Shown here one piece after another: positions 1 to 64,000 of a DNA stretch of 64,000 nucleotides (positions are counted from its first letter, which is position 1; each line of letters opens with the position of its first letter). Source of the DNA: a virus (lineage: Duplodnaviria; Caudoviricetes); the IMG/VR virus record IMGVR_UViG_3300028364_000013. One strand, 5' to 3'. The translations under genes were made by a program, and so were the position numbers. The notes beneath the pieces were generated by a model. That model had not been told where the DNA came from, searched no databases, and saw only the letters and a program-made list of their open reading frames with translations.

Positions 1-558
1 CATGGGGTTGACCTTGACGGATGCAATAGTTGGGCTGATGTTAAAAAAGCAATTGTAAAGCAAAAAAAGCCAATTGTAATTTTGCCACTTTACTTGTATG
101 ACCATTCAGGAATTACAATGAACACAACGGGATTCAGTTGTGGTTGGGATTCAGGACAAGTAGGATTCATTTTCATTAATGAAGCAAAGGCTAAAGAAAT
201 TGGATGGACAAAAGCATATGCCAAAACTTTAGCAAAAGGTGATGACGAAAAATACAAAGGTAAGACAAGAGAAGAAATTCTTACAGACTTTATGGTGAGT
301 GACGTTGAAACATACGACAACTACATTAGCGGACAAGTTTACCAATTCACTGTTAAAGATAAAGACGGTGAAGAAGTTGAGGACGGTTCTTGTGGTGGAT
401 TCTACGGGTATGACCACGACAAAAGCGGACTTCTTGACCATGCACAAAGCACAATTGATGGAGAAATTAATTGGAACATTAAGCAAAGAGTTGAAAAACT
501 TAAAGAGTTGATTAAAGCAAAAGTGCCAGTAATTTACAGAGTACTACCAAGTTTATAA
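1..558 (+). CDS. Hypothetical phage protein, 5' truncated by window
   Basis: Frame is open from base 1; YLYDHSG...WDSGQVGFI motif typical of phage/MGE early proteins. Confidence 0.8.
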   Translation, partial: HGVDLDGCNSWADVKKAIVKQKKPIVILPLYLYDHSGITMNTTGFSCGWDSGQVGFIFINEAKAKEIGWTKAYAKTLAKGDDEKYKGKTREEILTDFMVSDVETYDNYISGQVYQFTVKDKDGEEVEDGSCGGFYGYDHDKSGLLDHAQSTIDGEINWNIKQRVEKLKELIKAKVPVIYRVLPSL

Positions 559-598
559 ATTTGCGACCAGCAAAGCAGGTCTATACCTGCGGTCAGAA

Positions 599-626
599 AG
601 GGGGATTTTCAAAGTCTCCCTTTTTG
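599..626 (+). terminator. Intrinsic terminator
   Basis: GGGGGATTTT/AAAGTCTCCC hairpin followed by T-tract, directly before a class A promoter. Confidence 0.7.
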
Positions 627-683
627 TTTTGTAACTTTTTGAATTCCTATCGTTATATAGTTGTAACCAAATAAAAATAAATT

Positions 684-1124
684 ATGTTAAGCTCAATAAA
701 TAAAGAACAGAAATTATATGTAACTCCCTGCGGAGGTGGATTCTCTTGTTTAGGCTTTGACGTTTGCCACAACAAAACTATTAAGTTAGCAAAAGAATTG
801 GATAGAGAAGATTTGATTCCAACACGCAAAGGAACAAAGAAGGCATACAACAATTACGAAACGCTTGTCTCCCTTGCAAGAGAGAAAAACATTGCTACTG
901 GATGGCAAAGCAAAGCAGGGCTTACTCCAGAATTAATTGGCAAAGAAGGTCATAGAGTAGAGGTTGTTACTTCTTATGGAGAAAAAGTTCGTTTCATTGT
1001 AGGAAAGTCTACGGGATGGATTCCTTGCCACCTTGAAATTAAAAGAACAGATTCTTCTGGAGGTGGTGGCGCAATTGGTTCTCCATACAAAAGTATTAAG
1101 ATTGTAGAATACAATGCAAGATAA
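684..1124 (+). CDS. Hypothetical protein
   Basis: 146 aa ORF directly after class A promoter. Confidence 0.85.
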   Translation: MLSSINKEQKLYVTPCGGGFSCLGFDVCHNKTIKLAKELDREDLIPTRKGTKKAYNNYETLVSLAREKNIATGWQSKAGLTPELIGKEGHRVEVVTSYGEKVRFIVGKSTGWIPCHLEIKRTDSSGGGGAIGSPYKSIKIVEYNAR

Positions 1125-1178
1125 ATTGTAACTTTTTGAATTCCTATCGTTATACTATTGTAACCAAATAAGAAAGAG

Positions 1179-1763
1179 ATGAAAAGAAATATAGCAACCA
1201 TAGTAGAACATTATTTAGTAGCCGCTTTATGGACAAATGAGATTGACGATATGTCAGTTAAGTGCAATGTAAGTAGCAAGTCAATTAAAGATGCTATATT
1301 GCAAGTGCAATGCTTCTTAGGTGCAGCTCTCCCTTTGCTTACTGAGGAATGGACAGACGAACAAATAGGTCATGACTTATGGCTTACTCGTGGCGGACAT
1401 GGTGCAGGATTTTGGGATAGAGATTTGCCAAACGGAAAAGAACTTACTGCAATTTGTGAATTGTGTAGATTCAATAGTGAAGTGTGGGCAGACCGTGAAA
1501 ATGATATTGTTCATATTGATGGTGATGAAGAGGCACTTAACTTATTTGAACACTACGAACTTCTTCCTCAAAACGTACAAGACCTTTTAATTGAACTTGG
1601 TGAATTAGAGGACACTTATGAAGATTGCGACAAACTTATTGCAAGGCTTGAAGAATTAGGCTACACTTGTAGTTACTACCTCAACGCTGAACCTTATGAT
1701 TTAAGGTTAAATGAAGAGCCAACTTTTGAAGGTCAAAGCGAACCTTATAATTCTAAAGCATAA
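1179..1763 (+). CDS. Hypothetical protein
   Basis: 194 aa after class A promoter; GHDLWLTRGGHGAGFWDR motif. Confidence 0.85.
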   Translation: MKRNIATIVEHYLVAALWTNEIDDMSVKCNVSSKSIKDAILQVQCFLGAALPLLTEEWTDEQIGHDLWLTRGGHGAGFWDRDLPNGKELTAICELCRFNSEVWADRENDIVHIDGDEEALNLFEHYELLPQNVQDLLIELGELEDTYEDCDKLIARLEELGYTCSYYLNAEPYDLRLNEEPTFEGQSEPYNSKA

Positions 1764-1815
1764 TTGTAACTTTTTAAATTCATATCGTTATACATACATA
1801 ACCAATACATTAGAC

Positions 1816-2088
1816 ATGACAAATTCAGCAAAGAAAAAGAAAATAAAAGCATTAGCAAAGAAAATGTTAAAAACCTCCCTTAAAGAAATGGAGGCTAAGA
1901 TTGATAAGGCTTTAAACTCTGGAGCGTTGGATGTTGACGAATGGGATGAAAACTCAAACCCTTCAATTCTCCCTAAAGTAATTGTTATTGCAATTATGGA
2001 AGATGAGGCAGAGCAATACAAAGCAAAAGGCACTTCATTTGAGAAAGAAATGAAGAAAGATGTTTCTAACTTAAAATGTTTTATATAA
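1816..2088 (+). CDS. Hypothetical protein
   Basis: Start reassigned to the ATG downstream of promoter 1764. Confidence 0.8.
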   Translation: MTNSAKKKKIKALAKKMLKTSLKEMEAKIDKALNSGALDVDEWDENSNPSILPKVIVIAIMEDEAEQYKAKGTSFEKEMKKDVSNLKCFI

Positions 2089-2504
2089 TGATTTACGAAG
2101 TAGAAACATTCAAACTCATAGGGCTAACCATTTTCTTATACCAAGAAGTTGATTACTTAGAATTGGTGAAAGAAAAGAATATGCCAGAGAGACTAATTAA
2201 CACGAGAGTTAATAAGCCTGTGGTAAAACACCCAAGAAGATTTTACGTAAGTGACCTGAAAGAAATTCAGGGTAAGGACATTCAGGTTCTCAATAGAGAA
2301 GAGAGCTCAGACAAGCTGCCTTATTTCGCAGATGTAACGTCAGACATTCCAGGATACCTCAATATTGAGCCAGACACTTACAAGAGCTGTCAGCTAATGG
2401 CAGAGACTCATGGAGGCTACCTACAATTTTTCGATAACAAGACGGAGAAGATTTTAAGAATTGCAATTAATTCAAATACTTACTCTCCCTTAAAAAGCAA
2501 ATAA
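2088..2504 (+). CDS. Hypothetical protein
   Basis: TAATG stop/start coupling with previous ORF. Confidence 0.75.
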   Translation: MIYEVETFKLIGLTIFLYQEVDYLELVKEKNMPERLINTRVNKPVVKHPRRFYVSDLKEIQGKDIQVLNREESSDKLPYFADVTSDIPGYLNIEPDTYKSCQLMAETHGGYLQFFDNKTEKILRIAINSNTYSPLKSK

Positions 2505-2506
2505 AA

Positions 2507-2722
2507 ATGAAAAAGGTAACTTTATACTCAAAAGATTTTAACTTCTTTCTTCAGGAGCAAATAGGAATTGTGACTACTGGCAACGGTAGAGAGTCACGAT
2601 TTTTCTCAAGACTTGACAGTGCTTTGTTTAAAGAGACAAGGCGTAATGAAAAAATGAGTGAAGAGAAGGAAAAAGAAATTTGCAAAGACATTCATTTAGG
2701 ACTAAAATATTATAAAGATTAA
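2507..2722 (+). CDS. Hypothetical protein
   Basis: Adjacent ORF followed by terminator at about 2743-2770. Confidence 0.7.
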   Translation: MKKVTLYSKDFNFFLQEQIGIVTTGNGRESRFFSRLDSALFKETRRNEKMSEEKEKEICKDIHLGLKYYKD

Positions 2723-2852
2723 AAATATTGTTTGGTTACAATAGGGGGGAGGCTTAGGTCTCCCTTTCTTGTTTTTGCTTCGGTACGAACAATGAAATTG
2801 TAACTTTTTAAATTGCTATCGTTATACAGATATAACCAAAGAAAAAGAAATT

Positions 2853-3180
2853 ATGAGACAGTTAAAAAAAGAATTAGAAACATATTGTGAGTTACACTGG
2901 TGGAACATGGGCTCAAAAACTCTGTCCTTCAAAGGAGATTTGAAAGATTTGTTGGAAAAGCAGAACATTACTTTTACCAAGAAAAAAAACAGAAACAGAA
3001 GGAATTTTTACATACACCTTCAAAAGCTCTTATGGTATTAGTTTTAAAACAACTGGCTTGATACATGACTTTCCACACCTTGCAAAGCAGTTTATTCAAA
3101 TGGAATTAGTACGAATGGGTGATAAGTCGCAGCTACGTGTTAGTGGAGCTTGGAGACCTGTTGTAAATGTAAACTATTAA
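2853..3180 (+). pseudogene. Hypothetical protein with apparent frameshift at an A8 run
   Basis: Removing one A at 2982-2989 extends the ORF (TETEGIFTYTFKSSYG...VVNVNY) to TAA at 3180, just before the next promoter. Confidence 0.65.
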
Positions 3181-3231
3181 TTGAGACACAAGATAAATTG
3201 TAACTTTTTAAAAACCTGTCGTTATACAATT

Positions 3232-3726
3232 ATGAAATTATCCATAGCACATATACTCAGAACATTTCCAGAAGCACTTTCTCTGGCGTTCATAGAAACG
3301 GAAGCGAACACAACTGAACACCCAGAGTTTGGATTAAAAAAATTGACTCTGGCGCAGTTCAAAGCTTCACCTGGACATTACAAGCAAAGGCTTTATAGAA
3401 ATATTCAGTCAGCTATTCAAACGGAAGTAGATTCTATTTTGAGTGGTGAGGCTTACCAAGATTGCTTAGATGCACCACTGGTGAACTCTCCCTTAGTTGG
3501 ATTGCTCTGGAACAAAGATGTTGAAGGTGCGCATGAGATTAACAAAAGGTTAAAGTACCCAGAGTTAATGAATGTAGTTGACGAATTGTATAAGGAGCTT
3601 ACAGACAAAGTTGATGTCTCCCTTGCTAAAGCCAAAGGCGTTGAGTCAAAGATGCCTTACAAAGGTCAGTTCGTATTAGAAGAGATTATTCAAATGACAC
3701 AAGAGAAGTGGTCAAAAAGCGTTTAA
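3232..3726 (+). CDS. Hypothetical protein
   Basis: ATG just after promoter 3198. Confidence 0.8.
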   Translation: MKLSIAHILRTFPEALSLAFIETEANTTEHPEFGLKKLTLAQFKASPGHYKQRLYRNIQSAIQTEVDSILSGEAYQDCLDAPLVNSPLVGLLWNKDVEGAHEINKRLKYPELMNVVDELYKELTDKVDVSLAKAKGVESKMPYKGQFVLEEIIQMTQEKWSKSV

Positions 3727-3787
3727 TTGTAAGCGCAGCGGAAAAGCGTCAGCTTGTAACTTTTTAAAAACCTATCGTTATACATAT

Positions 3788-4072
3788 ATGGAAAAAGATA
3801 CTACATACTTAATTAGCGTTGCCATTCGAGATGAGAACGGCAAGGTCGTAGAAGACAAAAAAGGAATTAAAACTACTGGAATGAATTTCGAAATAACAGT
3901 ATTCAACGATAAGCAGTTGGAATTTCAAATGAAAACATTGCACCGTCAGTTTAGAGCATTTTTACCAAACCATAAAATTAACATTGAAGCAGGTTTGCTT
4001 AATAAAATTTCAAGAACTGTAATGTGTATGGCTTCATTTTATGGTAGTGAAGAGAGGTTTGTAAAACACTAA
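3788..4072 (+). CDS. Hypothetical protein
   Basis: ORF bounded by two class A promoters. Confidence 0.8.
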   Translation: MEKDTTYLISVAIRDENGKVVEDKKGIKTTGMNFEITVFNDKQLEFQMKTLHRQFRAFLPNHKINIEAGLLNKISRTVMCMASFYGSEERFVKH

Positions 4073-4145
4073 TTGTAACTTTTTAAAACCCTATCGTTAT
4101 ATTAATATGAAACAAATAGAACTTACCATAGAAACATTTTAAGAG

Positions 4146-4331
4146 ATGAGAAAATTCGTAGATACATATTTAACTGGAACAACTTACCCAGCAATTGGAA
4201 TAGACAAACCAGAGAACCATGAAGAGATTGTTGATTTCATTGTGGATGATGTCAAAGAGACAGCTGACCCAAAAGATTGGCACAGCGGAGATGTTGACAT
4301 TGCATTCAGAAGATTTTTAGAGAGCAAATAA
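4146..4331 (+). CDS. Hypothetical protein
   Basis: 61 aa ORF in the promoter 4073 unit. Confidence 0.7.
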   Translation: MRKFVDTYLTGTTYPAIGIDKPENHEEIVDFIVDDVKETADPKDWHSGDVDIAFRRFLESK

Positions 4332-4356
4332 TTCTAATTTTATAAAACACGACATA

Positions 4357-4740
4357 ATGAAAAGCAAATTCACAGAAATTCTTACAGACCACGTTGATGA
4401 AAACGGAGTTGTACACATGGATGGTTATAAAACAAATGACAGCGATGAAGAAGGAGTTGTTATTGGAGTTGTAATAAACGGTGAGCCATACTGGAGAGAC
4501 CCAGAGTACCAGTTTGACCCTTATGTTATAGAAACTGTTGCAGAAGTAAAGAAATGGCAACAGGAGCAGCGAGAGGCTTTAAAAAATGAGATTAAAAAAG
4601 CTGTTACCAACGTTGTTTATGATTTAAACGCAAAACCAAGGTTAACTTTTACTGACGGCTCTCCCTTAGAAAAGAAACTCTCCCTTATTGATGGTGGAGT
4701 TGATGAGATTATGAAACTAATAAAGACTGACATTTTGTAA
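4357..4740 (+). CDS. Hypothetical protein
   Basis: 127 aa ORF, co-oriented. Confidence 0.75.
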   Translation: MKSKFTEILTDHVDENGVVHMDGYKTNDSDEEGVVIGVVINGEPYWRDPEYQFDPYVIETVAEVKKWQQEQREALKNEIKKAVTNVVYDLNAKPRLTFTDGSPLEKKLSLIDGGVDEIMKLIKTDIL

Positions 4741-4808
4741 CTTTTTAAAATAACTGGACGTTGAATAACGACTAAGAACTAAATTCCTCCCCCTGTGCCT
4801 CATTTAAT

Positions 4809-4841
4809 TTTGGTAATTAAAATCTTTATTCATACATTTGT
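4809..4841 (+). promoter_or_regulatory. Bacteroidota housekeeping-sigma promoter (-33 TTTG / -7 TAnnTTTG)
   Basis: TTTG-N20-TACATTTG upstream of 4861. Similar sites at about 24309-24340 (+), 52196-52227 (-), 38653-38684 (-) and 5607-5639 (-). Confidence 0.7.
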
Positions 4842-4860
4842 GTAAATTAAAACATAAATT

Positions 4861-5028
4861 ATGAACAAAGAAGAGATTTTCGAAGAAATGCAAGAGTTGT
4901 GGACAACTTTTGAAACTGAACACAGCGGAGGAACTAAAGCATCTGCAGGAAGAGCAAGAAAAGCTATTGGTGAAATCAAAAAATTAGTTACTGCTTATAG
5001 AGCTGCATCTGTTGAGGCTGACAAATAA
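4861..5028 (+). CDS. Histone H1-like (Hc1-like) small DNA-binding protein, Bacteroidota type
   Basis: 55 aa ORF absent from the track: MNKEEIFEEMQELWTTFETEHSGGTKASAGRARKAIGEIKKLVTAYRAASVEADK. Has its own promoter and terminator (about 5051-5081). Confidence 0.7.
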   Translation: MNKEEIFEEMQELWTTFETEHSGGTKASAGRARKAIGEIKKLVTAYRAASVEADK

Positions 5029-5159
5029 GAAAACTTAAACTAAACTACAAAAAGCGTTATCATTAATTTGGTAACGCTTTTCTATTTTTATTATAAATAG
5101 ATAAAAAATATAAAATCGAACCCCAATTTCACAATTAAGTTTATAGGGCTATTAACTTG

Positions 5160-5233
5160 CACTCCGTATCGGATTCAAACCGATGGTCTTCTCATAGAAA
5201 GTGAGACGTGTTGGGTCGCTACACTAACGGAGC
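5160..5233 (-). tRNA. tRNA-Glu(TTC), non-canonical D and T loops
   Basis: GCTCCGT/ACGGAGT acceptor; TCTCA-CTTTCTA-TGAGA anticodon arm; T arm ATCGG-TTTGAAT-CCGAT; D loop lacks GG. Confidence 0.75.
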
Positions 5234-5236
5234 GTT

Positions 5237-5321
5237 TGGTCTTGCGTATCGGATTCGAACCGATGAACCTTTCGGGCTGCCTTGAAAGGGCAGTTACTTT
5301 GAGCCGCTTGTATAACGCAAG
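5237..5321 (-). tRNA. tRNA with TTC anticodon, extended (type II) variable arm and encoded CCA
   Basis: CTTGCGT/ACGCAAG-A-CCA; 3-bp D stem; CTGCC-CTTTCAA-GGCAG; variable region CCCGAAAGGTTC; T arm ATCGG-TTCGAAT-CCGAT. Confidence 0.8.
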
Positions 5322-5496
5322 AAATATAAGCACAAAAAAAGAGGATAACACTTGTGCTATCCTCTTGACTACGATTTTGCGATTTAAAAATCCCTCAATC
5401 TGGTTTGTTAACTTAGAGCATAGCGAAGTAGTGGAGTCTCCTCCAAACGTTCACTGTTCTCTATGTTTACAAATCTTTTCATTTTCTTATTTTTTG

Positions 5497-5569
5497 TTGC
5501 GCAGGCCAGACTCGAACTGACGACCTCAAGATTATGAGCCTTGCGAGCTACCAACTGCTCCACCGCACT
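5497..5569 (-). tRNA. tRNA-Met(CAT), initiator-like
   Basis: GAGC-AGTTGGTA-GCTC D arm; CAAGG-CTCATAA-TCTTG; A1:A72 mismatch as in fMet tRNAs, but lacks the three G-C anticodon-stem pairs. Confidence 0.85.
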
Positions 5570-5676
5570 ATATATAAATAGTAATCTTTTTTATTTATTA
5601 TACGCAAATATAAGAATAAAGTTCTATTAAATCCAAATGTTTTTGTAACTTTTTTAAAATTAATCGTTATACACGT

Positions 5677-6003
5677 ATGAAAAGAACAGCTCTATTTACA
5701 CTCACAGGTCAAACATACTGGCACTTTCACGCCATTGGCACAGGCATTATTTTTAATTACCATATTAATGCAAAACAAGTAATAACTACGTGTGAACTTT
5801 CAGGTCAAATGATAGAGGTTAAGGATTATTACCAAGAAGGAGGATTTGATTCACCTGAGGAATTCAGACAAAACTGTATTACAATTTACCAAGAGATGAT
5901 TCAAGACGGAGCGACCATAGTGTTGGACTACATAGACAACCCCGATATTTTTATGAGTGGTGAAGTTGCTATTGGATATGACCCAAAGGTGATTTGTAAC
6001 TGA
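5677..6003 (+). CDS. Hypothetical protein
   Basis: After promoter 5643. Confidence 0.8.
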   Translation: MKRTALFTLTGQTYWHFHAIGTGIIFNYHINAKQVITTCELSGQMIEVKDYYQEGGFDSPEEFRQNCITIYQEMIQDGATIVLDYIDNPDIFMSGEVAIGYDPKVICN

Positions 6004-6066
6004 TTGTCTAATTTGTAACTTTTTAAATTCCTGTCGTTATACAGACACGAACCAATAAAACACGAC

Positions 6067-6354
6067 ATGAATATTACAGAAGACAATTTTGACGAGGTAT
6101 TCAAACCTCAAACCAACCACCTTGACGACAACGCAGGATTCAACGGATGTATGTATGAAACATACGGAGAAGAAGTTGACTACGTTTTCAACCTCGCTAA
6201 AACTACAAAGAAAGTTTGGACAATTATTGAGGGGGATGATGATACAATGTTTTACGTTGCAGGATTCCACTATGTAAACAGAATAGGATTCCTTGTATGT
6301 GAAGTTGAGTATGAAGATGGACAAGAGGACATTCAATTAGATACTGATTTTTAA
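6067..6354 (+). CDS. Hypothetical acidic protein
   Basis: After promoter 6013. Confidence 0.8.
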   Translation: MNITEDNFDEVFKPQTNHLDDNAGFNGCMYETYGEEVDYVFNLAKTTKKVWTIIEGDDDTMFYVAGFHYVNRIGFLVCEVEYEDGQEDIQLDTDF

Positions 6355-6364
6355 AAACACGAAA

Positions 6365-6634
6365 ATGAAAATAACAGACGCACAAGACATATTGATTAAT
6401 GTAATTAATTGTTACCTTGAAGATTGTTCAAGCGAAGACCCAGAAGAGCAGGAGAGAGTTAGAAAAGCTTGGGCAACATTGACTCAACAAAAATTTACTG
6501 TCAAAGTACCTCTGGAAGAGGATGAGTTGGAACGGATGCAACATGAAGGCGAAGAGTTTGAGTGGGAATTTCCAACCGAAGAGAATGACACCCAGAACGT
6601 CACGATAATTATTAGTAAGAGAGAGAGCGAATAA
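6365..6634 (+). CDS. Hypothetical protein
   Basis: Co-transcribed ORF. Confidence 0.75.
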   Translation: MKITDAQDILINVINCYLEDCSSEDPEEQERVRKAWATLTQQKFTVKVPLEEDELERMQHEGEEFEWEFPTEENDTQNVTIIISKRESE

Positions 6635-6701
6635 GCTCTCTTTTTTTGTTTGTAACTTTTTGAATTGCTATCGTTATACAACCAGACTAAAACAAAAGAC
6701 A

Positions 6702-6971
6702 ATGAAAGATTTCAAACAAGAGTACGAAGAGAGACAAAATAATTATGAAAAGGAATGTCAGGCTGAATTAAAAGCAGACAAGAAATTCCAACTCTCCCTA
6801 ACTCCTGAACAAGCAGTTATTGTTCTTGAGCCAAGCCATGCGCCTGAAAACTTTTACTGTGATGGAGAAGTTAGCCATGCTCAGGGTCTGGCAATGTGGA
6901 AAGGTAGATTAAAAAATTCAGGATTGAACCCTGATAATGTTAACATGATTGTTAAATACATTTTCGGATAA
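6702..6971 (+). CDS. Hypothetical protein
   Basis: ATG after promoter 6650. Confidence 0.8.
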   Translation: MKDFKQEYEERQNNYEKECQAELKADKKFQLSLTPEQAVIVLEPSHAPENFYCDGEVSHAQGLAMWKGRLKNSGLNPDNVNMIVKYIFG

Positions 6972-6992
6972 TGACGACAAAACTTTAAATAT

Positions 6993-7283
6993 ATGATGAA
7001 TCAAAAAGAATGGCTTGAAAGAGCAGTAAAATTTGACTTAGGAGAGTGCATTTTTTACAAAAGACCCATTGTAATTGAAAGAAGATTGCAAATAGATGAT
7101 ACTGAAAAATGGGTTCTGAAAATGCACGAATGGGTATTGGGTAAAGATGGTGAATTTCATAGAGAACCAATGCCGTCAAGTAGAACTGATGAATTTATTG
7201 AGAACACAAGATTTAACAGCCCTGACGAATGCCATTCTTTTTGGGTTGAAAACGTGAACTCTGAAAAACCATTGTACGCTTAG
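6993..7283 (+). CDS. Hypothetical protein
   Basis: 96 aa; followed by an attC-like half site. Confidence 0.75.
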   Translation: MMNQKEWLERAVKFDLGECIFYKRPIVIERRLQIDDTEKWVLKMHEWVLGKDGEFHREPMPSSRTDEFIENTRFNSPDECHSFWVENVNSEKPLYA

Positions 7284-7377
7284 CATTGTGTACAACGTAT
7301 TGCTATATGAATAGTGCGACATTAAATGCACGGAACCTTGAATTAATAACAGAACTAAATAATTAAATTTCTAAAAA

Positions 7378-7617
7378 ATGAAAACATACTTAAATATTGA
7401 ATTGCCTAAAAACTTTATGAATGTAGGAATTACTAATAATAACGAATTAGTAGCCGACACAAACAATAGTGCTGAATGGGACACTTTAAAATTTCCACTA
7501 CCAAAAGGTAAATGGAGAATACATAGTTATAAGGCGGAATTAGATACGCAGACTACAAAAACAATACTAAAGTTAATTGATACTAGAAGTTGGATACGTA
7601 GATTTTTAGAAATTTAA
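7378..7617 (+). CDS. Hypothetical protein (cassette-like)
   Basis: 79 aa between attC-like elements. Confidence 0.75.
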   Translation: MKTYLNIELPKNFMNVGITNNNELVADTNNSAEWDTLKFPLPKGKWRIHSYKAELDTQTTKTILKLIDTRSWIRRFLEI

Positions 7618-7651
7618 TTATGGCATTAAAAGCACTAAACTTTAATTACAG

Positions 7652-7747
7652 CACGAACGTTTTGTGTATGTGTAGTAAGGCTATGCACGTACATTGAATA
7701 GAAGAGCTGAACTAATTTAGCCTTATTACATATACACTTTGTTAGCG
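7652..7747 (+). repeat. attC-like imperfect palindrome
   Basis: CACGAAC...GTGTATGTGTAGTAAGGCTA (7664-7683) pairs with TAGCCTTATTACATATACAC (7718-7737)...GTTAGCG. Confidence 0.55.
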
Positions 7748-7783
7748 TTTCGTTTTTGAGCGTTGGCAGTAAACAACAATAAA

Positions 7784-8053
7784 ATGAAAAAAGTAGATAA
7801 AAATTTATGGGTATGTACAACTGCTGATATTAAAAAATCAAAACCATCAGACTTTGGAAATGGTGCAGTAATATACGTGAAACCTAATACTAAGGGTGAT
7901 TATAAGTATATTATAAATTTAGACAAAAAAGGATATAAAACATATTCTCTTGGAAGTAGGGTTGAAGATGCTAATACTGGTAAAAAACTAACAACGGCAG
8001 GTTCTAAAAAAGGTATGCGACCATATTTTATAGACGATTTTTTAAGTAGATAG
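7784..8053 (+). CDS. Hypothetical protein (cassette-like)
   Basis: Flanked by complementary GTTAGCG (7741) and CGCTAAC (8073). Confidence 0.75.
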   Translation: MKKVDKNLWVCTTADIKKSKPSDFGNGAVIYVKPNTKGDYKYIINLDKKGYKTYSLGSRVEDANTGKKLTTAGSKKGMRPYFIDDFLSR

Positions 8054-8072
8054 AAATGCGTTGGCAAATGAA

Positions 8073-8135
8073 CGCTAACGTTTTGTGTATGTGTAGTAGC
8101 GAGGCACGAGCTATGCACTATATTTTGTGTTGTGC
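8073..8135 (+). repeat. attC-like imperfect palindrome
   Basis: CGCTAAC-GTTTT-GTGTATGTGTAGTAGC...GCTATGCACTATAT-TTTGT-GTTGTGC; 22 nt identical to the 7652 element. Confidence 0.55.
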
Positions 8136-8417
8136 TTAGTTTTTGTTGCGACTTTATGTGTACTGCATTTGGTACTCTCAATTTTATTTAGTACCTTTGT
8201 TGGTACAATGATTAATTATAGAACTATGGTGATTTATGCAATACAGCTTAGTAATAGCGTTGAAACTTCTTATGACTTAAACGTTATAGAACGGAAAGCA
8301 AAGAAATACGCTGAACAAAAAAAGACAGCAACTATAACCGAGAACGGAAACGAGATTGGATGGATAGGTGAGGATTTAACTAAAATAAAAGGTTGGGGAT
8401 GGAATATAAAGAAATAA
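8127..8417 (+). CDS. Hypothetical protein (real start probably 8208 or 8226)
   Basis: ORF track; the N-terminal part overlaps the palindrome. Confidence 0.6.
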   Translation: MLCLVFVATLCVLHLVLSILFSTFVGTMINYRTMVIYAIQLSNSVETSYDLNVIERKAKKYAEQKKTATITENGNEIGWIGEDLTKIKGWGWNIKK

Positions 8418-8623
8418 CAGCATTTGAACTTTGCGGAAACTACCAAGACCAAAAGTTTAAGTTGAAAGGTGGTAGAGTTGTGTGGGAAAGCATTTCTTAT
8501 GCTCAAAATACAGATAAATGTTACTTAACTCGAATAGTAAAAAGCGGTGGAAAACCTTTTATTTTAGGATTGAGGTACAAAAGTATGTATGTGAAACCCG
8601 AAACAAAGGTTATAGTGTTATGA
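8393..8623 (+). CDS. Hypothetical protein
   Basis: Overlapping adjacent ORF. Confidence 0.65.
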   Translation: MGMEYKEITAFELCGNYQDQKFKLKGGRVVWESISYAQNTDKCYLTRIVKSGGKPFILGLRYKSMYVKPETKVIVL

Positions 8624-8844
8624 GTATAGAAGAATTTTTAAAAGACAGACCAAGCCTTTCTTTGCGTAGACTGGAAACAGAGGCTGATTTGCCAACTAAA
8701 ACTTTAAGTCATTACGTTAATGGTAGAAGAAAATTGAGTGCTGAACATATTGAAAAACTGACGCCTGTATTGTCGAAGTACGGATTTAAGCAACAATTTG
8801 AAAATGATGGATGGTCAGTTGACGACTTGTTGGCCAAGTTGTAA
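8620..8844 (+). CDS. Cro/XRE-like helix-turn-helix protein
   Basis: SLRRLETEADLPTKTLSHYVNGRRKLS fits the HTH_XRE pattern; ATGA coupling. Confidence 0.7.
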   Translation: MSIEEFLKDRPSLSLRRLETEADLPTKTLSHYVNGRRKLSAEHIEKLTPVLSKYGFKQQFENDGWSVDDLLAKL

Positions 8845-8904
8845 CTTTTTAAATTCCTGTCGTTATACCAGTACCTAAGAATAATTAATTAAAACCTCAA
8901 AATT

Positions 8905-9420
8905 ATGCGTTACTTCAACGAAATGAGCATGACTCTGCTTATTCAACAAAACGAGAGTCTTCAAAAAGAATTTGCTAACCTTGGCTATGATGCCAGTGAA
9001 AAGGGATTAGAGCAAATAAAACTTCTTATTAACAACCATTTTCTGAACCACAAGTGCAAGAAAGTACTAACAAAGATTTTCAAAGAACACGTTGAGAATG
9101 CCACAGGATATATTCCAGCAATGTATGACGGCTTTGATGATGTATGCAGTGTATTTGAACCTTTTGAAGGTCAACGTTTCTACACTTACTCTATTGATGA
9201 GAGAAACGGAGAATACGAATACACCCACAAAGGAGTTGTTGCATTGGATGATGGAACAAACGCTGATGAGTGGCTTGAAGAGTATACAAGCGACTTCTAC
9301 GGTGGCGGTGGAGATGAAGAAGATGGTGGCTACTGGTTCAATGGAGAAATTATGTGTTTCGCAGGTGGAACGCAGGAGATTTCTAAGGATGTTTTTGATG
9401 TAGTAAAGAAATACATTTAA
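8905..9420 (+). CDS. Hypothetical protein
   Basis: After promoter 8839. Confidence 0.8.
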   Translation: MRYFNEMSMTLLIQQNESLQKEFANLGYDASEKGLEQIKLLINNHFLNHKCKKVLTKIFKEHVENATGYIPAMYDGFDDVCSVFEPFEGQRFYTYSIDERNGEYEYTHKGVVALDDGTNADEWLEEYTSDFYGGGGDEEDGGYWFNGEIMCFAGGTQEISKDVFDVVKKYI

Positions 9421-9532
9421 TAATACAGGGGGGCAGAAATGTCCCCTTTGTGCGTTTACGCCAAGTAGCTAAGCGGATTGTAACTTTTTAAATTCCTGTC
9501 GTTATAACCTTGAGCATTAAAAACTTCAACAA

Positions 9533-10051
9533 ATGAAAAACGTAAAGATTATTCAATTAACAATAGTATTTGATAGACTATTACAATTTAGCCCAAACAT
9601 TGGCGCAGTAACTCTAAGCAGGGGCGGTAGAGAATACATTTTAGATGTATGTTATAGCGAAACCTATGGAGAACCTGATTGTGGAGAAGCAACAGAAATT
9701 ATTTGTAAACTTGAAGTTGACAAAGAAATTTTTGAAGACTGTAAGTACGACTTAACACAGGAAGATTTGTTAAGCGAAGATTTGTTAGCCTTATTCTTTG
9801 TAGAAAGTGATGAAGAAGAATTTGAAATTGAAAGTATTAAATTAGAATTTGAAATTGATGGAGAACGAAAGTCAATTGATGCTCACAATGAAATGGAATA
9901 CGAAGAGTCAACTGTGACGGCTATGGACGTTCTTAATTGGCACGGAAGTGACCACAGCATTGAAGAACTTGCTCAAGTGCTGGCTGATGTTGTAAATGGA
10001 AAGTATAACTTTGTGCTTTGTAGAGAAGAAATTCTTAACCTAAAAGGATAA
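9533..10051 (+). CDS. Hypothetical acidic protein
   Basis: After promoter 9478. Confidence 0.8.
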   Translation: MKNVKIIQLTIVFDRLLQFSPNIGAVTLSRGGREYILDVCYSETYGEPDCGEATEIICKLEVDKEIFEDCKYDLTQEDLLSEDLLALFFVESDEEEFEIESIKLEFEIDGERKSIDAHNEMEYEESTVTAMDVLNWHGSDHSIEELAQVLADVVNGKYNFVLCREEILNLKG

Positions 10052-10108
10052 TTGTAACTTTTTAAATACTCATCGTTATACAAATATAACACTTTAAAAC
10101 CTCAACAA

Positions 10109-10453
10109 ATGAAAATTTTAAAAAAAGGAAACGCATTCATTGCGTACAGAACACAAAAAGGAGAACTTGGCTCTCCAATTGCAGAAGCAGGCTCAGAGAT
10201 TGGAAGAATTTCAATTACTACTGGTAAATATACAGGAGGAACAGGTGCGCTTGTAGAACTTTCAAAACACCTTGACGATTTCAATAAACCAAAAGAAGAA
10301 GAACTTCAAAAACTTGTTGATGAAGTTATAGAGCAAGTGGTAGCAGATGCTAACTCTGGCGATACAACGGTATTGGACGAAATTCTAAAGAATGTACCAA
10401 AAGAAGTATTAATTCAAAGCCTACCCGAAGAAGCGTGGGCAAAATATAAATAA
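10109..10453 (+). CDS. Hypothetical protein
   Basis: After promoter 10052. Confidence 0.8.
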   Translation: MKILKKGNAFIAYRTQKGELGSPIAEAGSEIGRISITTGKYTGGTGALVELSKHLDDFNKPKEEELQKLVDEVIEQVVADANSGDTTVLDEILKNVPKEVLIQSLPEEAWAKYK

Positions 10454-10473
10454 ACCTCAAAAACTAAAACCTC

Positions 10474-10839
10474 ATGGGAGTATTTGCAGAAGGTAGCATA
10501 CAAATATACCTTAACAGCGAAGAAGAAGCTGTAAAAGTATGCGAAATGATTAAGAACATTAAAGAGCGAACCGATAAACGCCTAAAGCAAGATGGTCACT
10601 TTGCTGTTCACGATTCGGATGTACACGGAGAAATGGTCGAGATAAGACTTTCCTCTGGTAGAACTCAAAACTGTGAATTTCAAATGGAAATGGTTGTTGA
10701 CGAACTTAAAGTAATGGTCCAGTCTGGAGAAATTACAGAAGTTGCAGAGTACAGCTCCAGCATGATGATAGACGGTGGAGGTCAGTACATGGAAACAGAA
10801 GATTTCCTCGAACCTCCAAGACAGCCTAAAGAAGAATAA
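10474..10839 (+). CDS. Hypothetical protein
   Basis: Followed by terminator at about 10845-10871. Confidence 0.8.
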   Translation: MGVFAEGSIQIYLNSEEEAVKVCEMIKNIKERTDKRLKQDGHFAVHDSDVHGEMVEIRLSSGRTQNCEFQMEMVVDELKVMVQSGEITEVAEYSSSMMIDGGGQYMETEDFLEPPRQPKEE

Positions 10840-10907
10840 GCCTACAAGCCTCCGTAACAGGGGGCTTTTTTGTGCTTTGTAACTTTTTGAATTCCTATCG
10901 TTATACA

Positions 10908-10975
10908 CATGGAGACGGGCACGACATTCAAAAATGGCGGAAGAGTAGACTCCAACCTGCCTTAAACTTTTTTGA
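10908..10975 (+). ncRNA. Candidate small RNA, AAGAGTAGACTCCA family copy 1
   Basis: Lies between promoters 10877 and 11001; only an 18-codon ORF that is not conserved in the other copies; ends in a T-tract. Confidence 0.55.
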
Positions 10976-11060
10976 CCTATATTTTATTGTTTTAGGCGTT
11001 TTGTAACTTTTTGAATTGCCATCGTTATATAGTCATAACCAATAAAAAAACATTAAGACA

Positions 11061-11255
11061 ATGGCAGTTTATACACTACATAACAACTCTGGAGATTACC
11101 TGCACGCCAAGTCAATAAGCAAGCAAAAAATGATTGATGCCTGCAATAGTTTGAGATTTGGAGCAAAAGTTTGTGAAGAGTATTTAGCTCCATCTCCCTG
11201 GGATAAAGCAAAAATTACCAAGCACGCTAGAGAAATTTATAACAATAAAAAATAA
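11061..11255 (+). CDS. Hypothetical protein
   Basis: After promoter 11001. Confidence 0.75.
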   Translation: MAVYTLHNNSGDYLHAKSISKQKMIDACNSLRFGAKVCEEYLAPSPWDKAKITKHAREIYNNKK

Positions 11256-11262
11256 GAAAGCA

Positions 11263-11493
11263 ATGTCAAGATTTAGAATTAAAGATAGAGATACAGTTAA
11301 AGCAACAGCAACCTGCTCAAGAAGTGGAAAGCTTTTAGCAACACTATACGATAGTGGCTTTACAACAATTAATAGCGCTAGGTCAGCTTTGATGAGGAAG
11401 ATACCCTTCTATGGCGGAAAGTTAATAAGCATTTCAATTACAAATATTGATGAAGAGACACATAAGTCTTTTGACGTTAAAGTAAACCGATAG
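11263..11493 (+). CDS. Hypothetical protein, paralog of 14761-14982
   Basis: Shares FRIK..DT.KAT..CS.S.K.LA..YDSGFT.I....SALMRKIPFY.GKL...FDVKVN. Confidence 0.85.
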   Translation: MSRFRIKDRDTVKATATCSRSGKLLATLYDSGFTTINSARSALMRKIPFYGGKLISISITNIDEETHKSFDVKVNR

Positions 11494-11550
11494 TTTGTAA
11501 CTTTTTAAATTCCTGTCGTTATACACTTGTAACCAATAAAAACATTAGAC

Positions 11551-12357
11551 ATGAAGACTGTAAAATTAAACAACAAGACTTATTATATTGACGGTGTTTC
11601 AGGAGCACTTAAGGAGCTGTTGAATAGAGCCAGCAAAGAACGCAAAGAAGCTCTTTTATTCGAACAGCCAGAAGCAATTTGCTTTTACAACCACAAAAAC
11701 TTTCAGGGCAACCCAGATTACTTAGGTGATGCTGTAGGAATTCTTGAGAATGTTAAACAACCAACAGCTCAACAGGTACGCCACGCAATGATATGGGGTC
11801 TTGGATACCCAGGTGAAGGTCTGGATTACATGATTAAAGCAGGAGGTGAAAGTAATTCTGATAGTATGTTCTCTTCATGCCTTAAGGTAATGATAGCTCA
11901 CCCAAAGACTGGTCTGGATACTGATGTTGTTGTTCTTAAGAAGTACAGCACAAAAATTGAAGACGTTTATATTACTGAGGCTGAGGTACGTGAATTATAC
12001 AAATTGTGCCAAACGCCAGAAGAGACAAAAAAGATTAACCAGACAAAGGTTGAAGGAGCTATTGGAATGCTCTGGAGAACTTTCCAAGGCTTCAAAGTTA
12101 ACATTAGTGGAAACAATAGAATTGCAACAAAGAAGCACGTTGAAATGATGACGCAGTTTCTTTTTGAAGTTGGTACGCCAGAAGCAATTGAAATTCATAT
12201 TAATAGAATGATTAAGAACCAAACTCGAAACCTTTCCACAACTTTAAATGAAGAGGCTTCAAGCCAGACAACAGCAGAATTTCACGCAACAGCAAGAGAG
12301 AGGTTGGCATTGCTTGACAATTTCAAAGTCTCCCTATTAGATAGGCAAGCAGCATAA
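11551..12357 (+). CDS. Hypothetical protein
   Basis: 268 aa after promoter 11495. Confidence 0.85.
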   Translation: MKTVKLNNKTYYIDGVSGALKELLNRASKERKEALLFEQPEAICFYNHKNFQGNPDYLGDAVGILENVKQPTAQQVRHAMIWGLGYPGEGLDYMIKAGGESNSDSMFSSCLKVMIAHPKTGLDTDVVVLKKYSTKIEDVYITEAEVRELYKLCQTPEETKKINQTKVEGAIGMLWRTFQGFKVNISGNNRIATKKHVEMMTQFLFEVGTPEAIEIHINRMIKNQTRNLSTTLNEEASSQTTAEFHATARERLALLDNFKVSLLDRQAA

Positions 12358-12447
12358 GTAAAGTCTCCCTTTGTGCGTTTACGCCAAGTAGCGAAGCGGA
12401 TTGTAACTTTTTAAATAATAATCGTTATAAAATAAAAACACGATACC

Positions 12448-12810
12448 ATGAACAAAGAAATTTACCAAGGAATTACCAAAGATGACGTATGGGGTGAATA
12501 CACTGAAGCAGGTGACCCAAGAGGTTCTCACAAAAAGATTAGTCAAGGAATGATTATAGCTCAAGGAATTCCTTATAAGCCAAACTCACCAGAAGGTAAA
12601 GACCTTTCAAAAAAGATTGGCGTTCCTGCTATTTGTCCAATAACAAAAAAGACTCTACCTTATAAGAGTGTAAGTGTTGTATGCAAAGCAGAAGACCAAG
12701 GAGCAGTTGAATACTGGTTGGAATATGTACACGGAGCACACAGCATTGATGGTACAGCAACGCTTGATGATGGTAAGGTTGTTATAATTTCTAACTATAT
12801 GTGTTGGTAG
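12448..12810 (+). CDS. Hypothetical protein
   Basis: After promoter 12401. Confidence 0.8.
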   Translation: MNKEIYQGITKDDVWGEYTEAGDPRGSHKKISQGMIIAQGIPYKPNSPEGKDLSKKIGVPAICPITKKTLPYKSVSVVCKAEDQGAVEYWLEYVHGAHSIDGTATLDDGKVVIISNYMCW

Positions 12811-12868
12811 TTTTGTAACTTTTTAAATCCGTGTCGTTATATACTTGTAACATAAAAAATATAACAAC

Positions 12869-13429
12869 ATGAGTATTAAAAACACATTGGCGACAGCCTC
12901 AGAATTAAAGATTACTTTAAAAAAGTTAAAGACCTTTCCAGGACATGATGGAATGGAGGGATTTGACGCAGATATTTGTGTGGATGGCAAAGCTGTCCTG
13001 CACGTATATGACAGCGCACATGGTGGATGCTTTGAGTACAGCCCAATTGGAACTGACTACAAACAAGCAAGAAACGTTGAGGCTGAATTAGAAGAGAAGT
13101 TGAAAACCTTTCCTGAACATGAAACAGAGATGGGTGGTGGACGAACTTACTCAAGCCGTGATACACTTGATTGTGTAATTGGTGCGCTTGTTTCTGAAGC
13201 AGGATTTCAAAAACAATTAAATAGAGATGCTAAAAAAGGAATTCTTATTGAAGTACCGAATGGCTACAGCATTATTTCATTCAAAGCAGGTACAATTACA
13301 GCAATGCTTAAAAAGTACAAGCAGGAGGCTGTGGCAACTATGCTTCAGGGCGTAGTGAAGAGAGAACTTAAAGCAGGAAACAAAATTCTAAACTTAGAAT
13401 ACCTAAAGTCAATAGGTGTAAAAGCATAA
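12869..13429 (+). CDS. Hypothetical protein
   Basis: After promoter 12813. Confidence 0.8.
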   Translation: MSIKNTLATASELKITLKKLKTFPGHDGMEGFDADICVDGKAVLHVYDSAHGGCFEYSPIGTDYKQARNVEAELEEKLKTFPEHETEMGGGRTYSSRDTLDCVIGALVSEAGFQKQLNRDAKKGILIEVPNGYSIISFKAGTITAMLKKYKQEAVATMLQGVVKRELKAGNKILNLEYLKSIGVKA

Positions 13430-13512
13430 AACTAAAGCCCTCATTGACGTGGGGGCTTTTTGTAACTTTTTAAATTACCATCGTTATACACTTGAACTAA
13501 TAAAAAAACATT

Positions 13513-13725
13513 ATGAAAAAATTAATTTTTACAGTAGAAATAGAATTTGAAGATAAGGTGTGTTCAGATGGAGATATTCGTGAAGTCATGCACAATGTTG
13601 CAGATGGTTTGTCATTTGCAGCTGATAGAGAAGGGCTTGCACCTGAAGATAGTGAAACATTTACAAGAAAAATTAAAGTTTCTTCAAGTGTTATTGATGA
13701 TTCTGTTGAGAAAGTTATAGTTTAA
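13513..13725 (+). CDS. Hypothetical protein
   Basis: Bounded by class A promoters. Confidence 0.75.
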   Translation: MKKLIFTVEIEFEDKVCSDGDIREVMHNVADGLSFAADREGLAPEDSETFTRKIKVSSSVIDDSVEKVIV

Positions 13726-13782
13726 TTGTAACTTTTTAAATTGCCATCGTTATACAAGTGAACCAATAAACAAATACATATT

Positions 13783-14592
13783 ATGAAAATAATTCAAAAA
13801 AGTGATTTTTACAAAGTAGCATTAGCAGCAATAATTGTTGAGAAGGGATTCAACGTCAGAACAGACCTTGGAGACATTGATGCGCTCGCTCAGTCAATTG
13901 CAAAACTTGGACAGCAGACTCCAATTATTGCAACGAAAGTTCGTGGAGAGGACAAATTCCTCTTGACAGCAGGACACCGTAGATTGGCAGCAATTGCGAT
14001 TGCCAACAAAAAGTATGGTGCAAACATTACTCACGTAAATGTGATGAGCGCAAAAGGAGATGAGAAAGGTCGTGTCTTAACAATGTTGCTTGATGGAGAG
14101 GCTTCAAAGAAACTTTCAGCCTCTGAGATGGCTACTGGGTTTGCAAGACTTAAAGCAATGGGAATGAAGCCGTTGGAGATTGGTGCAAACGTAGGTCTTT
14201 CACAAGCGCAGGTGTACAACATTATTAATGTCACCAAAGCACCTCAGACCATTCAAGACATGGTTGAGAAAGGATTGATTTCTGTGGCTCTTGTGAATGA
14301 GATTCAGAGAACAACCAAAGACCCAGAAGAGCAAGTGAAGTTGGCAGAAGAGGCTGTGGCAAATGCGAATGTTGATGCAGGGGATGAGGATGGAGAGCCA
14401 AAGAAAAAGAAGGCTACCTCAGCAAATGCTAACACAAAGAAATTGTCAGCGGATGTTGCCAAGTTGGAAGCAGCAATTGAACTTGCAATTGAGGATAACC
14501 CTGCAAGTGGTAAAGCAGCAGTACTTAAAGCAATTGTTAACAAATTGAAGTCTAAGGCTTCGGCAGAAGATATTGCCAAGCTATTGAAATAA
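13783..14592 (+). CDS. ParB/Srx-family protein with HTH
   Basis: FNVR...LAQSIAKLGQQTPII...LTAGHRRLAA ParB N-terminal motif; IGANVGLSQAQVYN HTH. Confidence 0.85.
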   Translation: MKIIQKSDFYKVALAAIIVEKGFNVRTDLGDIDALAQSIAKLGQQTPIIATKVRGEDKFLLTAGHRRLAAIAIANKKYGANITHVNVMSAKGDEKGRVLTMLLDGEASKKLSASEMATGFARLKAMGMKPLEIGANVGLSQAQVYNIINVTKAPQTIQDMVEKGLISVALVNEIQRTTKDPEEQVKLAEEAVANANVDAGDEDGEPKKKKATSANANTKKLSADVAKLEAAIELAIEDNPASGKAAVLKAIVNKLKSKASAEDIAKLLK

Positions 14593-14629
14593 GATTGATA
14601 GGGAGGAATTCACACCTCTCCCTTTTTTC

Positions 14630-14699
14630 GCTCCTATCAGTTGGTAGAAAGCTGGGCTTCTAAAACCCGCAGTCCACGGTTCGAACCCGTGTGGGAGCA
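14630..14699 (+). tRNA. tRNA-like gene with CTA (amber) anticodon and truncated D arm; possibly a pseudo-tRNA
   Basis: GCTCCTA/TGGGAGC acceptor; TGGGC-TTCTAAA-ACCCG anticodon arm; 5-nt variable loop; CACGG-TTCGAAC-CCGTG T arm; about 4 nt missing at positions 8-11. Confidence 0.6.
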
Positions 14700-14760
14700 C
14701 AAGTTGTAACTTTTTAAATCACCATCGTTATATAATTAACTAATAAAAAACCAAAATAAA

Positions 14761-14982
14761 ATGTTTAGAATTAAAGAAACAGATACAATTAAAGCAACTG
14801 TATGTTGCTCAAAAAGTAGAAAAATTTTAGCTTCAGTATATGATAGCGGATTTACAAGAATTAGCCAAGTTGAGTCAGCGTTAATGAGAAAGATACCTTT
14901 CTACAGCGGTAAATTGCTATATGTTTCGATTGTAAATATAGACAAAGAACTATGTAAGACTTTTGATGTTAAGGTTAACTGA
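14761..14982 (+). CDS. Hypothetical protein, paralog of 11263-11493
   Basis: High similarity by eye. Confidence 0.85.
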   Translation: MFRIKETDTIKATVCCSKSRKILASVYDSGFTRISQVESALMRKIPFYSGKLLYVSIVNIDKELCKTFDVKVN

Positions 14983-15151
14983 TAGAATTGTAGGGATGTC
15001 TCACCCAGTTGTGGGTCACGGAAGAGTTAAGAAGGATAAGATTCTAATTCGAAGTCTCCCTAAGTGGTACCAGAAATTTGGATTCGTTAAGACTCCTGAA
15101 TACACTGAGAAAAAAAAAAAAACGTACAATGTTGTACACTCCAAAAACTAA
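14963..15151 (+). CDS. Small basic hypothetical protein (start possibly 14996)
   Basis: Fills the gap between co-oriented ORFs. Confidence 0.55.
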   Translation: MMLRLTDRIVGMSHPVVGHGRVKKDKILIRSLPKWYQKFGFVKTPEYTEKKKKTYNVVHSKN

Positions 15152-15156
15152 ATAAC

Positions 15157-15525
15157 ATGAGCAGCATAGATAATAAATTCGAACAGTACCTGAATACCTT
15201 GGACCAAGTAGTGGCAAATATGTTAAGAGCAGCTGTTGAAGTAATTCCACAGGACCAGAGAAGAAAGTTCATTATTGATAACTGTCCAGTGAAAGCCCCT
15301 GTAGCAAATGACGCTAACTCAGACATGGCAGAGCACTGCTTGCCTGAAGAACCTAAGTCAAGAATATGGACTGTTGAAGTTTGTCGAACAACTCACGCCT
15401 TCAGAACAATGAAAGTTGTAGCAACAACTGAACAAGAAGCTTGTGAGAATGCAATTGACGCTGCTGGTGATGTAGAGTTCGGAAGTGGTGAGGCAGATTA
15501 TTCAACTCCAGACGGAGCATACTAA
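15157..15525 (+). CDS. Hypothetical protein
   Basis: 122 aa. Confidence 0.75.
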   Translation: MSSIDNKFEQYLNTLDQVVANMLRAAVEVIPQDQRRKFIIDNCPVKAPVANDANSDMAEHCLPEEPKSRIWTVEVCRTTHAFRTMKVVATTEQEACENAIDAAGDVEFGSGEADYSTPDGAY

Positions 15526-15622
15526 AATTATAAATTTAGAAAACGTTCTTTGAAGTATTGTTTTATAAAAATAGAAAACAGAGTTATTTTGGTTTTTCAT
15601 TTTTATTTTATATATTTATTAA

Positions 15623-16721
15623 TATGAAAGATATATTAATAAAATTTAAAAAGGTTCATGGTGAATTGTATGATTATTCATACGTAGATTATAAAGACAG
15701 ATTAACTAAAGTAGCTATAGGGTGTAAAGTTCATGGTGAATTCCTTCAAACTACAGCAGCCCACATTAGTGGCCAAGGTTGTCCAGAGTGTGGTAAAATT
15801 AAAAGAAGGATAGGGAAGAGAATTACTTTTGATGACTTCCTGATAAGAGCTAAAGATAAACATGGAAACAAATTTTCTTATAATAAAGAATCTTATGTTG
15901 ATATAGAAAAAGCTTTTGTTATTGTATGCCCTAATCATGGTGAGTTTACACAGTCTCCCAAAACTCATATAAAGAGTCACGGTTGTCCAAGATGTGGAAA
16001 CAACTCTGCATCACACAAACTCTCCCTTACTCGTCAAGAGTTTGTAGATAAAACTATCAGCGTTCATGGTGACAAATTCATTTATGATAAAGTCAAATAT
16101 ATCAACAATAGAACTCCTATTATTATAACTTGTAAGTTTCATGGAGATTTTAATCAAAAACCTAATTATCATTTATCTGGAAATGGTTGTCCTAAATGTG
16201 GAGGCACCTCTAAACTTTCTCTTGAAGGCTTTATAGATAGGAGTAATTTGATTCACGATTTTAAATATGATTACTCTAAATCAGAATTAATCAATAGCAA
16301 AAAAAAAGTTAAAATAATTTGCTTAAAGCATGGAGAATTTATGCAATCTCCCTCTCACCATATGATGGGCTCAGGATGCCCAACATGTAATGAGTCTAAA
16401 GGAGAAAAGTTGGTTGCAAAAATTCTTAAAGAAAAAAGCGTTAACTTTGTAAGACAAAAGAGATTTAAATATTGCAAAAATAAAGCAGTTCTCCCTTTTG
16501 ATTTTTATTTACCAGACTTAAATGTTTTGATTGAATTTGATGGTGCGCAGCATTTTTATCCTTGGAGATTAAAAGATACAGAAGTTGCAAAATTAAAACT
16601 TAAGAAGACACAAGAAAATGACCTTATCAAGACTGAATTTTGTAAAAAAAATGAAATTAAATTATTAAGAATTCGTTTTGATGAGAATGTTAAAAATAAA
16701 TTAGATAAACTATTAAAATGA
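15623..16721 (+). CDS. Homing-endonuclease-like protein: four zinc-ribbon (DUF723-like) repeats plus C-terminal PD-(D/E)xK/Vsr-like nuclease
   Basis: Repeats of C..HG.F.Q....H..G.GCP.C; LPFDFYLPDLNVLIEFDGAQHF C-terminus. Confidence 0.85.
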
Positions 16722-17695
16722 AGCCAGGCCAAAACATAATTAAACAAATAGAAGACGGGAATTTCAATTTAAGTTCGCATCCAGTTTTTAGTCATAATCC
16801 AAAAAGATTAATGGATATTGGTTTTAATAAATCTCTTGAGTTAATTAAAAGAAGAGTTGGAGACCACAATCTCTCCCCAGTATATTTATTTAATTTATAT
16901 AAAACGTATCAATTTAAAATAGATATTATTGAGAGTAGCATTAAATCAGAGCTTGAACAAATAGCGGAAGATACAATTAGAGAAATGTATGATGTACCAG
17001 AAGATATAAATATTAAACCAAAGATTGTTAATCAAGATGATATTGAATATGATTTTGACTCTGAAAATGAAAAAATAGAAGTCTCCCCAGAAAGACTAAG
17101 ATTAATAAAAGAAGAAGCAAATAAAAGAATAATACTAAATTCTATTGTTCATGGTTCATCTGTTATGATTTGGTCAAGCGCATATTATATTGTAAAAGAA
17201 AAACTTGATGAATTAAATAATAAATTAATTGAACTATATGATATTTATTCTGCAGTTGTTAGTTATTTACTTTGGCTTCAGGAACCAAGTCAAGATTTGT
17301 CTGGAGTAGAAAAACAAGGAGTTTGTGAAATTGATTTTGAAGATGGATTAAGTTGTGAAGGAATAAATTTTCCAGTACTTTTATTGGAGACAAATAAAGT
17401 GGTGATTGATTATCTTATTTGTAAAGGTATACCAACCGATTTTAGTGAAGAAGAGTTAAAATTATATTATGCTCTTTCAGATGATTATAATCAAGAAATT
17501 TGGCATAATACATTGTCTCCAGTTATATATTCTGATTTTTTAGAAACAATAGAAATAGAATCAAATAAATTACCTGATGTAATATCAAAATTATCTCAAC
17601 TAAATTATGAAGAATTAAAAACTGTGTTCATATCTATACAACAAGATTCAAAAGAATCAGGAAAAATAGAACTTTTAAAATTTAAAATCGTATAA
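16718..17695 (+). CDS. Hypothetical protein
   Basis: 325 aa, ATGA-coupled; not preceded by a class A promoter. Confidence 0.8.
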   Translation: MKPGQNIIKQIEDGNFNLSSHPVFSHNPKRLMDIGFNKSLELIKRRVGDHNLSPVYLFNLYKTYQFKIDIIESSIKSELEQIAEDTIREMYDVPEDINIKPKIVNQDDIEYDFDSENEKIEVSPERLRLIKEEANKRIILNSIVHGSSVMIWSSAYYIVKEKLDELNNKLIELYDIYSAVVSYLLWLQEPSQDLSGVEKQGVCEIDFEDGLSCEGINFPVLLLETNKVVIDYLICKGIPTDFSEEELKLYYALSDDYNQEIWHNTLSPVIYSDFLETIEIESNKLPDVISKLSQLNYEELKTVFISIQQDSKESGKIELLKFKIV

Positions 17696-17701
17696 TATAA
17701 G

Positions 17702-17848
17702 ATGAGGAATATACAGATGATTGAACCTTTGGTAGAACCAAAGCCAGTTACGAAACCATCTCCAACGGAAAAGCCCAAGGAGAAACCAAGGAGAGGAGAC
17801 CCATGGACAGTGCCCGCACCGAAAGTGAACCCCACTCCAAAGGCCTGA
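17702..17848 (+). CDS. Small proline/lysine-rich peptide
   Basis: 48 aa ORF absent from the track: MRNIQMIEPLVEPKPVTKPSPTEKPKEKPRRGDPWTVPAPKVNPTPKA. Confidence 0.6.
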   Translation: MRNIQMIEPLVEPKPVTKPSPTEKPKEKPRRGDPWTVPAPKVNPTPKA

Positions 17849-17899
17849 ATAATACAGACTGTAACTTTTTAAATATTAATCGTTATAAACATAATAGTC

Positions 17900-18109
17900 A
17901 TGAAGAAGAGAGATTTTAGCATAAAGAAAAAGATTATAAACAAAGGAGAGTATGATATGCTTAGAGGGATGATGACTGATGAAGCATTTTTCGATACATT
18001 CATAGTGTGTGACAAGTTGGTCACAAGAATGCTCGCTGCTGAGGCAGTAACATATGTAGCATTTACAGATGTTTCTCCAGTATACAATGATACAGCAAAA
18101 TTAAACTAA
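17900..18109 (+). CDS. Hypothetical protein
   Basis: After promoter 17859. Confidence 0.7.
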   Translation: MKKRDFSIKKKIINKGEYDMLRGMMTDEAFFDTFIVCDKLVTRMLAAEAVTYVAFTDVSPVYNDTAKLN

Positions 18110-18116
18110 GATAAAG

Positions 18117-19025
18117 ATGAAAACGAAAAGAACATATGATGAAGTTGAGATTATTAATACTCCGTCTATTAAGACAGGGATTAAAACTCTTGACCTGTTC
18201 CTTTCTAACAATGGAGGGTTCGAACTTGGAAACCTGATTCTTATGACAGGAACTTCAGGTGCAGGTAAGACAACTCTTTGCAAACTGATTCAAAGAGAAA
18301 TTAAAAAACCAACATTATTTCACGCCTTAGAAAGTTTAGCGTCTTCAGTTAAGAGACAAACTCTTAGAATTAAAACACATTCCAACTGTTTTATTACTGA
18401 CGGGAAAGATTACCAAGACTTTGATGAGTTCATGGATTTCATTTATAGAGATAAGCCAAGATTTGTTATGGTTGATTCACTTCAACACGCTGTGAAACAA
18501 CTTAGGAAAAAAGGCATGGGAAAAGATGAGGCTTACCACCACGTACTGGACTCTTTATACAGATGGAAAGATGAGACGCAAGGAATTGTAATTCTTATTT
18601 GTCAGTTGAATAAAGACAACACGTTTTCAGGACCGTCAGGAATGTTGTTCGATGCGGATGTTCAGGTACACTTAGAGTACAACTCTAAAACAGGAGTTAG
18701 AACAATGGATACGAAGAAAAATAGAATGGGTCAACTGGACTCGATTTATTATGAGTTCTCTTCAGGAGTTGAGGTGATGAAGTTCTACACTCAAGAAGAA
18801 TGGGATGTAATTAAAATGGGTGTCACTTTGCCAGAGATGTTAATGAACATCATCTTCCAGTATTCAAACGCCTACAGGAACCACGATTCGTATTCTGTAT
18901 TTAAGAAAGAATTCAACAAGAAGATTAAGGTGATTTATAATTCTATTGATGATGACCTTGAGATTTGTTTATCAGTTACAAAACTGATGAGTGAATTAAC
19001 TAAAAAGTATTTTGTAACTTTTTAA
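18117..19025 (+). CDS. RadA/Sms-like RecA-superfamily ATPase (no Zn finger or Lon-like domain)
   Basis: Walker A GTSGAGKTT, Walker B VMVDSLQ, ICQLNKD..FSGP, KNRMG (RadA KNRFG-like). Confidence 0.8.
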   Translation: MKTKRTYDEVEIINTPSIKTGIKTLDLFLSNNGGFELGNLILMTGTSGAGKTTLCKLIQREIKKPTLFHALESLASSVKRQTLRIKTHSNCFITDGKDYQDFDEFMDFIYRDKPRFVMVDSLQHAVKQLRKKGMGKDEAYHHVLDSLYRWKDETQGIVILICQLNKDNTFSGPSGMLFDADVQVHLEYNSKTGVRTMDTKKNRMGQLDSIYYEFSSGVEVMKFYTQEEWDVIKMGVTLPEMLMNIIFQYSNAYRNHDSYSVFKKEFNKKIKVIYNSIDDDLEICLSVTKLMSELTKKYFVTF

Positions 19026-19069
19026 ATAACCATCGTTATACATACACGAACCAATAAATAGAGAGAGAT

Positions 19070-19711
19070 ATGACAAACGTAAAGAAAGATTCAGAACAAG
19101 CTACTAAAGATAAAGCAAACGTAGCAGTGCTTCAAGATATTAATGCCACAGCAAGAGCAAAAGATGATGCTTTTAGTAAGCTGTATGGTAGACACAACCA
19201 ACAAGTCCGCATTCACTTCCTCAAGAGATTGAGAGATACAGATGTTGCTGAGGATTTGCTTATGATAACTTTTGTAAAGGCGCATGAGAACATTAACACT
19301 TATGACCCAAAAGTGGGTGCATTTTCTACTTGGTTGTACAAGATTGCAAACAACTCTTTGATTGACTTGTTGAGAAAAGCAAAGTTCGAAGTTCTTTCTT
19401 TGGATTCGCTTCAAAGTAAGACGTCAGACGACAATGATGGAATGGAATTTCAATTAGATTCAGATACTCCAAACCCATTGCAAATTCTTGTTCATGATGA
19501 GGTAACAAAACAAGTTTCTGATGCAGTTAATTCTATTAAGTCCAAAAAAGTTCGTGAATTAATGATTTGCAGATACATTGATGAAATGAGTTTTGAAGAA
19601 ACGGCAAAGGCTCTTGGTCTTGAATTGAATTCAACACTTAGAACAGCTGTTGCAAGAGGTAAAGAGATTCTTAAAAAGAAATTAGCTAACCTTGAAAATA
19701 ATGTCTCATAA
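19070..19711 (+). CDS. ECF-type (sigma-70 group 4) RNA polymerase sigma factor
   Basis: AFSKLY...AEDLLMITFVKA...FSTWLYKIANNSLIDLLRK (region 2); RYIDEMSFEETAKALGL...RGKEILKKKL (region 4). Confidence 0.9.
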   Translation: MTNVKKDSEQATKDKANVAVLQDINATARAKDDAFSKLYGRHNQQVRIHFLKRLRDTDVAEDLLMITFVKAHENINTYDPKVGAFSTWLYKIANNSLIDLLRKAKFEVLSLDSLQSKTSDDNDGMEFQLDSDTPNPLQILVHDEVTKQVSDAVNSIKSKKVRELMICRYIDEMSFEETAKALGLELNSTLRTAVARGKEILKKKLANLENNVS

Positions 19712-19849
19712 CATAAAACCAACGGTCTTATGACCGACCCCATACTACTGGGATGTGATAGTGTAGTGACTATTGTCTGGAAGTAGTGTTATGATAAAAA
19801 GCTATTAGTTCGGTGAATGAAGCAAAGCGTTAGCGCCAATAGTTTAAGT

Positions 19850-19883
19850 GCCCCGTGGTTATGATACACCACGGGGTTTTTTG
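19850..19883 (+). terminator. Intrinsic terminator
   Basis: CCCCGTGGT...ACCACGGGG followed by T6. Confidence 0.8.
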
Positions 19884-19944
19884 TGCGTTGCCCCGAACGA
19901 GCGCAGCGTTGTAACTTTTTAAATATCCATCGTTATACAAATAA

Positions 19945-20030
19945 GAAAAGGGCCTGGCGGAGAAAGTCGGAAGAGTAGACTCCAACGTGCGTTGGATTTT
20001 GTGAACAAGCTCCAACCTGCCCAATACTCT
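19945..20030 (+). ncRNA. Candidate small RNA, AAGAGTAGACTCCA family copy 2
   Basis: Directly after promoter 19909; core at 19970-19986; second TCCAACCTGCCC at about 20011. Confidence 0.55.
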
Positions 20031-20280
20031 CGTGAAATATAAATTTATAATTTTAGAAAAATAAAGCCCGTTATTAACATATCGCCTAAAAAAGATTGTT
20101 TTAGGTAGAACATTTTAAAATCTCTTACGTATAAGATAATGAAAGAACAAATAGATTTATATTTTTTACACTTTGTAACATTTTGTAACATTTTGTAACT
20201 TTTTAAATCTATGTCGTTATACAGTCATAACCAATGACCGCAGGGCAAGACCTGCTTTGCAGTCGCAAAAAACAATTATT

Positions 20281-21156
20281 ATGAAAAATGAAAATGCATT
20301 TAACTGGGACATTAAGCAAACAGGAATTCTTGACATTAATGGAAACCCTATAAAAGGGTACAAAGAAATTACTCGTGATGACAATGGGTCAAGCATTGCT
20401 GTTATGAAAGAGTCTTATACGCCAATGACAACTCAACAATTCTCTGATACAGCAAACGAAGTTGCAGGTGCAATTGGAGGTTCTGGACTTATTTTTAAGG
20501 ATTGGAATGACAATAGTGTTGAAGGGCAAATGGGAGCTAACAAGCCCGTGATTACTTGTCAGATGGAAATGAGCGAGCCTCTTGAGATTGCAGGCTCAAA
20601 GATTGAAGGTAAGTTAACAATTGGTGTTGGATTTGACGGAGGGCGTAGCTTCTTTATTGGTCACACAAATACTTACCTTAGATGCACAAATGAATTCTCT
20701 TCAATTGTGAAGGACTTCAAAAGCAGACTTACTGTAAATAACATGGTAAGAGTTGAAGACATTATTAAAAACATTCAAACGTATAGAGATTACGAAAGAA
20801 ATTTATACGAAAACTTTGAGAGATTTCATAACACAAAAATTGATGAAAAGATTGTTCAAGAATGTCTTGCACGTCTTGTTGATTTGACTGTTGAAGAGAG
20901 AGCAATGACTGTTAAGGAGAGAAACACAGAGTTGTCTTCTCAAAAGTTGAACAAGATTGATGACATTACTGCAAGTATTAGAACAGAAATGGCAGAGCTT
21001 GGTAACAACGCTTGGGGATTATTCAATGGGGTCACACATTATTCTACACATATTATGAACTCAAGAGGTTCAAATGAGTTGAGTACAATGTTCGGAGCAA
21101 AGAACAAAGCAAACCAAATTGTTTATGGCTTAGGTCTTGAATTACTTGATGCATAA
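20281..21156 (+). CDS. DUF932-family (phage/plasmid) protein
   Basis: FDGGRSFFIGHTNTYLRCTNEF and NNAWGLFNGVTHYSTH motifs. Confidence 0.8.
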   Translation: MKNENAFNWDIKQTGILDINGNPIKGYKEITRDDNGSSIAVMKESYTPMTTQQFSDTANEVAGAIGGSGLIFKDWNDNSVEGQMGANKPVITCQMEMSEPLEIAGSKIEGKLTIGVGFDGGRSFFIGHTNTYLRCTNEFSSIVKDFKSRLTVNNMVRVEDIIKNIQTYRDYERNLYENFERFHNTKIDEKIVQECLARLVDLTVEERAMTVKERNTELSSQKLNKIDDITASIRTEMAELGNNAWGLFNGVTHYSTHIMNSRGSNELSTMFGAKNKANQIVYGLGLELLDA

Positions 21157-21231
21157 GATGCTAAACAACAAACTTAAGGAGAGCAGAAATGTTCTCCTTT
21201 TTTTGTGACCAATTTTGTCTAAGGAAAGTTT

Positions 21232-21325
21232 AGGGCAGGGGTGGATTGCCTGTCAAGGCTGTGCTCTTGACTTTAAGGCACAGGGCACTTATTCTTACCT
21301 TGCCTGTTTCACTCAAGGGACATAG
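21232..21325 (-). ncRNA. Candidate antisense-oriented small RNA from the reverse class A promoter
   Basis: Promoter 21326-21354 points left; only a 4-codon ORF; 3' end TCCACCCCTGCCCTAAACTTT resembles copy 1. Confidence 0.45.
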
Positions 21326-21411
21326 TTATAACGATAATGGTTTAAAAAGTTACAACCGTTGGAATTCTGGTTTTTAATTCATATTTATCAGAAAATCTAA
21401 AACCAACAACC

Positions 21412-21657
21412 ATGAACCTAAAAGAAGCAAAACAATTGTTTGAAGAAATAGTAGAACTTTGTTACCAGACAGAAAATCAACAACTGATTGAAACCATTGA
21501 ACAAATTTATCCAGAAGTAGAAGAAGCAACAGCAGTTTTTAAAGTAATATCTTCAGCTGAAGAATTACAAGTTATCATAAACGAAATAGAATTCCTTCCT
21601 GAAGAAGAAGAGGATGTCCAGGAGCTGCAGGAGATAATCGAAAAGTTGTCAGAATAA
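21412..21657 (+). CDS. Hypothetical acidic helical protein
   Basis: 81 aa. Confidence 0.75.
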   Translation: MNLKEAKQLFEEIVELCYQTENQQLIETIEQIYPEVEEATAVFKVISSAEELQVIINEIEFLPEEEEDVQELQEIIEKLSE

Positions 21658-21714
21658 CATAAATAATTTTTATTTGTAAAAGTCTTTGCGTATCTTTGTG
21701 CAAAGACTTTTTTT

Positions 21715-22284
21715 ATGCACAGAGGAATTATCATATACTTATCAATCCTGATAGGCTTAGCTCTTACAGCTGGGGGTAGCTATTTTATTATTGACAACCT
21801 AATAAAACCACAGGGGTTTATGTTCGAAGGAATCATGGCAGCAGGCCTGGGAATAACATTGCTTATGTCAGTAATCGTTGCCGCAACAATCGGAAAGGCA
21901 ATTATGCTGTTCGGTGAAATCCTGGAGCAGACAACAAAGCTAAATCAGGAAATTGTAAAACAAAGCCAGCCGCAATCCATATCCAGTATATTTCAGGGAA
22001 TGATGCCGCCAGGCTCAAACATGACTGTTACAAACCTGAACACAGGAGAAACATCATCCAATAAACCTGAACTGGGAAAAATGAGTGAGATGATTTTTAA
22101 CGCAATGGCTGCTGGCTTGAGCGGCAAGACAAATGTAGAACTTAAAGATATGAGTGTCAAGGAGTTAGAGAAACTCTTGGCAAAAGCTATTAAGGATGAT
22201 GACTATGAATCTGCAACAGAGATTAGTGCAATCCTGAAGGAGAAGAAGAATCCTGGTTCAGGTGACTCTGAAAATAATTCATAA
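21715..22284 (+). CDS. Membrane protein with C-terminal UVR (UvrB/C)-like motif
   Basis: Two hydrophobic helices; LEKLLAKAIKDDDYESATEISAIL. Confidence 0.65.
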   Translation: MHRGIIIYLSILIGLALTAGGSYFIIDNLIKPQGFMFEGIMAAGLGITLLMSVIVAATIGKAIMLFGEILEQTTKLNQEIVKQSQPQSISSIFQGMMPPGSNMTVTNLNTGETSSNKPELGKMSEMIFNAMAAGLSGKTNVELKDMSVKELEKLLAKAIKDDDYESATEISAILKEKKNPGSGDSENNS

Positions 22285-22319
22285 AAAATAGAACATTCTA
22301 AATTTATAAACGTATAAGA

Positions 22320-22453
22320 TAATGTAGGCTGAAAGATACCTACATTCTAACGAGATTTCCTTTTGGAAGTTTTAGTTGTCTATCCTGAAGGTGGAATATC
22401 CTGACGGAATTGTCTCTTATCAGAAAAGCTCGGTTTTGTCACCGAGCTTTTCG
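22320..22453 (+). ncRNA. Candidate small RNA from class B promoter 22289
   Basis: No ORF; 5' hairpin AATGTAGG/CCTACATT; terminator GAAAAGCTCGGT/ACCGAGCTTTTC. Confidence 0.55.
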
Positions 22454-22554
22454 CTTTTATAGTAAGTTGCTTCGTTACGAACAACGAAGTTGCAAGCAAA
22501 GCGGAAAATGAATTTATTCATTGTAACTTTTTAAATTCCTGTCGTTATACAATC

Positions 22555-22767
22555 ATGGGAAACCCAAATTCAAAAAAACACAAAGCAAACCACGCAGGCT
22601 ACAGAGATAAGCCAGGGCGTAGAGCAATTGACGCACTTTGCGGAATGTACGCTGCAATTGGTAATGTAGAAATTCTGGTTGGAACGCCAGGAGAAGGAAA
22701 GCCGAGACTCGGAACTCCAGTAAACAAAACACAGCCAAAACCAGGTACACAGCTTAGTTTATTCTAA
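22555..22767 (+). CDS. Hypothetical basic protein
   Basis: Bounded by class A promoters. Confidence 0.7.
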   Translation: MGNPNSKKHKANHAGYRDKPGRRAIDALCGMYAAIGNVEILVGTPGEGKPRLGTPVNKTQPKPGTQLSLF

Positions 22768-22820
22768 ATTGTAACTTTTTAAATTGACATCGTTATACAC
22801 TTAAATTAAAAACAATTATT

Positions 22821-23324
22821 ATGAAAAAGTATTTATTAGTATTAGCATTAGCAGGATTGTTCACTTCAATTTCAAGTTGCAAGAAAGAAACAATTGAACC
22901 GAAACCTGAACCAGACACAACAGTTGTCACAACCAATGAACCAGTAGCAATGAACCTTCAGGTTTATTCTTTTGATGACGGCAATGGATTTGCAGGATAT
23001 GACTTCAAAGTTGTCATAAAAAGCCCAAATGAGTCCGTTGACTCTTTGTCTACAACATTCTCCAATTATTCTGATGGAGTTACTTCACCAAACTTTGCAA
23101 CACTTCAATGTAATGTAGATACCAGTCTCGTTTATACGATAGACATATATGATAATGCAAATAATTATTTGTTAACTGTTCCTTTAGAGTTTCATTGGGA
23201 AGATTATATTCTGGCAGTCAATGATGATGCAAGTAGTACAATTACTGGAGAAGTATTTAACCATGATAACATAGAAACACAAAACGCCTCACAGGCTCAT
23301 GTTGTTTTAGCTATTGGTAAGTAA
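22821..23324 (+). CDS. Predicted lipoprotein
   Basis: MKK, hydrophobic stretch, then SSC-KKE; Bacteroidota-type lipoprotein signal. Confidence 0.75.
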   Translation: MKKYLLVLALAGLFTSISSCKKETIEPKPEPDTTVVTTNEPVAMNLQVYSFDDGNGFAGYDFKVVIKSPNESVDSLSTTFSNYSDGVTSPNFATLQCNVDTSLVYTIDIYDNANNYLLTVPLEFHWEDYILAVNDDASSTITGEVFNHDNIETQNASQAHVVLAIGK

Positions 23325-23422
23325 ACTTTGTAACTTTTTAAATTCCTGTCGTTATACAGATATAACATAACCTGCGTGAGATTGTTCATGCAGGTTTTTT
23401 AACCACATTAAAACTTAGAGAT

Positions 23423-23752
23423 ATGAAATTCGTTTACATTATTGAAATTGGACAGCTTAGCAAATTAGAGAACAAATTTAACTTCTATGACATGGAAGTG
23501 TTCCCAAGTCAAAAGGCAGCTGACCATGTTGTTAAAAATATGATTGAGTGTAATACCTCTGGAGATTTTGAAGAACTTGTTAAGCAAGGTGATGTTAGAA
23601 TTGAGAAGTCTGAAGAAGGCGGATTCAAGAGAGGTGAAGTTAGTCATACTGTTTATACTTACAATTGCATGGGGTCTGGATTCAATAACGTTCCTACCAA
23701 AATGACAGTGAGATACGTAGTTAGAAAAATGTTAGTAAACAGAAACTTTTAA
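23423..23752 (+). CDS. Hypothetical protein
   Basis: After promoter 23328. Confidence 0.75.
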   Translation: MKFVYIIEIGQLSKLENKFNFYDMEVFPSQKAADHVVKNMIECNTSGDFEELVKQGDVRIEKSEEGGFKRGEVSHTVYTYNCMGSGFNNVPTKMTVRYVVRKMLVNRNF

Positions 23753-23756
23753 TATT

Positions 23757-23942
23757 ATGGCAGACGCAAGAACAAAACAAACAAGAGTGCTTACTATTAC
23801 AATAGAAGTCTCTTCAGATGTAAAACTTCCTTCAGACCATGAGATGGTCTTAATTGCTGCAGCAGCTTCAGGAGCTATGGCAGACAAAGCAAAAGAGAAA
23901 GGGTTGACGCTCGATAACTTAATAACTCATAGCAATGACTAA
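23757..23942 (+). CDS. Hypothetical protein
   Basis: Adjacent ORF. Confidence 0.65.
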   Translation: MADARTKQTRVLTITIEVSSDVKLPSDHEMVLIAAAASGAMADKAKEKGLTLDNLITHSND

Positions 23943-24270
23943 TTTATTCTGGATACAAAAATATAGACAACAAATTTTCGCTCTGGAGCTTCTGGTGGCG
24001 ATTATTTTTGGACCTGCTCTGGCAAACATCCTGAGCGGCTCCGTCCTGTTAAGCCTGGTAATGATTGCAGCAGTTTTTCTATTTTTAGAAATTACTCTGG
24101 CTTTTACCAGGGTCACCTTTGCGAAGGTAGCCCATGAGAATACCAAGAAGATTTATGATAAGACACAGGCAGCACACAAAAAGATTAAACAGGACTACCA
24201 GGATATGACTGGTGAGCAACTGGACAAGCGCAGGGCAATACAGCATTCAAAAAAGAAACGTAAGCCCTAA
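23935..24270 (+). CDS. Membrane protein (2 TM)
   Basis: Hydrophobic N-terminal half, basic tail. Confidence 0.7.
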   Translation: MTNLFWIQKYRQQIFALELLVAIIFGPALANILSGSVLLSLVMIAAVFLFLEITLAFTRVTFAKVAHENTKKIYDKTQAAHKKIKQDYQDMTGEQLDKRRAIQHSKKKRKP

Positions 24271-24361
24271 GAAGGCAAAAACAATATAAACTAAAAAGAG
24301 ATTATCATTTGGTAGTCTCTTTTTTAATCACTACATTTGCTTACATAAAAATTAATTAGAG

Positions 24362-24598
24362 ATGAGACTTACAGTACACGTATCAGGCGCAAAGAAAGAC
24401 ACGCACGAAAAGAAGACCAAAGAAGGAATTGTTAATGTTAAAAAAACATTTAACACTCTATCGTTCTCAAGTGTGAACCCAGAAGATGTTGGAAGCATCC
24501 TAAACAAGATTAAAGCTGAAGGGCTTGGAGAGCCTACCAAGCATTACCTCTCTAACGAGAAGATTCCTGGTCACGCCAGAGGGAAAAGAAAAGCCTAA
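24362..24598 (+). CDS. Small basic hypothetical protein
   Basis: Host-type promoter upstream; terminator at about 24619-24650. Confidence 0.75.
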   Translation: MRLTVHVSGAKKDTHEKKTKEGIVNVKKTFNTLSFSSVNPEDVGSILNKIKAEGLGEPTKHYLSNEKIPGHARGKRKA

Positions 24599-24709
24599 AC
24601 CCTGAACACAAATATATGAAAACCTTCAGCTATGCTGGGGGTTTTTTTTTGTCCAGTCGGGACTGGTCAAATTCAGATTTGTAACTTTTTAAAAACACAT
24701 CGTTATACA

Positions 24710-24790
24710 AATGTCGATGCGAACAGCGAGACGGGTCTGGTCACCGAGGTGAACCGAAAGAGTAGACTCCAGCCTGCCTTATATTTTCTT
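24710..24790 (+). ncRNA. Candidate small RNA, AAGAGTAGACTCCA family copy 3
   Basis: Between promoters 24679 and 24832; GAGACGGG...AAGAGTAGACTCCAGCCTGCC. Confidence 0.55.
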
Positions 24791-25069
24791 GCCAACCATT
24801 TTGTAAGCGAATCGGAAAAAGATTTTATTCTTTGTAACTTTTTAAATTCTTATCGTTATACAAGTGTAGACAATGAGAGACACATCTACTACCCCAGAAC
24901 TGAAAAACTTATGGCAGGGTTAATCCACTCCTGCCCCAAACTTTTTTGCCCAATTTATTATTTGAGCCTGCTCCATCGAGCACGCAGTGCTTATGCAGAA
25001 TCATTCTTAATAAGCATCATTTAAAAAGTTACAATTTTATAGAACATTTGTTGATAACTTACGTATAAG

Positions 25070-26010
25070 ATAATACTAAGTAACTAACGAAAAAACACAT
25101 TATGAAAAATTACTGACATATAGAAATCTCCAAAACTTTTTAAGCAAACACCGACCATGCTCTGAACTCGTTTCTTAGCTCTTCTACGCACGCCATGCTT
25201 AGTGGTCCAATATGCGCTTAAGAATCCTAAAGATTTCTTAGATTATTTCCCATAATTTCTATGACAGTATTTTGCACCTTCGGATGCAAGACTAAATAGG
25301 ACGACCCAGAGCTCGACTTGCTTCTTGCACTCAAGCTTTGGTATAGTCCTATTTTTTAGAAATTTAGGTGATGCACATGTACGAACAATTTCAATATCGC
25401 CTAAATTTTGGAAATTTGGATGGTTGAGAAAATTCAGTACTATGGTGTGGGGAAATGTGGGATGTGCAGCACCGAATATTAAACTACCTCTTTTCGATGT
25501 TTTTAATACCTAACTATCTGATTATTAGAAAAAATAGTTATTAACATTACCAACCTTTCCCTAAATGCACCCCCTAAATTTCCATTTTTTAGGCTATTAT
25601 TTTATCCCACATTTCCCCACCCTCCACCACATAAAATTGCACCCTCTCCCGCTCCCTCCCAGCTCTCCCCAGAATCGACCTCAAATATTACCCACTTCTC
25701 CCTGATTTTATACCCCTAATATAAGCTGCTGGTTGGGGATAAAACTATGCCAATCCAGAGACAAAATCCCCTTATCTCCCCAGAGATATTACCCAGGTCA
25801 TCGTGACATATTTACACCCCTCCCCTTGCTCACTCTGACGTTTCACAACTCTCCCTATGCAAATTGTTATAAATTTAGAAAATGCCTATACAATACATCT
25901 ATTTAATGTTTCTATTTAATCGTGATGCTCTGGGTACAATCTGCTCCTGCAGAATCAAAATATCCCTATACAAAAAAAGGAGAACTGCTTTCACAACTCT
26001 CCCTATTAAT
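25070..26010. other. Long non-coding convergence region with inverted/direct repeats and a G4 motif
   Basis: 17-bp perfect inverted repeat 25447-25463/25604-25620; 18-bp direct repeat TTTCACAACTCTCCCTAT at about 25841 and 25989; many CTCTCCC tracts. Confidence 0.7.
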
Positions 26011-26018
26011 AACGCAAA

Positions 26019-26131
26019 TTATAATGACAGGACTCGAACCTGCAGCTAACTGAACCATTCAGTCGGATGGAGTCGAACCATCACTTCCTCTACCAGTAGG
26101 GTAGGTCGGATACCAATTTCGACACATTACA
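26019..26131 (-). tRNA. tRNA-like element with two T arms (pseudo/chimeric)
   Basis: TGTAATG/CATTATA acceptor; GTCG/CGAC D stem; T arms GATGG-TTCGACT-CCATC and GCAGG-TTCGAGT-CCTGT. Confidence 0.55.
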
Positions 26132-26134
26132 ATA

Positions 26135-26563
26135 TTACATTAATCTTCTATCAATATATTTACCTCCAGACCAAATCTCTACCTTGTTACTATCTTTAAT
26201 TAATTTAATTTCAGTTTCTCCTTCTGAAAAAAGAAATTTAACTAATGATTCTAAATCGTTTGGTTTAATTTGTTCTGGCTTTAGTTCATCTACCACAGAT
26301 ACTTGTACTGAATTTAAAAACCATTCCCAGCGTTCCTTTACAAAGCCTTTTGCTTCTTCTAAGGATTCAAATGACTCGCTTTCATTTGCTGTATCATTTT
26401 GCATGGTTGGAAAGTGGCAAGTAACAAAAAAAGCGACCTCACCTTTAACTTCCAATCTGGTTATCCAGGCAATCCTAATATTATTGTAAGATGCTGTTCT
26501 TGCCCACCTACCCATTTTATCTGGTTGGTCTGTGCTGCTGTATCTATTCGAGTATTCAATCAT
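26135..26563 (-). CDS. Hypothetical protein
   Basis: Start reassigned to the ATG at 26563. Confidence 0.75.
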   Translation of the reverse strand: MIEYSNRYSSTDQPDKMGRWARTASYNNIRIAWITRLEVKGEVAFFVTCHFPTMQNDTANESESFESLEEAKGFVKERWEWFLNSVQVSVVDELKPEQIKPNDLESLVKFLFSEGETEIKLIKDSNKVEIWSGGKYIDRRLM

Positions 26564-26909
26564 TTTTTTTAAGTTTGCACCATAGTTGACCACTCTTGTC
26601 TCTTGTGGTATTAATTTGTTCAACGTACCCTCTATCTCTATATGGAGATTCCTTAGAGAAAGGAATGGTTGAAATTGTTTCCATCTCAAACTCTATTGGA
26701 AAATATTTTTTAGATTGTTCTAAATACATAGGAATGTCTTTGTCTACGAAGAATGTAGATGCTACTATGTTATTAACTTGCGGGCTTTTAACATAATCAG
26801 CATCGCCAGAATGATATATTTTATTCGTAAAAGAATCGTGGTAATACCCTTTTATATCAGCAATTTCATCAACTACAACTGTTCCTTGTGGTAATTTAAT
26901 TCTTTTCAT
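26556..26909 (-). CDS. Hypothetical protein
   Basis: ORF track; operon context. Confidence 0.75.
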   Translation of the reverse strand: MKRIKLPQGTVVVDEIADIKGYYHDSFTNKIYHSGDADYVKSPQVNNIVASTFFVDKDIPMYLEQSKKYFPIEFEMETISTIPFSKESPYRDRGYVEQINTTRDKSGQLWCKLKKND

Positions 26910-26952
26910 TGTTCTTTTTATTAAAAATAAATAAATTTGGAATTCACCTTTA

Positions 26953-27402
26953 CTACGCTTTAATCTTATCTATGATTTCGTTAGCCAATTCAAGCTGTGT
27001 TTTTGCGTGGTCAAAGATTTCCTTTGTAATAACTTCTGCTCCATACAATTCATCTGCAGACATATTATCATTACAATCTCTAAGAGCATTCTTTATGTTT
27101 GAGAACTGAACTTTCTCTCCTATGACATCATAGAGTTGTTCCCATTCAGTATCCATGCTTCCAGGCTTAATGCTATCAATTCTAATGTAGTCAACATCAA
27201 GTCCGAATGTGGCATCCTCATCTCTCACTTTTATATATACACCAGTGAAGTCGCTGCATACTTTATCATCATTGCTTAGTTTAGCCTTACGCTCTGCCTC
27301 AAGCTCTTTACCAAACTTATCGACAAGTTGTGCCACTGTAATAGATTTAATGTCTTCAGGGGCATCTTTAAGCATTCTCCATATTCTTGACTTATTTTTC
27401 AT
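26953..27402 (-). CDS. Hypothetical protein
   Basis: ORF track; operon context. Confidence 0.8.
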   Translation of the reverse strand: MKNKSRIWRMLKDAPEDIKSITVAQLVDKFGKELEAERKAKLSNDDKVCSDFTGVYIKVRDEDATFGLDVDYIRIDSIKPGSMDTEWEQLYDVIGEKVQFSNIKNALRDCNDNMSADELYGAEVITKEIFDHAKTQLELANEIIDKIKA

Positions 27403-27403
27403 C

Positions 27404-27790
27404 TTATAATTTTTTAAAAGAAGACAGTGCGCTTTCTAAGTCAGCATCAAACTGTTCCTTTGTTCTTGTGTAGTAATCTTCCTCCAGTAGCATTCTACTT
27501 ATTTCTGCAGCCTTACTTTTTTCTTCTCTATTAATATGGTTTTCAATCATACTAACTCTTACATTAAACCTTTCAACTATGCACTCCATGCTTTGATAAA
27601 CACAAGTAACTTCAAGTTCATATACATCTCCTTTTTTATTGTATTGATTGCCTTCCCACGTAACAAAAGTTGGAACTATTCTAATAGCTCTTCTAACTCC
27701 TGTCTGAAAACAATAGAATGGTTTTTCTGGAATGAATATTTCAGTTTCTTCTACTGGAACTTTCTCGTATTCGTATGTAGTTATCTTCAT
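27404..27790 (-). CDS. Hypothetical protein
   Basis: ORF track; operon context. Confidence 0.8.
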   Translation of the reverse strand: MKITTYEYEKVPVEETEIFIPEKPFYCFQTGVRRAIRIVPTFVTWEGNQYNKKGDVYELEVTCVYQSMECIVERFNVRVSMIENHINREEKSKAAEISRMLLEEDYYTRTKEQFDADLESALSSFKKL

Positions 27791-27796
27791 GTCTTC

Positions 27797-28231
27797 TTAT
27801 GAATTTTGTTTAAAGATTTCTGCAGACATTACAATAGAGCAATCTTCTTGAATTCCTTTTACTATAGCATCAATTGATTTCTTAAATCCTTGAATATCTA
27901 CTTCACCGTTTTGGTCTAAGTAATTTTTCAAAAACAATTTACATTCAAGAGAATTAATCATTGACGTATCTATTTCTGATATATGAACAGTTTCAACAGT
28001 ATGGTCATGTATATTATTTTTTTCAAGTGTATAGATACCACACCCATCTGACTCAAAGCCTTTATTTCTAAGTGACTTTTGAACTCCTGCAGCAGCGCTA
28101 TACTTAGATGGTGGGTCAACAGTTACTTCAATAGAGTATAGACTATCCTTAACTCTAACTCCACCTTGTTCAATACCCATAGAGTATTCGTCCTCAATAG
28201 TTTCTAATAGTGTTCTAAAATCTTCAAACAT
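27797..28231 (-). CDS. Hypothetical protein
   Basis: After class B promoter 28252. Confidence 0.8.
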   Translation of the reverse strand: MFEDFRTLLETIEDEYSMGIEQGGVRVKDSLYSIEVTVDPPSKYSAAAGVQKSLRNKGFESDGCGIYTLEKNNIHDHTVETVHISEIDTSMINSLECKLFLKNYLDQNGEVDIQGFKKSIDAIVKGIQEDCSIVMSAEIFKQNS

Positions 28232-28303
28232 AGTTAATTATTTATAATCTATTATACGCAAGAAATTTAGAAATGTTCTAAAATTTATCTTATAAAAGTT
28301 TAA

Positions 28304-29383
28304 TTAGTATTTAAGCTTCACCACTTTGGATACAATATCATTCCAGATTAATTCAGCTTCTTTACGCCTTGTCCTATGCGTGTTGCAATTAAAACACTGA
28401 CTCTCTTTACCAGATAGAAATTCGTAGCTAACACTTTTTGTGTATCCTGTCGTAATGAATTCTTCGAATCTAAGTTCTATCTTATCCTGGATGCCTTGGT
28501 CTAACAGAAATTTAAAAGTTTTCTGTATCATCTCAGATTTAGACTTAGATTTTCCATCTCTCATTTTACCAAGTTCTTCCAGTGGATTATTAGATACGAA
28601 ATAATAGAAAGGAGTGTTTCTAACACCTTTAATATACACTCCGAATACAGCGTGCATATTTTTATTCCAAATGTCTATAGAGGGTTCGAAATCACTTTGT
28701 ACAGAAATCTTATCTCTAAGTATAGAAATTTCCTCTGACATTTCAATAACATCTCTACCAAAGCTCATAATCTTCTGGTTCTTTTTATCAATTTCGCATT
28801 GCAATTTTTTCTCTTTATCAATGAGCCTTCCTATTCTCTTAGAGATTCTTCCTATCTCCTTATAACCTTCTTTAATCATTTTTTCGAACTTCATCTCACT
28901 ATCGTTAAGTCTTTGTTCTATTGAGCGTATTTTTAAATTGGTATAGTCATACTCTTCTTTAACAAGATGTAAGTCTATATGACTATCGTAGTCCTTAAAT
29001 TTAACTCCAGTCATCTCTAACTTTCCATACTGGTTTTCAATAAGGTGATTTACTTTTTCAAAGTCAAATTCTTTTGTAAGATGTTTTTTGGATAAACCCA
29101 GTTTATTGGATGGAATAGAGGAATTATATTTTGGCTTGAACTTACCTATGAAATATGCCTCCAAGTTATTTAGGTGGATGTTGTCTTCAACTATTATGTA
29201 AGCTACTCCATCAAAAGTTTTATCATTGTGCCCGCCAAAAGACCTTGATATTACGTTAAGGGATTGTCCAACGTAAACAACTCTATTATCGTGTACGAGA
29301 AAGTATATACCAGAGCCTCCACTAATATTAGAATCCTTAGATGATGAAATAACATCCTTATGATTTACTTTTGTTATTGCCAT
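28304..29383 (-). CDS. GIY-YIG nuclease-domain protein with coiled coil
   Basis: SGIYFLVHDNRVVYVGQS N-terminus; LEAYFIGKFKPKYN. Confidence 0.7.
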   Translation of the reverse strand: MAITKVNHKDVISSSKDSNISGGSGIYFLVHDNRVVYVGQSLNVISRSFGGHNDKTFDGVAYIIVEDNIHLNNLEAYFIGKFKPKYNSSIPSNKLGLSKKHLTKEFDFEKVNHLIENQYGKLEMTGVKFKDYDSHIDLHLVKEEYDYTNLKIRSIEQRLNDSEMKFEKMIKEGYKEIGRISKRIGRLIDKEKKLQCEIDKKNQKIMSFGRDVIEMSEEISILRDKISVQSDFEPSIDIWNKNMHAVFGVYIKGVRNTPFYYFVSNNPLEELGKMRDGKSKSKSEMIQKTFKFLLDQGIQDKIELRFEEFITTGYTKSVSYEFLSGKESQCFNCNTHRTRRKEAELIWNDIVSKVVKLKY

Positions 29384-30411
29384 GCCTTATTATAAATTTC
29401 ACAATTATGAATTGCCATAACCACATCTCTCATAGAATAGAATCTATATCTACTGCTTCCTCCATCATTGTCATAATCATATTCAGCATTAGGATTTTCT
29501 TCAGCACAAGTTTCTTGTGGGTGGGCTACATAATCTTTCTTAGCGTAATGTTCTTTTAATTCTGACACTGGATAGTATTTCATACTAAACAAAGCGTAGG
29601 CATCAGAGTAATCTGCTGGACAAATTGCATACTTTACTTCCCCATTGTTATCAGATAGATAAATTACTTTAAACTTTGGATTTATGTTTTCACTGGATAC
29701 TGTCAGTTTTTTATCTGCCTTATCAATAATATTTTGAAGTCTTGTCTCTATTGTTATAAAGTCAATCACTTTAATTTCATCTACGAAAAAGTTTCTTGGA
29801 TAGTCACTATTAGATTTTGTGTATCCGCTTATGTGCAATGCTTCAACTTTACCTGCACCAACAAAGTTTATAGGATATATAACTCTTTCGCTTCCTTTGT
29901 ATGTTATGTTAATATAAGAGTTTTCATCTATGGCTTTTTGAATTGAATCAATTGTATTTTTTACTTGCTTTGTTATTATGAATTCTCTTACTGGAGCTTT
30001 TGGTTTTGGCTTGGGTTTAATTATTTCTTCAAAAGCCTTGCATGCATCAATTGTATTTTTAATTTCTTTTCTTGATTGCTCCAGCAGTATTGTTAATTTG
30101 TCACGTTTCTTGTTTACAATATATTCATCTACCTCTTTAGTTTTATCAAAAGCCTGTTCAAGCATTTCTTGAAGTTTACAGTTCTCTCTGTAGTTAAAAT
30201 CTTTTATAAGGATTGACTGCTCCTTTAGGAGTGTTTTAAGTTTGCTACAGTTTTCTTCGAGGTGTGACAAGAAGTAATCTTCACTATGGGAACAACTATA
30301 CTTATTTGCATATGTTTCTTTACCAGTTCTCTTATACATTAGATTATCGAACATCGTTATTTTGGAACGTGTTCCATTGTATATTTTAAAGAAATAATTG
30401 CTTAAATTCAT
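29374..30411 (-). CDS. Coiled-coil plus WYL-like domain protein
   Basis: INITYKGSERVIYP...RNFFVDEI resembles the WYL fold pattern. Confidence 0.55.
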   Translation of the reverse strand: MNLSNYFFKIYNGTRSKITMFDNLMYKRTGKETYANKYSCSHSEDYFLSHLEENCSKLKTLLKEQSILIKDFNYRENCKLQEMLEQAFDKTKEVDEYIVNKKRDKLTILLEQSRKEIKNTIDACKAFEEIIKPKPKPKAPVREFIITKQVKNTIDSIQKAIDENSYINITYKGSERVIYPINFVGAGKVEALHISGYTKSNSDYPRNFFVDEIKVIDFITIETRLQNIIDKADKKLTVSSENINPKFKVIYLSDNNGEVKYAICPADYSDAYALFSMKYYPVSELKEHYAKKDYVAHPQETCAEENPNAEYDYDNDGGSSRYRFYSMRDVVMAIHNCEIYNKAWQ

Positions 30412-30534
30412 ATATTATTATACGCAAGAAATTTAGAAATGTTCTATTTTTATGACACAACAGCCTCTTTCTCTTTGCTAAGATAGAATTCTTTGTGCAT
30501 GTTTTTTATAAAATTCATTGTTGTAATTTTTTTG

Positions 30535-30804
30535 TTAAAGTCTTACCTTACTCTTAAGAGAGGTTTTGATGGTATCGTACTTGCTTTCAAACAACAGAGG
30601 GAAGTTTGATGGCATGGCAGTTTCTTCTATGACTGTTTCATAAAAGTATCTTCTTTCAGTGTCTGGGTCTTCTATTCTTGAAAGGCTCACGCTTTCTTCT
30701 ACAGTATAAGTGTATGTGTTTGTGTTTCCTTTGGTCCATGCTATTAGGTGAATCATAAAAACGCCTATGACCAATGACAATAATGTTCTATTTAAGTTTT
30801 TCAT
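30535..30804 (-). CDS. Hypothetical membrane/secreted protein
   Basis: N-terminal hydrophobic helix. Confidence 0.7.
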   Translation of the reverse strand: MKNLNRTLLSLVIGVFMIHLIAWTKGNTNTYTYTVEESVSLSRIEDPDTERRYFYETVIEETAMPSNFPLLFESKYDTIKTSLKSKVRL

Positions 30805-30808
30805 AATT

Positions 30809-31624
30809 TTATCTTCTTCTGGTGTAACGTGTGTTCCAAACTTCATCTGAAGTTCTATTATAAAGTTTCATGTCGCCATCATTAAACATAATGAGCAGAG
30901 TAAGCATTGACATTCCAAATGACATAAGCAAAATCCAAATCAAGTTTAAATATTGATGCCATTCTCCAGTGAATCCATTGAATAATACTCCAAACACTGT
31001 TGATATGATTACAGTCCATGCAGACATTAATACTGAAGTCATTGATGATGTTGATTCATAGAATATTCCCTTAAGTCTTCTTAGGGATGAGAACTCTTCT
31101 TTTCCCCACTTGTGAATGAAGACAAACTTTTCTAATTCACCACGCTCTGTTCTAACTTTGTACACAAGTATTAGGTCTGTCTTGGCTGATGGCTTTGCAT
31201 CTGAGTACTCCAGGTCGAATGAGTTCTCTGGAGCGATGATGTAGAATGACTCACTTACTGCTCCAATCTCTGGGTGCTCGGCTACAAATGCCTTAAGCTT
31301 TTCAGCAACTTCTGTATCGAGGTCTCCTCTAAAGTGTTTTGTTGGCAAGAGTCTAAGGTCATACTTAATGCATATATCCTTAATCTCTTCTTCAGTAAAT
31401 ACAAAGCCCTTATAGGTATCTTCAAGGTTCTTTCTATCTATCTCAAGTCCTTTGATTTTCTCAGCTTCCTTAATGTCGTGGTCAAGACCAGTTCTTTTAA
31501 GGATTTCTCTATCACCGTCTTCTCCAGACATAAGAAGTTTAACTGAAGGAACGTTCTCTGTCTTATCAACAGACATTTGTCTCTTACTTTCCAGTTCTTC
31601 CTTTATTCCTTTTATTTCGCTCAT
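30809..31624 (-). CDS. Hypothetical membrane protein
   Basis: Two C-terminal TM helices. Confidence 0.8.
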   Translation of the reverse strand: MSEIKGIKEELESKRQMSVDKTENVPSVKLLMSGEDGDREILKRTGLDHDIKEAEKIKGLEIDRKNLEDTYKGFVFTEEEIKDICIKYDLRLLPTKHFRGDLDTEVAEKLKAFVAEHPEIGAVSESFYIIAPENSFDLEYSDAKPSAKTDLILVYKVRTERGELEKFVFIHKWGKEEFSSLRRLKGIFYESTSSMTSVLMSAWTVIISTVFGVLFNGFTGEWHQYLNLIWILLMSFGMSMLTLLIMFNDGDMKLYNRTSDEVWNTRYTRRR

Positions 31625-31731
31625 AATTTTGTTTTTATAACCACTGTACAATCATGCACAATAGCATTATTATTTAACATACGACTAACACTGTTATCGT
31701 GTTGTCTTTTGGTTCTTTATTTTTCATCGTG

Positions 31732-32142
31732 TTATTTTAAAATAATTCCTCTATATGATTCCCTTTTTAGGAATATAAAACCATCTTCTTTTGCATACAC
31801 CATAAGAGAGCATTCTCCTTTGTAATGTTCACCTGGGTCAACTCTTGAGTAAACCTTTGTCAATGCGCCAGAATGGTCATAGAATAAATCCTCATTAAGG
31901 ATAAGCATTTTATATTTAAGTCTTCCATCATCTGACTCTACAGGCTCATATATGAAGCAGCTGATTACATCCTCTTCTAATATAATCTTTCTACCGATTA
32001 AGTCGCATTCATCACAACCGAGATAGTGTGGGAATTCTGACAAATTAATTCGTTTATCCAATTCTTTTATTAGACCACCGACTTCGCTTGGTTTATATTC
32101 TCCAGCAAGGTCTGATATATCAATTGTCTTTTCCTTCTTCAT
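31732..32142 (-). CDS. Hypothetical protein
   Basis: ORF track. Confidence 0.75.
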   Translation of the reverse strand: MKKEKTIDISDLAGEYKPSEVGGLIKELDKRINLSEFPHYLGCDECDLIGRKIILEEDVISCFIYEPVESDDGRLKYKMLILNEDLFYDHSGALTKVYSRVDPGEHYKGECSLMVYAKEDGFIFLKRESYRGIILK

Positions 32143-32782
32143 CTTGTTCTAATTTGTATAGATAATCAAACTCCTTTGCCTTAAACTTTTCCTTAAGCTC
32201 TTCGACTGTGAAAGTTTCCAATGTGCTTATGTTTGTAATCTTCACATTATCTTTCGCCTTATCATGTGAAATGAATCCTTTTATGTTTTCTATAATTTCT
32301 CTCATGGCTTCTTCTTGTGTTTCATGTCCTACAAATAAATTACCTGTCAATGACTTGCAATGTTCTTCAAGTTCCTTCTGTGTCTTTTTAGCTATAGAAT
32401 CTCCAGTGTACTTGTAATAAGTAAAGTTTTCTATGAGTATGACTTGCTCTACAATGTAGTATGTCTTGTATGCATTATCATTAAGACTCCATCTATCATA
32501 CTTGTGGATTAGGAACTCCAGCGTCCTAACGTGCTCCTGGCTTTTTATCATGAATAAAAATCCAATCAAGAATGTTAGAGTTGGGATAATAGACAAAAGG
32601 AACAATGCTACCATATCTTTGAGTGGCATGCTCCAGAATCCTGTGTTGATGGATGCGACAATCATGAATGTGCTCCACGAAATTAATAGAATTATCCAGA
32701 CTGTTGTACAGACGATTTCACGAGCATCCCTCTTTCTTGTTTCTCCTGGGAGAATATAACCTTTTCCTACTTTTGTTTCCAT
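32120..32782 (-). CDS. Hypothetical membrane protein
   Basis: Two N-terminal TM helices. Confidence 0.8.
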   Translation of the reverse strand: METKVGKGYILPGETRKRDAREIVCTTVWIILLISWSTFMIVASINTGFWSMPLKDMVALFLLSIIPTLTFLIGFLFMIKSQEHVRTLEFLIHKYDRWSLNDNAYKTYYIVEQVILIENFTYYKYTGDSIAKKTQKELEEHCKSLTGNLFVGHETQEEAMREIIENIKGFISHDKAKDNVKITNISTLETFTVEELKEKFKAKEFDYLYKLEQDEEGKDN

Positions 32783-32784
32783 AA

Positions 32785-33147
32785 TTATTTGTTTCTACAA
32801 AGCCCTGTACAATTGCATTGTCTAACATTATCTCCATAGCAGAAATCTTTTCCTACTACTTCAACTGCAGTTACTCTGTCTATGTCAATTTTAGCTTGTT
32901 GTCCTTTTTTGAATATGTCTATAACAACTTCGGACCACATGTTTCTTTCAATCCTTTCAGCTTCACCAACAAAGGTTCCATCTAAGTCAATAAACTTCAC
33001 TCTAACCCATGTCAATAGTCTTCTAAAATTAGAATCCCTCTTGTAGGCTGTTTCGTAATTATAGCTTTGATTGGTAGAGATAACTTTTCCTGTAGTAACA
33101 TCAACAAGATAAGGCACCTCAACAAGTTGTCCTTCTTTTATTTCCAT
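32785..33147 (-). CDS. Hypothetical protein
   Basis: ORF track. Confidence 0.75.
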   Translation of the reverse strand: MEIKEGQLVEVPYLVDVTTGKVISTNQSYNYETAYKRDSNFRRLLTWVRVKFIDLDGTFVGEAERIERNMWSEVVIDIFKKGQQAKIDIDRVTAVEVVGKDFCYGDNVRQCNCTGLCRNK

Positions 33148-33716
33148 TATTCGAATTCTTGGTCAATTATTTTTTGAATGAAGGCTGGTTTGGCAACTTT
33201 TATTAGCATCCACCCACATGTCTCAGCGTTTTCTATTCTACGCAAATAATCATTTACACATCTTTCTCTTGCGTTGCACTCTGTAATGTACTTAGATAGT
33301 TTGTTGGTATAATTCTCCAGTACTCCATTGAACTTTAACTCTGGATACTTAATCATAAGTGCGCTTATGTTTTCCACATCACTTGGATTCATGTTCTTGA
33401 ACATTTCCTTTTCGTAATCTGGGTACAGCTTGGTCAAGGAGTCGGTTATCTCATCCTTATATTCACTCATCTCTTTCTTAATGGACTTAACATCTCTTAG
33501 GTTCTCTTTGATTTCGTTGAAGTGTCTGTTTATCTCATTTCTAAACTCCATGTTACGAAATGCTGATATGATAAGAGTAACGGTGCTTGCTATTAGTCCT
33601 ATGACTCCTACAGTAATTGCAGCGTTCCACCAATTGCCAGCAGGCAAGAAAGTACCAGTAGTAAATCCTACTGCGGATATGAATGCGAATAATAGTATTG
33701 TGTAGATAAAATTCAT
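33147..33716 (-). CDS. Hypothetical membrane protein with coiled coil
   Basis: After class B promoter 33739. Confidence 0.8.
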   Translation of the reverse strand: MNFIYTILLFAFISAVGFTTGTFLPAGNWWNAAITVGVIGLIASTVTLIISAFRNMEFRNEINRHFNEIKENLRDVKSIKKEMSEYKDEITDSLTKLYPDYEKEMFKNMNPSDVENISALMIKYPELKFNGVLENYTNKLSKYITECNARERCVNDYLRRIENAETCGWMLIKVAKPAFIQKIIDQEFE

Positions 33717-33768
33717 TGTGTAGTTTTTTAGTTATGCGTTATACGTTCTAAATTTAGAAATGTTCTAT

Positions 33769-34239
33769 TTAATCCATTCCAATTATAATCTTATGGTTCT
33801 TCATAAGGAATTCTTTTGCTTTCTTCGGGTCTTTTACTTTATCTCCAAGGAGTTTAATTACTTGTGTAATGATTCTCTCGCCTCTATCCTCCATCTTTCT
33901 AAATTTATGGTTAAGAAGCGTTTCACCGAAATCAAGCACTCTCTTGGGAACTTGTTCCTCTGGGAGTCTATTACTTTCTGCTCCAGCTGATTGCTTCAAG
34001 TAAAGTCTCAGGCACATATCTAATTTATTGTCGGTAAGGAACTCATATCTATTATCTTCAGTGTCTATTGAATACTTCTTCATCTTCCTAAGGAAGTCAC
34101 TTGAGTGGTTTCCGTGTCCATCGTATGCCATTCCAGTTGCAACAGCTTTAAGTGGTTCACGAGAGTAGTGGGACAATCTGTATATTACAAATATCTCATC
34201 ACCAATTCTATATATGTAACTTGCCTTATGCTTTCTCAT
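33769..34239 (-). CDS. Hypothetical protein
   Basis: ORF track. Confidence 0.75.
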   Translation of the reverse strand: MRKHKASYIYRIGDEIFVIYRLSHYSREPLKAVATGMAYDGHGNHSSDFLRKMKKYSIDTEDNRYEFLTDNKLDMCLRLYLKQSAGAESNRLPEEQVPKRVLDFGETLLNHKFRKMEDRGERIITQVIKLLGDKVKDPKKAKEFLMKNHKIIIGMD

Positions 34240-34319
34240 TATTTACTAAATTGTTCAGTGTCAAAAATTTTATACCTAAAAGGCCTTCGGCTTGCCAAAA
34301 TGATTAAAATTTCTATGGT

Positions 34320-34847
34320 TCAATTTTTAGAGGATTTCTTTAAAAAGTTTTCCTCAATATTTTTTTTGTTTGCGTGTTCTAACATCTGCTCATTCAAAAA
34401 CCATTCATCAATAAATTCAGCCACTCTTTTTCTTAATTCTTTTATCTTCAACTCTTTATCATCATCTTCAAGGTTAGAAGCTATTCTTGGATATACATCA
34501 TATAGATTAAAAAGAACAAGGTTTGCATCAAAACCATCTTTATCTAAATCACCCATAAAACGATACCAATCAAAACTAATTCCAATAGACATATCGGTTT
34601 CAATCATAACAACATTGCCATCAGAAGAATTAACAATTTCTTCAATCTCTTCTTGTGTAAGTTTTTCTTCTTTATAATGCAACCTACTCAACAGATAATC
34701 AATAGTATGCTTAATGCTATTATTAAGGTCAATATTTACGTCTTCTATTCCTGCAAGTTCATTAATCATTCTTTCATATAAAAAGACTTTGAAGTCATTT
34801 ATAAACAAATCAATTATAAATTCTTTTTCCCTTCTACTGTGGTACAT
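34320..34847 (-). CDS. Hypothetical protein
   Basis: After class B promoter 34888. Confidence 0.75.
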   Translation of the reverse strand: MYHSRREKEFIIDLFINDFKVFLYERMINELAGIEDVNIDLNNSIKHTIDYLLSRLHYKEEKLTQEEIEEIVNSSDGNVVMIETDMSIGISFDWYRFMGDLDKDGFDANLVLFNLYDVYPRIASNLEDDDKELKIKELRKRVAEFIDEWFLNEQMLEHANKKNIEENFLKKSSKN

Positions 34848-35051
34848 ATTTTATAGTTTAATTTTTTATTATTTATTTACCGTTTTATTATACGTTTCTA
34901 AACTTAGAATGTTCTATTTTTCCCCCGCTTATTTATGGAATAGTGTTTAAAACTTTTGAGAATTCAGCTATTGGTGAATCGTCTAATTAATCAACAGTTG
35001 TGTGGTTTTTCTTATTTCTCCTGGCTATTAGCCAGTCTGTTAATTTTTCTA

Positions 35052-35297
35052 TCATACGTCAAATCCTTCAATCTTCAGCTTATCGTAAGCAATCTTTACA
35101 AGTTGTTCATGAGAGAACAATTTGCTCATGCTATCGTAGCTTGTTCCTGTAAGCAATTCGAAAGACTCTTCCTTAAGATTTGTCTTTTGCTGTTCTGTTA
35201 AAGTTTCATACCAAGTCATTGACTCAGTGCCTTCAAGAGCGTCATCCACAGGGCTCATTGCTCCTAATGATAACGAAAGTGCTGTTAATATTTTCAT
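35052..35297 (-). CDS. Hypothetical protein
   Basis: ORF track. Confidence 0.65.
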   Translation of the reverse strand: MKILTALSLSLGAMSPVDDALEGTESMTWYETLTEQQKTNLKEESFELLTGTSYDSMSKLFSHEQLVKIAYDKLKIEGFDV

Positions 35298-35337
35298 GTT
35301 ATTTTTTTTTAAAAACGGTTATTTGTTTTTAAGTTAA

Positions 35338-35979
35338 TTAATTTTCAAAATAATTATCACACATACCACAGTGCCACATATCATTACACATATATTCAGT
35401 GTATGTACTGCCACAATCACACATAACTCCAGGAATAGTTGGTTCGCCAGAAATCATATAATCTTTAACTTCAACTTCAGATTTTCCTATTTCTCCTGGA
35501 ACTAATCTTCCATCTTGCTGCACGCTGTACGATTGATACGGTTCGAGTTTCTGAATGTCTGTGTTTAGATTAACTAAAAAATCAAAATACTTCTCTGCAT
35601 CTTTTCTTAGCATTTCATCAGATTTATCCCATTTTTTAATCACTGCATCAATTGAATAATTGTATTGTTCATATATTTCATCATGATATGTTCTATCAGG
35701 AGCTATATGTCCAATTTTTTTGAATTCAATTTTCATTACATCAGGTGTATTAAAATTTAAAATATCTTTTCCATAAGATTCATCTACAGCATCAACAATT
35801 TTTTCAATAAAATCGTCTTCATCACTATATAATTTTTCACCTTCTTCAGAATCAAAAAATTCATCCCTTTCATCTTCATTAGTAAAAGCATTTCTTATCT
35901 TTTCTCTTTTTATGTTTAATAAAACAGCGTTTTTAAAAAGAGAAAAGATATAATCATTAAATTTAAGTTTTGAGTTCAT
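35338..35979 (-). CDS. Hypothetical acidic protein with C-terminal CxC..CxxC motif
   Basis: Starts 2 nt after the PARP stop. Confidence 0.8.
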   Translation of the reverse strand: MNSKLKFNDYIFSLFKNAVLLNIKREKIRNAFTNEDERDEFFDSEEGEKLYSDEDDFIEKIVDAVDESYGKDILNFNTPDVMKIEFKKIGHIAPDRTYHDEIYEQYNYSIDAVIKKWDKSDEMLRKDAEKYFDFLVNLNTDIQKLEPYQSYSVQQDGRLVPGEIGKSEVEVKDYMISGEPTIPGVMCDCGSTYTEYMCNDMWHCGMCDNYFEN

Positions 35980-35981
35980 TT

Positions 35982-37259
35982 TTAGTTATTAAGTTCAACA
36001 ATGTAAGCAATCGTGCATCTCTTTGATTCATAGACAATAATCTCATCATTATACAAAGAGCTTCCAGCGTGTGCGAAAGTACAATCGTAATCACCTTTGC
36101 TATCAAGTTTGCTTTGACAAAGACTTGAGTCTGATGAAGTTACATCATATTGTCTTCCTATGTGTACATCAAACAAAGCCAAGTATCCTTTATTGTCATT
36201 TCCTCTTGCCCAGTAAGAGCCAGAAAGAGATGAATATCCAATAGACTTCTGTGCTTTGTTGGAAAAGTAAATACCATCACCAAACATTGACCCTGTGTGT
36301 TGAACACCAGATGGACGAATAAGAAGTCCAGTCTGAATAATGTTAAACCAGTTCTCATTTCTTGAACCGTGCCACAATAGCAATCTATTTTTTAAATTGG
36401 CATTGGCATAGTGTGCATCAAACTTTGCTTGAGTTGATTTATTTACACACTTGAACAGTCTGCTTAATTGATTTGCGTTATTTCCAAGCAATTTCTTTAC
36501 AAGAGCAATTGCTTTTGGGTCTTTCTCTTCTGTAACTTCAAGCCCCATCTTATCAAGAAGGTCTGGCGCTGCTTTGACTTCATCCTCTTCTTCCTCATCT
36601 TCATCAGATGCGTTTTGAGTAATCATTGCCACCTGACCAGCCATTGTATCAAGAATAGACTGCTCATTGGCAATGAAGTCTTTCATTTCTTCAATGGTGT
36701 AATCATCTTCATTTAGCAAGAAGTCTTTAACGTTGCTCATCTTTCTTGGGATGGTAGCATAAAGTTCCAATAATTTTTCATTTATTGGCTCTATCTTATT
36801 TGCCTTGGTAGAATTGTTTCTCACAATTACTGCGGCAGCATCAATGATTGCTTGTGCGTTGTCAACCTGCTTCTGTGTTACATCTTCTTGTGTAATCTTA
36901 TAGTTGGCACCAATGGACTTGTTTGCGTATGCCATAAGGTCATCAAACAATGCTTGCACCTCTGCTTCAGAGATATTTACAATTCCAGTAGATTTTTGTG
37001 CTTGCTTAATTACAGCTTCATCAGTCTTGTCTACATAACCTTTTCGAGCTGAAGTCTTTTGGTTATATGTAGCATTCCACTTAGATGAAGATTTAACATC
37101 AACAGCCATTTTTGTACCAATCCTTCCATAGGTACATCTAATTGTTCCATTGGATTGCTCTTCCATTATGTAGACTTTGTTGGACTGACTTGTCTTTCCG
37201 TTGTCTACACTAACATGTATTAGTTTGGCATATCTCAGCCCGTCCTCTTTTGTTATCAT
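35982..37259 (-). CDS. Poly(ADP-ribose) polymerase-like protein (WGR + helical regulatory + catalytic)
   Basis: N-terminal SNKVY...YGRIG (WGR-like); LYATIP (PARP_reg-like); WHGSR...GSMFGDGIYFSNKAQKSIGY...NDEIIVY with H-Y-E triad. Confidence 0.88.
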   Translation of the reverse strand: MITKEDGLRYAKLIHVSVDNGKTSQSNKVYIMEEQSNGTIRCTYGRIGTKMAVDVKSSSKWNATYNQKTSARKGYVDKTDEAVIKQAQKSTGIVNISEAEVQALFDDLMAYANKSIGANYKITQEDVTQKQVDNAQAIIDAAAVIVRNNSTKANKIEPINEKLLELYATIPRKMSNVKDFLLNEDDYTIEEMKDFIANEQSILDTMAGQVAMITQNASDEDEEEEDEVKAAPDLLDKMGLEVTEEKDPKAIALVKKLLGNNANQLSRLFKCVNKSTQAKFDAHYANANLKNRLLLWHGSRNENWFNIIQTGLLIRPSGVQHTGSMFGDGIYFSNKAQKSIGYSSLSGSYWARGNDNKGYLALFDVHIGRQYDVTSSDSSLCQSKLDSKGDYDCTFAHAGSSLYNDEIIVYESKRCTIAYIVELNN

Positions 37260-37268
37260 TTGTGTGGT

Positions 37269-38087
37269 TTATATCAATTCTTTTTCTTTTAAGTAATCGT
37301 AAAGACAAGGTAAGTTCAATAAATATTGATTATGATATGTTGAACCTCCGTAGTAATCTCCTTCTCTAAATTCACGAACACTAACGCAATTGTTGGCAAT
37401 GTTCTTATATTGCAAGAATGATATTGATGGTGCTACTTTTTCAAGAAGCTCATCAAGTTCTGTCATTGAGTCTGGCGCTTTACTTGGAGACACAGAACCA
37501 GAATTGCCCCAGCAATCCTGCCAAGTTCCTCCAAGGCTCCATGAATCACCCTTAACAACCCCTTCTTCATTTGCATAAAGCTGATGCTCATCAGAAAACA
37601 TTTTCCATTCTGGCTTTCTCTGAACATTATAAGTTTTTTTGCTAAACTTTATCTTCTTATATTTTTCAATATCTTTGACCTCCATTATTTCATTAATAGA
37701 ATCAATTTTAGCATTCTCTATGGTGATTGCAGAGTCTTCATCTCTTCTGTGCGTGTCGTTCCAGATGCAAGCTTCTACGTTTGGATTCCAATAGTGAATT
37801 ATTACGTGTGATGGAAGCCTGTTTCTATCACAAGCAATTTCAAGAACCTTTTCAACATCTTTTCTTGTAAGAAATAACCCATCAAGAAAAGTATGTCTAT
37901 CAAACAAGCTGCTTCTATCTTTAATAAGCTCTTCCATGTTTTTATATCTTCCTCCTCTTGCTCCATGCAAATATTGGTCGCACTCAATTAAGTTGGCGAG
38001 TCTACCCATTTCCTTGTGAAGTATTTTGAATGCGGATGTCTTTCCGCTTCCTGGAAGTCCGACTGATATGTGTAATTCTCTATGCAT
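37269..38087 (-). CDS. AAA_33/polynucleotide-kinase-like P-loop kinase with C-terminal extension
   Basis: VGLPGSGKT Walker A at the N-terminus; after class B promoter 38107. Confidence 0.7.
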   Translation of the reverse strand: MHRELHISVGLPGSGKTSAFKILHKEMGRLANLIECDQYLHGARGGRYKNMEELIKDRSSLFDRHTFLDGLFLTRKDVEKVLEIACDRNRLPSHVIIHYWNPNVEACIWNDTHRRDEDSAITIENAKIDSINEIMEVKDIEKYKKIKFSKKTYNVQRKPEWKMFSDEHQLYANEEGVVKGDSWSLGGTWQDCWGNSGSVSPSKAPDSMTELDELLEKVAPSISFLQYKNIANNCVSVREFREGDYYGGSTYHNQYLLNLPCLYDYLKEKELI

Positions 38088-38169
38088 TAACGCTGTTGTT
38101 TGAAAGTTATACGAAAAAAAAAGAGGAATGTTCTAAAAACTTCCTCTTTTATTATATCTTGTAAAAACA

Positions 38170-38264
38170 ACCAAGTGGCTTACATGGCCAGTACCAGTTG
38201 CATGGTAGCAACCTAACACATGGAGAGTATCGACCTCCCTTTAACCAAAATCAGCCTACTTGGT
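38170..38264 (-). ncRNA. Candidate multi-stem structured RNA
   Basis: Outer stem ACCAAGT-A-GGCT/AGCC-ACTTGGT enclosing GGGAG/CTCTC and GTTGC/GCAAC hairpins; no ORF. Confidence 0.45.
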
Positions 38265-38279
38265 ATATCTTTAAGCTTC

Positions 38280-38627
38280 TTATTTCTTAAAAGAGCTTGC
38301 TACAGCAAAGAAGTATTCTTCTTTTTCTCTTTCAATATCTTCCAGTTCATCAAAACTACAAAGTCTTGGATTGGTTTTGTTTCTGGTAGAATAATCAGGC
38401 CCATATTCCCAACCATCTTTTCTCTTTCCAATTACAAAATTGTAGTGAGCTTCTTGTGGGCTTCTTACAATTCCTTTTACGATTTTCTCTACTGAGTCAG
38501 CAACAATTGCATGATGCTCTGGAGACTTATCTTCCCAAGGAATTACTTGCATTCCATTGTTTTTGCAAAGTACGTTATGCACCTCGTGGCACGTCTTTGC
38601 AATTTGTAACTTTTTCTTGTTTTTCAT
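38280..38627 (-). CDS. RyR-repeat domain protein
   Basis: AHYNFVIGKRKDGWEYGPDYSTRNKTNPRLCSFDELEDIEREKE matches the RyR (Ryanodine receptor repeat) pattern. Confidence 0.75.
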   Translation of the reverse strand: MKNKKKLQIAKTCHEVHNVLCKNNGMQVIPWEDKSPEHHAIVADSVEKIVKGIVRSPQEAHYNFVIGKRKDGWEYGPDYSTRNKTNPRLCSFDELEDIEREKEEYFFAVASSFKK

Positions 38628-38686
38628 ATTCTTTTTTTATGATTTTTAATACACAAATATACGACAAATTTGTCAAAAATTCAATA

Positions 38687-39007
38687 CTATTTTTTCTCTT
38701 TTTTCTGACAATATCTGTTGAAGCTTCCAAAGTCTTCGCTGATGATTTCGCACATCTTTACCTTGCTGATGTTATCAGTTTTCACACCTATGGAGTGAAG
38801 GAATTCTTTTATGACTTCAGTTCGTTCGCCTTTTGTCTTGAATCCTTTTTTAACCAAGTAGTTATTAACTCCGTTGCTTGGGTTTGACATCCCATTTCTT
38901 GAACTGTTACCCTCCATTGTTCTTGGATAACCGACTCCTGGTCCAATATATTCTCCTGTCTGTTCGTCAAGGATTCCATCAAGAATCATGTCTGCTATAT
39001 CTCCCAT
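38687..39007 (-). CDS. Hypothetical protein
   Basis: MGDIADMILDG...; host-type promoter immediately downstream. Confidence 0.75.
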   Translation of the reverse strand: MGDIADMILDGILDEQTGEYIGPGVGYPRTMEGNSSRNGMSNPSNGVNNYLVKKGFKTKGERTEVIKEFLHSIGVKTDNISKVKMCEIISEDFGSFNRYCQKKEKK

Positions 39008-39307
39008 CTTGTAAATTTTATTGTTGTAACTTCATCTTCAAATGTTATTTCTGGATAGAATCTCTTCATCTGCTCCCACATGTCGTGATGGTCTTTTAAA
39101 TCCATCGTTCTGAAGGTCTCCTATGTATACGTTTGCCAACCTGCAGTAATGCACATTGATTACGTTTACAATCTCTTGTCTATTTTCTTCAACGCTCTCC
39201 AGCTTCAAGTCGCCCAACTGAATGTCTCTTCGACCTTTTCTTATGGTTGTTTGCTTCCCAGTTTCAAGGGCATCAAATATGTCTTCTGCTAATTTTAAAG
39301 TCTGCAT
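38995..39307 (-). pseudogene. ASCH/PUA-like domain protein with apparent frameshift
   Basis: GKQTTIRKG...DGFK; removing one base at 39094-39097 gives DHHDMWEQMKRFYPEITFEDEVTTIKF, the expected ASCH C-terminus. Confidence 0.7.
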
Positions 39308-39317
39308 TGTAATTATT

Positions 39318-39554
39318 TTAAATACCTAAAGTTGCAATATTTAGGAGAATTTCTATAATTGCCAGAGGAAACATCATCATAGCCAAGACCATGAGAAATG
39401 GTGTTGTAATTTCAAGTGTCTTTTTCCTACCATCCTGGCAAGACTTGCATACACCATCTTGCCAATACATAGTTGATGACTCGTTTCCACAAGATTGGCA
39501 CACATCTTTATCTGGACCTCCAAATGAATTTCCGAAATGTTTTAATTCGTTCAT
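39318..39554 (-). CDS. Small Zn-finger membrane protein
   Basis: CQSC...CKSC plus C-terminal TM. Confidence 0.7.
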   Translation of the reverse strand: MNELKHFGNSFGGPDKDVCQSCGNESSTMYWQDGVCKSCQDGRKKTLEITTPFLMVLAMMMFPLAIIEILLNIATLGI

Positions 39555-39865
39555 TATTTTGAAGTGTCTATTAATTCAGCTCCTTCTGGAAGTCTAAACT
39601 TAACGTGACTAAATCCAGAAAATCCATTAAGGTCTTTCTTTACAAAGTGAGTCCACCAGCAAATAAAAGAAGCTACATCTTGGCTGTATTGGTCAAGAGA
39701 AAATTTATTTGCATTACCATAAGGGATGACCTCAATGCCACTTGATAGGTCAATGCAAGATTTGAAGGTGAAAGCATTGCAACCATGCTCAAGGGGTTTC
39801 TTTCTATCCTCTGGAGTTAGCATGCCTTCTTTATTTATAATGTTTATTTTATTGATGTTCATCAT
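39554..39865 (-). CDS. Hypothetical protein
   Basis: After class B promoter 39874. Confidence 0.7.
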   Translation of the reverse strand: MMNINKINIINKEGMLTPEDRKKPLEHGCNAFTFKSCIDLSSGIEVIPYGNANKFSLDQYSQDVASFICWWTHFVKKDLNGFSGFSHVKFRLPEGAELIDTSK

Positions 39866-39903
39866 AGCTTTTGTTATACGTTATAAATTTAAAAATGTTC
39901 TAT

Positions 39904-40185
39904 TTACCAATCGAGCATATCTTTAATTTGCCGCTGCCTCTCCTCTCGTTTTGGATGTTTATATGCAATCTCTTTGCATTTTGGACATTTCATATCCCAA
40001 GTAGAAGAATCAATATCTCTCATGTAAACAAACTCTTCATTACCACAATGTTCACAACTTAAATCATCTGGATATGTAATCACACCTCCAAAAGAAATGT
40101 TTGGACATCCAGTTGTAGAGCTTTCTCTTTTAATTGAAGCGGGAAAAATTATTGCGACTATTATGAGTATGAAAAGTATTTCCAT
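39904..40185 (-). CDS. Hypothetical Zn-ribbon protein
   Basis: CEHC...CPKC. Confidence 0.7.
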   Translation of the reverse strand: MEILFILIIVAIIFPASIKRESSTTGCPNISFGGVITYPDDLSCEHCGNEEFVYMRDIDSSTWDMKCPKCKEIAYKHPKREERQRQIKDMLDW

Positions 40186-40196
40186 TTACTGTTCTT

Positions 40197-40547
40197 TTAT
40201 TTTTTATTGTTTCTTTCTTCTCGGTCAATTTCAGCTTGCTCTTCATAGGCTTGCTCCATTTCCCAAGCATCTGTGTAACAAATATACCAAGAAGGCTCGA
40301 ATCCTTTAGGGATAGCTTCTTCCCCACATTCGTTTGCCATCATTGTCAAGAATCCAGCACAAGTCTGAGACTCTTGTCCAGCATAAGTATCTCCTTCATC
40401 ATCATGTTCAAGAGTCTTGTGGCAAGTAAATTCATTGTATGGGTTTTGAGTTAACCTGGCAAGTTCTGCACCACGCTCTGGGTGTAGAAATGGTTTAATA
40501 TCACTTCTGTATGGACAATGCTTGCAGGGTTTTTTACAGTAACTCAT
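40197..40547 (-). CDS. Cys-rich hypothetical protein
   Basis: CKKPCKHCPYR...FTCHKT...CAG. Confidence 0.75.
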   Translation of the reverse strand: MSYCKKPCKHCPYRSDIKPFLHPERGAELARLTQNPYNEFTCHKTLEHDDEGDTYAGQESQTCAGFLTMMANECGEEAIPKGFEPSWYICYTDAWEMEQAYEEQAEIDREERNNKK

Positions 40548-40738
40548 TATTCTCCTCTTAATAGTTTGAAATTAGTTGGTTCAACTCCAATAACTTTTTG
40601 AAGTGTATGAAGCTCTGACTCCATTGAAGTTTGAATCAATGCTAGAGGAGCATTTGAAAATACAACAGCGGTTTTTCCAGACATTCTTGAGTCTGCTAAA
40701 ATCTCATCAATTCTTTTTTGGATTTCTTTTTCGTTCAT
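40547..40738 (-). CDS. Hypothetical protein
   Basis: Start after class B promoter 40762. Confidence 0.7.
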   Translation of the reverse strand: MNEKEIQKRIDEILADSRMSGKTAVVFSNAPLALIQTSMESELHTLQKVIGVEPTNFKLLRGE

Positions 40739-40791
40739 AACTAAAGTATTGGTTCGATTAGTTATACGCAAAAAGATTAGAAATGTTTCAA

Positions 40792-41538
40792 TTACCACTC
40801 ACTATAACCAGACATTCTTTTATACACAACGCAATCATCGAAAACCCAAAAACCTATAGGTTCGTTGTATTGGTCTTCATCATCGTATATAATTGACTTA
40901 TCATCTCCATGATGAGTGATTTGGTAAAAAATCATTTCTCTACCATGCTCATCAGATTCTAGTTTTGTATAGTGCCAATTGTTTTTATTTATTTTTGAAG
41001 AAAGGGAGTCAGCCATATAAATGGTTTCTATACCAGTTATCTCTCTAAGGTGGTTTGCTATCTTTTCATTTGATTCACCCCAATGCTTACCTATGTGTTC
41101 ATTATCAAACAAACAAACTGGATGGGTGAACTCATTTTTATGTTCTCTCTCAGCACGTTCCATGAACTTTTGCATCATGTCACCATTACATATAAAGAAA
41201 AGTCTTTCAAATGGGACAGAGCACTTCATAGGCTCTATTGTTGAATCTGGTTCTATTATATAGATATTCTCATCTTCACTCTCAAGAGATTGTTCTAATT
41301 CTTTTTTCTTAAATCTTCTGGAAATCTTTTTGAAGAGTTCATACTCGGCTGGTTTTGTTCTGTAATAAGAAAATCTTTGAACATCACTAACAAACTGCGA
41401 AGGGGTTTCTCTATTGATTCTCCTTAAGGTGTTGTATTTGTATTTATCTTTATTCCAACCAATGAATTCTGACTTAATTAAGATATGTTTACCGACTATA
41501 TTCATAACATCTCTTGATGTGAATTTATCTTCGTTCAT
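40792..41538 (-). CDS. Hypothetical protein
   Basis: 248 aa. Confidence 0.8.
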   Translation of the reverse strand: MNEDKFTSRDVMNIVGKHILIKSEFIGWNKDKYKYNTLRRINRETPSQFVSDVQRFSYYRTKPAEYELFKKISRRFKKKELEQSLESEDENIYIIEPDSTIEPMKCSVPFERLFFICNGDMMQKFMERAEREHKNEFTHPVCLFDNEHIGKHWGESNEKIANHLREITGIETIYMADSLSSKINKNNWHYTKLESDEHGREMIFYQITHHGDDKSIIYDDEDQYNEPIGFWVFDDCVVYKRMSGYSEW

Positions 41539-42280
41539 CTTCTAATATTTTGTTACAAATACTTTCGATTACCTCAACATCTATTTCAGTCACACCAACT
41601 ATGTTGGAATTATTATCCCTTTTAATCTGAGTGTGTATTTGCAGTATAGCATGCTTCATCTCCTTATTTATCCTAATGAGTTCAAAGACCGCTTTAGCTG
41701 TTCCAGTGCTTGAGAACTGGAATTCTTTCTCCAGGTGCTCAATGAATTGAGTTATTGTAAATTTATTCCAATCTACAACTGGAGCTGGTTCATGGTAAAT
41801 TACCACTTCCATTTCTCCTATGTCATTTTTCTTTAGCTTCGGTATTTCTTTGAAGTACCCTCTATTAGAATGCATTGATGGGTGTGGTTCTACATAAATG
41901 CTATCCATCTCAATATCAACATAACCAACATCTGCATTCTCATAACAATAGTATCGAACAAATTTCTCTGGAATTGCTGGAATTCCTATCTTAATTAACT
42001 CTGGACATGTTGTTGCCACTACTACCTTTTGCTTATGCGCATATTGAGCGCCTCCAGAAGAGCGTGGTTTATTTAAGAAGTCATCTATATACCACTCATC
42101 AACTCCTTCCTTAACCTCTCTATCTTCAACAAAGCATAGATTTTGTCGCACATCACCCATATCTGGCATTGCACTATAGTACTGGTAAAAGTGAGTTACC
42201 TCATCTGTTGTTCTAAATACCAGAGGACCGAATCCTCCAGTATTAATACTCATTGGTATGAGTGATTTTATGTTTGTCAT
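41525..42280 (-). CDS. Hypothetical protein
   Basis: Start reassigned to MTNIKSL. Confidence 0.75.
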   Translation of the reverse strand: MTNIKSLIPMSINTGGFGPLVFRTTDEVTHFYQYYSAMPDMGDVRQNLCFVEDREVKEGVDEWYIDDFLNKPRSSGGAQYAHKQKVVVATTCPELIKIGIPAIPEKFVRYYCYENADVGYVDIEMDSIYVEPHPSMHSNRGYFKEIPKLKKNDIGEMEVVIYHEPAPVVDWNKFTITQFIEHLEKEFQFSSTGTAKAVFELIRINKEMKHAILQIHTQIKRDNNSNIVGVTEIDVEVIESICNKILEDERR

Positions 42281-42435
42281 TTGTATACGAAATATAGTGT
42301 TACTCCAATTGCAATTGCTACAATTACAATGGCAAGGAATATACATCCTCCTTTACTTTTGCTATCAGCTGCGGCTCCAAGTAAGTCTGCGCCAGTTTCG
42401 ATAACTACTTCAACAATTTCTTCCATTTCTATATA

Positions 42436-42978
42436 TTAATCTGGCTTTGCGCCAAGTGCTTTTATTGCTTCTTCGTACTTACCTTCTGCAGCAAGACCAT
42501 ACTTGGCTGGAGTATTTACGTAATGTGGTCCTTGTTGAATGAAGAAGTCCCAATCATCATCAATGATGCAGTAACCTTCAATCTCACAATTATCTCTACC
42601 TTCTTGATTGTATGGCGCTGTCCAGTAGCTTGTTGGGTAGTACCAACCTTTGCTGCGAAGCCACTTGTTAACATCAACTCCACGAACTCTTTCGCTATCA
42701 TATCCTGTGATGTCGAATATTTCTCCTGGAAGCTCTCTGCCTTTCCAAAATTTCTTAAACCACTCAAGCCCTTCAGCTCTCCATGTAGATGAGACTACAA
42801 TCTTTGCTCCAGTAGCTTCAATGATTCTTCTTAACACTTCCACTGCCTCTGGACAAAACTGCTCCTTGTCATCCTTGCTATTTCTCATAAGCTTTGGATT
42901 CTCCCAGTTGTTGCTCCAAAACTTAAGACCATGTTCAGTGTTTAGAACACCATCTATATCAAGGAAGATTATATACAT
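42436..42978 (-). CDS. HAD-superfamily phosphatase (HAD_SAK_2, RNA-repair-associated type)
   Basis: IIFLDIDGVLN...IVVSSTWR...YCIIDD. Confidence 0.8.
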   Translation of the reverse strand: MYIIFLDIDGVLNTEHGLKFWSNNWENPKLMRNSKDDKEQFCPEAVEVLRRIIEATGAKIVVSSTWRAEGLEWFKKFWKGRELPGEIFDITGYDSERVRGVDVNKWLRSKGWYYPTSYWTAPYNQEGRDNCEIEGYCIIDDDWDFFIQQGPHYVNTPAKYGLAAEGKYEEAIKALGAKPD

Positions 42979-43259
42979 TAATATCTTTTTTCTATTTCGA
43001 TTGACATTAGCTTAATCCAAGTTTTTCTAACCTCAGTCTGCTCTTTCTTTTTAAGAAATTCTACTGTATTGATTAAGTGGATTCCAGACATCTTAGATAA
43101 TAATATATCTCCATCAAATTGAGTAGGCCACTTTAGTGAACCCATCATATAAGATTTATCCATATTCTCAACAGCCTCTCTCTCGAAATGTCTGTGAGCT
43201 TCCATTTCAACCTCTTGCTCCATAGCAAGGTCCATATAGTAGTCTGCCATGTCACCCAT
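42978..43259 (-). CDS. Hypothetical protein
   Basis: Coupled ORF. Confidence 0.75.
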   Translation of the reverse strand: MGDMADYYMDLAMEQEVEMEAHRHFEREAVENMDKSYMMGSLKWPTQFDGDILLSKMSGIHLINTVEFLKKKEQTEVRKTWIKLMSIEIEKRY

Positions 43260-43612
43260 TATACTAAGCTTCTTTTATTTTTGGCAAGAGCTGAGATTAA
43301 TTGAACTGCTTTAATTTCGGATAATTCACGCTCAAAAGCTTTATCATCAGCAATCTCAGCTGCTTCAAGTTCAGCAAATTCTCTTTCAATTGAAGTCATA
43401 CCAGACTTCAACTTTTCTGCAATTGCTAAATTAACTTTCTTTTTAGACTTTTTGTTATCAAGCTTTAACTTGCTAACTCCAGTCTTGTCTGCAACTTTTT
43501 TGATTACATCACCTGGCGCTCTGTGAGCAAAGTTCATTACTTTGTCAACTCCTTGTACAAACTTTGTATTAAATACAGCTGTAGCTACTTTTCTAATTCC
43601 TAATCGTTTCAT
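43259..43612 (-). CDS. Hypothetical basic protein
   Basis: Coupled ORF. Confidence 0.75.
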   Translation of the reverse strand: MKRLGIRKVATAVFNTKFVQGVDKVMNFAHRAPGDVIKKVADKTGVSKLKLDNKKSKKKVNLAIAEKLKSGMTSIEREFAELEAAEIADDKAFERELSEIKAVQLISALAKNKRSLV

Positions 43613-43624
43613 ATTATGTTGTTT

Positions 43625-43969
43625 TTAAATAAATTCAATTGCATTTTTACTAACCCACCTCATTATGTCATCATCAGACATTTTTTCAGAATAACCAGGA
43701 TATTTGTCTGTAACATTATAAGCTTCGTATTCTTTAATCCAAGCTCCAGATTCATTATATATATCTCCAAAATCAATCGTCTGTTCAACTCTAATTACAA
43801 ACTGCTTTGTAAATAAAAACAAAGTTCTATCAGATTCAGGACCATACATGGAGTCATCAATTAAGAATAAATCATTCTCATTAAAAATATCTTCCATTGA
43901 CGAATCAATGCCTATTCCATTTTCATATAGTCCATTGACTAATTTATATAAGTCTCTTCCTGGCAGCAT
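43625..43969 (-). CDS. Hypothetical protein
   Basis: ORF track. Confidence 0.75.
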   Translation of the reverse strand: MLPGRDLYKLVNGLYENGIGIDSSMEDIFNENDLFLIDDSMYGPESDRTLFLFTKQFVIRVEQTIDFGDIYNESGAWIKEYEAYNVTDKYPGYSEKMSDDDIMRWVSKNAIEFI

Positions 43970-44203
43970 TTACTTATCGTATTTAGATATGTTCTCTTGA
44001 ACGATTACAATATCAGAAGACTCGATTTCATAACGAACTTCCCACATATCATCTGGTGTAACATTTGGAGTCTTTCCATATGTTTCTTTGCAACACCCCT
44101 TAAGAGTGCTCCAAGAAGATGAAACAGCTTTAATTTTTCTTGTGTCTGGTAAACCGTCTCCTCCTGGGTTCGGGTCTATTTCTACTAGTTGTAATTGTGT
44201 CAT
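43970..44203 (-). CDS. Hypothetical protein
   Basis: After class B promoter 44210. Confidence 0.75.
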   Translation of the reverse strand: MTQLQLVEIDPNPGGDGLPDTRKIKAVSSSWSTLKGCCKETYGKTPNVTPDDMWEVRYEIESSDIVIVQENISKYDK

Positions 44204-44224
44204 ATCTTTTTATACGTAATTAAT

Positions 44225-44572
44225 TTAATTTTGTTTCATTTTTATAGGACTTCCATTTTTATCACACTCTAAAATAAAAGGACCAAGTGTTCCATTTGCA
44301 TATTGATGTTTATCACAATAAGTGCATTTATATTCCCAAATACCAGGAACAACACCTTCAGCCCCAGACTCTTTGTTTATATATGAATCAGAATGACTAA
44401 GCTCATTTCCGCAGTCACAGAAATACAAAGACCTCCAAGGCCCATCAACATTTTCAATCCTGTCTCCAATTTTAAACCCTGAATCTTTAATCCAAGTTCC
44501 ATTTATCTTGTAGTATAAATTATTTGAAAAAATTTCTCTATACCACTTATGTTGCCTAAGGTAATTTAACAT
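44225..44572 (-). CDS. Hypothetical Cys-containing protein
   Basis: CDCG...CTYC. Confidence 0.7.
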   Translation of the reverse strand: MLNYLRQHKWYREIFSNNLYYKINGTWIKDSGFKIGDRIENVDGPWRSLYFCDCGNELSHSDSYINKESGAEGVVPGIWEYKCTYCDKHQYANGTLGPFILECDKNGSPIKMKQN

Positions 44573-45405
44573 TATACTTCTTCTTTTGGAAATTCTGAAT
44601 TCATTTTAAATCTATCCCAATCTTTGATGTCTTCGCAAATGATATTTTGAATCTCTGGGTATTGCTTAAATAGATTTGTGCCTCTTGATAACATTCTAAT
44701 AGATTCCTTCTTAATAATGGCTTGTTGGTATCTACTCCAATCCATTTCACCTTCATAGATTTGCTTACCACATTCATCAATAGGTTTTCCAGAGTACCAT
44801 CCACCATCAACGCCTTCTCTAATTTTAATAACACCACGACACCAAGTCATTGTGTATTCTTTTCCGTTGGGAAGAAGATAAGTACCATCTCTATAGTTTG
44901 GCTCTTTGTCGATTCCTTTTGCAGAAGTTCCAACACAACTCATACTTTGAAGGTCTGGTTGGTAGTCGTAAAGAATCTCATTAAGTAAAATGTCAACCAC
45001 CTCTTGGTCTGTGAGTTCTCTTAGCTCATAATCATAAGCTTGGTAGTGGTCACTGTTCATAACTGTACCAGCATATAAGCAGTCTTCCCAGAATTTGAAA
45101 CTTTCTATTGACGAGCGTACATTATTTGTGTAGTGCATGTGTCCATAAAGTCTGTCTTTATTTCCATTTTTATCTTGACTTCTATAGTAGTCTTCAATAA
45201 TATCAAAAACTATATTTTTACCTTTCAGTACACCAAAGCCAATAAGTTCATCAGATGTGTATTCTTCTTCGTTTCCTTCAACATCCTTTACTGTACATTT
45301 ACTTTCGTAATTACCAGGATTAGAAACTTTAACTAATACATCTTTTTTAATATTTCCTTTTGCGACTCTCGTCTTGAACTCTGTTCCGTAATTTAAACTT
45401 ATCAT
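44572..45405 (-). CDS. Hypothetical protein
   Basis: 277 aa. Confidence 0.8.
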   Translation of the reverse strand: MISLNYGTEFKTRVAKGNIKKDVLVKVSNPGNYESKCTVKDVEGNEEEYTSDELIGFGVLKGKNIVFDIIEDYYRSQDKNGNKDRLYGHMHYTNNVRSSIESFKFWEDCLYAGTVMNSDHYQAYDYELRELTDQEVVDILLNEILYDYQPDLQSMSCVGTSAKGIDKEPNYRDGTYLLPNGKEYTMTWCRGVIKIREGVDGGWYSGKPIDECGKQIYEGEMDWSRYQQAIIKKESIRMLSRGTNLFKQYPEIQNIICEDIKDWDRFKMNSEFPKEEV

Positions 45406-45408
45406 ATA

Positions 45409-45618
45409 TTAAGTGTTTGATACTATTTTGAAATTATTCTCGACAAAAGTATTACATTCGCTCTCATCTTTACTGTTGTAGTGGATTACACCACCTTTCC
45501 AGTTATATGGCTCAGCATATATACCAGCAAATGCATTTCTATTCAAATGCTTTATATCTCGAACTAGACGTTCTATGGTATAAAGCTTTTTATTCTCTAT
45601 GTTTCTGTAGATATTCAT
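45409..45618 (-). CDS. Hypothetical protein
   Basis: In frame directly after the def stop codon. Confidence 0.7.
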   Translation of the reverse strand: MNIYRNIENKKLYTIERLVRDIKHLNRNAFAGIYAEPYNWKGGVIHYNSKDESECNTFVENNFKIVSNT

Positions 45619-46194
45619 CTATTTCCACTGATTATAATCGTCAATACAACATTTCTTAAGTTTCTTATCACTACCACAAGGACACTTGTCATTTCTGCTA
45701 AGGTCTGTTATATATGGTAATTCAGATACAAGCTTTATAACTTCTTCGACACCATTGATGTGATTAAGTTCATGCTGCCAAACTTGTGCTTGAAAGCCTG
45801 TGTGAGTTTCTTTGTGAAGTTCTCCGTCTGGAGTATAGAATTCTACATCTACGTGATAATATCTATCAGCAACCACAGTCATCCCTGGAACACCTTTCCA
45901 AGTTAAGCACCCTTCAAACTTCACAAGCTTGATTCCGTAGTACTTTGTAATCTTTGGGTCAATAGCTATAACTGTATCATTTGTGCCAGATGTTTTAACA
46001 GCAACCATTCTTAGATTAAATCTTTCACCATCTAGGCTGCATTGATTAGCTGCAAGTCCAACACCATCTCTTCTTGAGATAGCATACTCCTTGAAGGTTT
46101 CAATTTCTTCCTTGTGCTCTTCTATAAATTTAGAAACATCCTTAATCTCTGGTGTGATTGGTGTTTGCTCGTCAATTATTACATCAAATTCCAT
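45619..46194 (-). CDS. def: Peptide deformylase with C-terminal SEC-C motif
   Basis: GVGLAANQ, EGCLT, QHELNH motifs; RNDKCPCGSDKKLKKCC. Confidence 0.9.
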   Translation of the reverse strand: MEFDVIIDEQTPITPEIKDVSKFIEEHKEEIETFKEYAISRRDGVGLAANQCSLDGERFNLRMVAVKTSGTNDTVIAIDPKITKYYGIKLVKFEGCLTWKGVPGMTVVADRYYHVDVEFYTPDGELHKETHTGFQAQVWQHELNHINGVEEVIKLVSELPYITDLSRNDKCPCGSDKKLKKCCIDDYNQWK

Positions 46195-46229
46195 AACTCT
46201 TTATACGATATAAATAGAGAAATGTTCTA

Positions 46230-46541
46230 TTAATCTACATAATAATCAACACAAGCTTTTCTTGCCTTGACAACACACTCTTGATATTCTTCTTCAGTGA
46301 TACCATAGTTATCAGCTCCACCATCATTCAATAGGTCGTGAAGCCCCATCATAGGAATCTCTCTATCAGATAATTCGTACACGTTTCTTACATGCCCATG
46401 GAAATGTCCATCAAATTCTTTATACTCTTCAAGAGCTTTGTCGATGTCTCCACCATGCTTCTGTACAAGCAACTTGCAAACTGAGTTTACGAAATCACTT
46501 CTTTCATCCAAGCTATCTCCTGGTGCGTCAAAATTAAACAT
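46230..46541 (-). CDS. Hypothetical protein
   Basis: ORF track. Confidence 0.75.
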   Translation of the reverse strand: MFNFDAPGDSLDERSDFVNSVCKLLVQKHGGDIDKALEEYKEFDGHFHGHVRNVYELSDREIPMMGLHDLLNDGGADNYGITEEEYQECVVKARKACVDYYVD

Positions 46542-46542
46542 A

Positions 46543-46962
46543 TTATTTTCGTCTTACGTTTCCACTGATTGTGTTAACATCACCTTCGACATCTCCACAT
46601 TTTACATTTCCAGATGAAGTCTGAATGCTTCCGCTTACATCTCCTTCAACCTCTACATCTCCAGAAGAACATTGAATTCCTGCAAGAACGTTACCAGCAA
46701 CCTCTACATCTCCAGAAGAAGTTGATAGGTCTGTAACATCTCCAGACACAGTTATTGTATTGCAACCAGGTGCTTTAAGTTTTTCTACATTTCCTTCTAT
46801 TGAAATATTAATTTCCTTTGCATCTCCAGTATCTTGTTTCTTACCATTGATGAATACCTCACCGTTTATGATAGAGACAGAACCCACTCCGCTGGTGGTA
46901 ATTGTCTTACCATTTATAGTTACTTTATTCATTCCGATATTTTTAAAAAGTTTTTTAAACAT
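46543..46962 (-). CDS. Beta-helix repeat protein (bactofilin/DUF4097-like)
   Basis: Repeated SSGDVEVxGxV units; start likely at MNKVTING. Confidence 0.7.
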   Translation of the reverse strand: MFKKLFKNIGMNKVTINGKTITTSGVGSVSIINGEVFINGKKQDTGDAKEINISIEGNVEKLKAPGCNTITVSGDVTDLSTSSGDVEVAGNVLAGIQCSSGDVEVEGDVSGSIQTSSGNVKCGDVEGDVNTISGNVRRK

Positions 46963-47031
46963 AATTCAATTAATTATACGAAAATTATCCCTTTTTGTTT
47001 CATATTTATTAATAAACCTAATATAATTAAC

Positions 47032-48012
47032 ATGAAAAAAGGAGATAAAGGCGCAAAAGTAAAAGAGTTACAAGCGTTACTAAAAGGAAAAGGCTTCTAC
47101 AGCGGAGCTATTGATGGGGACTTCGGACCAAACACTGATAAGTGGGTTAAGAAATTTCAAGCAAGCAAAGGGCTTGTGGCTGATGGTATTGTAGGAAAGA
47201 GAACTTACAGACACCTTCTTGAAGGAGTTGACACAGACAGAACTGGATTTGATGAGAATGCAACTGACACAGACAACAAAGTCGAAATGCTTGGTTCTTA
47301 TGAGACTAAGGAAGGCCTTGTGATTGACAAAGCATACCTTGATACTGATGAGTACGTTAGAGACTATGGAAAAGTAGAGCCAGTTAACCTAATGATTCAC
47401 CACACAGCTGGATGGAACAACCCATATAGCACAGTTAAGAGTTGGAACAAAGATAAAAGAGGTCGTGTTGCAACTCAATATGTAATAGGTGGAACATCAA
47501 TCAAAAAAGGAAAATACGGAGATGACAAGTACAATGGTGTTGTTGTTGAATGTTTTCCAGATAATTATCTTGGATGGCATACAGGTAAAGTAGGTAACTT
47601 TAAAAAGGTATCTAAACTTTCTGCAGGTATTGAAATATGTAATTTCGGTTATGCTGAAAAAAAAGGAGACAAGTATTACAACTATGTAAACGTTGAGGTT
47701 CCTGCAGAGATGGTTTGTGACTTAGGTTATGAATTCAGAGGTCACCAGTACTGGCACAAGTACACTGATGAGCAAATTGAATCACTTAGACTTCTTATCC
47801 TGCACGTCAAAGATATTTATCCAAAGATTAACCTTGAGAACGGTCTTCCAAGATTACTTAAAGAAGGTGTACATCCAAAGGATGCATTTGAGTACAATGA
47901 AAATTGTAACTATGGTCGTGAGCTTGGTGTATGGACACACACAAACATTAGAAAAGACAAATTTGATTGTGCGCCCCAGCCCAAGCTCATAGAAATGCTT
48001 AAATCTTTATAA
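47032..48012 (+). CDS. Endolysin-like N-acetylmuramoyl-L-alanine amidase with N-terminal peptidoglycan-binding domain
   Basis: VKELQALL...IDGDFGPNT...FQ...GLVADGIVG (PG_binding_1); IHHTAG...GIEIC...HT (Amidase_2). Confidence 0.88.
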   Translation: MKKGDKGAKVKELQALLKGKGFYSGAIDGDFGPNTDKWVKKFQASKGLVADGIVGKRTYRHLLEGVDTDRTGFDENATDTDNKVEMLGSYETKEGLVIDKAYLDTDEYVRDYGKVEPVNLMIHHTAGWNNPYSTVKSWNKDKRGRVATQYVIGGTSIKKGKYGDDKYNGVVVECFPDNYLGWHTGKVGNFKKVSKLSAGIEICNFGYAEKKGDKYYNYVNVEVPAEMVCDLGYEFRGHQYWHKYTDEQIESLRLLILHVKDIYPKINLENGLPRLLKEGVHPKDAFEYNENCNYGRELGVWTHTNIRKDKFDCAPQPKLIEMLKSL

Positions 48013-48734
48013 TGGGGGTCATATACAAAATATCAAATATAATAGATGACAGAGTTTATATTGGTAGTTCTGTCAACTATTCCAGGAGACATAAGGAACA
48101 TCTCAATGACCTAAATAAAGGTAAGCACCACAATGTACACCTTCAAAGGTTTTATAATAAATATGGGCACAAGTCTTTGGTGTTTGATATTATAGAAGAA
48201 TGCGATGATAAAATTATTCTTGAACGTGAACAAAAATTCTTAGATTCAGAACTACACTTATTCAATATAAGTTCAGACGCATCTGCCCCTATGACTGGAA
48301 GGAGTCATTCAAACAAGACAAGGAAACATTTTTCTAATATTAGAGTGGGTGAGGGAAATCCTATGTTTGGCAAAAAGAGAGCAAAACATGTTGTTGAAGC
48401 CATGCAAGAAAACAGATGGGCAAATGGTATGAAGAAAAAAGAAAGAGTCCTCAGAAGAATTAATAGAAAACTAAGAAAAGAAGTTATAATAGAAAAAGAC
48501 AATAAGTCAATAAGATGTCTAAGCACAGCTCATGCATCCAACATAATTGGAGTTGCCAGTACAACCGTTGCAGATGCAATAAGAAGTGGGCGATTAAAAA
48601 GTAAAGGTTGGAACATTATTGTGTGTAATGACAAAAAGTATAGCGAAGAATTTGTTTTAAAGCATATTGAACTTTTTGATGGCATTTCTTTCTATCCTAA
48701 ACCTGAGTTAGTGGAGATGTTAAAGAATTTGTAA
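48012..48734 (+). CDS. GIY-YIG homing endonuclease with NUMOD3-like motifs
   Basis: GVIYKI...VYIGSS..Y.RR..EH; GRSHSNKTR, GEGNPMFGKK. Confidence 0.88.
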   Translation: MGVIYKISNIIDDRVYIGSSVNYSRRHKEHLNDLNKGKHHNVHLQRFYNKYGHKSLVFDIIEECDDKIILEREQKFLDSELHLFNISSDASAPMTGRSHSNKTRKHFSNIRVGEGNPMFGKKRAKHVVEAMQENRWANGMKKKERVLRRINRKLRKEVIIEKDNKSIRCLSTAHASNIIGVASTTVADAIRSGRLKSKGWNIIVCNDKKYSEEFVLKHIELFDGISFYPKPELVEMLKNL

Positions 48735-48747
48735 TCTATTTATAAAC

Positions 48748-48999
48748 ATGGAAGATTCTAAACTTAGAAAGATTGTAAGAGAGGTGCTCAAAGAAGAAAT
48801 TGGGCCTGAAATGAGATACGTTGCTACAATGGAATTCTACGTTTGGGCTCACAGTGACTCTGAAGCTCTTGCTCAAGCAAAAGCACAAGCTACTGACTTA
48901 GAGATGAAACATGATAATCGAGCTGCAATCACTGGCATGGTTAAGCAACCACAAGGTGAACTTGGAAATACTCCAGTTGATTTAAACGAAACAAAATAA
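48748..48999 (+). CDS. Hypothetical protein
   Basis: LRKIVREVLKEE N-terminal motif. Confidence 0.75.
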   Translation: MEDSKLRKIVREVLKEEIGPEMRYVATMEFYVWAHSDSEALAQAKAQATDLEMKHDNRAAITGMVKQPQGELGNTPVDLNETK

Positions 49000-49004
49000 A
49001 AAGA

Positions 49005-49034
49005 AAAGCCTGCTAAAATTTAGCAGGCTTTTTT
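49005..49034. terminator. Bidirectional intrinsic terminator
   Basis: AAAAGCCTGCTAAAA/TTTTAGCAGGCTTTT between convergent genes. Confidence 0.85.
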
Positions 49035-49155
49035 TATAAACAAAAGTAATGCTGGCGTGTTCCGCCCGTAGCGTGGTATGGTAAGTTTTAGGCACTTACA
49101 GTTATGGCACTTGTCCATTAGCCAGTGGAACACTTTAGTCACAAACCAACATACT

Positions 49156-49359
49156 TTATATTTCAGTTATTCCTAACTTCTTTTTCATTCTTTCGTTCTC
49201 CACAATCAATCTGTTGATGTCAACTGTGTGAAACTCTAAATAACCATGACCAAATCTACAAATCATATCAACAATTTCGTCATCTGTTTTTAATTGGTAT
49301 CCACCATCTTGTTCGTCTTCTGAATCTTGAAGCTCTTGCCTAATTGTCTTCATTACCAA
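49156..49359 (-). CDS. Hypothetical protein
   Basis: ORF track. Confidence 0.7.
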   Translation of the reverse strand: MVMKTIRQELQDSEDEQDGGYQLKTDDEIVDMICRFGHGYLEFHTVDINRLIVENERMKKKLGITEI

Positions 49360-49775
49360 TCTATTTCAAATGAGTCAAAATTTTCACTCACCATCTGCTT
49401 GCAACAATTCATAAAAATTGGGTCAGCTTCAAGGTCGGCAATATATTTTTCCTCTTCCTCTTTACTTTCGAAATAATCTTTTCCTTTTGAAAACGCATAA
49501 GCTTCAAAATCCTCATAATCAAGAAAACTAACGCACCCACGCATGCTGCCAAGGTCCAATTTTTCATCACAATAAGTCCTCGCTGCACCATCAGCAATAA
49601 AATCAAGCTGCCTGGCCTTTCCACTATTTGCCCAAATTATAAACTTATCTCTGAAGTTATCAGCAGAATCCATTAACTCTTTATTTAACCCATCAAGTTC
49701 TTTTTGTCTTGTATTGATTTCGGCCTCTAAGACCTTAACTCTTTCTAATTTCTCTTCTCTTTCCATTATAAACAA
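49353..49775 (-). CDS. Hypothetical protein
   Basis: ORF track. Confidence 0.75.
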   Translation of the reverse strand: MFIMEREEKLERVKVLEAEINTRQKELDGLNKELMDSADNFRDKFIIWANSGKARQLDFIADGAARTYCDEKLDLGSMRGCVSFLDYEDFEAYAFSKGKDYFESKEEEEKYIADLEADPIFMNCCKQMVSENFDSFEIDW

Positions 49776-50395
49776 TATTTTCTTTCTAAACCTTGCGCAT
49801 CCACATACTCTCTAACAGCAGTTTCAACATGACTGGAAATCCAAATCACATCTGTATCTCTTCCTCTGGCAAACTTATCAACAATCTCTTTCTTGGTATA
49901 TTTCTGAGCCTTCTTAAGGTCTGTAACATACCCACTACTATTAAGCCCCCACCAAAGCACAGCATTTCCAACATAGTTTCTTCTATCTTGAACGTAGTAC
50001 ATTTCATCATTTGGAAGAGCTTCAATTTTCTCAATTCTTTTTCGTGCCTCTAATTCATCTTCCATTTTCCATCTCTCAACTTCCTCTCCTTCAAAGTAAA
50101 CAATGTCAGAATATTTAGCTCTCTTGGTTCTCATATCAGTAAACAACAACTCTCTACCAAGAGAGCCTGAGTCCAAGTCATATAGACCATGAGTCTTAGC
50201 TTCACCAACCGTCTTAGCATGAACAACTGGTTGATTATCAATCACATATTCATCATGACTATAATCGTTATAAAGCATGCCTTCATGATATACTTTATAA
50301 GCTTTTGTTATTAAGCTTCCATTTTTAATTTCAGTCATTATTTCTCTTATTAAAACATTTTCTACACAAAGGAATATACTCTTTCTTTTCTCCAA
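49766..50395 (-). CDS. Hypothetical protein (start probably MTEIKNG near 50338)
   Basis: YVGNAVLWWG...GYVTDL motif. Confidence 0.75.
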   Translation of the reverse strand: MEKRKSIFLCVENVLIREIMTEIKNGSLITKAYKVYHEGMLYNDYSHDEYVIDNQPVVHAKTVGEAKTHGLYDLDSGSLGRELLFTDMRTKRAKYSDIVYFEGEEVERWKMEDELEARKRIEKIEALPNDEMYYVQDRRNYVGNAVLWWGLNSSGYVTDLKKAQKYTKKEIVDKFARGRDTDVIWISSHVETAVREYVDAQGLERKYCL

Positions 50396-50900
50396 GCATT
50401 ACAACTTCTTCGCTTTCTCCAAGTCTATATGAGAAATTAGATAGGCCAGAACAGTCCATACAAATAGCCTTAACCTTTGTTACAAACTCTGCAACAGAAA
50501 GAAGACCAGCCATCGGACCGAAAGGTTGTCCAGAGTAATCCATGTCAAGCCCAGCCACAATCACCCTCTTTCCAGAGTTAGCAAGATGAGTACAAACATC
50601 AACAATGTCATCATCAAAAAATTGCACCTCATCTACTCCGATTACATCATAATCTTCTGCAAGTACAAGTATCTCATGTGATGCGTTTACCACAATCGAA
50701 CCGACTTCGTTCCTGGAGTGACTTACAACTTTGGTATCGCTGTATCTATTGTCAACTTTCGGCTTGAACACTCTGTATGGTTGTCCAGCTATTCTTACTC
50801 TATTAATTCTTCTTATTAGCTCTTCTGTCTTACCAGAGAACATTGAGCCACATACAACTTCTATGTAACCATTATTGTCATTCGATTCTAAAAACATCAA
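50331..50900 (-). CDS. tdk: Thymidine kinase
   Basis: CGSMFSGKTEELIRR, DEVQFF, GLDMDY, CMDC...CRKC. Confidence 0.95.
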   Translation of the reverse strand: MMFLESNDNNGYIEVVCGSMFSGKTEELIRRINRVRIAGQPYRVFKPKVDNRYSDTKVVSHSRNEVGSIVVNASHEILVLAEDYDVIGVDEVQFFDDDIVDVCTHLANSGKRVIVAGLDMDYSGQPFGPMAGLLSVAEFVTKVKAICMDCSGLSNFSYRLGESEEVVMLGEKKEYIPLCRKCFNKRNND

Positions 50901-51223
50901 TTATCAATTTCTTTTAGTCTACTCAGATAAGAATCTGGACCAGTATCTCCACTCATATACCACTCAAGCTCCTTAGCTCTCTTAGCACATCTTCTCAAAT
51001 CCTCTACAAGACTATTTACCTCTTTTATTATTATCCCCTTTTGCTCCTCTGTAGCATCCTCAAGTCTATCTTTCTCAATCATCGGTCTTTTTCTGTCAAA
51101 ACCTGCGATAGGAGCAGACCAATCTTCATCCATATACTTTCCATCGTTAACGAATTCTCTTTCTATGTCATATGCAAGCTCTTCAACTCTAAAATGCTTA
51201 TAATCGTAATGTCCTCCACTCAT
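50897..51223 (-). CDS. Hypothetical protein
   Basis: MSGGHYDY...EW..SGD motif. Confidence 0.8.
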   Translation of the reverse strand: MSGGHYDYKHFRVEELAYDIEREFVNDGKYMDEDWSAPIAGFDRKRPMIEKDRLEDATEEQKGIIIKEVNSLVEDLRRCAKRAKELEWYMSGDTGPDSYLSRLKEIDN

Positions 51224-51238
51224 ATTTTCTATTTTTAA

Positions 51239-51880
51239 TTAATCCCACCAAGATTCGATGTGAATCTCAATTATTTTGAATAATAACTCTCTTGCTTTAT
51301 CATGCCTGAGTTGACCCATAGTTCTCGATACAAGACTTCTATCTGTATGGTCTACGTTGTATCTGTGTTGATTTTTCTTGATGTAATCAATAGCTCTATT
51401 GTGCCAGATTGGATACTTTTCAAAATACCCATCAAGATTATCTTCAAGTGTGTCTATGTGTATTTCAGATGTATCTGTGCCTTTAATCGGCTCAAATCTC
51501 ATCTCTGTTTTTTGATAGTCGAAATATTCTATATCATATGAATTATCTCCTGTTAATTTATCAATAAGGTCAACGCAAGTTTGCATCCAGAAAACATCAT
51601 ACTTATAATTAACACTTCTTTCGTGCTTATCAATGTATTTTAAAGTATTTTCTAACTTAAACTTTAAAGCAGTGTATATGAATCTATAATCCCAGTCTCT
51701 ATCATTCCAAGCAATCTTTCTCCACTTCAAAAGCGATGGCACTCCTGCTTTAACATTATACCAAATTTTTCCTATCCATGTGTATTTATACCACCTGAAC
51801 CATCTATAGCTTAAAGATGGCTTCCATTTTTTAAATTTCTCAACTTTATCTTCTGATATGTTTAACTTCTTTGCTTTCAT
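51239..51880 (-). CDS. Hypothetical protein
   Basis: 213 aa. Confidence 0.8.
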   Translation of the reverse strand: MKAKKLNISEDKVEKFKKWKPSLSYRWFRWYKYTWIGKIWYNVKAGVPSLLKWRKIAWNDRDWDYRFIYTALKFKLENTLKYIDKHERSVNYKYDVFWMQTCVDLIDKLTGDNSYDIEYFDYQKTEMRFEPIKGTDTSEIHIDTLEDNLDGYFEKYPIWHNRAIDYIKKNQHRYNVDHTDRSLVSRTMGQLRHDKARELLFKIIEIHIESWWD

Positions 51881-52191
51881 AATCTAAAATGGTTATCCTT
51901 AGCAAAGTTTAAAAAATATTGCTTAAGGTTTTTAACTGCAATTTCATAGTCTGGCTTATCGAAGTCTGCGCCAAACCTTTGGTGGTTAGCTTCCTCTTCT
52001 TCTATTTGCTTAATGCCTATGAACAAATCTCTAACAAGCTCTGTTAGCTTATCTTCGAAACTAAACTGCTTTGATTGTGTTGTCTCAATAACTTGACCCT
52101 CCAATTCTCTGCAGTAATCAATCAACTCTTTAACCTCCACGTCTTCCATTAGATTGGGGTTGTTTTTAAATATTTGATTTATTGATTTCAT
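51877..52191 (-). CDS. Hypothetical protein
   Basis: Host-type promoter directly upstream. Confidence 0.8.
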   Translation of the reverse strand: MKSINQIFKNNPNLMEDVEVKELIDYCRELEGQVIETTQSKQFSFEDKLTELVRDLFIGIKQIEEEEANHQRFGADFDKPDYEIAVKNLKQYFLNFAKDNHFRL

Positions 52192-52402
52192 CTATGCAAA
52201 TTTAGGCCAAAAAACATTTATAAACAAAAAAACTTAACGATTATGTTAAGTTTTTTAAATTTTCTTCTAAAGATTTTATCTTATCTAAAATGTCATGCCT
52301 CTTGTACCCTGGCTTGTTTGGATGTTCTATGTGCTCCTTCAGAATTTCAATCTGGCCTTGGATGAGTCTCTTTTTATTCTGTGACTCAATTGTTACCAGC
52401 AT

Positions 52403-52651
52403 TTATTTTACCACTGGACTGCTCTCTTTTGCTGTTTTGGCTTGACGAAACATTATCTCTTTGATTTTATCAGAACCACGTTCTTCATAAATCATAACAG
52501 AATCAGGAAGTCCAAAAATAGCTCCCATCTTATTTCTCAGCTTCGCCTCAATGGTTTCATTGTGACATGCCCAGTTTTCTTCTGTCTCTTCCATGTTACC
52601 AACTTTCTTCAACATAAATACCAGCCCACTGCTTATCTTCAGAAATATCAA
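52403..52651 (-). CDS. Hypothetical protein (start probably MEETEEN)
   Basis: ORF track. Confidence 0.6.
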   Translation of the reverse strand: MIFLKISSGLVFMLKKVGNMEETEENWACHNETIEAKLRNKMGAIFGLPDSVMIYEERGSDKIKEIMFRQAKTAKESSPVVK

Positions 52652-52919
52652 TCCTTACTGGATGGCCTATTCCTGATTTTAACCTATCTCTAAGCGCATC
52701 TATGTGTCTTCCAGCTTTGCCAATAAGAAGCCCAGGTCTCTCAAGAGTTATAGTTAAAACATGCTCTTCTTTACCAAGCTTCAAAGAAACATCAGTAATT
52801 AAAAGTGCATGTCTTGTTGTTCCAAGTTCTTCAAAGTGCCAAGCCATTGACCACTTTATTTTCTTCAATATTTCATCTTTCTCTTTGGCAATTGCCAAAC
52901 CTTCTAAAACTTCAATCAT
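52596..52919 (-). CDS. Stand-alone type II KH-domain protein resembling the ribosomal protein S3 N-domain
   Basis: ITLERPGLLIGKAGRHIDALRDRL (RPG.IG..G KH loop). Confidence 0.7.
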   Translation of the reverse strand: MIEVLEGLAIAKEKDEILKKIKWSMAWHFEELGTTRHALLITDVSLKLGKEEHVLTITLERPGLLIGKAGRHIDALRDRLKSGIGHPVRIDISEDKQWAGIYVEESW

Positions 52920-53257
52920 CTTATTTGTTTTTGTGGCGTTTTAATTTCAATCCAACCCTCTCCAGTATAACTTCCTGGAGCTTCAAGTCCAAGCTTCATT
53001 GTTACAAAAGTAAAGTCTCCATAAGTTTCTTTTACATTTTCAAATGTAATATCCTCTTCTTTAAGTGAATATTCACAAAAATCAGAATCCCACATAGATT
53101 CTATGAAACCTTTCATGATTTCTTTGTTTGCTTCTTCATCAGAAAAGTCAACATATCCAACTCTAAACCTAATTGTATGAGGAAGATACTTTTCTGCAAG
53201 CATGTATCCGTATTTTAGCTGAGCAATTCCACTCATCCTTGCAGGCTTTATAGGCAT
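52916..53257 (-). CDS. Hypothetical protein
   Basis: ORF track. Confidence 0.7.
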   Translation of the reverse strand: MPIKPARMSGIAQLKYGYMLAEKYLPHTIRFRVGYVDFSDEEANKEIMKGFIESMWDSDFCEYSLKEEDITFENVKETYGDFTFVTMKLGLEAPGSYTGEGWIEIKTPQKQIR

Positions 53258-53495
53258 CTTGTTCTATTCTTAACCTTTCTACAGGCTTCATGCCTGGCTT
53301 CATTTTTGAGTATTTTTCTTCACTCACTTTTGAATGCCACAGGTCAGAAAGCCTCCTTTTCTCTTGAGCTTCACCCCAAGTTACTTGAATTACATTTCTG
53401 GTCCAAGCATTGTGGCTAAGACTCGGCATCTTTGTGTGCATGATGTACTCAGCCAAAAACTCTCCAAGACTATGTAAGTGTGTGTTTTTCATCAA
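53169..53495 (-). CDS. Hypothetical protein
   Basis: ORF track; overlaps the next ORF. Confidence 0.55.
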   Translation of the reverse strand: MMKNTHLHSLGEFLAEYIMHTKMPSLSHNAWTRNVIQVTWGEAQEKRRLSDLWHSKVSEEKYSKMKPGMKPVERLRIEQDAYKACKDEWNCSAKIRIHACRKVSSSYN

Positions 53496-54065
53496 TTAAA
53501 ATAATTTAGTGTTCTTAAAATGATAAATTCTTTGGTGATTATACTTTGCAACTTCAGAGTCAAGAACATAATCTTCCTTAACAATTGTTTTAAGCTCCGC
53601 AGTGCTCTTATGTAAGTAGTTTCTTACAACTCTTGCAAATCTATTGTTAGACTCGTCAATCTCGTCCTGAGTAGCCTTAACGTTAAACATATCTGCTTCG
53701 TCCATCTCAGAAATAAACATACCAGTAGAAAACCCAGAAAGCTTGTACTTCTTCACAAACTTGTCAGCATTACACCAGATGTAAACATTTTCCTCTTTCT
53801 CTCTTAGCAAATATACCAGAGTAGAATCAATAATAGGAGTGATGTGCATTGGATAACCATTGCTGTACTTAACAAATCCCATTCCATGCTCAGTACCATG
53901 ACCAAGCATAATAATCCTATCAGCTTCCTTCATAAGAATCTTCAACTTGCTCTTACCAATTGGTTGGCGAATGACAGTTGCATTTATGTCACGATAAATC
54001 GTGCTCAGCATTTCTGTCGTTGGGTCGGCAGGATGTATTACTAATATGTTCTTATGATTGTTCAT
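53496..54065 (-). CDS. Hypothetical protein
   Basis: LVIHPADPTT...MLGHG...IWCNAD...GMFISE motifs. Confidence 0.8.
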   Translation of the reverse strand: MNNHKNILVIHPADPTTEMLSTIYRDINATVIRQPIGKSKLKILMKEADRIIMLGHGTEHGMGFVKYSNGYPMHITPIIDSTLVYLLREKEENVYIWCNADKFVKKYKLSGFSTGMFISEMDEADMFNVKATQDEIDESNNRFARVVRNYLHKSTAELKTIVKEDYVLDSEVAKYNHQRIYHFKNTKLF

Positions 54066-54295
54066 TATGATATATGTTCAAAAAATTCTATTCCACTTAT
54101 AATGTATCCATCTCCATGGTCACTACTTTTATTGTTGTAATGCTGTTCAATTTTTTTTTCTGCATCATCTTCTGTTGCAGCCTCAACAGTATGATTTCTA
54201 ACTCCTTTTTTAACTTCATGGTCCATATATGGATGGAAGTCGTAATGTACTTTAGCTATGAATAACATAATCTTATAATTTAGCTGCCATCTCAA
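54065..54295 (-). CDS. Hypothetical protein
   Basis: ORF track. Confidence 0.65.
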   Translation of the reverse strand: MRWQLNYKIMLFIAKVHYDFHPYMDHEVKKGVRNHTVEAATEDDAEKKIEQHYNNKSSDHGDGYIISGIEFFEHIS

Positions 54296-54980
54296 GCAGT
54301 TGTGTTTTCATGTATGATTTAATATTGCCTCCAACTTTTTCAAGAGACCCAGTAAGTTTGTTAATCATCATATCAACATCCCCATCAGTATCAAGCTTCT
54401 CGGCTAAGCTCAACAAAGAAACACTCTCTGTAACAAGAAATGGCTTAAGAAGTGAATCAATAGCCTTTTTAATGTCTTCAACATTTCTCTTGCATTTAAC
54501 AGAAACCCAGCTCCATTCACCTGTCCACAAGTTAACAGAAACTTCTTCAGCATTTCCATCATCTCCAAAACCTGCTTCAAGGCCCCAGAGAGTCATTTGA
54601 ATATCTGTTGAGCGATACCCATAGATATTCTTTTTGTTTAATGTATATACATCACTAAGCCCTTGTTTGCTAATTCCAATTGAATCCAGGTAATCATGGA
54701 TAATAAGCTCCTCAGTTAAACCTTGTCTGTATGTGGGAACGAAATACTCTGCAGCATAAGAAAGATTTGCAACGTGTTGCTCAATCTGAGATTCTAACAC
54801 CTGCATATCATTTGTTGGCTTGAAGCCTTCTACAAAGTAATAACCACCTGTAGTGTGCTTTTTGATATGCCAGATATATTTATCTACCATCCTCATTCCA
54901 CGCTCGGTCTTAGACCAAAGTTGAATGTGGTTATCGTGCTTGTAAACTTTGTATTTCTCTTTTAAATCCTTTAGTCTCAT
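54273..54980 (-). CDS. Hypothetical protein
   Basis: 235 aa. Confidence 0.8.
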   Translation of the reverse strand: MRLKDLKEKYKVYKHDNHIQLWSKTERGMRMVDKYIWHIKKHTTGGYYFVEGFKPTNDMQVLESQIEQHVANLSYAAEYFVPTYRQGLTEELIIHDYLDSIGISKQGLSDVYTLNKKNIYGYRSTDIQMTLWGLEAGFGDDGNAEEVSVNLWTGEWSWVSVKCKRNVEDIKKAIDSLLKPFLVTESVSLLSLAEKLDTDGDVDMMINKLTGSLEKVGGNIKSYMKTQLLEMAAKL

Positions 54981-54986
54981 ATAGCT

Positions 54987-55265
54987 TTATAAAATATATT
55001 CAATCTCACTAACTTCATCATACCCTTTTGGTACATCAGTTCTATCTTTAAGTGACACTTCAACAAAAGTAATACCCTTAACTCTCTGTCCACCATACTT
55101 GTGAACATGAATCTCATCATCTTTGATGTGAGGGAAATCTTTCTTAAGAGTTTCAACCATCTCATTGATGTGAGAAAGATTTGAACTATAATGATTAGCG
55201 TGGATTTGAGCCTTTGCTAATTGCACCCCATTCGAGGGTTTGAATAATTTTGTAATTTCTGCCAT
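54987..55265 (-). CDS. Hypothetical protein
   Basis: After class B promoter 55272. Confidence 0.8.
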   Translation of the reverse strand: MAEITKLFKPSNGVQLAKAQIHANHYSSNLSHINEMVETLKKDFPHIKDDEIHVHKYGGQRVKGITFVEVSLKDRTDVPKGYDEVSEIEYIL

Positions 55266-55317
55266 AGTTTCTTATACGAAAAAAAACCCCAGATGTTCTA
55301 TCTGAGGTTTAGTTTTT

Positions 55318-55749
55318 TTATTTAGTGCTTTTGAAGTCGAATTCAAGAAATCGTTTTGGCAATCTTTTTAGCAATAGACCATCAAGTTTTCTGTTGTATG
55401 CATCTTCAGGATATACTTTGAATCTGTAGTCTCTCGGTCTCTTTCTCCTCGCATTAGTATCAGGAGATGAAATCCAGAAATCACACTTAAATGTTTTTAT
55501 GATAGTTCTGTAGGTTCCAGTTGGCCTTCTGTAGTATGGAAACTTATCCATAGAATTGGTATGATACAAATTCATTACTGACCAGCACTTCCATCCTTTT
55601 TCCTTAATGTACTTTTCTATATCTCCATAAAACCCTTTTAATAAAAAGTTTCCTTTCGATGTATAAGTCCAAGCAAGGCACCACGCACCTCCAGACCAAT
55701 CTGGTTTTCCTGATGGAGTCACTTCAATGACTGGGAATTCATTTTCCAT
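55318..55749 (-). CDS. Hypothetical basic protein
   Basis: Downstream of the structured leader. Confidence 0.8.
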   Translation of the reverse strand: MENEFPVIEVTPSGKPDWSGGAWCLAWTYTSKGNFLLKGFYGDIEKYIKEKGWKCWSVMNLYHTNSMDKFPYYRRPTGTYRTIIKTFKCDFWISSPDTNARRKRPRDYRFKVYPEDAYNRKLDGLLLKRLPKRFLEFDFKSTK

Positions 55750-55765
55750 ATTCTAATTTTATAAA

Positions 55766-55873
55766 AATAAAGGGCTTATGACTTGGCTTTGTGGGTGATT
55801 GAGCAATCTTATAGGCACCTCCGCCAAGTCATTAGGGTGATTGAGCATTTTGTAAGCACCTCAAGCCTTTATT
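55766..55873 (-). promoter_or_regulatory. Structured 5' leader with tandem GAGGUGC-N9/10-GCUCAAUCACCC motif
   Basis: Repeats at 55793-55821 and 55835-55862; nested stems 55778-55787/55823-55832 and 55766-55777/55863-55873. Confidence 0.6.
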
Positions 55874-55924
55874 ATTTCAAATATAATACTTTTAATTGTT
55901 ATACGCAAAACTATTCCAAATGTT

Positions 55925-56587
55925 CTAACTCTTAAGCATTTTTTTAAACGCTGCCATAGAAGTGACAGAACCCTCTTTAAGCTTGTATTTACTCTCAAGA
56001 CCTCGACACAATACATCAAATTTCTTTTCAAGTGATGCATGCTTCTTTTCCAATTTCTCTAAATCTTCCTTAGCGTTGATGTAGCCCCACTGGTATTTTC
56101 CGAATAGCATTTTCTTAATGTCGAATTTTCTCTTGTGAAGAAGAGGTGCTTGCTTTATCACCTTTGTTGAATGTACACTATCTCCTACATATATGAGACC
56201 TGCGTACTCTGGAATCTCACTCACATCAATAAGGCCATGTGGACATGCAAAGAAGAACCTGTTCGGCATCTTTACTGTTTGTGGGTTTACTTCTTTCTCT
56301 GGAGACCTTCTAATCTGCTTCTTCCATCGCTTGCTGTATCTGTACTTAGCATCTTTGGTAACAGAGTCCTGCTTTCTGCCTTCAAACAATTTGTGCTTGA
56401 ACTTCAAGAAGTCAGCAGCATAGTCAGACTTAGAAATCTTAACTTCAACTTCGTAAATATATCCTGATTTAGCAACAGAAAAAAAATCTGATTCCCAATC
56501 ACTACCAAAAATATATCTATTATGAAAATGATGGTCGTGAGTGGAAAACAGATTTCCTATTATGTCTTGTATTTCTTTGGCGTTCAT
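55925..56587 (-). CDS. PD-(D/E)xK nuclease-like (MmcB-like) protein
   Basis: WESDFFSV...YEVEVKISKSDYAAD...FFFACP...PEYAGLI. Confidence 0.7.
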   Translation of the reverse strand: MNAKEIQDIIGNLFSTHDHHFHNRYIFGSDWESDFFSVAKSGYIYEVEVKISKSDYAADFLKFKHKLFEGRKQDSVTKDAKYRYSKRWKKQIRRSPEKEVNPQTVKMPNRFFFACPHGLIDVSEIPEYAGLIYVGDSVHSTKVIKQAPLLHKRKFDIKKMLFGKYQWGYINAKEDLEKLEKKHASLEKKFDVLCRGLESKYKLKEGSVTSMAAFKKMLKS

Positions 56588-56697
56588 TATAAAATATAAA
56601 AAACGAAAATTACAATCCCAAATCTGAAGCTATTTTTTAAACAAAAAAAGGTTTTCTATATTTAGAAAACCTTTTTTGTCATTAAAGCATTTGGCTC

Positions 56698-57180
56698 TTA
56701 TGTTTTTGTTAGAAAGCTATATATTGGTTTAGTTTCATACTTATCTTCAAAATCCTTAGTAATGTGATTTAAGTAATTAGGTATTGTAGTTACTATAGGT
56801 TCACAATGAAATAATTTCTTTTTACTCTTACCTACAAGCTCAAACCATTTTTCTTTAAGTTGTCTAACCTCATATTTTTCTTCTTTAATCAAAATATTTG
56901 CATAATAAGGAGGTAAATTATCATAATGCTCTTTATACCCCGCTCTCAATAAACAATTTGAAAATTTAGAAATAGGCCCTATGACAATTATGCACTCGAA
57001 ACCTTCCAAGAACTTTTCAATCATTTCTAAAAGTTTTACTTTAGACATCATGGAACCTACTGGAACTAATAACGTTAATTCAGATGATTTATTTAATATG
57101 AAATTGTGTTCATCACAATGGTCCAATAACTCTTTGTATACTTTTTTTTTAAATATATCTTTTTTAGGATTATTATTCAT
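56698..57180 (-). CDS. Hypothetical protein
   Basis: ORF track. Confidence 0.65.
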   Translation of the reverse strand: MNNNPKKDIFKKKVYKELLDHCDEHNFILNKSSELTLLVPVGSMMSKVKLLEMIEKFLEGFECIIVIGPISKFSNCLLRAGYKEHYDNLPPYYANILIKEEKYEVRQLKEKWFELVGKSKKKLFHCEPIVTTIPNYLNHITKDFEDKYETKPIYSFLTKT

Positions 57181-57188
57181 AACTATTT

Positions 57189-58016
57189 TTAAATGTGATT
57201 TGTGTTTGTTGCCTTTCTCATATAGCCTTTCTTTTTGAATGGCTCAATGAAAATCATTTTTGTTTCCTTCAATCCTTTTCCGAATGGCTGCAGTCTAAAA
57301 TGTGCGCTTACATCGAATCCTTCTGTTCTTATTGATGTGACGTTCCAATTGCTATTAACAATGGTCACAGGAATGTCTGGAAACGTATTAATAAGCTTTC
57401 CAGTCTTAGTTGTCCCATGTTTTCTTCCTGGCTCAACTATTATCATTTCATTATCAGAGAAATAAAAGAAACAAAGAAGTTTATATATCTTTGATTCCAA
57501 TTCAGTTACCACTGGGTCGTCCCAGTTGCTACTAAATCTCATTTCTTTTTGATTGTAATGAAATAGGTGAAAATTAAGAACGTGTTCTCCATGCTTCTCT
57601 TCTGAAGGAGTTGCAACAACCCAACAGAAACACAAGTGTCCTTTGAATGCGCAAAATCTAATAAGTGTATTGTTTGAATAGATGAATGTCATCTTCTGCT
57701 CTGGCAGTTTATCAAATATTGTCCAATCAAAATGAATACCTTTTGGCTTCACTTTGAGCATGTCAACCTTATCTAAAATTGTATTGGTGATGTAGTAAGC
57801 ACGTTGGTCGTACTGAGAAATTGTGTGATTTAGAGTCTTCAGTTGAGAACCTTCTTCTTCATCAAGCTCTTCATTGTTTTCAATCTTTCTAATTGCTGAT
57901 GGCAAGTGTGACTTCATCATCTCATAGAGAAGACCTTCATCAGTTAAGAATCTATATGCTATGTGTTTTTTTAAAACCATTATTTTGCTTCTTCTGGTTC
58001 GCATTCTCTTGTGCAA
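57189..58016 (-). CDS. Hypothetical protein (start probably MVLKKH)
   Basis: C-terminal VSAHFRLQPFGKG...IFIEPF motif seen in phage proteins. Confidence 0.8.
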   Translation of the reverse strand: MHKRMRTRRSKIMVLKKHIAYRFLTDEGLLYEMMKSHLPSAIRKIENNEELDEEEGSQLKTLNHTISQYDQRAYYITNTILDKVDMLKVKPKGIHFDWTIFDKLPEQKMTFIYSNNTLIRFCAFKGHLCFCWVVATPSEEKHGEHVLNFHLFHYNQKEMRFSSNWDDPVVTELESKIYKLLCFFYFSDNEMIIVEPGRKHGTTKTGKLINTFPDIPVTIVNSNWNVTSIRTEGFDVSAHFRLQPFGKGLKETKMIFIEPFKKKGYMRKATNTNHI

Positions 58017-58558
58017 TTCTCATCAACAAGAAGTATTGCGGTCATTAAAAAATGCTCTCCATCTGTACCAGGAAGTTTTGTGTAACCTTCGTTAAGACAA
58101 ATAGCTTTTATGTCACTTGTATAAAAGTCATGTAATTCCATTTGGTCAAACACTTCTCCAATATCATTCTTAAGAAAAAATCTTGATGAAGACTTTACAA
58201 GGTAAGTGATGGTCTTGTACTTTTTAAGGCCTTTAACCAATTCATCTGATGTCTTGCCTCCAAACCCAAGAGAAACCCCTCTCGGAGACTCCAGTGCATC
58301 TGTTAGGTCATAAGGGTAGTAGCCAAATTCAGTACCAACTCCTTTATGCTCTTTCTTGACGATTTGAATCTCGGCTAATTTTTTCTTTATATCGTCATCG
58401 CTCACGCTTTTATAGCTGTAATACAATTTAGGTATTTTTTCATAAGTGTCGCCCCACGCCTTTTCTCTCTTAAGCTCTGCTTCAAGTCTTATCACATCCT
58501 TCTCAAGGTCGTGAATTTTCAATTCTTCGTCAGTCATTTCAGTGATACTCTTTTCCAT
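57980..58558 (-). CDS. Hypothetical protein
   Basis: 192 aa. Confidence 0.8.
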   Translation of the reverse strand: MEKSITEMTDEELKIHDLEKDVIRLEAELKREKAWGDTYEKIPKLYYSYKSVSDDDIKKKLAEIQIVKKEHKGVGTEFGYYPYDLTDALESPRGVSLGFGGKTSDELVKGLKKYKTITYLVKSSSRFFLKNDIGEVFDQMELHDFYTSDIKAICLNEGYTKLPGTDGEHFLMTAILLVDENCTRECEPEEAK

Positions 58559-58663
58559 AATTTATGCTTTAATTAACTCATATACTGTTAGTGGAACTAT
58601 AGCAATCATTGCTAACGTACCAATAAGCATGCACTCTAAAAATACTAAAAACTTCATCTTTAT

Positions 58664-59026
58664 TTATTTTAAACTTAATTTTGAAACTACAGGTACAATC
58701 TCATGAAAATAATTCTCCTTTTCATAATAAAGTACTTCTATCTTTTTTCCTATTAACTTCTTAGCAAACTCTTGATTGAAATTTATTAAAATATCATCGT
58801 CATAATCAAATAAGATTGTGTCATCAACATAAATATCAACGCCATATCCAAATATCATATCAGAGTTGTGTTCTTTTACAGATGAGTCAATGTAGCCAAT
58901 ATAAAATGACCTGCTATCTCCTATGTCCTCAATAGCCACTTCAATGAAAGTAACTGTCTGAGTCTTAAAATCCTGACCATAAGCCAGAGAAGACAAGAGT
59001 AATAATATGATGGTTAATGTTCTCAC
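58664..59026 (-). CDS. Hypothetical secreted protein
   Basis: Signal peptide MRTLTIILLLLSSLAYG; after class B promoter 59033. Confidence 0.75.
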   Translation of the reverse strand: MRTLTIILLLLSSLAYGQDFKTQTVTFIEVAIEDIGDSRSFYIGYIDSSVKEHNSDMIFGYGVDIYVDDTILFDYDDDILINFNQEFAKKLIGKKIEVLYYEKENYFHEIVPVVSKLSLK

Positions 59027-59058
59027 TCTTTCTTATACGCAACAAAAACAATAATGTT

Positions 59059-59481
59059 CTATTCCTCTTCGTAAGAATCTGATTTTTCATGATTATGAAG
59101 CATGCACATTGTCTGATAATTCTTAATGTGATTCTTTCCACCTTTAGATTTTGGTTTGATGTGGTCTATTGTAAGCATCATGAGGTCGCCTTCGTGGTCA
59201 TAAGCATAAAGGTCCAAGTGGATTCCTCCACCGTTATCCTCTCCAAGTCCAAAGTGATAACCAGATAACTCACATCCAGAGTCAACACACTCAACACCCA
59301 GCTCAAGCAATATAAGTGCTCTTCTTAGCTTTATCTTTCTATCAGTAATCTCTTCATCCAAAAAAACTCAACGTCTCCGTGAGCTTTAATATCATCTATT
59401 GGATAGGTCTTCAGATTTTTCATCACCATCAAGGTTGTCAAAAATAGTTAAAACCGCTTTGTTTATGTTGTCAAAATTCAT
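59059..59481 (-). pseudogene. HNH endonuclease; 5' part interrupted by two compensating homopolymer indels
   Basis: LTIDHIKPKSKGGKNHIKNYQTMCMLHN; the upstream ATG at 59481 is in the same frame with internal stops between the A5 (59416-59420) and T7 (59360-59366) runs. Confidence 0.65.
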
Positions 59482-59681
59482 GTTAATTCATTTTAATTTT
59501 TAAATAATTTTCTCTGGCCTCTATCTTCTTTTTTAAGTACTCCTGATAGAGTTCTTCATTGAATCCTATTTTTGGACCATCCCAGTAGGATTTGTATTCT
59601 TCTAAAGTTTTATCTTTTTTAGGCATTTGTTTTACTAAAAAATGGAAGTGCCAATAAATATTATGACACTTCCATTTATTT

Positions 59682-60059
59682 TTATTTTTTTAGAGCCACT
59701 AACTCATCAATAGATAATTCTTTCATATCTGATTTTTGTTTTTCAAAAATCAAAGCATCTATCTCTTGATTATGAAGTTTTGTAGCTGCAGCATTTTTTT
59801 CAGCATCAAACTCTTGCTTTTTAGTAATATATATCTCTTTCAATACATCGAAAATAAGTTTTTGCTCTGAATCTACAGCCATATTTTCATCAAGAAATGA
59901 TAACTCATCATCATTTTCTTTTTTAAGTTTTTCCTTAACGTTTTTAACTATTATAGATAGTTTGTTAAGACTAAGGTCCCAAAGTTGTTCAACAGACAAA
60001 GGTCCTTGTGAAGTTTGTATTCTCAATTTTAATCGAGAAGCTTTCATGAAATTGTTCAT
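59682..60059 (-). CDS. Hypothetical protein
   Basis: FMKASRLKLRIQTSQGPLSVEQLWDL; paired with the 717 aa ORF. Confidence 0.85.
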   Translation of the reverse strand: MNNFMKASRLKLRIQTSQGPLSVEQLWDLSLNKLSIIVKNVKEKLKKENDDELSFLDENMAVDSEQKLIFDVLKEIYITKKQEFDAEKNAAATKLHNQEIDALIFEKQKSDMKELSIDELVALKK

Positions 60060-60078
60060 AATTTTTGTTTTTTTATTA

Positions 60079-62232
60079 TTAATTGAATTTTACTTTTATT
60101 GTTCTTTTAAATGTTCCATATAATTTTAAAATCAAATCATCTTTTACTGTGGCATTAAATCCAAGTCCACACAGTTGTTTTTCAGTAGGCTCAAGCATTG
60201 ATGTTAGACCAACTACCTCCATAACCTTTCTGTGGCCAACAAGCTCTGAGTTTAAATTTTCATTATGAAAACTCCTAAGTGAAACATCAGACCTACACCC
60301 ATCAATCATAAACATATAATGTTTATTTCCTGAATTATTATCACCCCAATGATTAGGGGAAAGACAAACAAGATTAACCTTATGAAATTGATTTGTGTCG
60401 ATGTTGAATATACTTTTACTTACAGTGTTTGATGAGGTGATTTCCATTTTTTCTGAAGTTTCAATTTTAAATTCACCATCTTTTAACTTAATTATACAAA
60501 CCTCTGCAGTATTTCCATTACTCCTGCTTTTATCAAATTTTAATGAAGTTATTTCACCACCATGCTCTATTTCAATAAAAAAATCAGCCTTAAATCTATT
60601 GCCACTATAATCAACGATATAAACTTTATATGAACCATTTTTCATTTTGTTTAAATCAGAATAAGTTATATTCTCAACTCTTTTTTCAGGTGTTTGATTT
60701 CCATCAACACCTTGAGCATCCAAGTCAAGCATTCCTGAAAAAGGAGATTCTTTTCTCACATTTCTATAACATATATCATATCCACCTGGTTCTTCTAAGT
60801 GCAAATCATAATCATTAGTAGTATCTGGAAAATGAAGTCTGACATTTAACACTCCATCAATATTTCCACCCCTACCTTTTACAGCTTCCTTAATTAGTGA
60901 TTTTCCAGCAAGATTTCCTCTAAATGTCCAAGAAAATGGATTACTCCACTTGAACATGTTTTTAGATTCCTTATCAACAGTTGTTAACGCTACAAAGTTT
61001 CCACCCATTCTATTTTCAACAAAAGCCTCAACAGAAGTACATGTTGGAAGTATGTCTGACATAAACTTTTCAATAGACACTTCTTCTATTCCATCAAACT
61101 GACTTCTCTTGTGTCTTGTTGGTTTTGATGGTATAACTGAATCAAATACAGAGGCGGTTTTTACCTCACCACTTCCAACATTTGAATGTAAAATCTCATT
61201 TACATTAATATCATCAATTGTAGCAAATCTCCTTTTAATAGAATTATCAGTATATCCTAATTCATAGAAATCTTTCATGGCCACCTTTTTCATAGACTCA
61301 GTTAATGGAGCTGTTGCTTTCATGAAGTTTGCTGGGTCAACACGCTTATTCCAAGTTCTACAAGCAGTGTTAAGCTCTACACCCTCTGCTAATTCTACGC
61401 AAAGAGTTCCTATTAGTTCGTTTCTAAATTTAGAGAAAGGAAGATTGTAAGAAGTTACCCAACACCAATTATCTTTTTGTTTACTGGATAATTTTTCATA
61501 TTCATTTTTGAATGGGATTATTTGCTCTATCTTATAAAGATGAGTTTTACCATCCAACAAAGAACCTTGGTTTATCAAATCTCTAACTAACTCAAGAGTG
61601 TCAATTGGAATTTCTTCAAGACCTCTCTTAAACACATCTTTTGATTGTCTGTAATCAGATAAAATAGTTGCTTGTGACTTTCCAGAAGAATCAACAAACT
61701 TTTTATTCAAAACACCATGAAAGTGGAAGAATTGATATGACTTACCTGGAGTTACAACTCCAAACTTTTCAGCCTCTTCTTTAGTATATGTTTTAAAGTT
61801 ACTCTCAAAACCAAGTTTATAAACTATTTGACTTTTATTTATTTTTTCATATGGCAAATCATTCAACTCATCAAAAGTTTCAAAAAACACATCTTTTATT
61901 GGCGCACTCTTTAATATTTTTGACATGTTCTCACAAGAACTACGATAAACATCATCTTCTTCTAAAACTAAGTCCCACATGGTAACTATTTTGTAAGATT
62001 CATCAATGGCTACAACATTACCATATCTTCTAATAAAAGATTTATCAAGATTACAATTGTTAGTCGAACTCTCTGGGTCTCTAAAAACAGGGTTGTCTCC
62101 TTTTTTAAAAGATGATATGTATAAATCCCATAACTTATTACCATCCACAGATGACCTAAATAATTTACCATTATTTTGAATATCTGAGAATCTCTCTTCT
62201 ATTTTTTTTGAAAATTCACTAAATTTTGACAT
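60079..62232 (-). CDS. Large hypothetical protein with a YfaP/DUF2135-like module
   Basis: 717 aa; DYDLHLEEP...LDLDAQG...VENITY; after class B promoter 62257. Confidence 0.8.
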   Translation of the reverse strand: MSKFSEFSKKIEERFSDIQNNGKLFRSSVDGNKLWDLYISSFKKGDNPVFRDPESSTNNCNLDKSFIRRYGNVVAIDESYKIVTMWDLVLEEDDVYRSSCENMSKILKSAPIKDVFFETFDELNDLPYEKINKSQIVYKLGFESNFKTYTKEEAEKFGVVTPGKSYQFFHFHGVLNKKFVDSSGKSQATILSDYRQSKDVFKRGLEEIPIDTLELVRDLINQGSLLDGKTHLYKIEQIIPFKNEYEKLSSKQKDNWCWVTSYNLPFSKFRNELIGTLCVELAEGVELNTACRTWNKRVDPANFMKATAPLTESMKKVAMKDFYELGYTDNSIKRRFATIDDINVNEILHSNVGSGEVKTASVFDSVIPSKPTRHKRSQFDGIEEVSIEKFMSDILPTCTSVEAFVENRMGGNFVALTTVDKESKNMFKWSNPFSWTFRGNLAGKSLIKEAVKGRGGNIDGVLNVRLHFPDTTNDYDLHLEEPGGYDICYRNVRKESPFSGMLDLDAQGVDGNQTPEKRVENITYSDLNKMKNGSYKVYIVDYSGNRFKADFFIEIEHGGEITSLKFDKSRSNGNTAEVCIIKLKDGEFKIETSEKMEITSSNTVSKSIFNIDTNQFHKVNLVCLSPNHWGDNNSGNKHYMFMIDGCRSDVSLRSFHNENLNSELVGHRKVMEVVGLTSMLEPTEKQLCGLGFNATVKDDLILKLYGTFKRTIKVKFN

Positions 62233-62331
62233 GTTTTTAATATTAATTTTATTTACTTATACACAATTTATTATAAAATGTTCTAAATAGAACATTAATA
62301 TTTATTGTACTGGGTAATTTTTATGGAAGAG

Positions 62332-62466
62332 TCACTTTTTAAAATTTTTAGCAACGTAACTTGCCATATCATCCATTGTATTGTAATAAGGGATGTTATA
62401 TTTTTCAGCCTTGTGAATCATATATCTCATTTTATCAGCATTCTTTGGATGACCCAGAGCAATCTT
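62332..62466 (-). pseudogene. Orphan duplicate of the 3' end of gene 63215-64000
   Basis: KIALGHPKNADKMRYMIHKAEKYNIPYYNTMDDMASYVAKNFKK* matches the C-terminus at 25/43 residues; in-frame TGA upstream. Confidence 0.85.
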
Positions 62467-62600
62467 TCAAAGATACAATTTTATTATAAACAATCCAATT
62501 ATTTAGTTAACTTATTTTATTTGTCCTATTATTATACTCATTATTCTGATTCCAGAAATTATGACATTTAATTAGGTTTTCATTTTCATTTTTACTAAGC

Positions 62601-62970
62601 CAATCTCTAAATTTTAGAATTCCCAAATAACAATCAAGTTCCAAAAAAATTATTACCACACTTTGTGAGGGGATACTTAGAAGGGGATGGATGTATCGGT
62701 GTATATAAAACCAAAAATATGATTTCTATCATAGGAACACAATATTTCTTATCTGGAATGAAAGAGTGTTTGGAATCCTATGAAATACCTGGAGTTTATT
62801 TGAATCAAAAAACTAAAAACACCTGGTCTCTAACCATATGGAGAAAAAGTAGTATTTTAATGTTCAAAAAACTGGTGTATGATAATTATTTGAATAATAA
62901 TTCAACTAACTCAGAATTAATACTCAATAGAAAGTATGAAAAACTATTGACCATTGAATCACTTAGATAG
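62601..62970 (+). pseudogene. Degraded LAGLIDADG homing endonuclease (C-terminal half)
   Basis: LEFPNNNQVPKKLLPHFVRGYLEGDGCI; frameshift near 62609; no N-terminal half or start found. Confidence 0.75.
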
Positions 62971-63028
62971 TTCAAATTGTTCTACACAATGGTCATAACA
63001 TAGCCATCCACCTCCAGTAAACCAAATT

Positions 63029-63211
63029 CTAAATATACCCATAAACCAATCTGTTTTTTAAAATTTGTTCTTTATGATTACTATTCCTTCTATCTTGTAA
63101 TTTCACTCCCACCAAATCTTCACCCCATTCAATTCCCCAACCATCATGTAATGCTTGTCCGCAATTAAACTTTTTACCAAATCCGTCATCAATATATTTA
63201 ACTATTCCCAT
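63029..63211 (-). CDS. Small hypothetical protein
   Basis: 60 aa, 3 nt after the upstream stop. Confidence 0.55.
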   Translation of the reverse strand: MGIVKYIDDGFGKKFNCGQALHDGWGIEWGEDLVGVKLQDRRNSNHKEQILKNRLVYGYI

Positions 63212-63214
63212 AAA

Positions 63215-64000
63215 TCATTTAAACTTTTTTGCAACATATTCTGCAACTTCTTTCATAGAGTGGTAAATAGGTATATCTCTTTTTTCAGCCATCATATGCA
63301 TATATCTCATCTTTTCTGCGTTTTTCGGATAACTTAATACACACTTCCCGCTATTAGCCCAATATCCAAATTCTATATTGGTTGTGAAACCTGGCATTGA
63401 GTCCAATTTCCTTGGAACCCAGAACAAAATTAGGTCGGATGCATTTAAAGCTCTCTCCTCCCATACAACTTGAGTGTCATAATCATACCCATCTTCTGGG
63501 TTTTCTTTCTCTGGCATCAAAATATGACCTTCATAACCTGCTTCTCTAAGTTTCTTAACCATAAGAGGTCTCCAAGTCTTAACATCAAGCTCACGAGGTG
63601 TTGGTCCTGCTAAAAACACTTTATCTCCTAAAGGAGGAATCATATCTGTAGCATACACATCAGCACCCTCAATCAAGTTAAGGTTTGCTGGAAGTTCTCC
63701 AGCAAATACATGCTTGTCATAAAACTTTCTGATTGCGTTCATGCAAAATATTAACTCATCTTCTGACACTGGAAGGAAGTTCCAAGCATCACATCCAACA
63801 TTAACCATATTTCTTTGAACTTTCCACAATCCGTGGATATGTCCAACAATGTTAAATTTATTTGCTACAGCTTTTCCTGGATAATGGTTTAAGTGAACCA
63901 TTTCTCCGTTTTTAAGCTTAAGGTCTGCGTTTACAACTACAGTTGCAAATAGTTTATTAAGCTTTGCCATTGGCCTTGGGTCATCGTAATTTCCCATTAC
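63215..64000 (-). CDS. Metallophosphoesterase (C-terminal part) fused to nucleoside 2-deoxyribosyltransferase-like domain; 5' truncated
   Basis: GNYD...HLNHYP...GHIHG...NVGCD; VFLAGPT...WE..AL...D.I.FW.PR...GFTTNIEFG. Confidence 0.8.
   Translation of the reverse strand, partial: VMGNYDDPRPMAKLNKLFATVVVNADLKLKNGEMVHLNHYPGKAVANKFNIVGHIHGLWKVQRNMVNVGCDAWNFLPVSEDELIFCMNAIRKFYDKHVFAGELPANLNLIEGADVYATDMIPPLGDKVFLAGPTPRELDVKTWRPLMVKKLREAGYEGHILMPEKENPEDGYDYDTQVVWEERALNASDLILFWVPRKLDSMPGFTTNIEFGYWANSGKCVLSYPKNAEKMRYMHMMAEKRDIPIYHSMKEVAEYVAKKFK

Follow-up and report, generated by a model that had tools for sequence, protein, structure and literature searches.

A phage gene for a PARP with the layout of the DNA-break-activated eukaryotic enzymes raises two questions: whether its product belongs with those enzymes, and whether the genes packed around it form one system with it. 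The DNA analyzed here (the window, 64,000 nucleotides) is part of a 142-kb record, itself a fragment of the genome of a giant phage from lake water that probably has a host of the Bacteroidota type. Three open reading frames lie close together on the minus strand: a P-loop kinase gene (positions 37269-38087, 272 aa), the PARP gene (35982-37259, 425 aa) and a gene for an acidic zinc-ribbon protein (35338-35979, 213 aa). The gap between kinase and PARP is 9 nt and that between PARP and the acidic protein 2 nt. Around the PARP gene extends a long series of small genes with non-structural products. The cultured-phage collection held no near-identical DNA match, and contigs of four further lake runs covered the stretch only as low-depth pieces with no informative joints.

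Domain architecture and relatives of the phage PARP

The 425-aa protein proved to be a true PARP of the WGR-HD-ART ('DNA-dependent') clade, with an intact H-Y-E triad. Its ADP-ribosyltransferase (ART) domain (residues 238-425; positions 35985-36548, minus strand) matched Pfam PARP (PF00644) over residues 263-423 with an E-value of 5e-25 and 88.5 bits against a cut-off of 26.7 bits. The catalytic residues H297 (36369-36371), Y331 (36267-36269) and E406 (36042-36044), all on the minus strand, were invariant in 27 family members and aligned to H862, Y896 and E988 of PARP1 (HGS, GIYF and NEY motifs). The family profile matched PARP1 WGR-CAT chains with an E-value of 4e-23, and the best Foldseek matches of the predicted structure were to PARP1 WGR-CAT on a double-strand break (E 1e-17, about 485 alignment columns). 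Structural superposition (VIA) placed residues 94-425 of the model, covering HD and ART, on residues 662-1007 of PARP1, 231-577 of PARP2 and 183-532 of PARP3, with Z 21-23.6, about 295 residues aligned and rmsd 3.3-3.9; the confidence of this model is moderate, with a pLDDT that is 72.7 overall and falls under 50 in parts of the ART domain. An H-Y-E triad is no proof of polymer synthesis, as PARP3 and PARP4 are mono-transferases. Phage PARPs have been catalogued by comparative genomics, and neither assays nor biochemical data for them were found in the literature searched.

The helical regulatory domain (HD; residues 94-237, positions 36549-36980, minus strand) ends in an acidic low-complexity linker, and the family profile aligned to the PARP1 HD from position 129. 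Pfam PARP_reg stayed below threshold and was seen in 3 of 27 members, with a best E-value of 0.0033. In most bacterial PARPs, too, the helical domain is often missed as PARP_reg by Pfam (PMC8120803).

The WGR domain (residues 1-80; 37020-37259, minus strand) carries the motif YGRIG, in which G45, R46 and G48 are invariant across the PARP family, and its predicted fold consists of four beta strands and a helix. Taken alone, the window protein reached 13.4 bits with Pfam WGR, where the cut-off is 22, and matches were seen in 7 of 24 family N-termini (best E 0.0034). The sequence signal for WGR is weak: a profile of the N-terminal domain only, run against PDB sequences, returned no PARP and chance matches only. 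The homologue in Cellulophaga phage phi17:2, on the other hand, passed Pfam WGR with 25.8 bits at its residues 4-67, which correspond to window residues 13-75, and this collinear homologue establishes the domain in the window protein. Zn1-3 zinc fingers and a BRCT domain gave no Pfam match, and the WGR domain opens the protein at residue 1.

The WGR, helical and H-Y-E layout of the original prediction is thus upheld by the PF00644 match, the invariant triad, the superposition and the WGR domain of phi17:2. The HMM search proposed as its check succeeded for PARP, above the cut-off; for WGR the window protein scored below threshold, and PARP_reg was seen below threshold only. A first six-frame search of the genome with Pfam WGR and PARP_reg gave no candidates, which is uninformative.

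Human PARP2, PARP3 and the PARP1 WGR-CAT region (4dqy, 7s6h, 3c49, 4tvj) have the same WGR-HD-ART order, and the phage protein shares with human PARP1-3 the H-Y-E triad, the HGS motif, the K-S pair and the second Tyr. It differs from the human enzymes in being only about 18-22% identical, in having no zinc fingers, BRCT or N-terminal tail, and in an acidic low-complexity insert after the HD; most members of the phage family have Y in place of the W of WGR, and the window protein has Asn where PARP1 has Y986. The minimal WGR-HD-ART form is also that of the bacterial PARPs of Herpetosiphon aurantiacus and Clostridioides difficile, compared here by their description (PMC8120803), but unlike these the window protein belongs to a family that is essentially viral. 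Matches in species-representative genomes numbered 2 among 185,579, both on MAG contigs resembling phage DNA, and the more than 2,000 relatives came nearly all from contigs of metagenomic phages, with lengths reaching 376 kb. The enzyme had been called uncommon in phages. This holds for cultured phages, in which 16 of 50,697 records match (8 of them full length), and not for metagenomic phages, in which 2,277 proteins match. The family is therefore rare among cultured phages only; it is large and was known before, and PARP-type enzymes have already been counted in the literature among the common viral ADP-ribosyltransferases. The cultured relatives include Cellulophaga phages phi17:2 and phi4:1, whose protein, annotated as poly(ADP-ribose) polymerase (PHROG 23333), has the same three domains. 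The phi17:2 homologue is full-length, collinear and 32% identical (E 4e-49), and PHROG 23333 matches the whole length of the window PARP (E 3e-49). The Cellulophaga protein is shorter, with 383 aa, and has other neighbors in another type of phage.

The probable transcription unit and its other products

The PARP gene is very probably co-transcribed with its neighbors from a promoter at 38107. This promoter (38107-38135, minus strand), directly upstream of the kinase gene, is of the class TAGAAC-N16-CGTATAA(C/T), with an ECF-sigma-like -35 element GAAC and -10 element CGTA about 16 nt apart. The motif was recognized by comparing intergenic regions; as TAGAACA-N14-18-GTATAA it occurs 14 times in the window, where 0.04 copies would be expected by chance, all co-oriented with the genes, which bears out the class B promoter predicted at 38107. 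A first guess at the promoter, the 16-mer CGTATAACTTTCAAAC, was rejected, as it was not repeated, and simple scans for sigma-70 promoters and terminators gave no enrichment over shuffles. The phage encodes a sigma factor, a Sigma70_r2 protein of 213 aa (19070-19711), which by analogy may read the TAGAAC-N16-CGTATAA motif; the basis for this pairing is the resemblance of the motif to the Bacillus SigW-type consensus.

A hairpin with arms AAGAGGAAG and CTTCCTCTT, followed by a run of nine T (38110-38150, minus strand), overlaps the -35 element and spacer of the promoter. Its RNA fold has an energy of -14.9 kcal/mol (z -2.3), and it is likely the terminator of the preceding unit, which holds the gene of a 115-aa RyR-domain protein (38280-38627, minus strand; Pfam RyR 27.0 bits at a cut-off of 27.4 bits, E 5e-6). 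At the other end, an acidic ORF of 81 aa (35052-35297, minus strand) is probably the last gene of the unit, and the next promoter of the same class lies past it at 34888-34916. The 81-aa ORF had no relatives in any fetched locus.

The P-loop kinase that had been predicted upstream of the PARP was recovered, with a GLPGSGKT Walker A motif (38037-38060) and a kinase fold in its structural matches. Its kinase domain covers residues 1-159 (37611-38087, minus strand) and is followed by a family-specific alpha/beta domain (residues 160-272, minus strand), with which a feature search of the ESM Atlas gave no usable match. Pfam AAA_33 scored 20.5 bits, below its cut-off of 27 bits. In the kinase family (n=69) GLPGxGK, D37, D69, C107, N110, R114, W183, G186 and G187 are invariant. 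In structure, the predicted kinase (AlphaFold2 model, pLDDT 94) came nearest to polynucleotide and tRNA kinases: fungal Trl1 RNA kinase gave Z 13.8, Clostridium thermocellum Pnkp 13.7, PSTK 13.6 and T4 Pnk 12.2, and mammalian PNKP was also among the best matches. PFK2 and the gluconate and adenylate kinases were close behind in this ranking (Z 11-12.8), as were NMP and sugar kinases more generally. With T4 Pnk, C. thermocellum Pnkp, Trl1, PNKP and PSTK the protein shares the P-loop kinase fold (Z 12-14), and it has an Asp that is invariant and follows strand 2, as well as a lid-like C-x2-N-D-x2-R-R motif; unlike the kinases compared, it has no phosphatase or ligase domain. In its two-domain size it resembles KTI12 and PSTK, and a KTI12-annotated ESM Atlas cluster matched the full length of the kinase with TM 0.74. 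A role as nicotinamide-riboside kinase feeding NAD synthesis was rejected, since NRK1 gave Z 8.4 against 13.8 for the top match. An identical kinase protein is also encoded on a 364-kb contig.

The third protein likewise agrees with its predicted description as acidic with a Cys motif: its pI is 4.4, and four Cys at its C-terminal end, C187-x-C189 and C204-x2-C207 (35359-35421, minus strand), are conserved in its few relatives, being present in all four sequences that bear the motif. From its sequence pattern this zinc ribbon is a putative metal binder. The protein matched no Pfam or PHROG family, and matched only itself among 5.8 billion proteins; a search of 1.8 billion representatives turned up five relatives, all of them weak.

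Candidate functions of the phage PARP

We consider it somewhat probable that the PARP is an ADP-ribosyltransferase activated by nucleic-acid ends, expressed from a phage promoter among exchangeable neighbors and serving phage repair or counter-defense. The WGR domain would bind a broken nucleic-acid end, binding would release the autoinhibition by the HD, and the H-Y-E site would then spend NAD+ to ADP-ribosylate the PARP itself, nearby proteins or a terminal phosphate. Such an activity could serve in the repair of phage nucleic acid or against host nucleases. PARP2 and PARP3 are activated through their WGR domain by 5'-phosphorylated DNA breaks, and PARP1-3 are able to ADP-ribosylate the terminal phosphates of DNA in vitro. 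Ends with a 5'-phosphate, which WGR-only PARPs prefer as ligand, could come from the kinase of the window; this pairing is lineage-specific and not obligate.

A link to the handling of nucleic-acid ends is supported by the similarity of this kinase to polynucleotide and tRNA kinases and by the ligases, HD-Pnk and CCA-adding enzyme that recur near the PARP in other lineages. In the clade of PARPs about 50% identical to the window protein, an RNA ligase was found in 38 loci and an ATP-dependent DNA ligase in 34, and a PTH2-like gene lies immediately downstream of the PARP in 42 of the 52 PARP-bearing loci. The PARP of Cellulophaga phage phi17:2 is flanked by a gene for a CCA-adding enzyme or poly(A) polymerase and by a DNA ligase gene. 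The record LR756500 has an RNA ligase and an HD-AAA_33 kinase (HD-Pnk) 3-5 kb downstream of the PARP. Both ligase families, RNA and ATP-dependent DNA, are absent from the 142-kb record, so the ligase link comes from other lineages, and tblastn with the neighbors from the clade at about 50% identity found nothing in the genome of the window. Within each clade the linkage of ligase and PARP may be inherited synteny and not selection.

A survey of jumbo phages proposed that phage PARPs serve host take-over (PMC7824862). On such a view the WGR domain would do no more than tether the PARP to nucleic acid. The position of the gene in an array of small non-structural genes and the reprogramming of transcription by the phage with its own sigma factor are in line with this. 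However, the take-over enzymes of the T4 type are of the R-S-E clade and have no WGR and HD sensor domains, the family-wide conservation of the autoinhibitory HD argues for a ligand-gated and not a constitutive activity, and the recurrent neighbors of the PARP are repair-type enzymes with no transcription factors among them. We therefore regard host take-over as rather unlikely.

Less likely again is counter-defense by NAD+ chemistry with no sensing of ends, in which the enzyme would consume NAD+, or ADP-ribosylate defense proteins or signaling nucleotides, and so blunt NAD+-dependent or nuclease-based immunity. NAD+ and ADP-ribose systems are central to the conflict of phages and hosts (PMC9503650), and NAD salvage genes and macrodomains are likewise found in phages with a PARP. 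A NAPRTase gene is found in the same 142-kb record as the window PARP, and LR756500 and one further locus (L067) have NMNAT-like genes close to the PARP; this NAD supply counts for the end-activated transferase as well. The WGR-HD architecture is nevertheless that of break-activated enzymes, and no defense-related partner is conserved beside the PARP gene. As had been noted for the window, an eraser is missing: Macro, PARG of either type, ARH and NADAR were found nowhere in the whole 142-kb record. This absence is uninformative, because the record is a fragment and macrodomains occur far from the PARP in 7 of 12 related PARP phages.

A more specific form of the end-activated enzyme, which we also hold to be improbable, has kinase and PARP acting in series as an end-capping or repair pathway that uses PARP chemistry. 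Here host nucleases would leave 5'-OH ends on phage DNA or on tRNA, and the kinase would phosphorylate them. The WGR-PARP would then attach to the 5'-phosphate ends so made and place ADP-ribose on their terminal phosphate or on itself, and the end would thereby be capped, protected or flagged for phage ligases. If this were true, the pathway would exist in thousands of environmental giant phages in varying combinations of genes, with RNA ligase, DNA ligase, HD-Pnk, CCA-adding enzyme and PTH2-like hydrolase. For the broader reading of an end-activated transferase, the recurrence of end-healing, end-sealing and NAD-supply genes near the PARP offers a testable hypothesis on PARP chemistry in bacterial viruses. 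The compact 425-aa enzyme, having no extra eukaryotic domains, is a simple model for WGR and HD gating outside eukaryotes.

Conservation of the PARP neighborhood

The original prediction had joined kinase, PARP and zinc-ribbon protein into one module, with conservation of the neighborhood set beforehand as the test, and it fell on this point, as the partners were not kept with the PARP. Only one sister lineage has kinase and PARP side by side, with a 74-aa ORF between them. Relatives whose PARP is 72-81% identical have no kinase, and its position is taken by genes for 132-aa and 195-aa proteins or by the RyR gene. The kinase was also absent from 49 loci of the PARP clade at about 50% identity, and its family from 12 PARP-bearing phage records. 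One kinase homologue was found with no PARP at all, between MgtC and GmrSD_N genes. None of the relatives of the zinc-ribbon protein that were checked adjoins a PARP. The kinase and zinc-ribbon genes are thus lineage-specific passengers and not fixed partners of the PARP, the zinc-ribbon protein being a near-orphan unrelated to it. That the three proteins constitute one dedicated ADP-ribosylation system is very unlikely and largely refuted by this non-conservation, in spite of the tight packing of the genes behind one promoter and the retention of the kinase near the PARP in the sister lineage. As a system, the 'kinase-PARP-Zn operon' is best abandoned.

The conserved part of the locus consists of the promoter and hairpin element with the PARP behind it, and the genes to either side are exchangeable. 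The element precedes the PARP unit in four relative loci (L051, L052, L053 and L058), in which the intervening genes differ. Within its short transcription unit the PARP is the cargo that is conserved, while the genes accompanying it can be exchanged between strains. The RyR gene was found upstream of the PARP in seven relative loci (L051-L056 and L058) and is the sole upstream neighbor kept near the PARP across all close relatives.

Domain architecture of the PARP

The 425-aa PARP (35982-37259, minus strand) matched the PARP catalytic domain of Pfam over residues 263-423 (E 5e-25) and PHROG 23333 over its full length (E 3e-49). When 27 family members were aligned, H297 (WHGS), Y331 (GIYF) and E406 (NDEIIVY) proved invariant. 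The family profile paired these residues with H862, Y896 and E988 of PARP1, and likewise matched its HGS motif, K-S pair and second tyrosine. The profile also extended into the helical domain (HD) of PARP1, reaching profile position 28 in WGR-CAT chains (E 4e-23). The top Foldseek matches of the AlphaFold2 model (pLDDT 72.7) were PARP1 WGR-CAT chains on a double-strand break (E 1e-17, about 485 aligned columns), and model residues 94-425 superposed on the complete HD and ART domains of PARP1 (662-1007), PARP2 and PARP3 with Z scores of 21-23.6.

Judged by sequence, the WGR was the weakest of the domains. At 13.4 bits the N-terminus stayed below the Pfam cut-off of 22, sub-threshold WGR matches were obtained for 7 of 24 family N-termini, and a PDB search with a profile of the N-terminus alone retrieved no PARP. 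The assignment was settled by the collinear homologue of Cellulophaga phage phi17:2, whose residues 4-67 scored 25.8 bits for WGR and aligned with residues 13-75 of the window PARP in a full-length BLASTP match (E 4e-49). The motif reads YGR[IV]G, with G45, R46 and G48 invariant in the family. Based on the catalytic, HD and WGR evidence, the layout described in the original prediction (WGR, helical domain and H-Y-E triad) is real. The protein has the minimal WGR-HD-ART architecture that PARP2, PARP3 and bacterial PARPs also show (PMC8120803), in contrast to PARP1, which carries zinc fingers that the window PARP lacks.

The probable transcription unit and its variable neighbours

The window is the reverse complement of bases 279-64278 in a linear IMG/VR viral record of 142,155 bp, with a GC content of about 35% and a CheckV-estimated completeness of 65%. 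It originates from lake-water metagenomes, and identical fragments were found in at least four further runs. A tRNA cluster lies at 5159-5569 (minus strand), with tRNA-Glu(TTC), tRNA-Met(CAT) and an 85-nt second Glu-like call made by ARAGORN alone. Between about 26 kb and 46.5 kb every gene is on the minus strand. Here the P-loop kinase gene (37269-38087, 272 aa), the PARP gene and the Zn-ribbon protein gene (35338-35979, 213 aa) follow each other on that strand with gaps of 9 nt and 2 nt, and no Shine-Dalgarno-like sequence was found between them.

Comparison of intergenic regions yielded the promoter motif TAGAAC-N16-CGTATAA. In the form TAGAACA-N14-18-GTATAA it has 14 copies in the window, spanning 20106-62285 and all co-oriented with the local genes, against 0.04 expected. 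One copy (38107-38135, minus strand) lies directly upstream of the kinase gene, exactly where the class B promoter had been placed. As the next copy on the same strand is at 34888-34916, the unit comprises the kinase, the PARP, the Zn-ribbon protein and, probably as its last member, an 81-aa ORF (35052-35297, minus strand). The motif looks like an ECF-sigma promoter, with GAAC at -35 separated by 16 nt from CGTA at -10, and a 213-aa Sigma70_r2 protein encoded at 19070-19711 may recognise it. A hairpin with a T9 run (-14.9 kcal/mol, z -2.3) overlaps the -35 element and spacer of the copy before the kinase, and is probably the terminator of the upstream RyR-gene unit. Among the matches listed, none of the 49 loci of a more distant PARP clade (about 50% identity) carried the promoter motif.

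The two partners of the PARP proved not to be conserved. A word-indexed search gave zero relatives of the Zn-ribbon protein, and 1.8 billion representatives contained five weak ones; the two best were on short contigs with no adjoining PARP, and conservation was good only across the last 30 residues, which form the C-x(1,2)-C ... C-x2-C ribbon. The kinase family has 69 members, and an identical kinase protein is present on a 364-kb contig. The closest relative (78% identity) precedes a PARP of 77% identity, from which a 74-aa ORF separates it, and in this sister lineage an AAA_21-like gene follows the PARP. A 51%-identical relative is flanked by an MgtC gene and a GmrSD_N gene, and its surroundings contain no PARP. 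Next to PARPs of 81%, 73% and 72% identity the flanking slots are filled by other genes. An iterated profile search that covered every ORF of the PARP-bearing loci L002-L059 found the kinase only in the sister lineage and the Zn-ribbon protein nowhere; the kinase family was also missing from all 12 PARP-bearing phage records checked, four of them estimated complete. The kinase-PARP-Zn operon of the original prediction is accordingly not a conserved one.

Members of the close clade retain the RyR-domain gene upstream of the PARP, and likewise the promoter/hairpin element, ahead of differing genes: the kinase, the kinase and the 74-aa ORF, or genes for proteins of 132 aa and 195 aa. Promoter and PARP are thus conserved, and the slots on both sides are variable. 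The 115-aa RyR-domain protein (38280-38627, minus strand) is the only upstream neighbour shared by every close relative (L051-L056, L058). Related phages repeatedly have MgtC-like and GmrSD_N-like genes in this variable region (L060:4552-6727, L056:2210-5057), in one case on either side of a kinase homologue. About 4 kb upstream of the sister-lineage kinase there is a match to the Cas6 C-terminal domain (L058:1-737). A piece of about 35 nt at the PARP gene's end (35957-35991) is the sole match in contigs of three other lake runs, with both sides diverging; it may be a recombination boundary of the downstream slot.

Against Pfam the kinase gave only a sub-threshold AAA_33 match on the P-loop. 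GLPGxGK, D37, D69 and C-x2-N-D-x2-R-R are invariant in the family, and the C-terminal domain, with SW-x-GG-x-W and DYYGG, is conserved. In the model (pLDDT 94), residues 1-159 most resemble the RNA kinase of fungal Trl1 (Z 13.8), C. thermocellum Pnkp (13.7) and PSTK (13.6), followed by T4 Pnk (12.2) and mammalian PNKP, with small-molecule kinases ranking not far below these polynucleotide and tRNA kinases. An ESM Atlas cluster annotated KTI12 matched the entire protein (TM 0.74). We read it as a putative polynucleotide- or tRNA-kinase-like enzyme.

Contexts in other lineages and the proposed role of the PARP

In the clade of about 50% identity, among the matches listed, the PARP is preceded by an RNA ligase at about 1.2 kb (38 loci) and an ATP-dependent DNA ligase at about 3.2 kb (34 loci), and a 239-aa PTH2-like hydrolase follows it after 9 nt (42 loci). 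Phage phi17:2 has a CCA-adding/poly(A) polymerase gene on one side of the PARP and a DNA ligase two genes off on the other. In the uncultured phage LR756500 (PARP 36% identity) an NMNAT-like gene is upstream, and R2K ATP-grasp, AAA, RNA ligase and HD-AAA_33 (HD-Pnk-type) genes are downstream; a 425-kb MAG contig (L067) also has an NMNAT-like gene upstream. The window's record encodes NAPRTase and, within its 142 kb, no ligase genes. The neighbour orthologues vary by lineage, and the class that recurs comprises enzymes for healing, extending or sealing nucleic-acid ends, together with NAD supply. As synteny within a clade is inherited, these are maybe four or five independent observations, not dozens. 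The NAPRTase (421 aa, PncB-like, N-terminal and catalytic domains) lies outside the window (L057, G000:C1:105879-109604), bordered on both sides by GIY-YIG/NUMOD homing-endonuclease genes, and is an NAD-salvage gene sharing a phage with the PARP.

Searches of the 142-kb record for Macro, PARG (of the eukaryotic and the microbial type), ARH and NADAR were negative, which extends the earlier remark that the window has no visible macrodomain or PARG eraser. One or two macrodomain genes were present in each of 7 of 12 PARP-bearing relatives, at a distance of tens of kilobases from the PARP in those cases for which both locations are recorded, and microbial PARG in none of the 12. Because the record is incomplete and these macrodomains are distant, eraser absence in the window says nothing.

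Homology and context lead us to favour, by a small degree, a PARP whose WGR and HD would gate ADP-ribosylation upon nucleic-acid ends, and this gated modification would serve phage repair or counter-defence. Host take-over by the PARP is the main rival. Of the predicted module, the PARP is real and the end-handling role plausible, but the genes do not form a conserved three-gene system; the observation was confirmed and its interpretation half right.

Distribution of phage PARPs

PARPs are uncommon in deposited phage genomes, as predicted, with matches in 16 of 50,697 (the 8 full-length ones in Cellulophaga phages and one uncultured phage), but not among metagenomic proteins, where we found 2,277 relatives, many of which share 50-80% identity, measure about 430 aa and come from contigs as long as 376 kb. 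IMG/VR contained at least 49 loci. A phage PARP was recorded for Aeh1 in 2005 (PMC1266365), PARPs were noted in a few jumbo phages in 2021 (PMC7824862), and a survey of 21,191 viral proteomes places PART/PARP with the commonest ART families of viruses (PMC9503650). The searched literature contained no biochemical study of any phage PARP; the window PARP joins a known but biochemically unexplored kind.

Only 2 matches were found in 185,579 prokaryote species-representative genomes, both on MAG contigs. One of them, L067 (JBBACR010000001.1, 425,361 bp, labelled Pacearchaeota), has in addition a gene for a type IX secretion sorting-domain protein and is therefore probably a mis-binned Bacteroidota phage. 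Deposited Pacearchaeota and Nanoarchaeota MAG contigs that bear the phage PARP or kinase (L067; protein P0134) are probably Bacteroidota giant phages binned as DPANN archaea.
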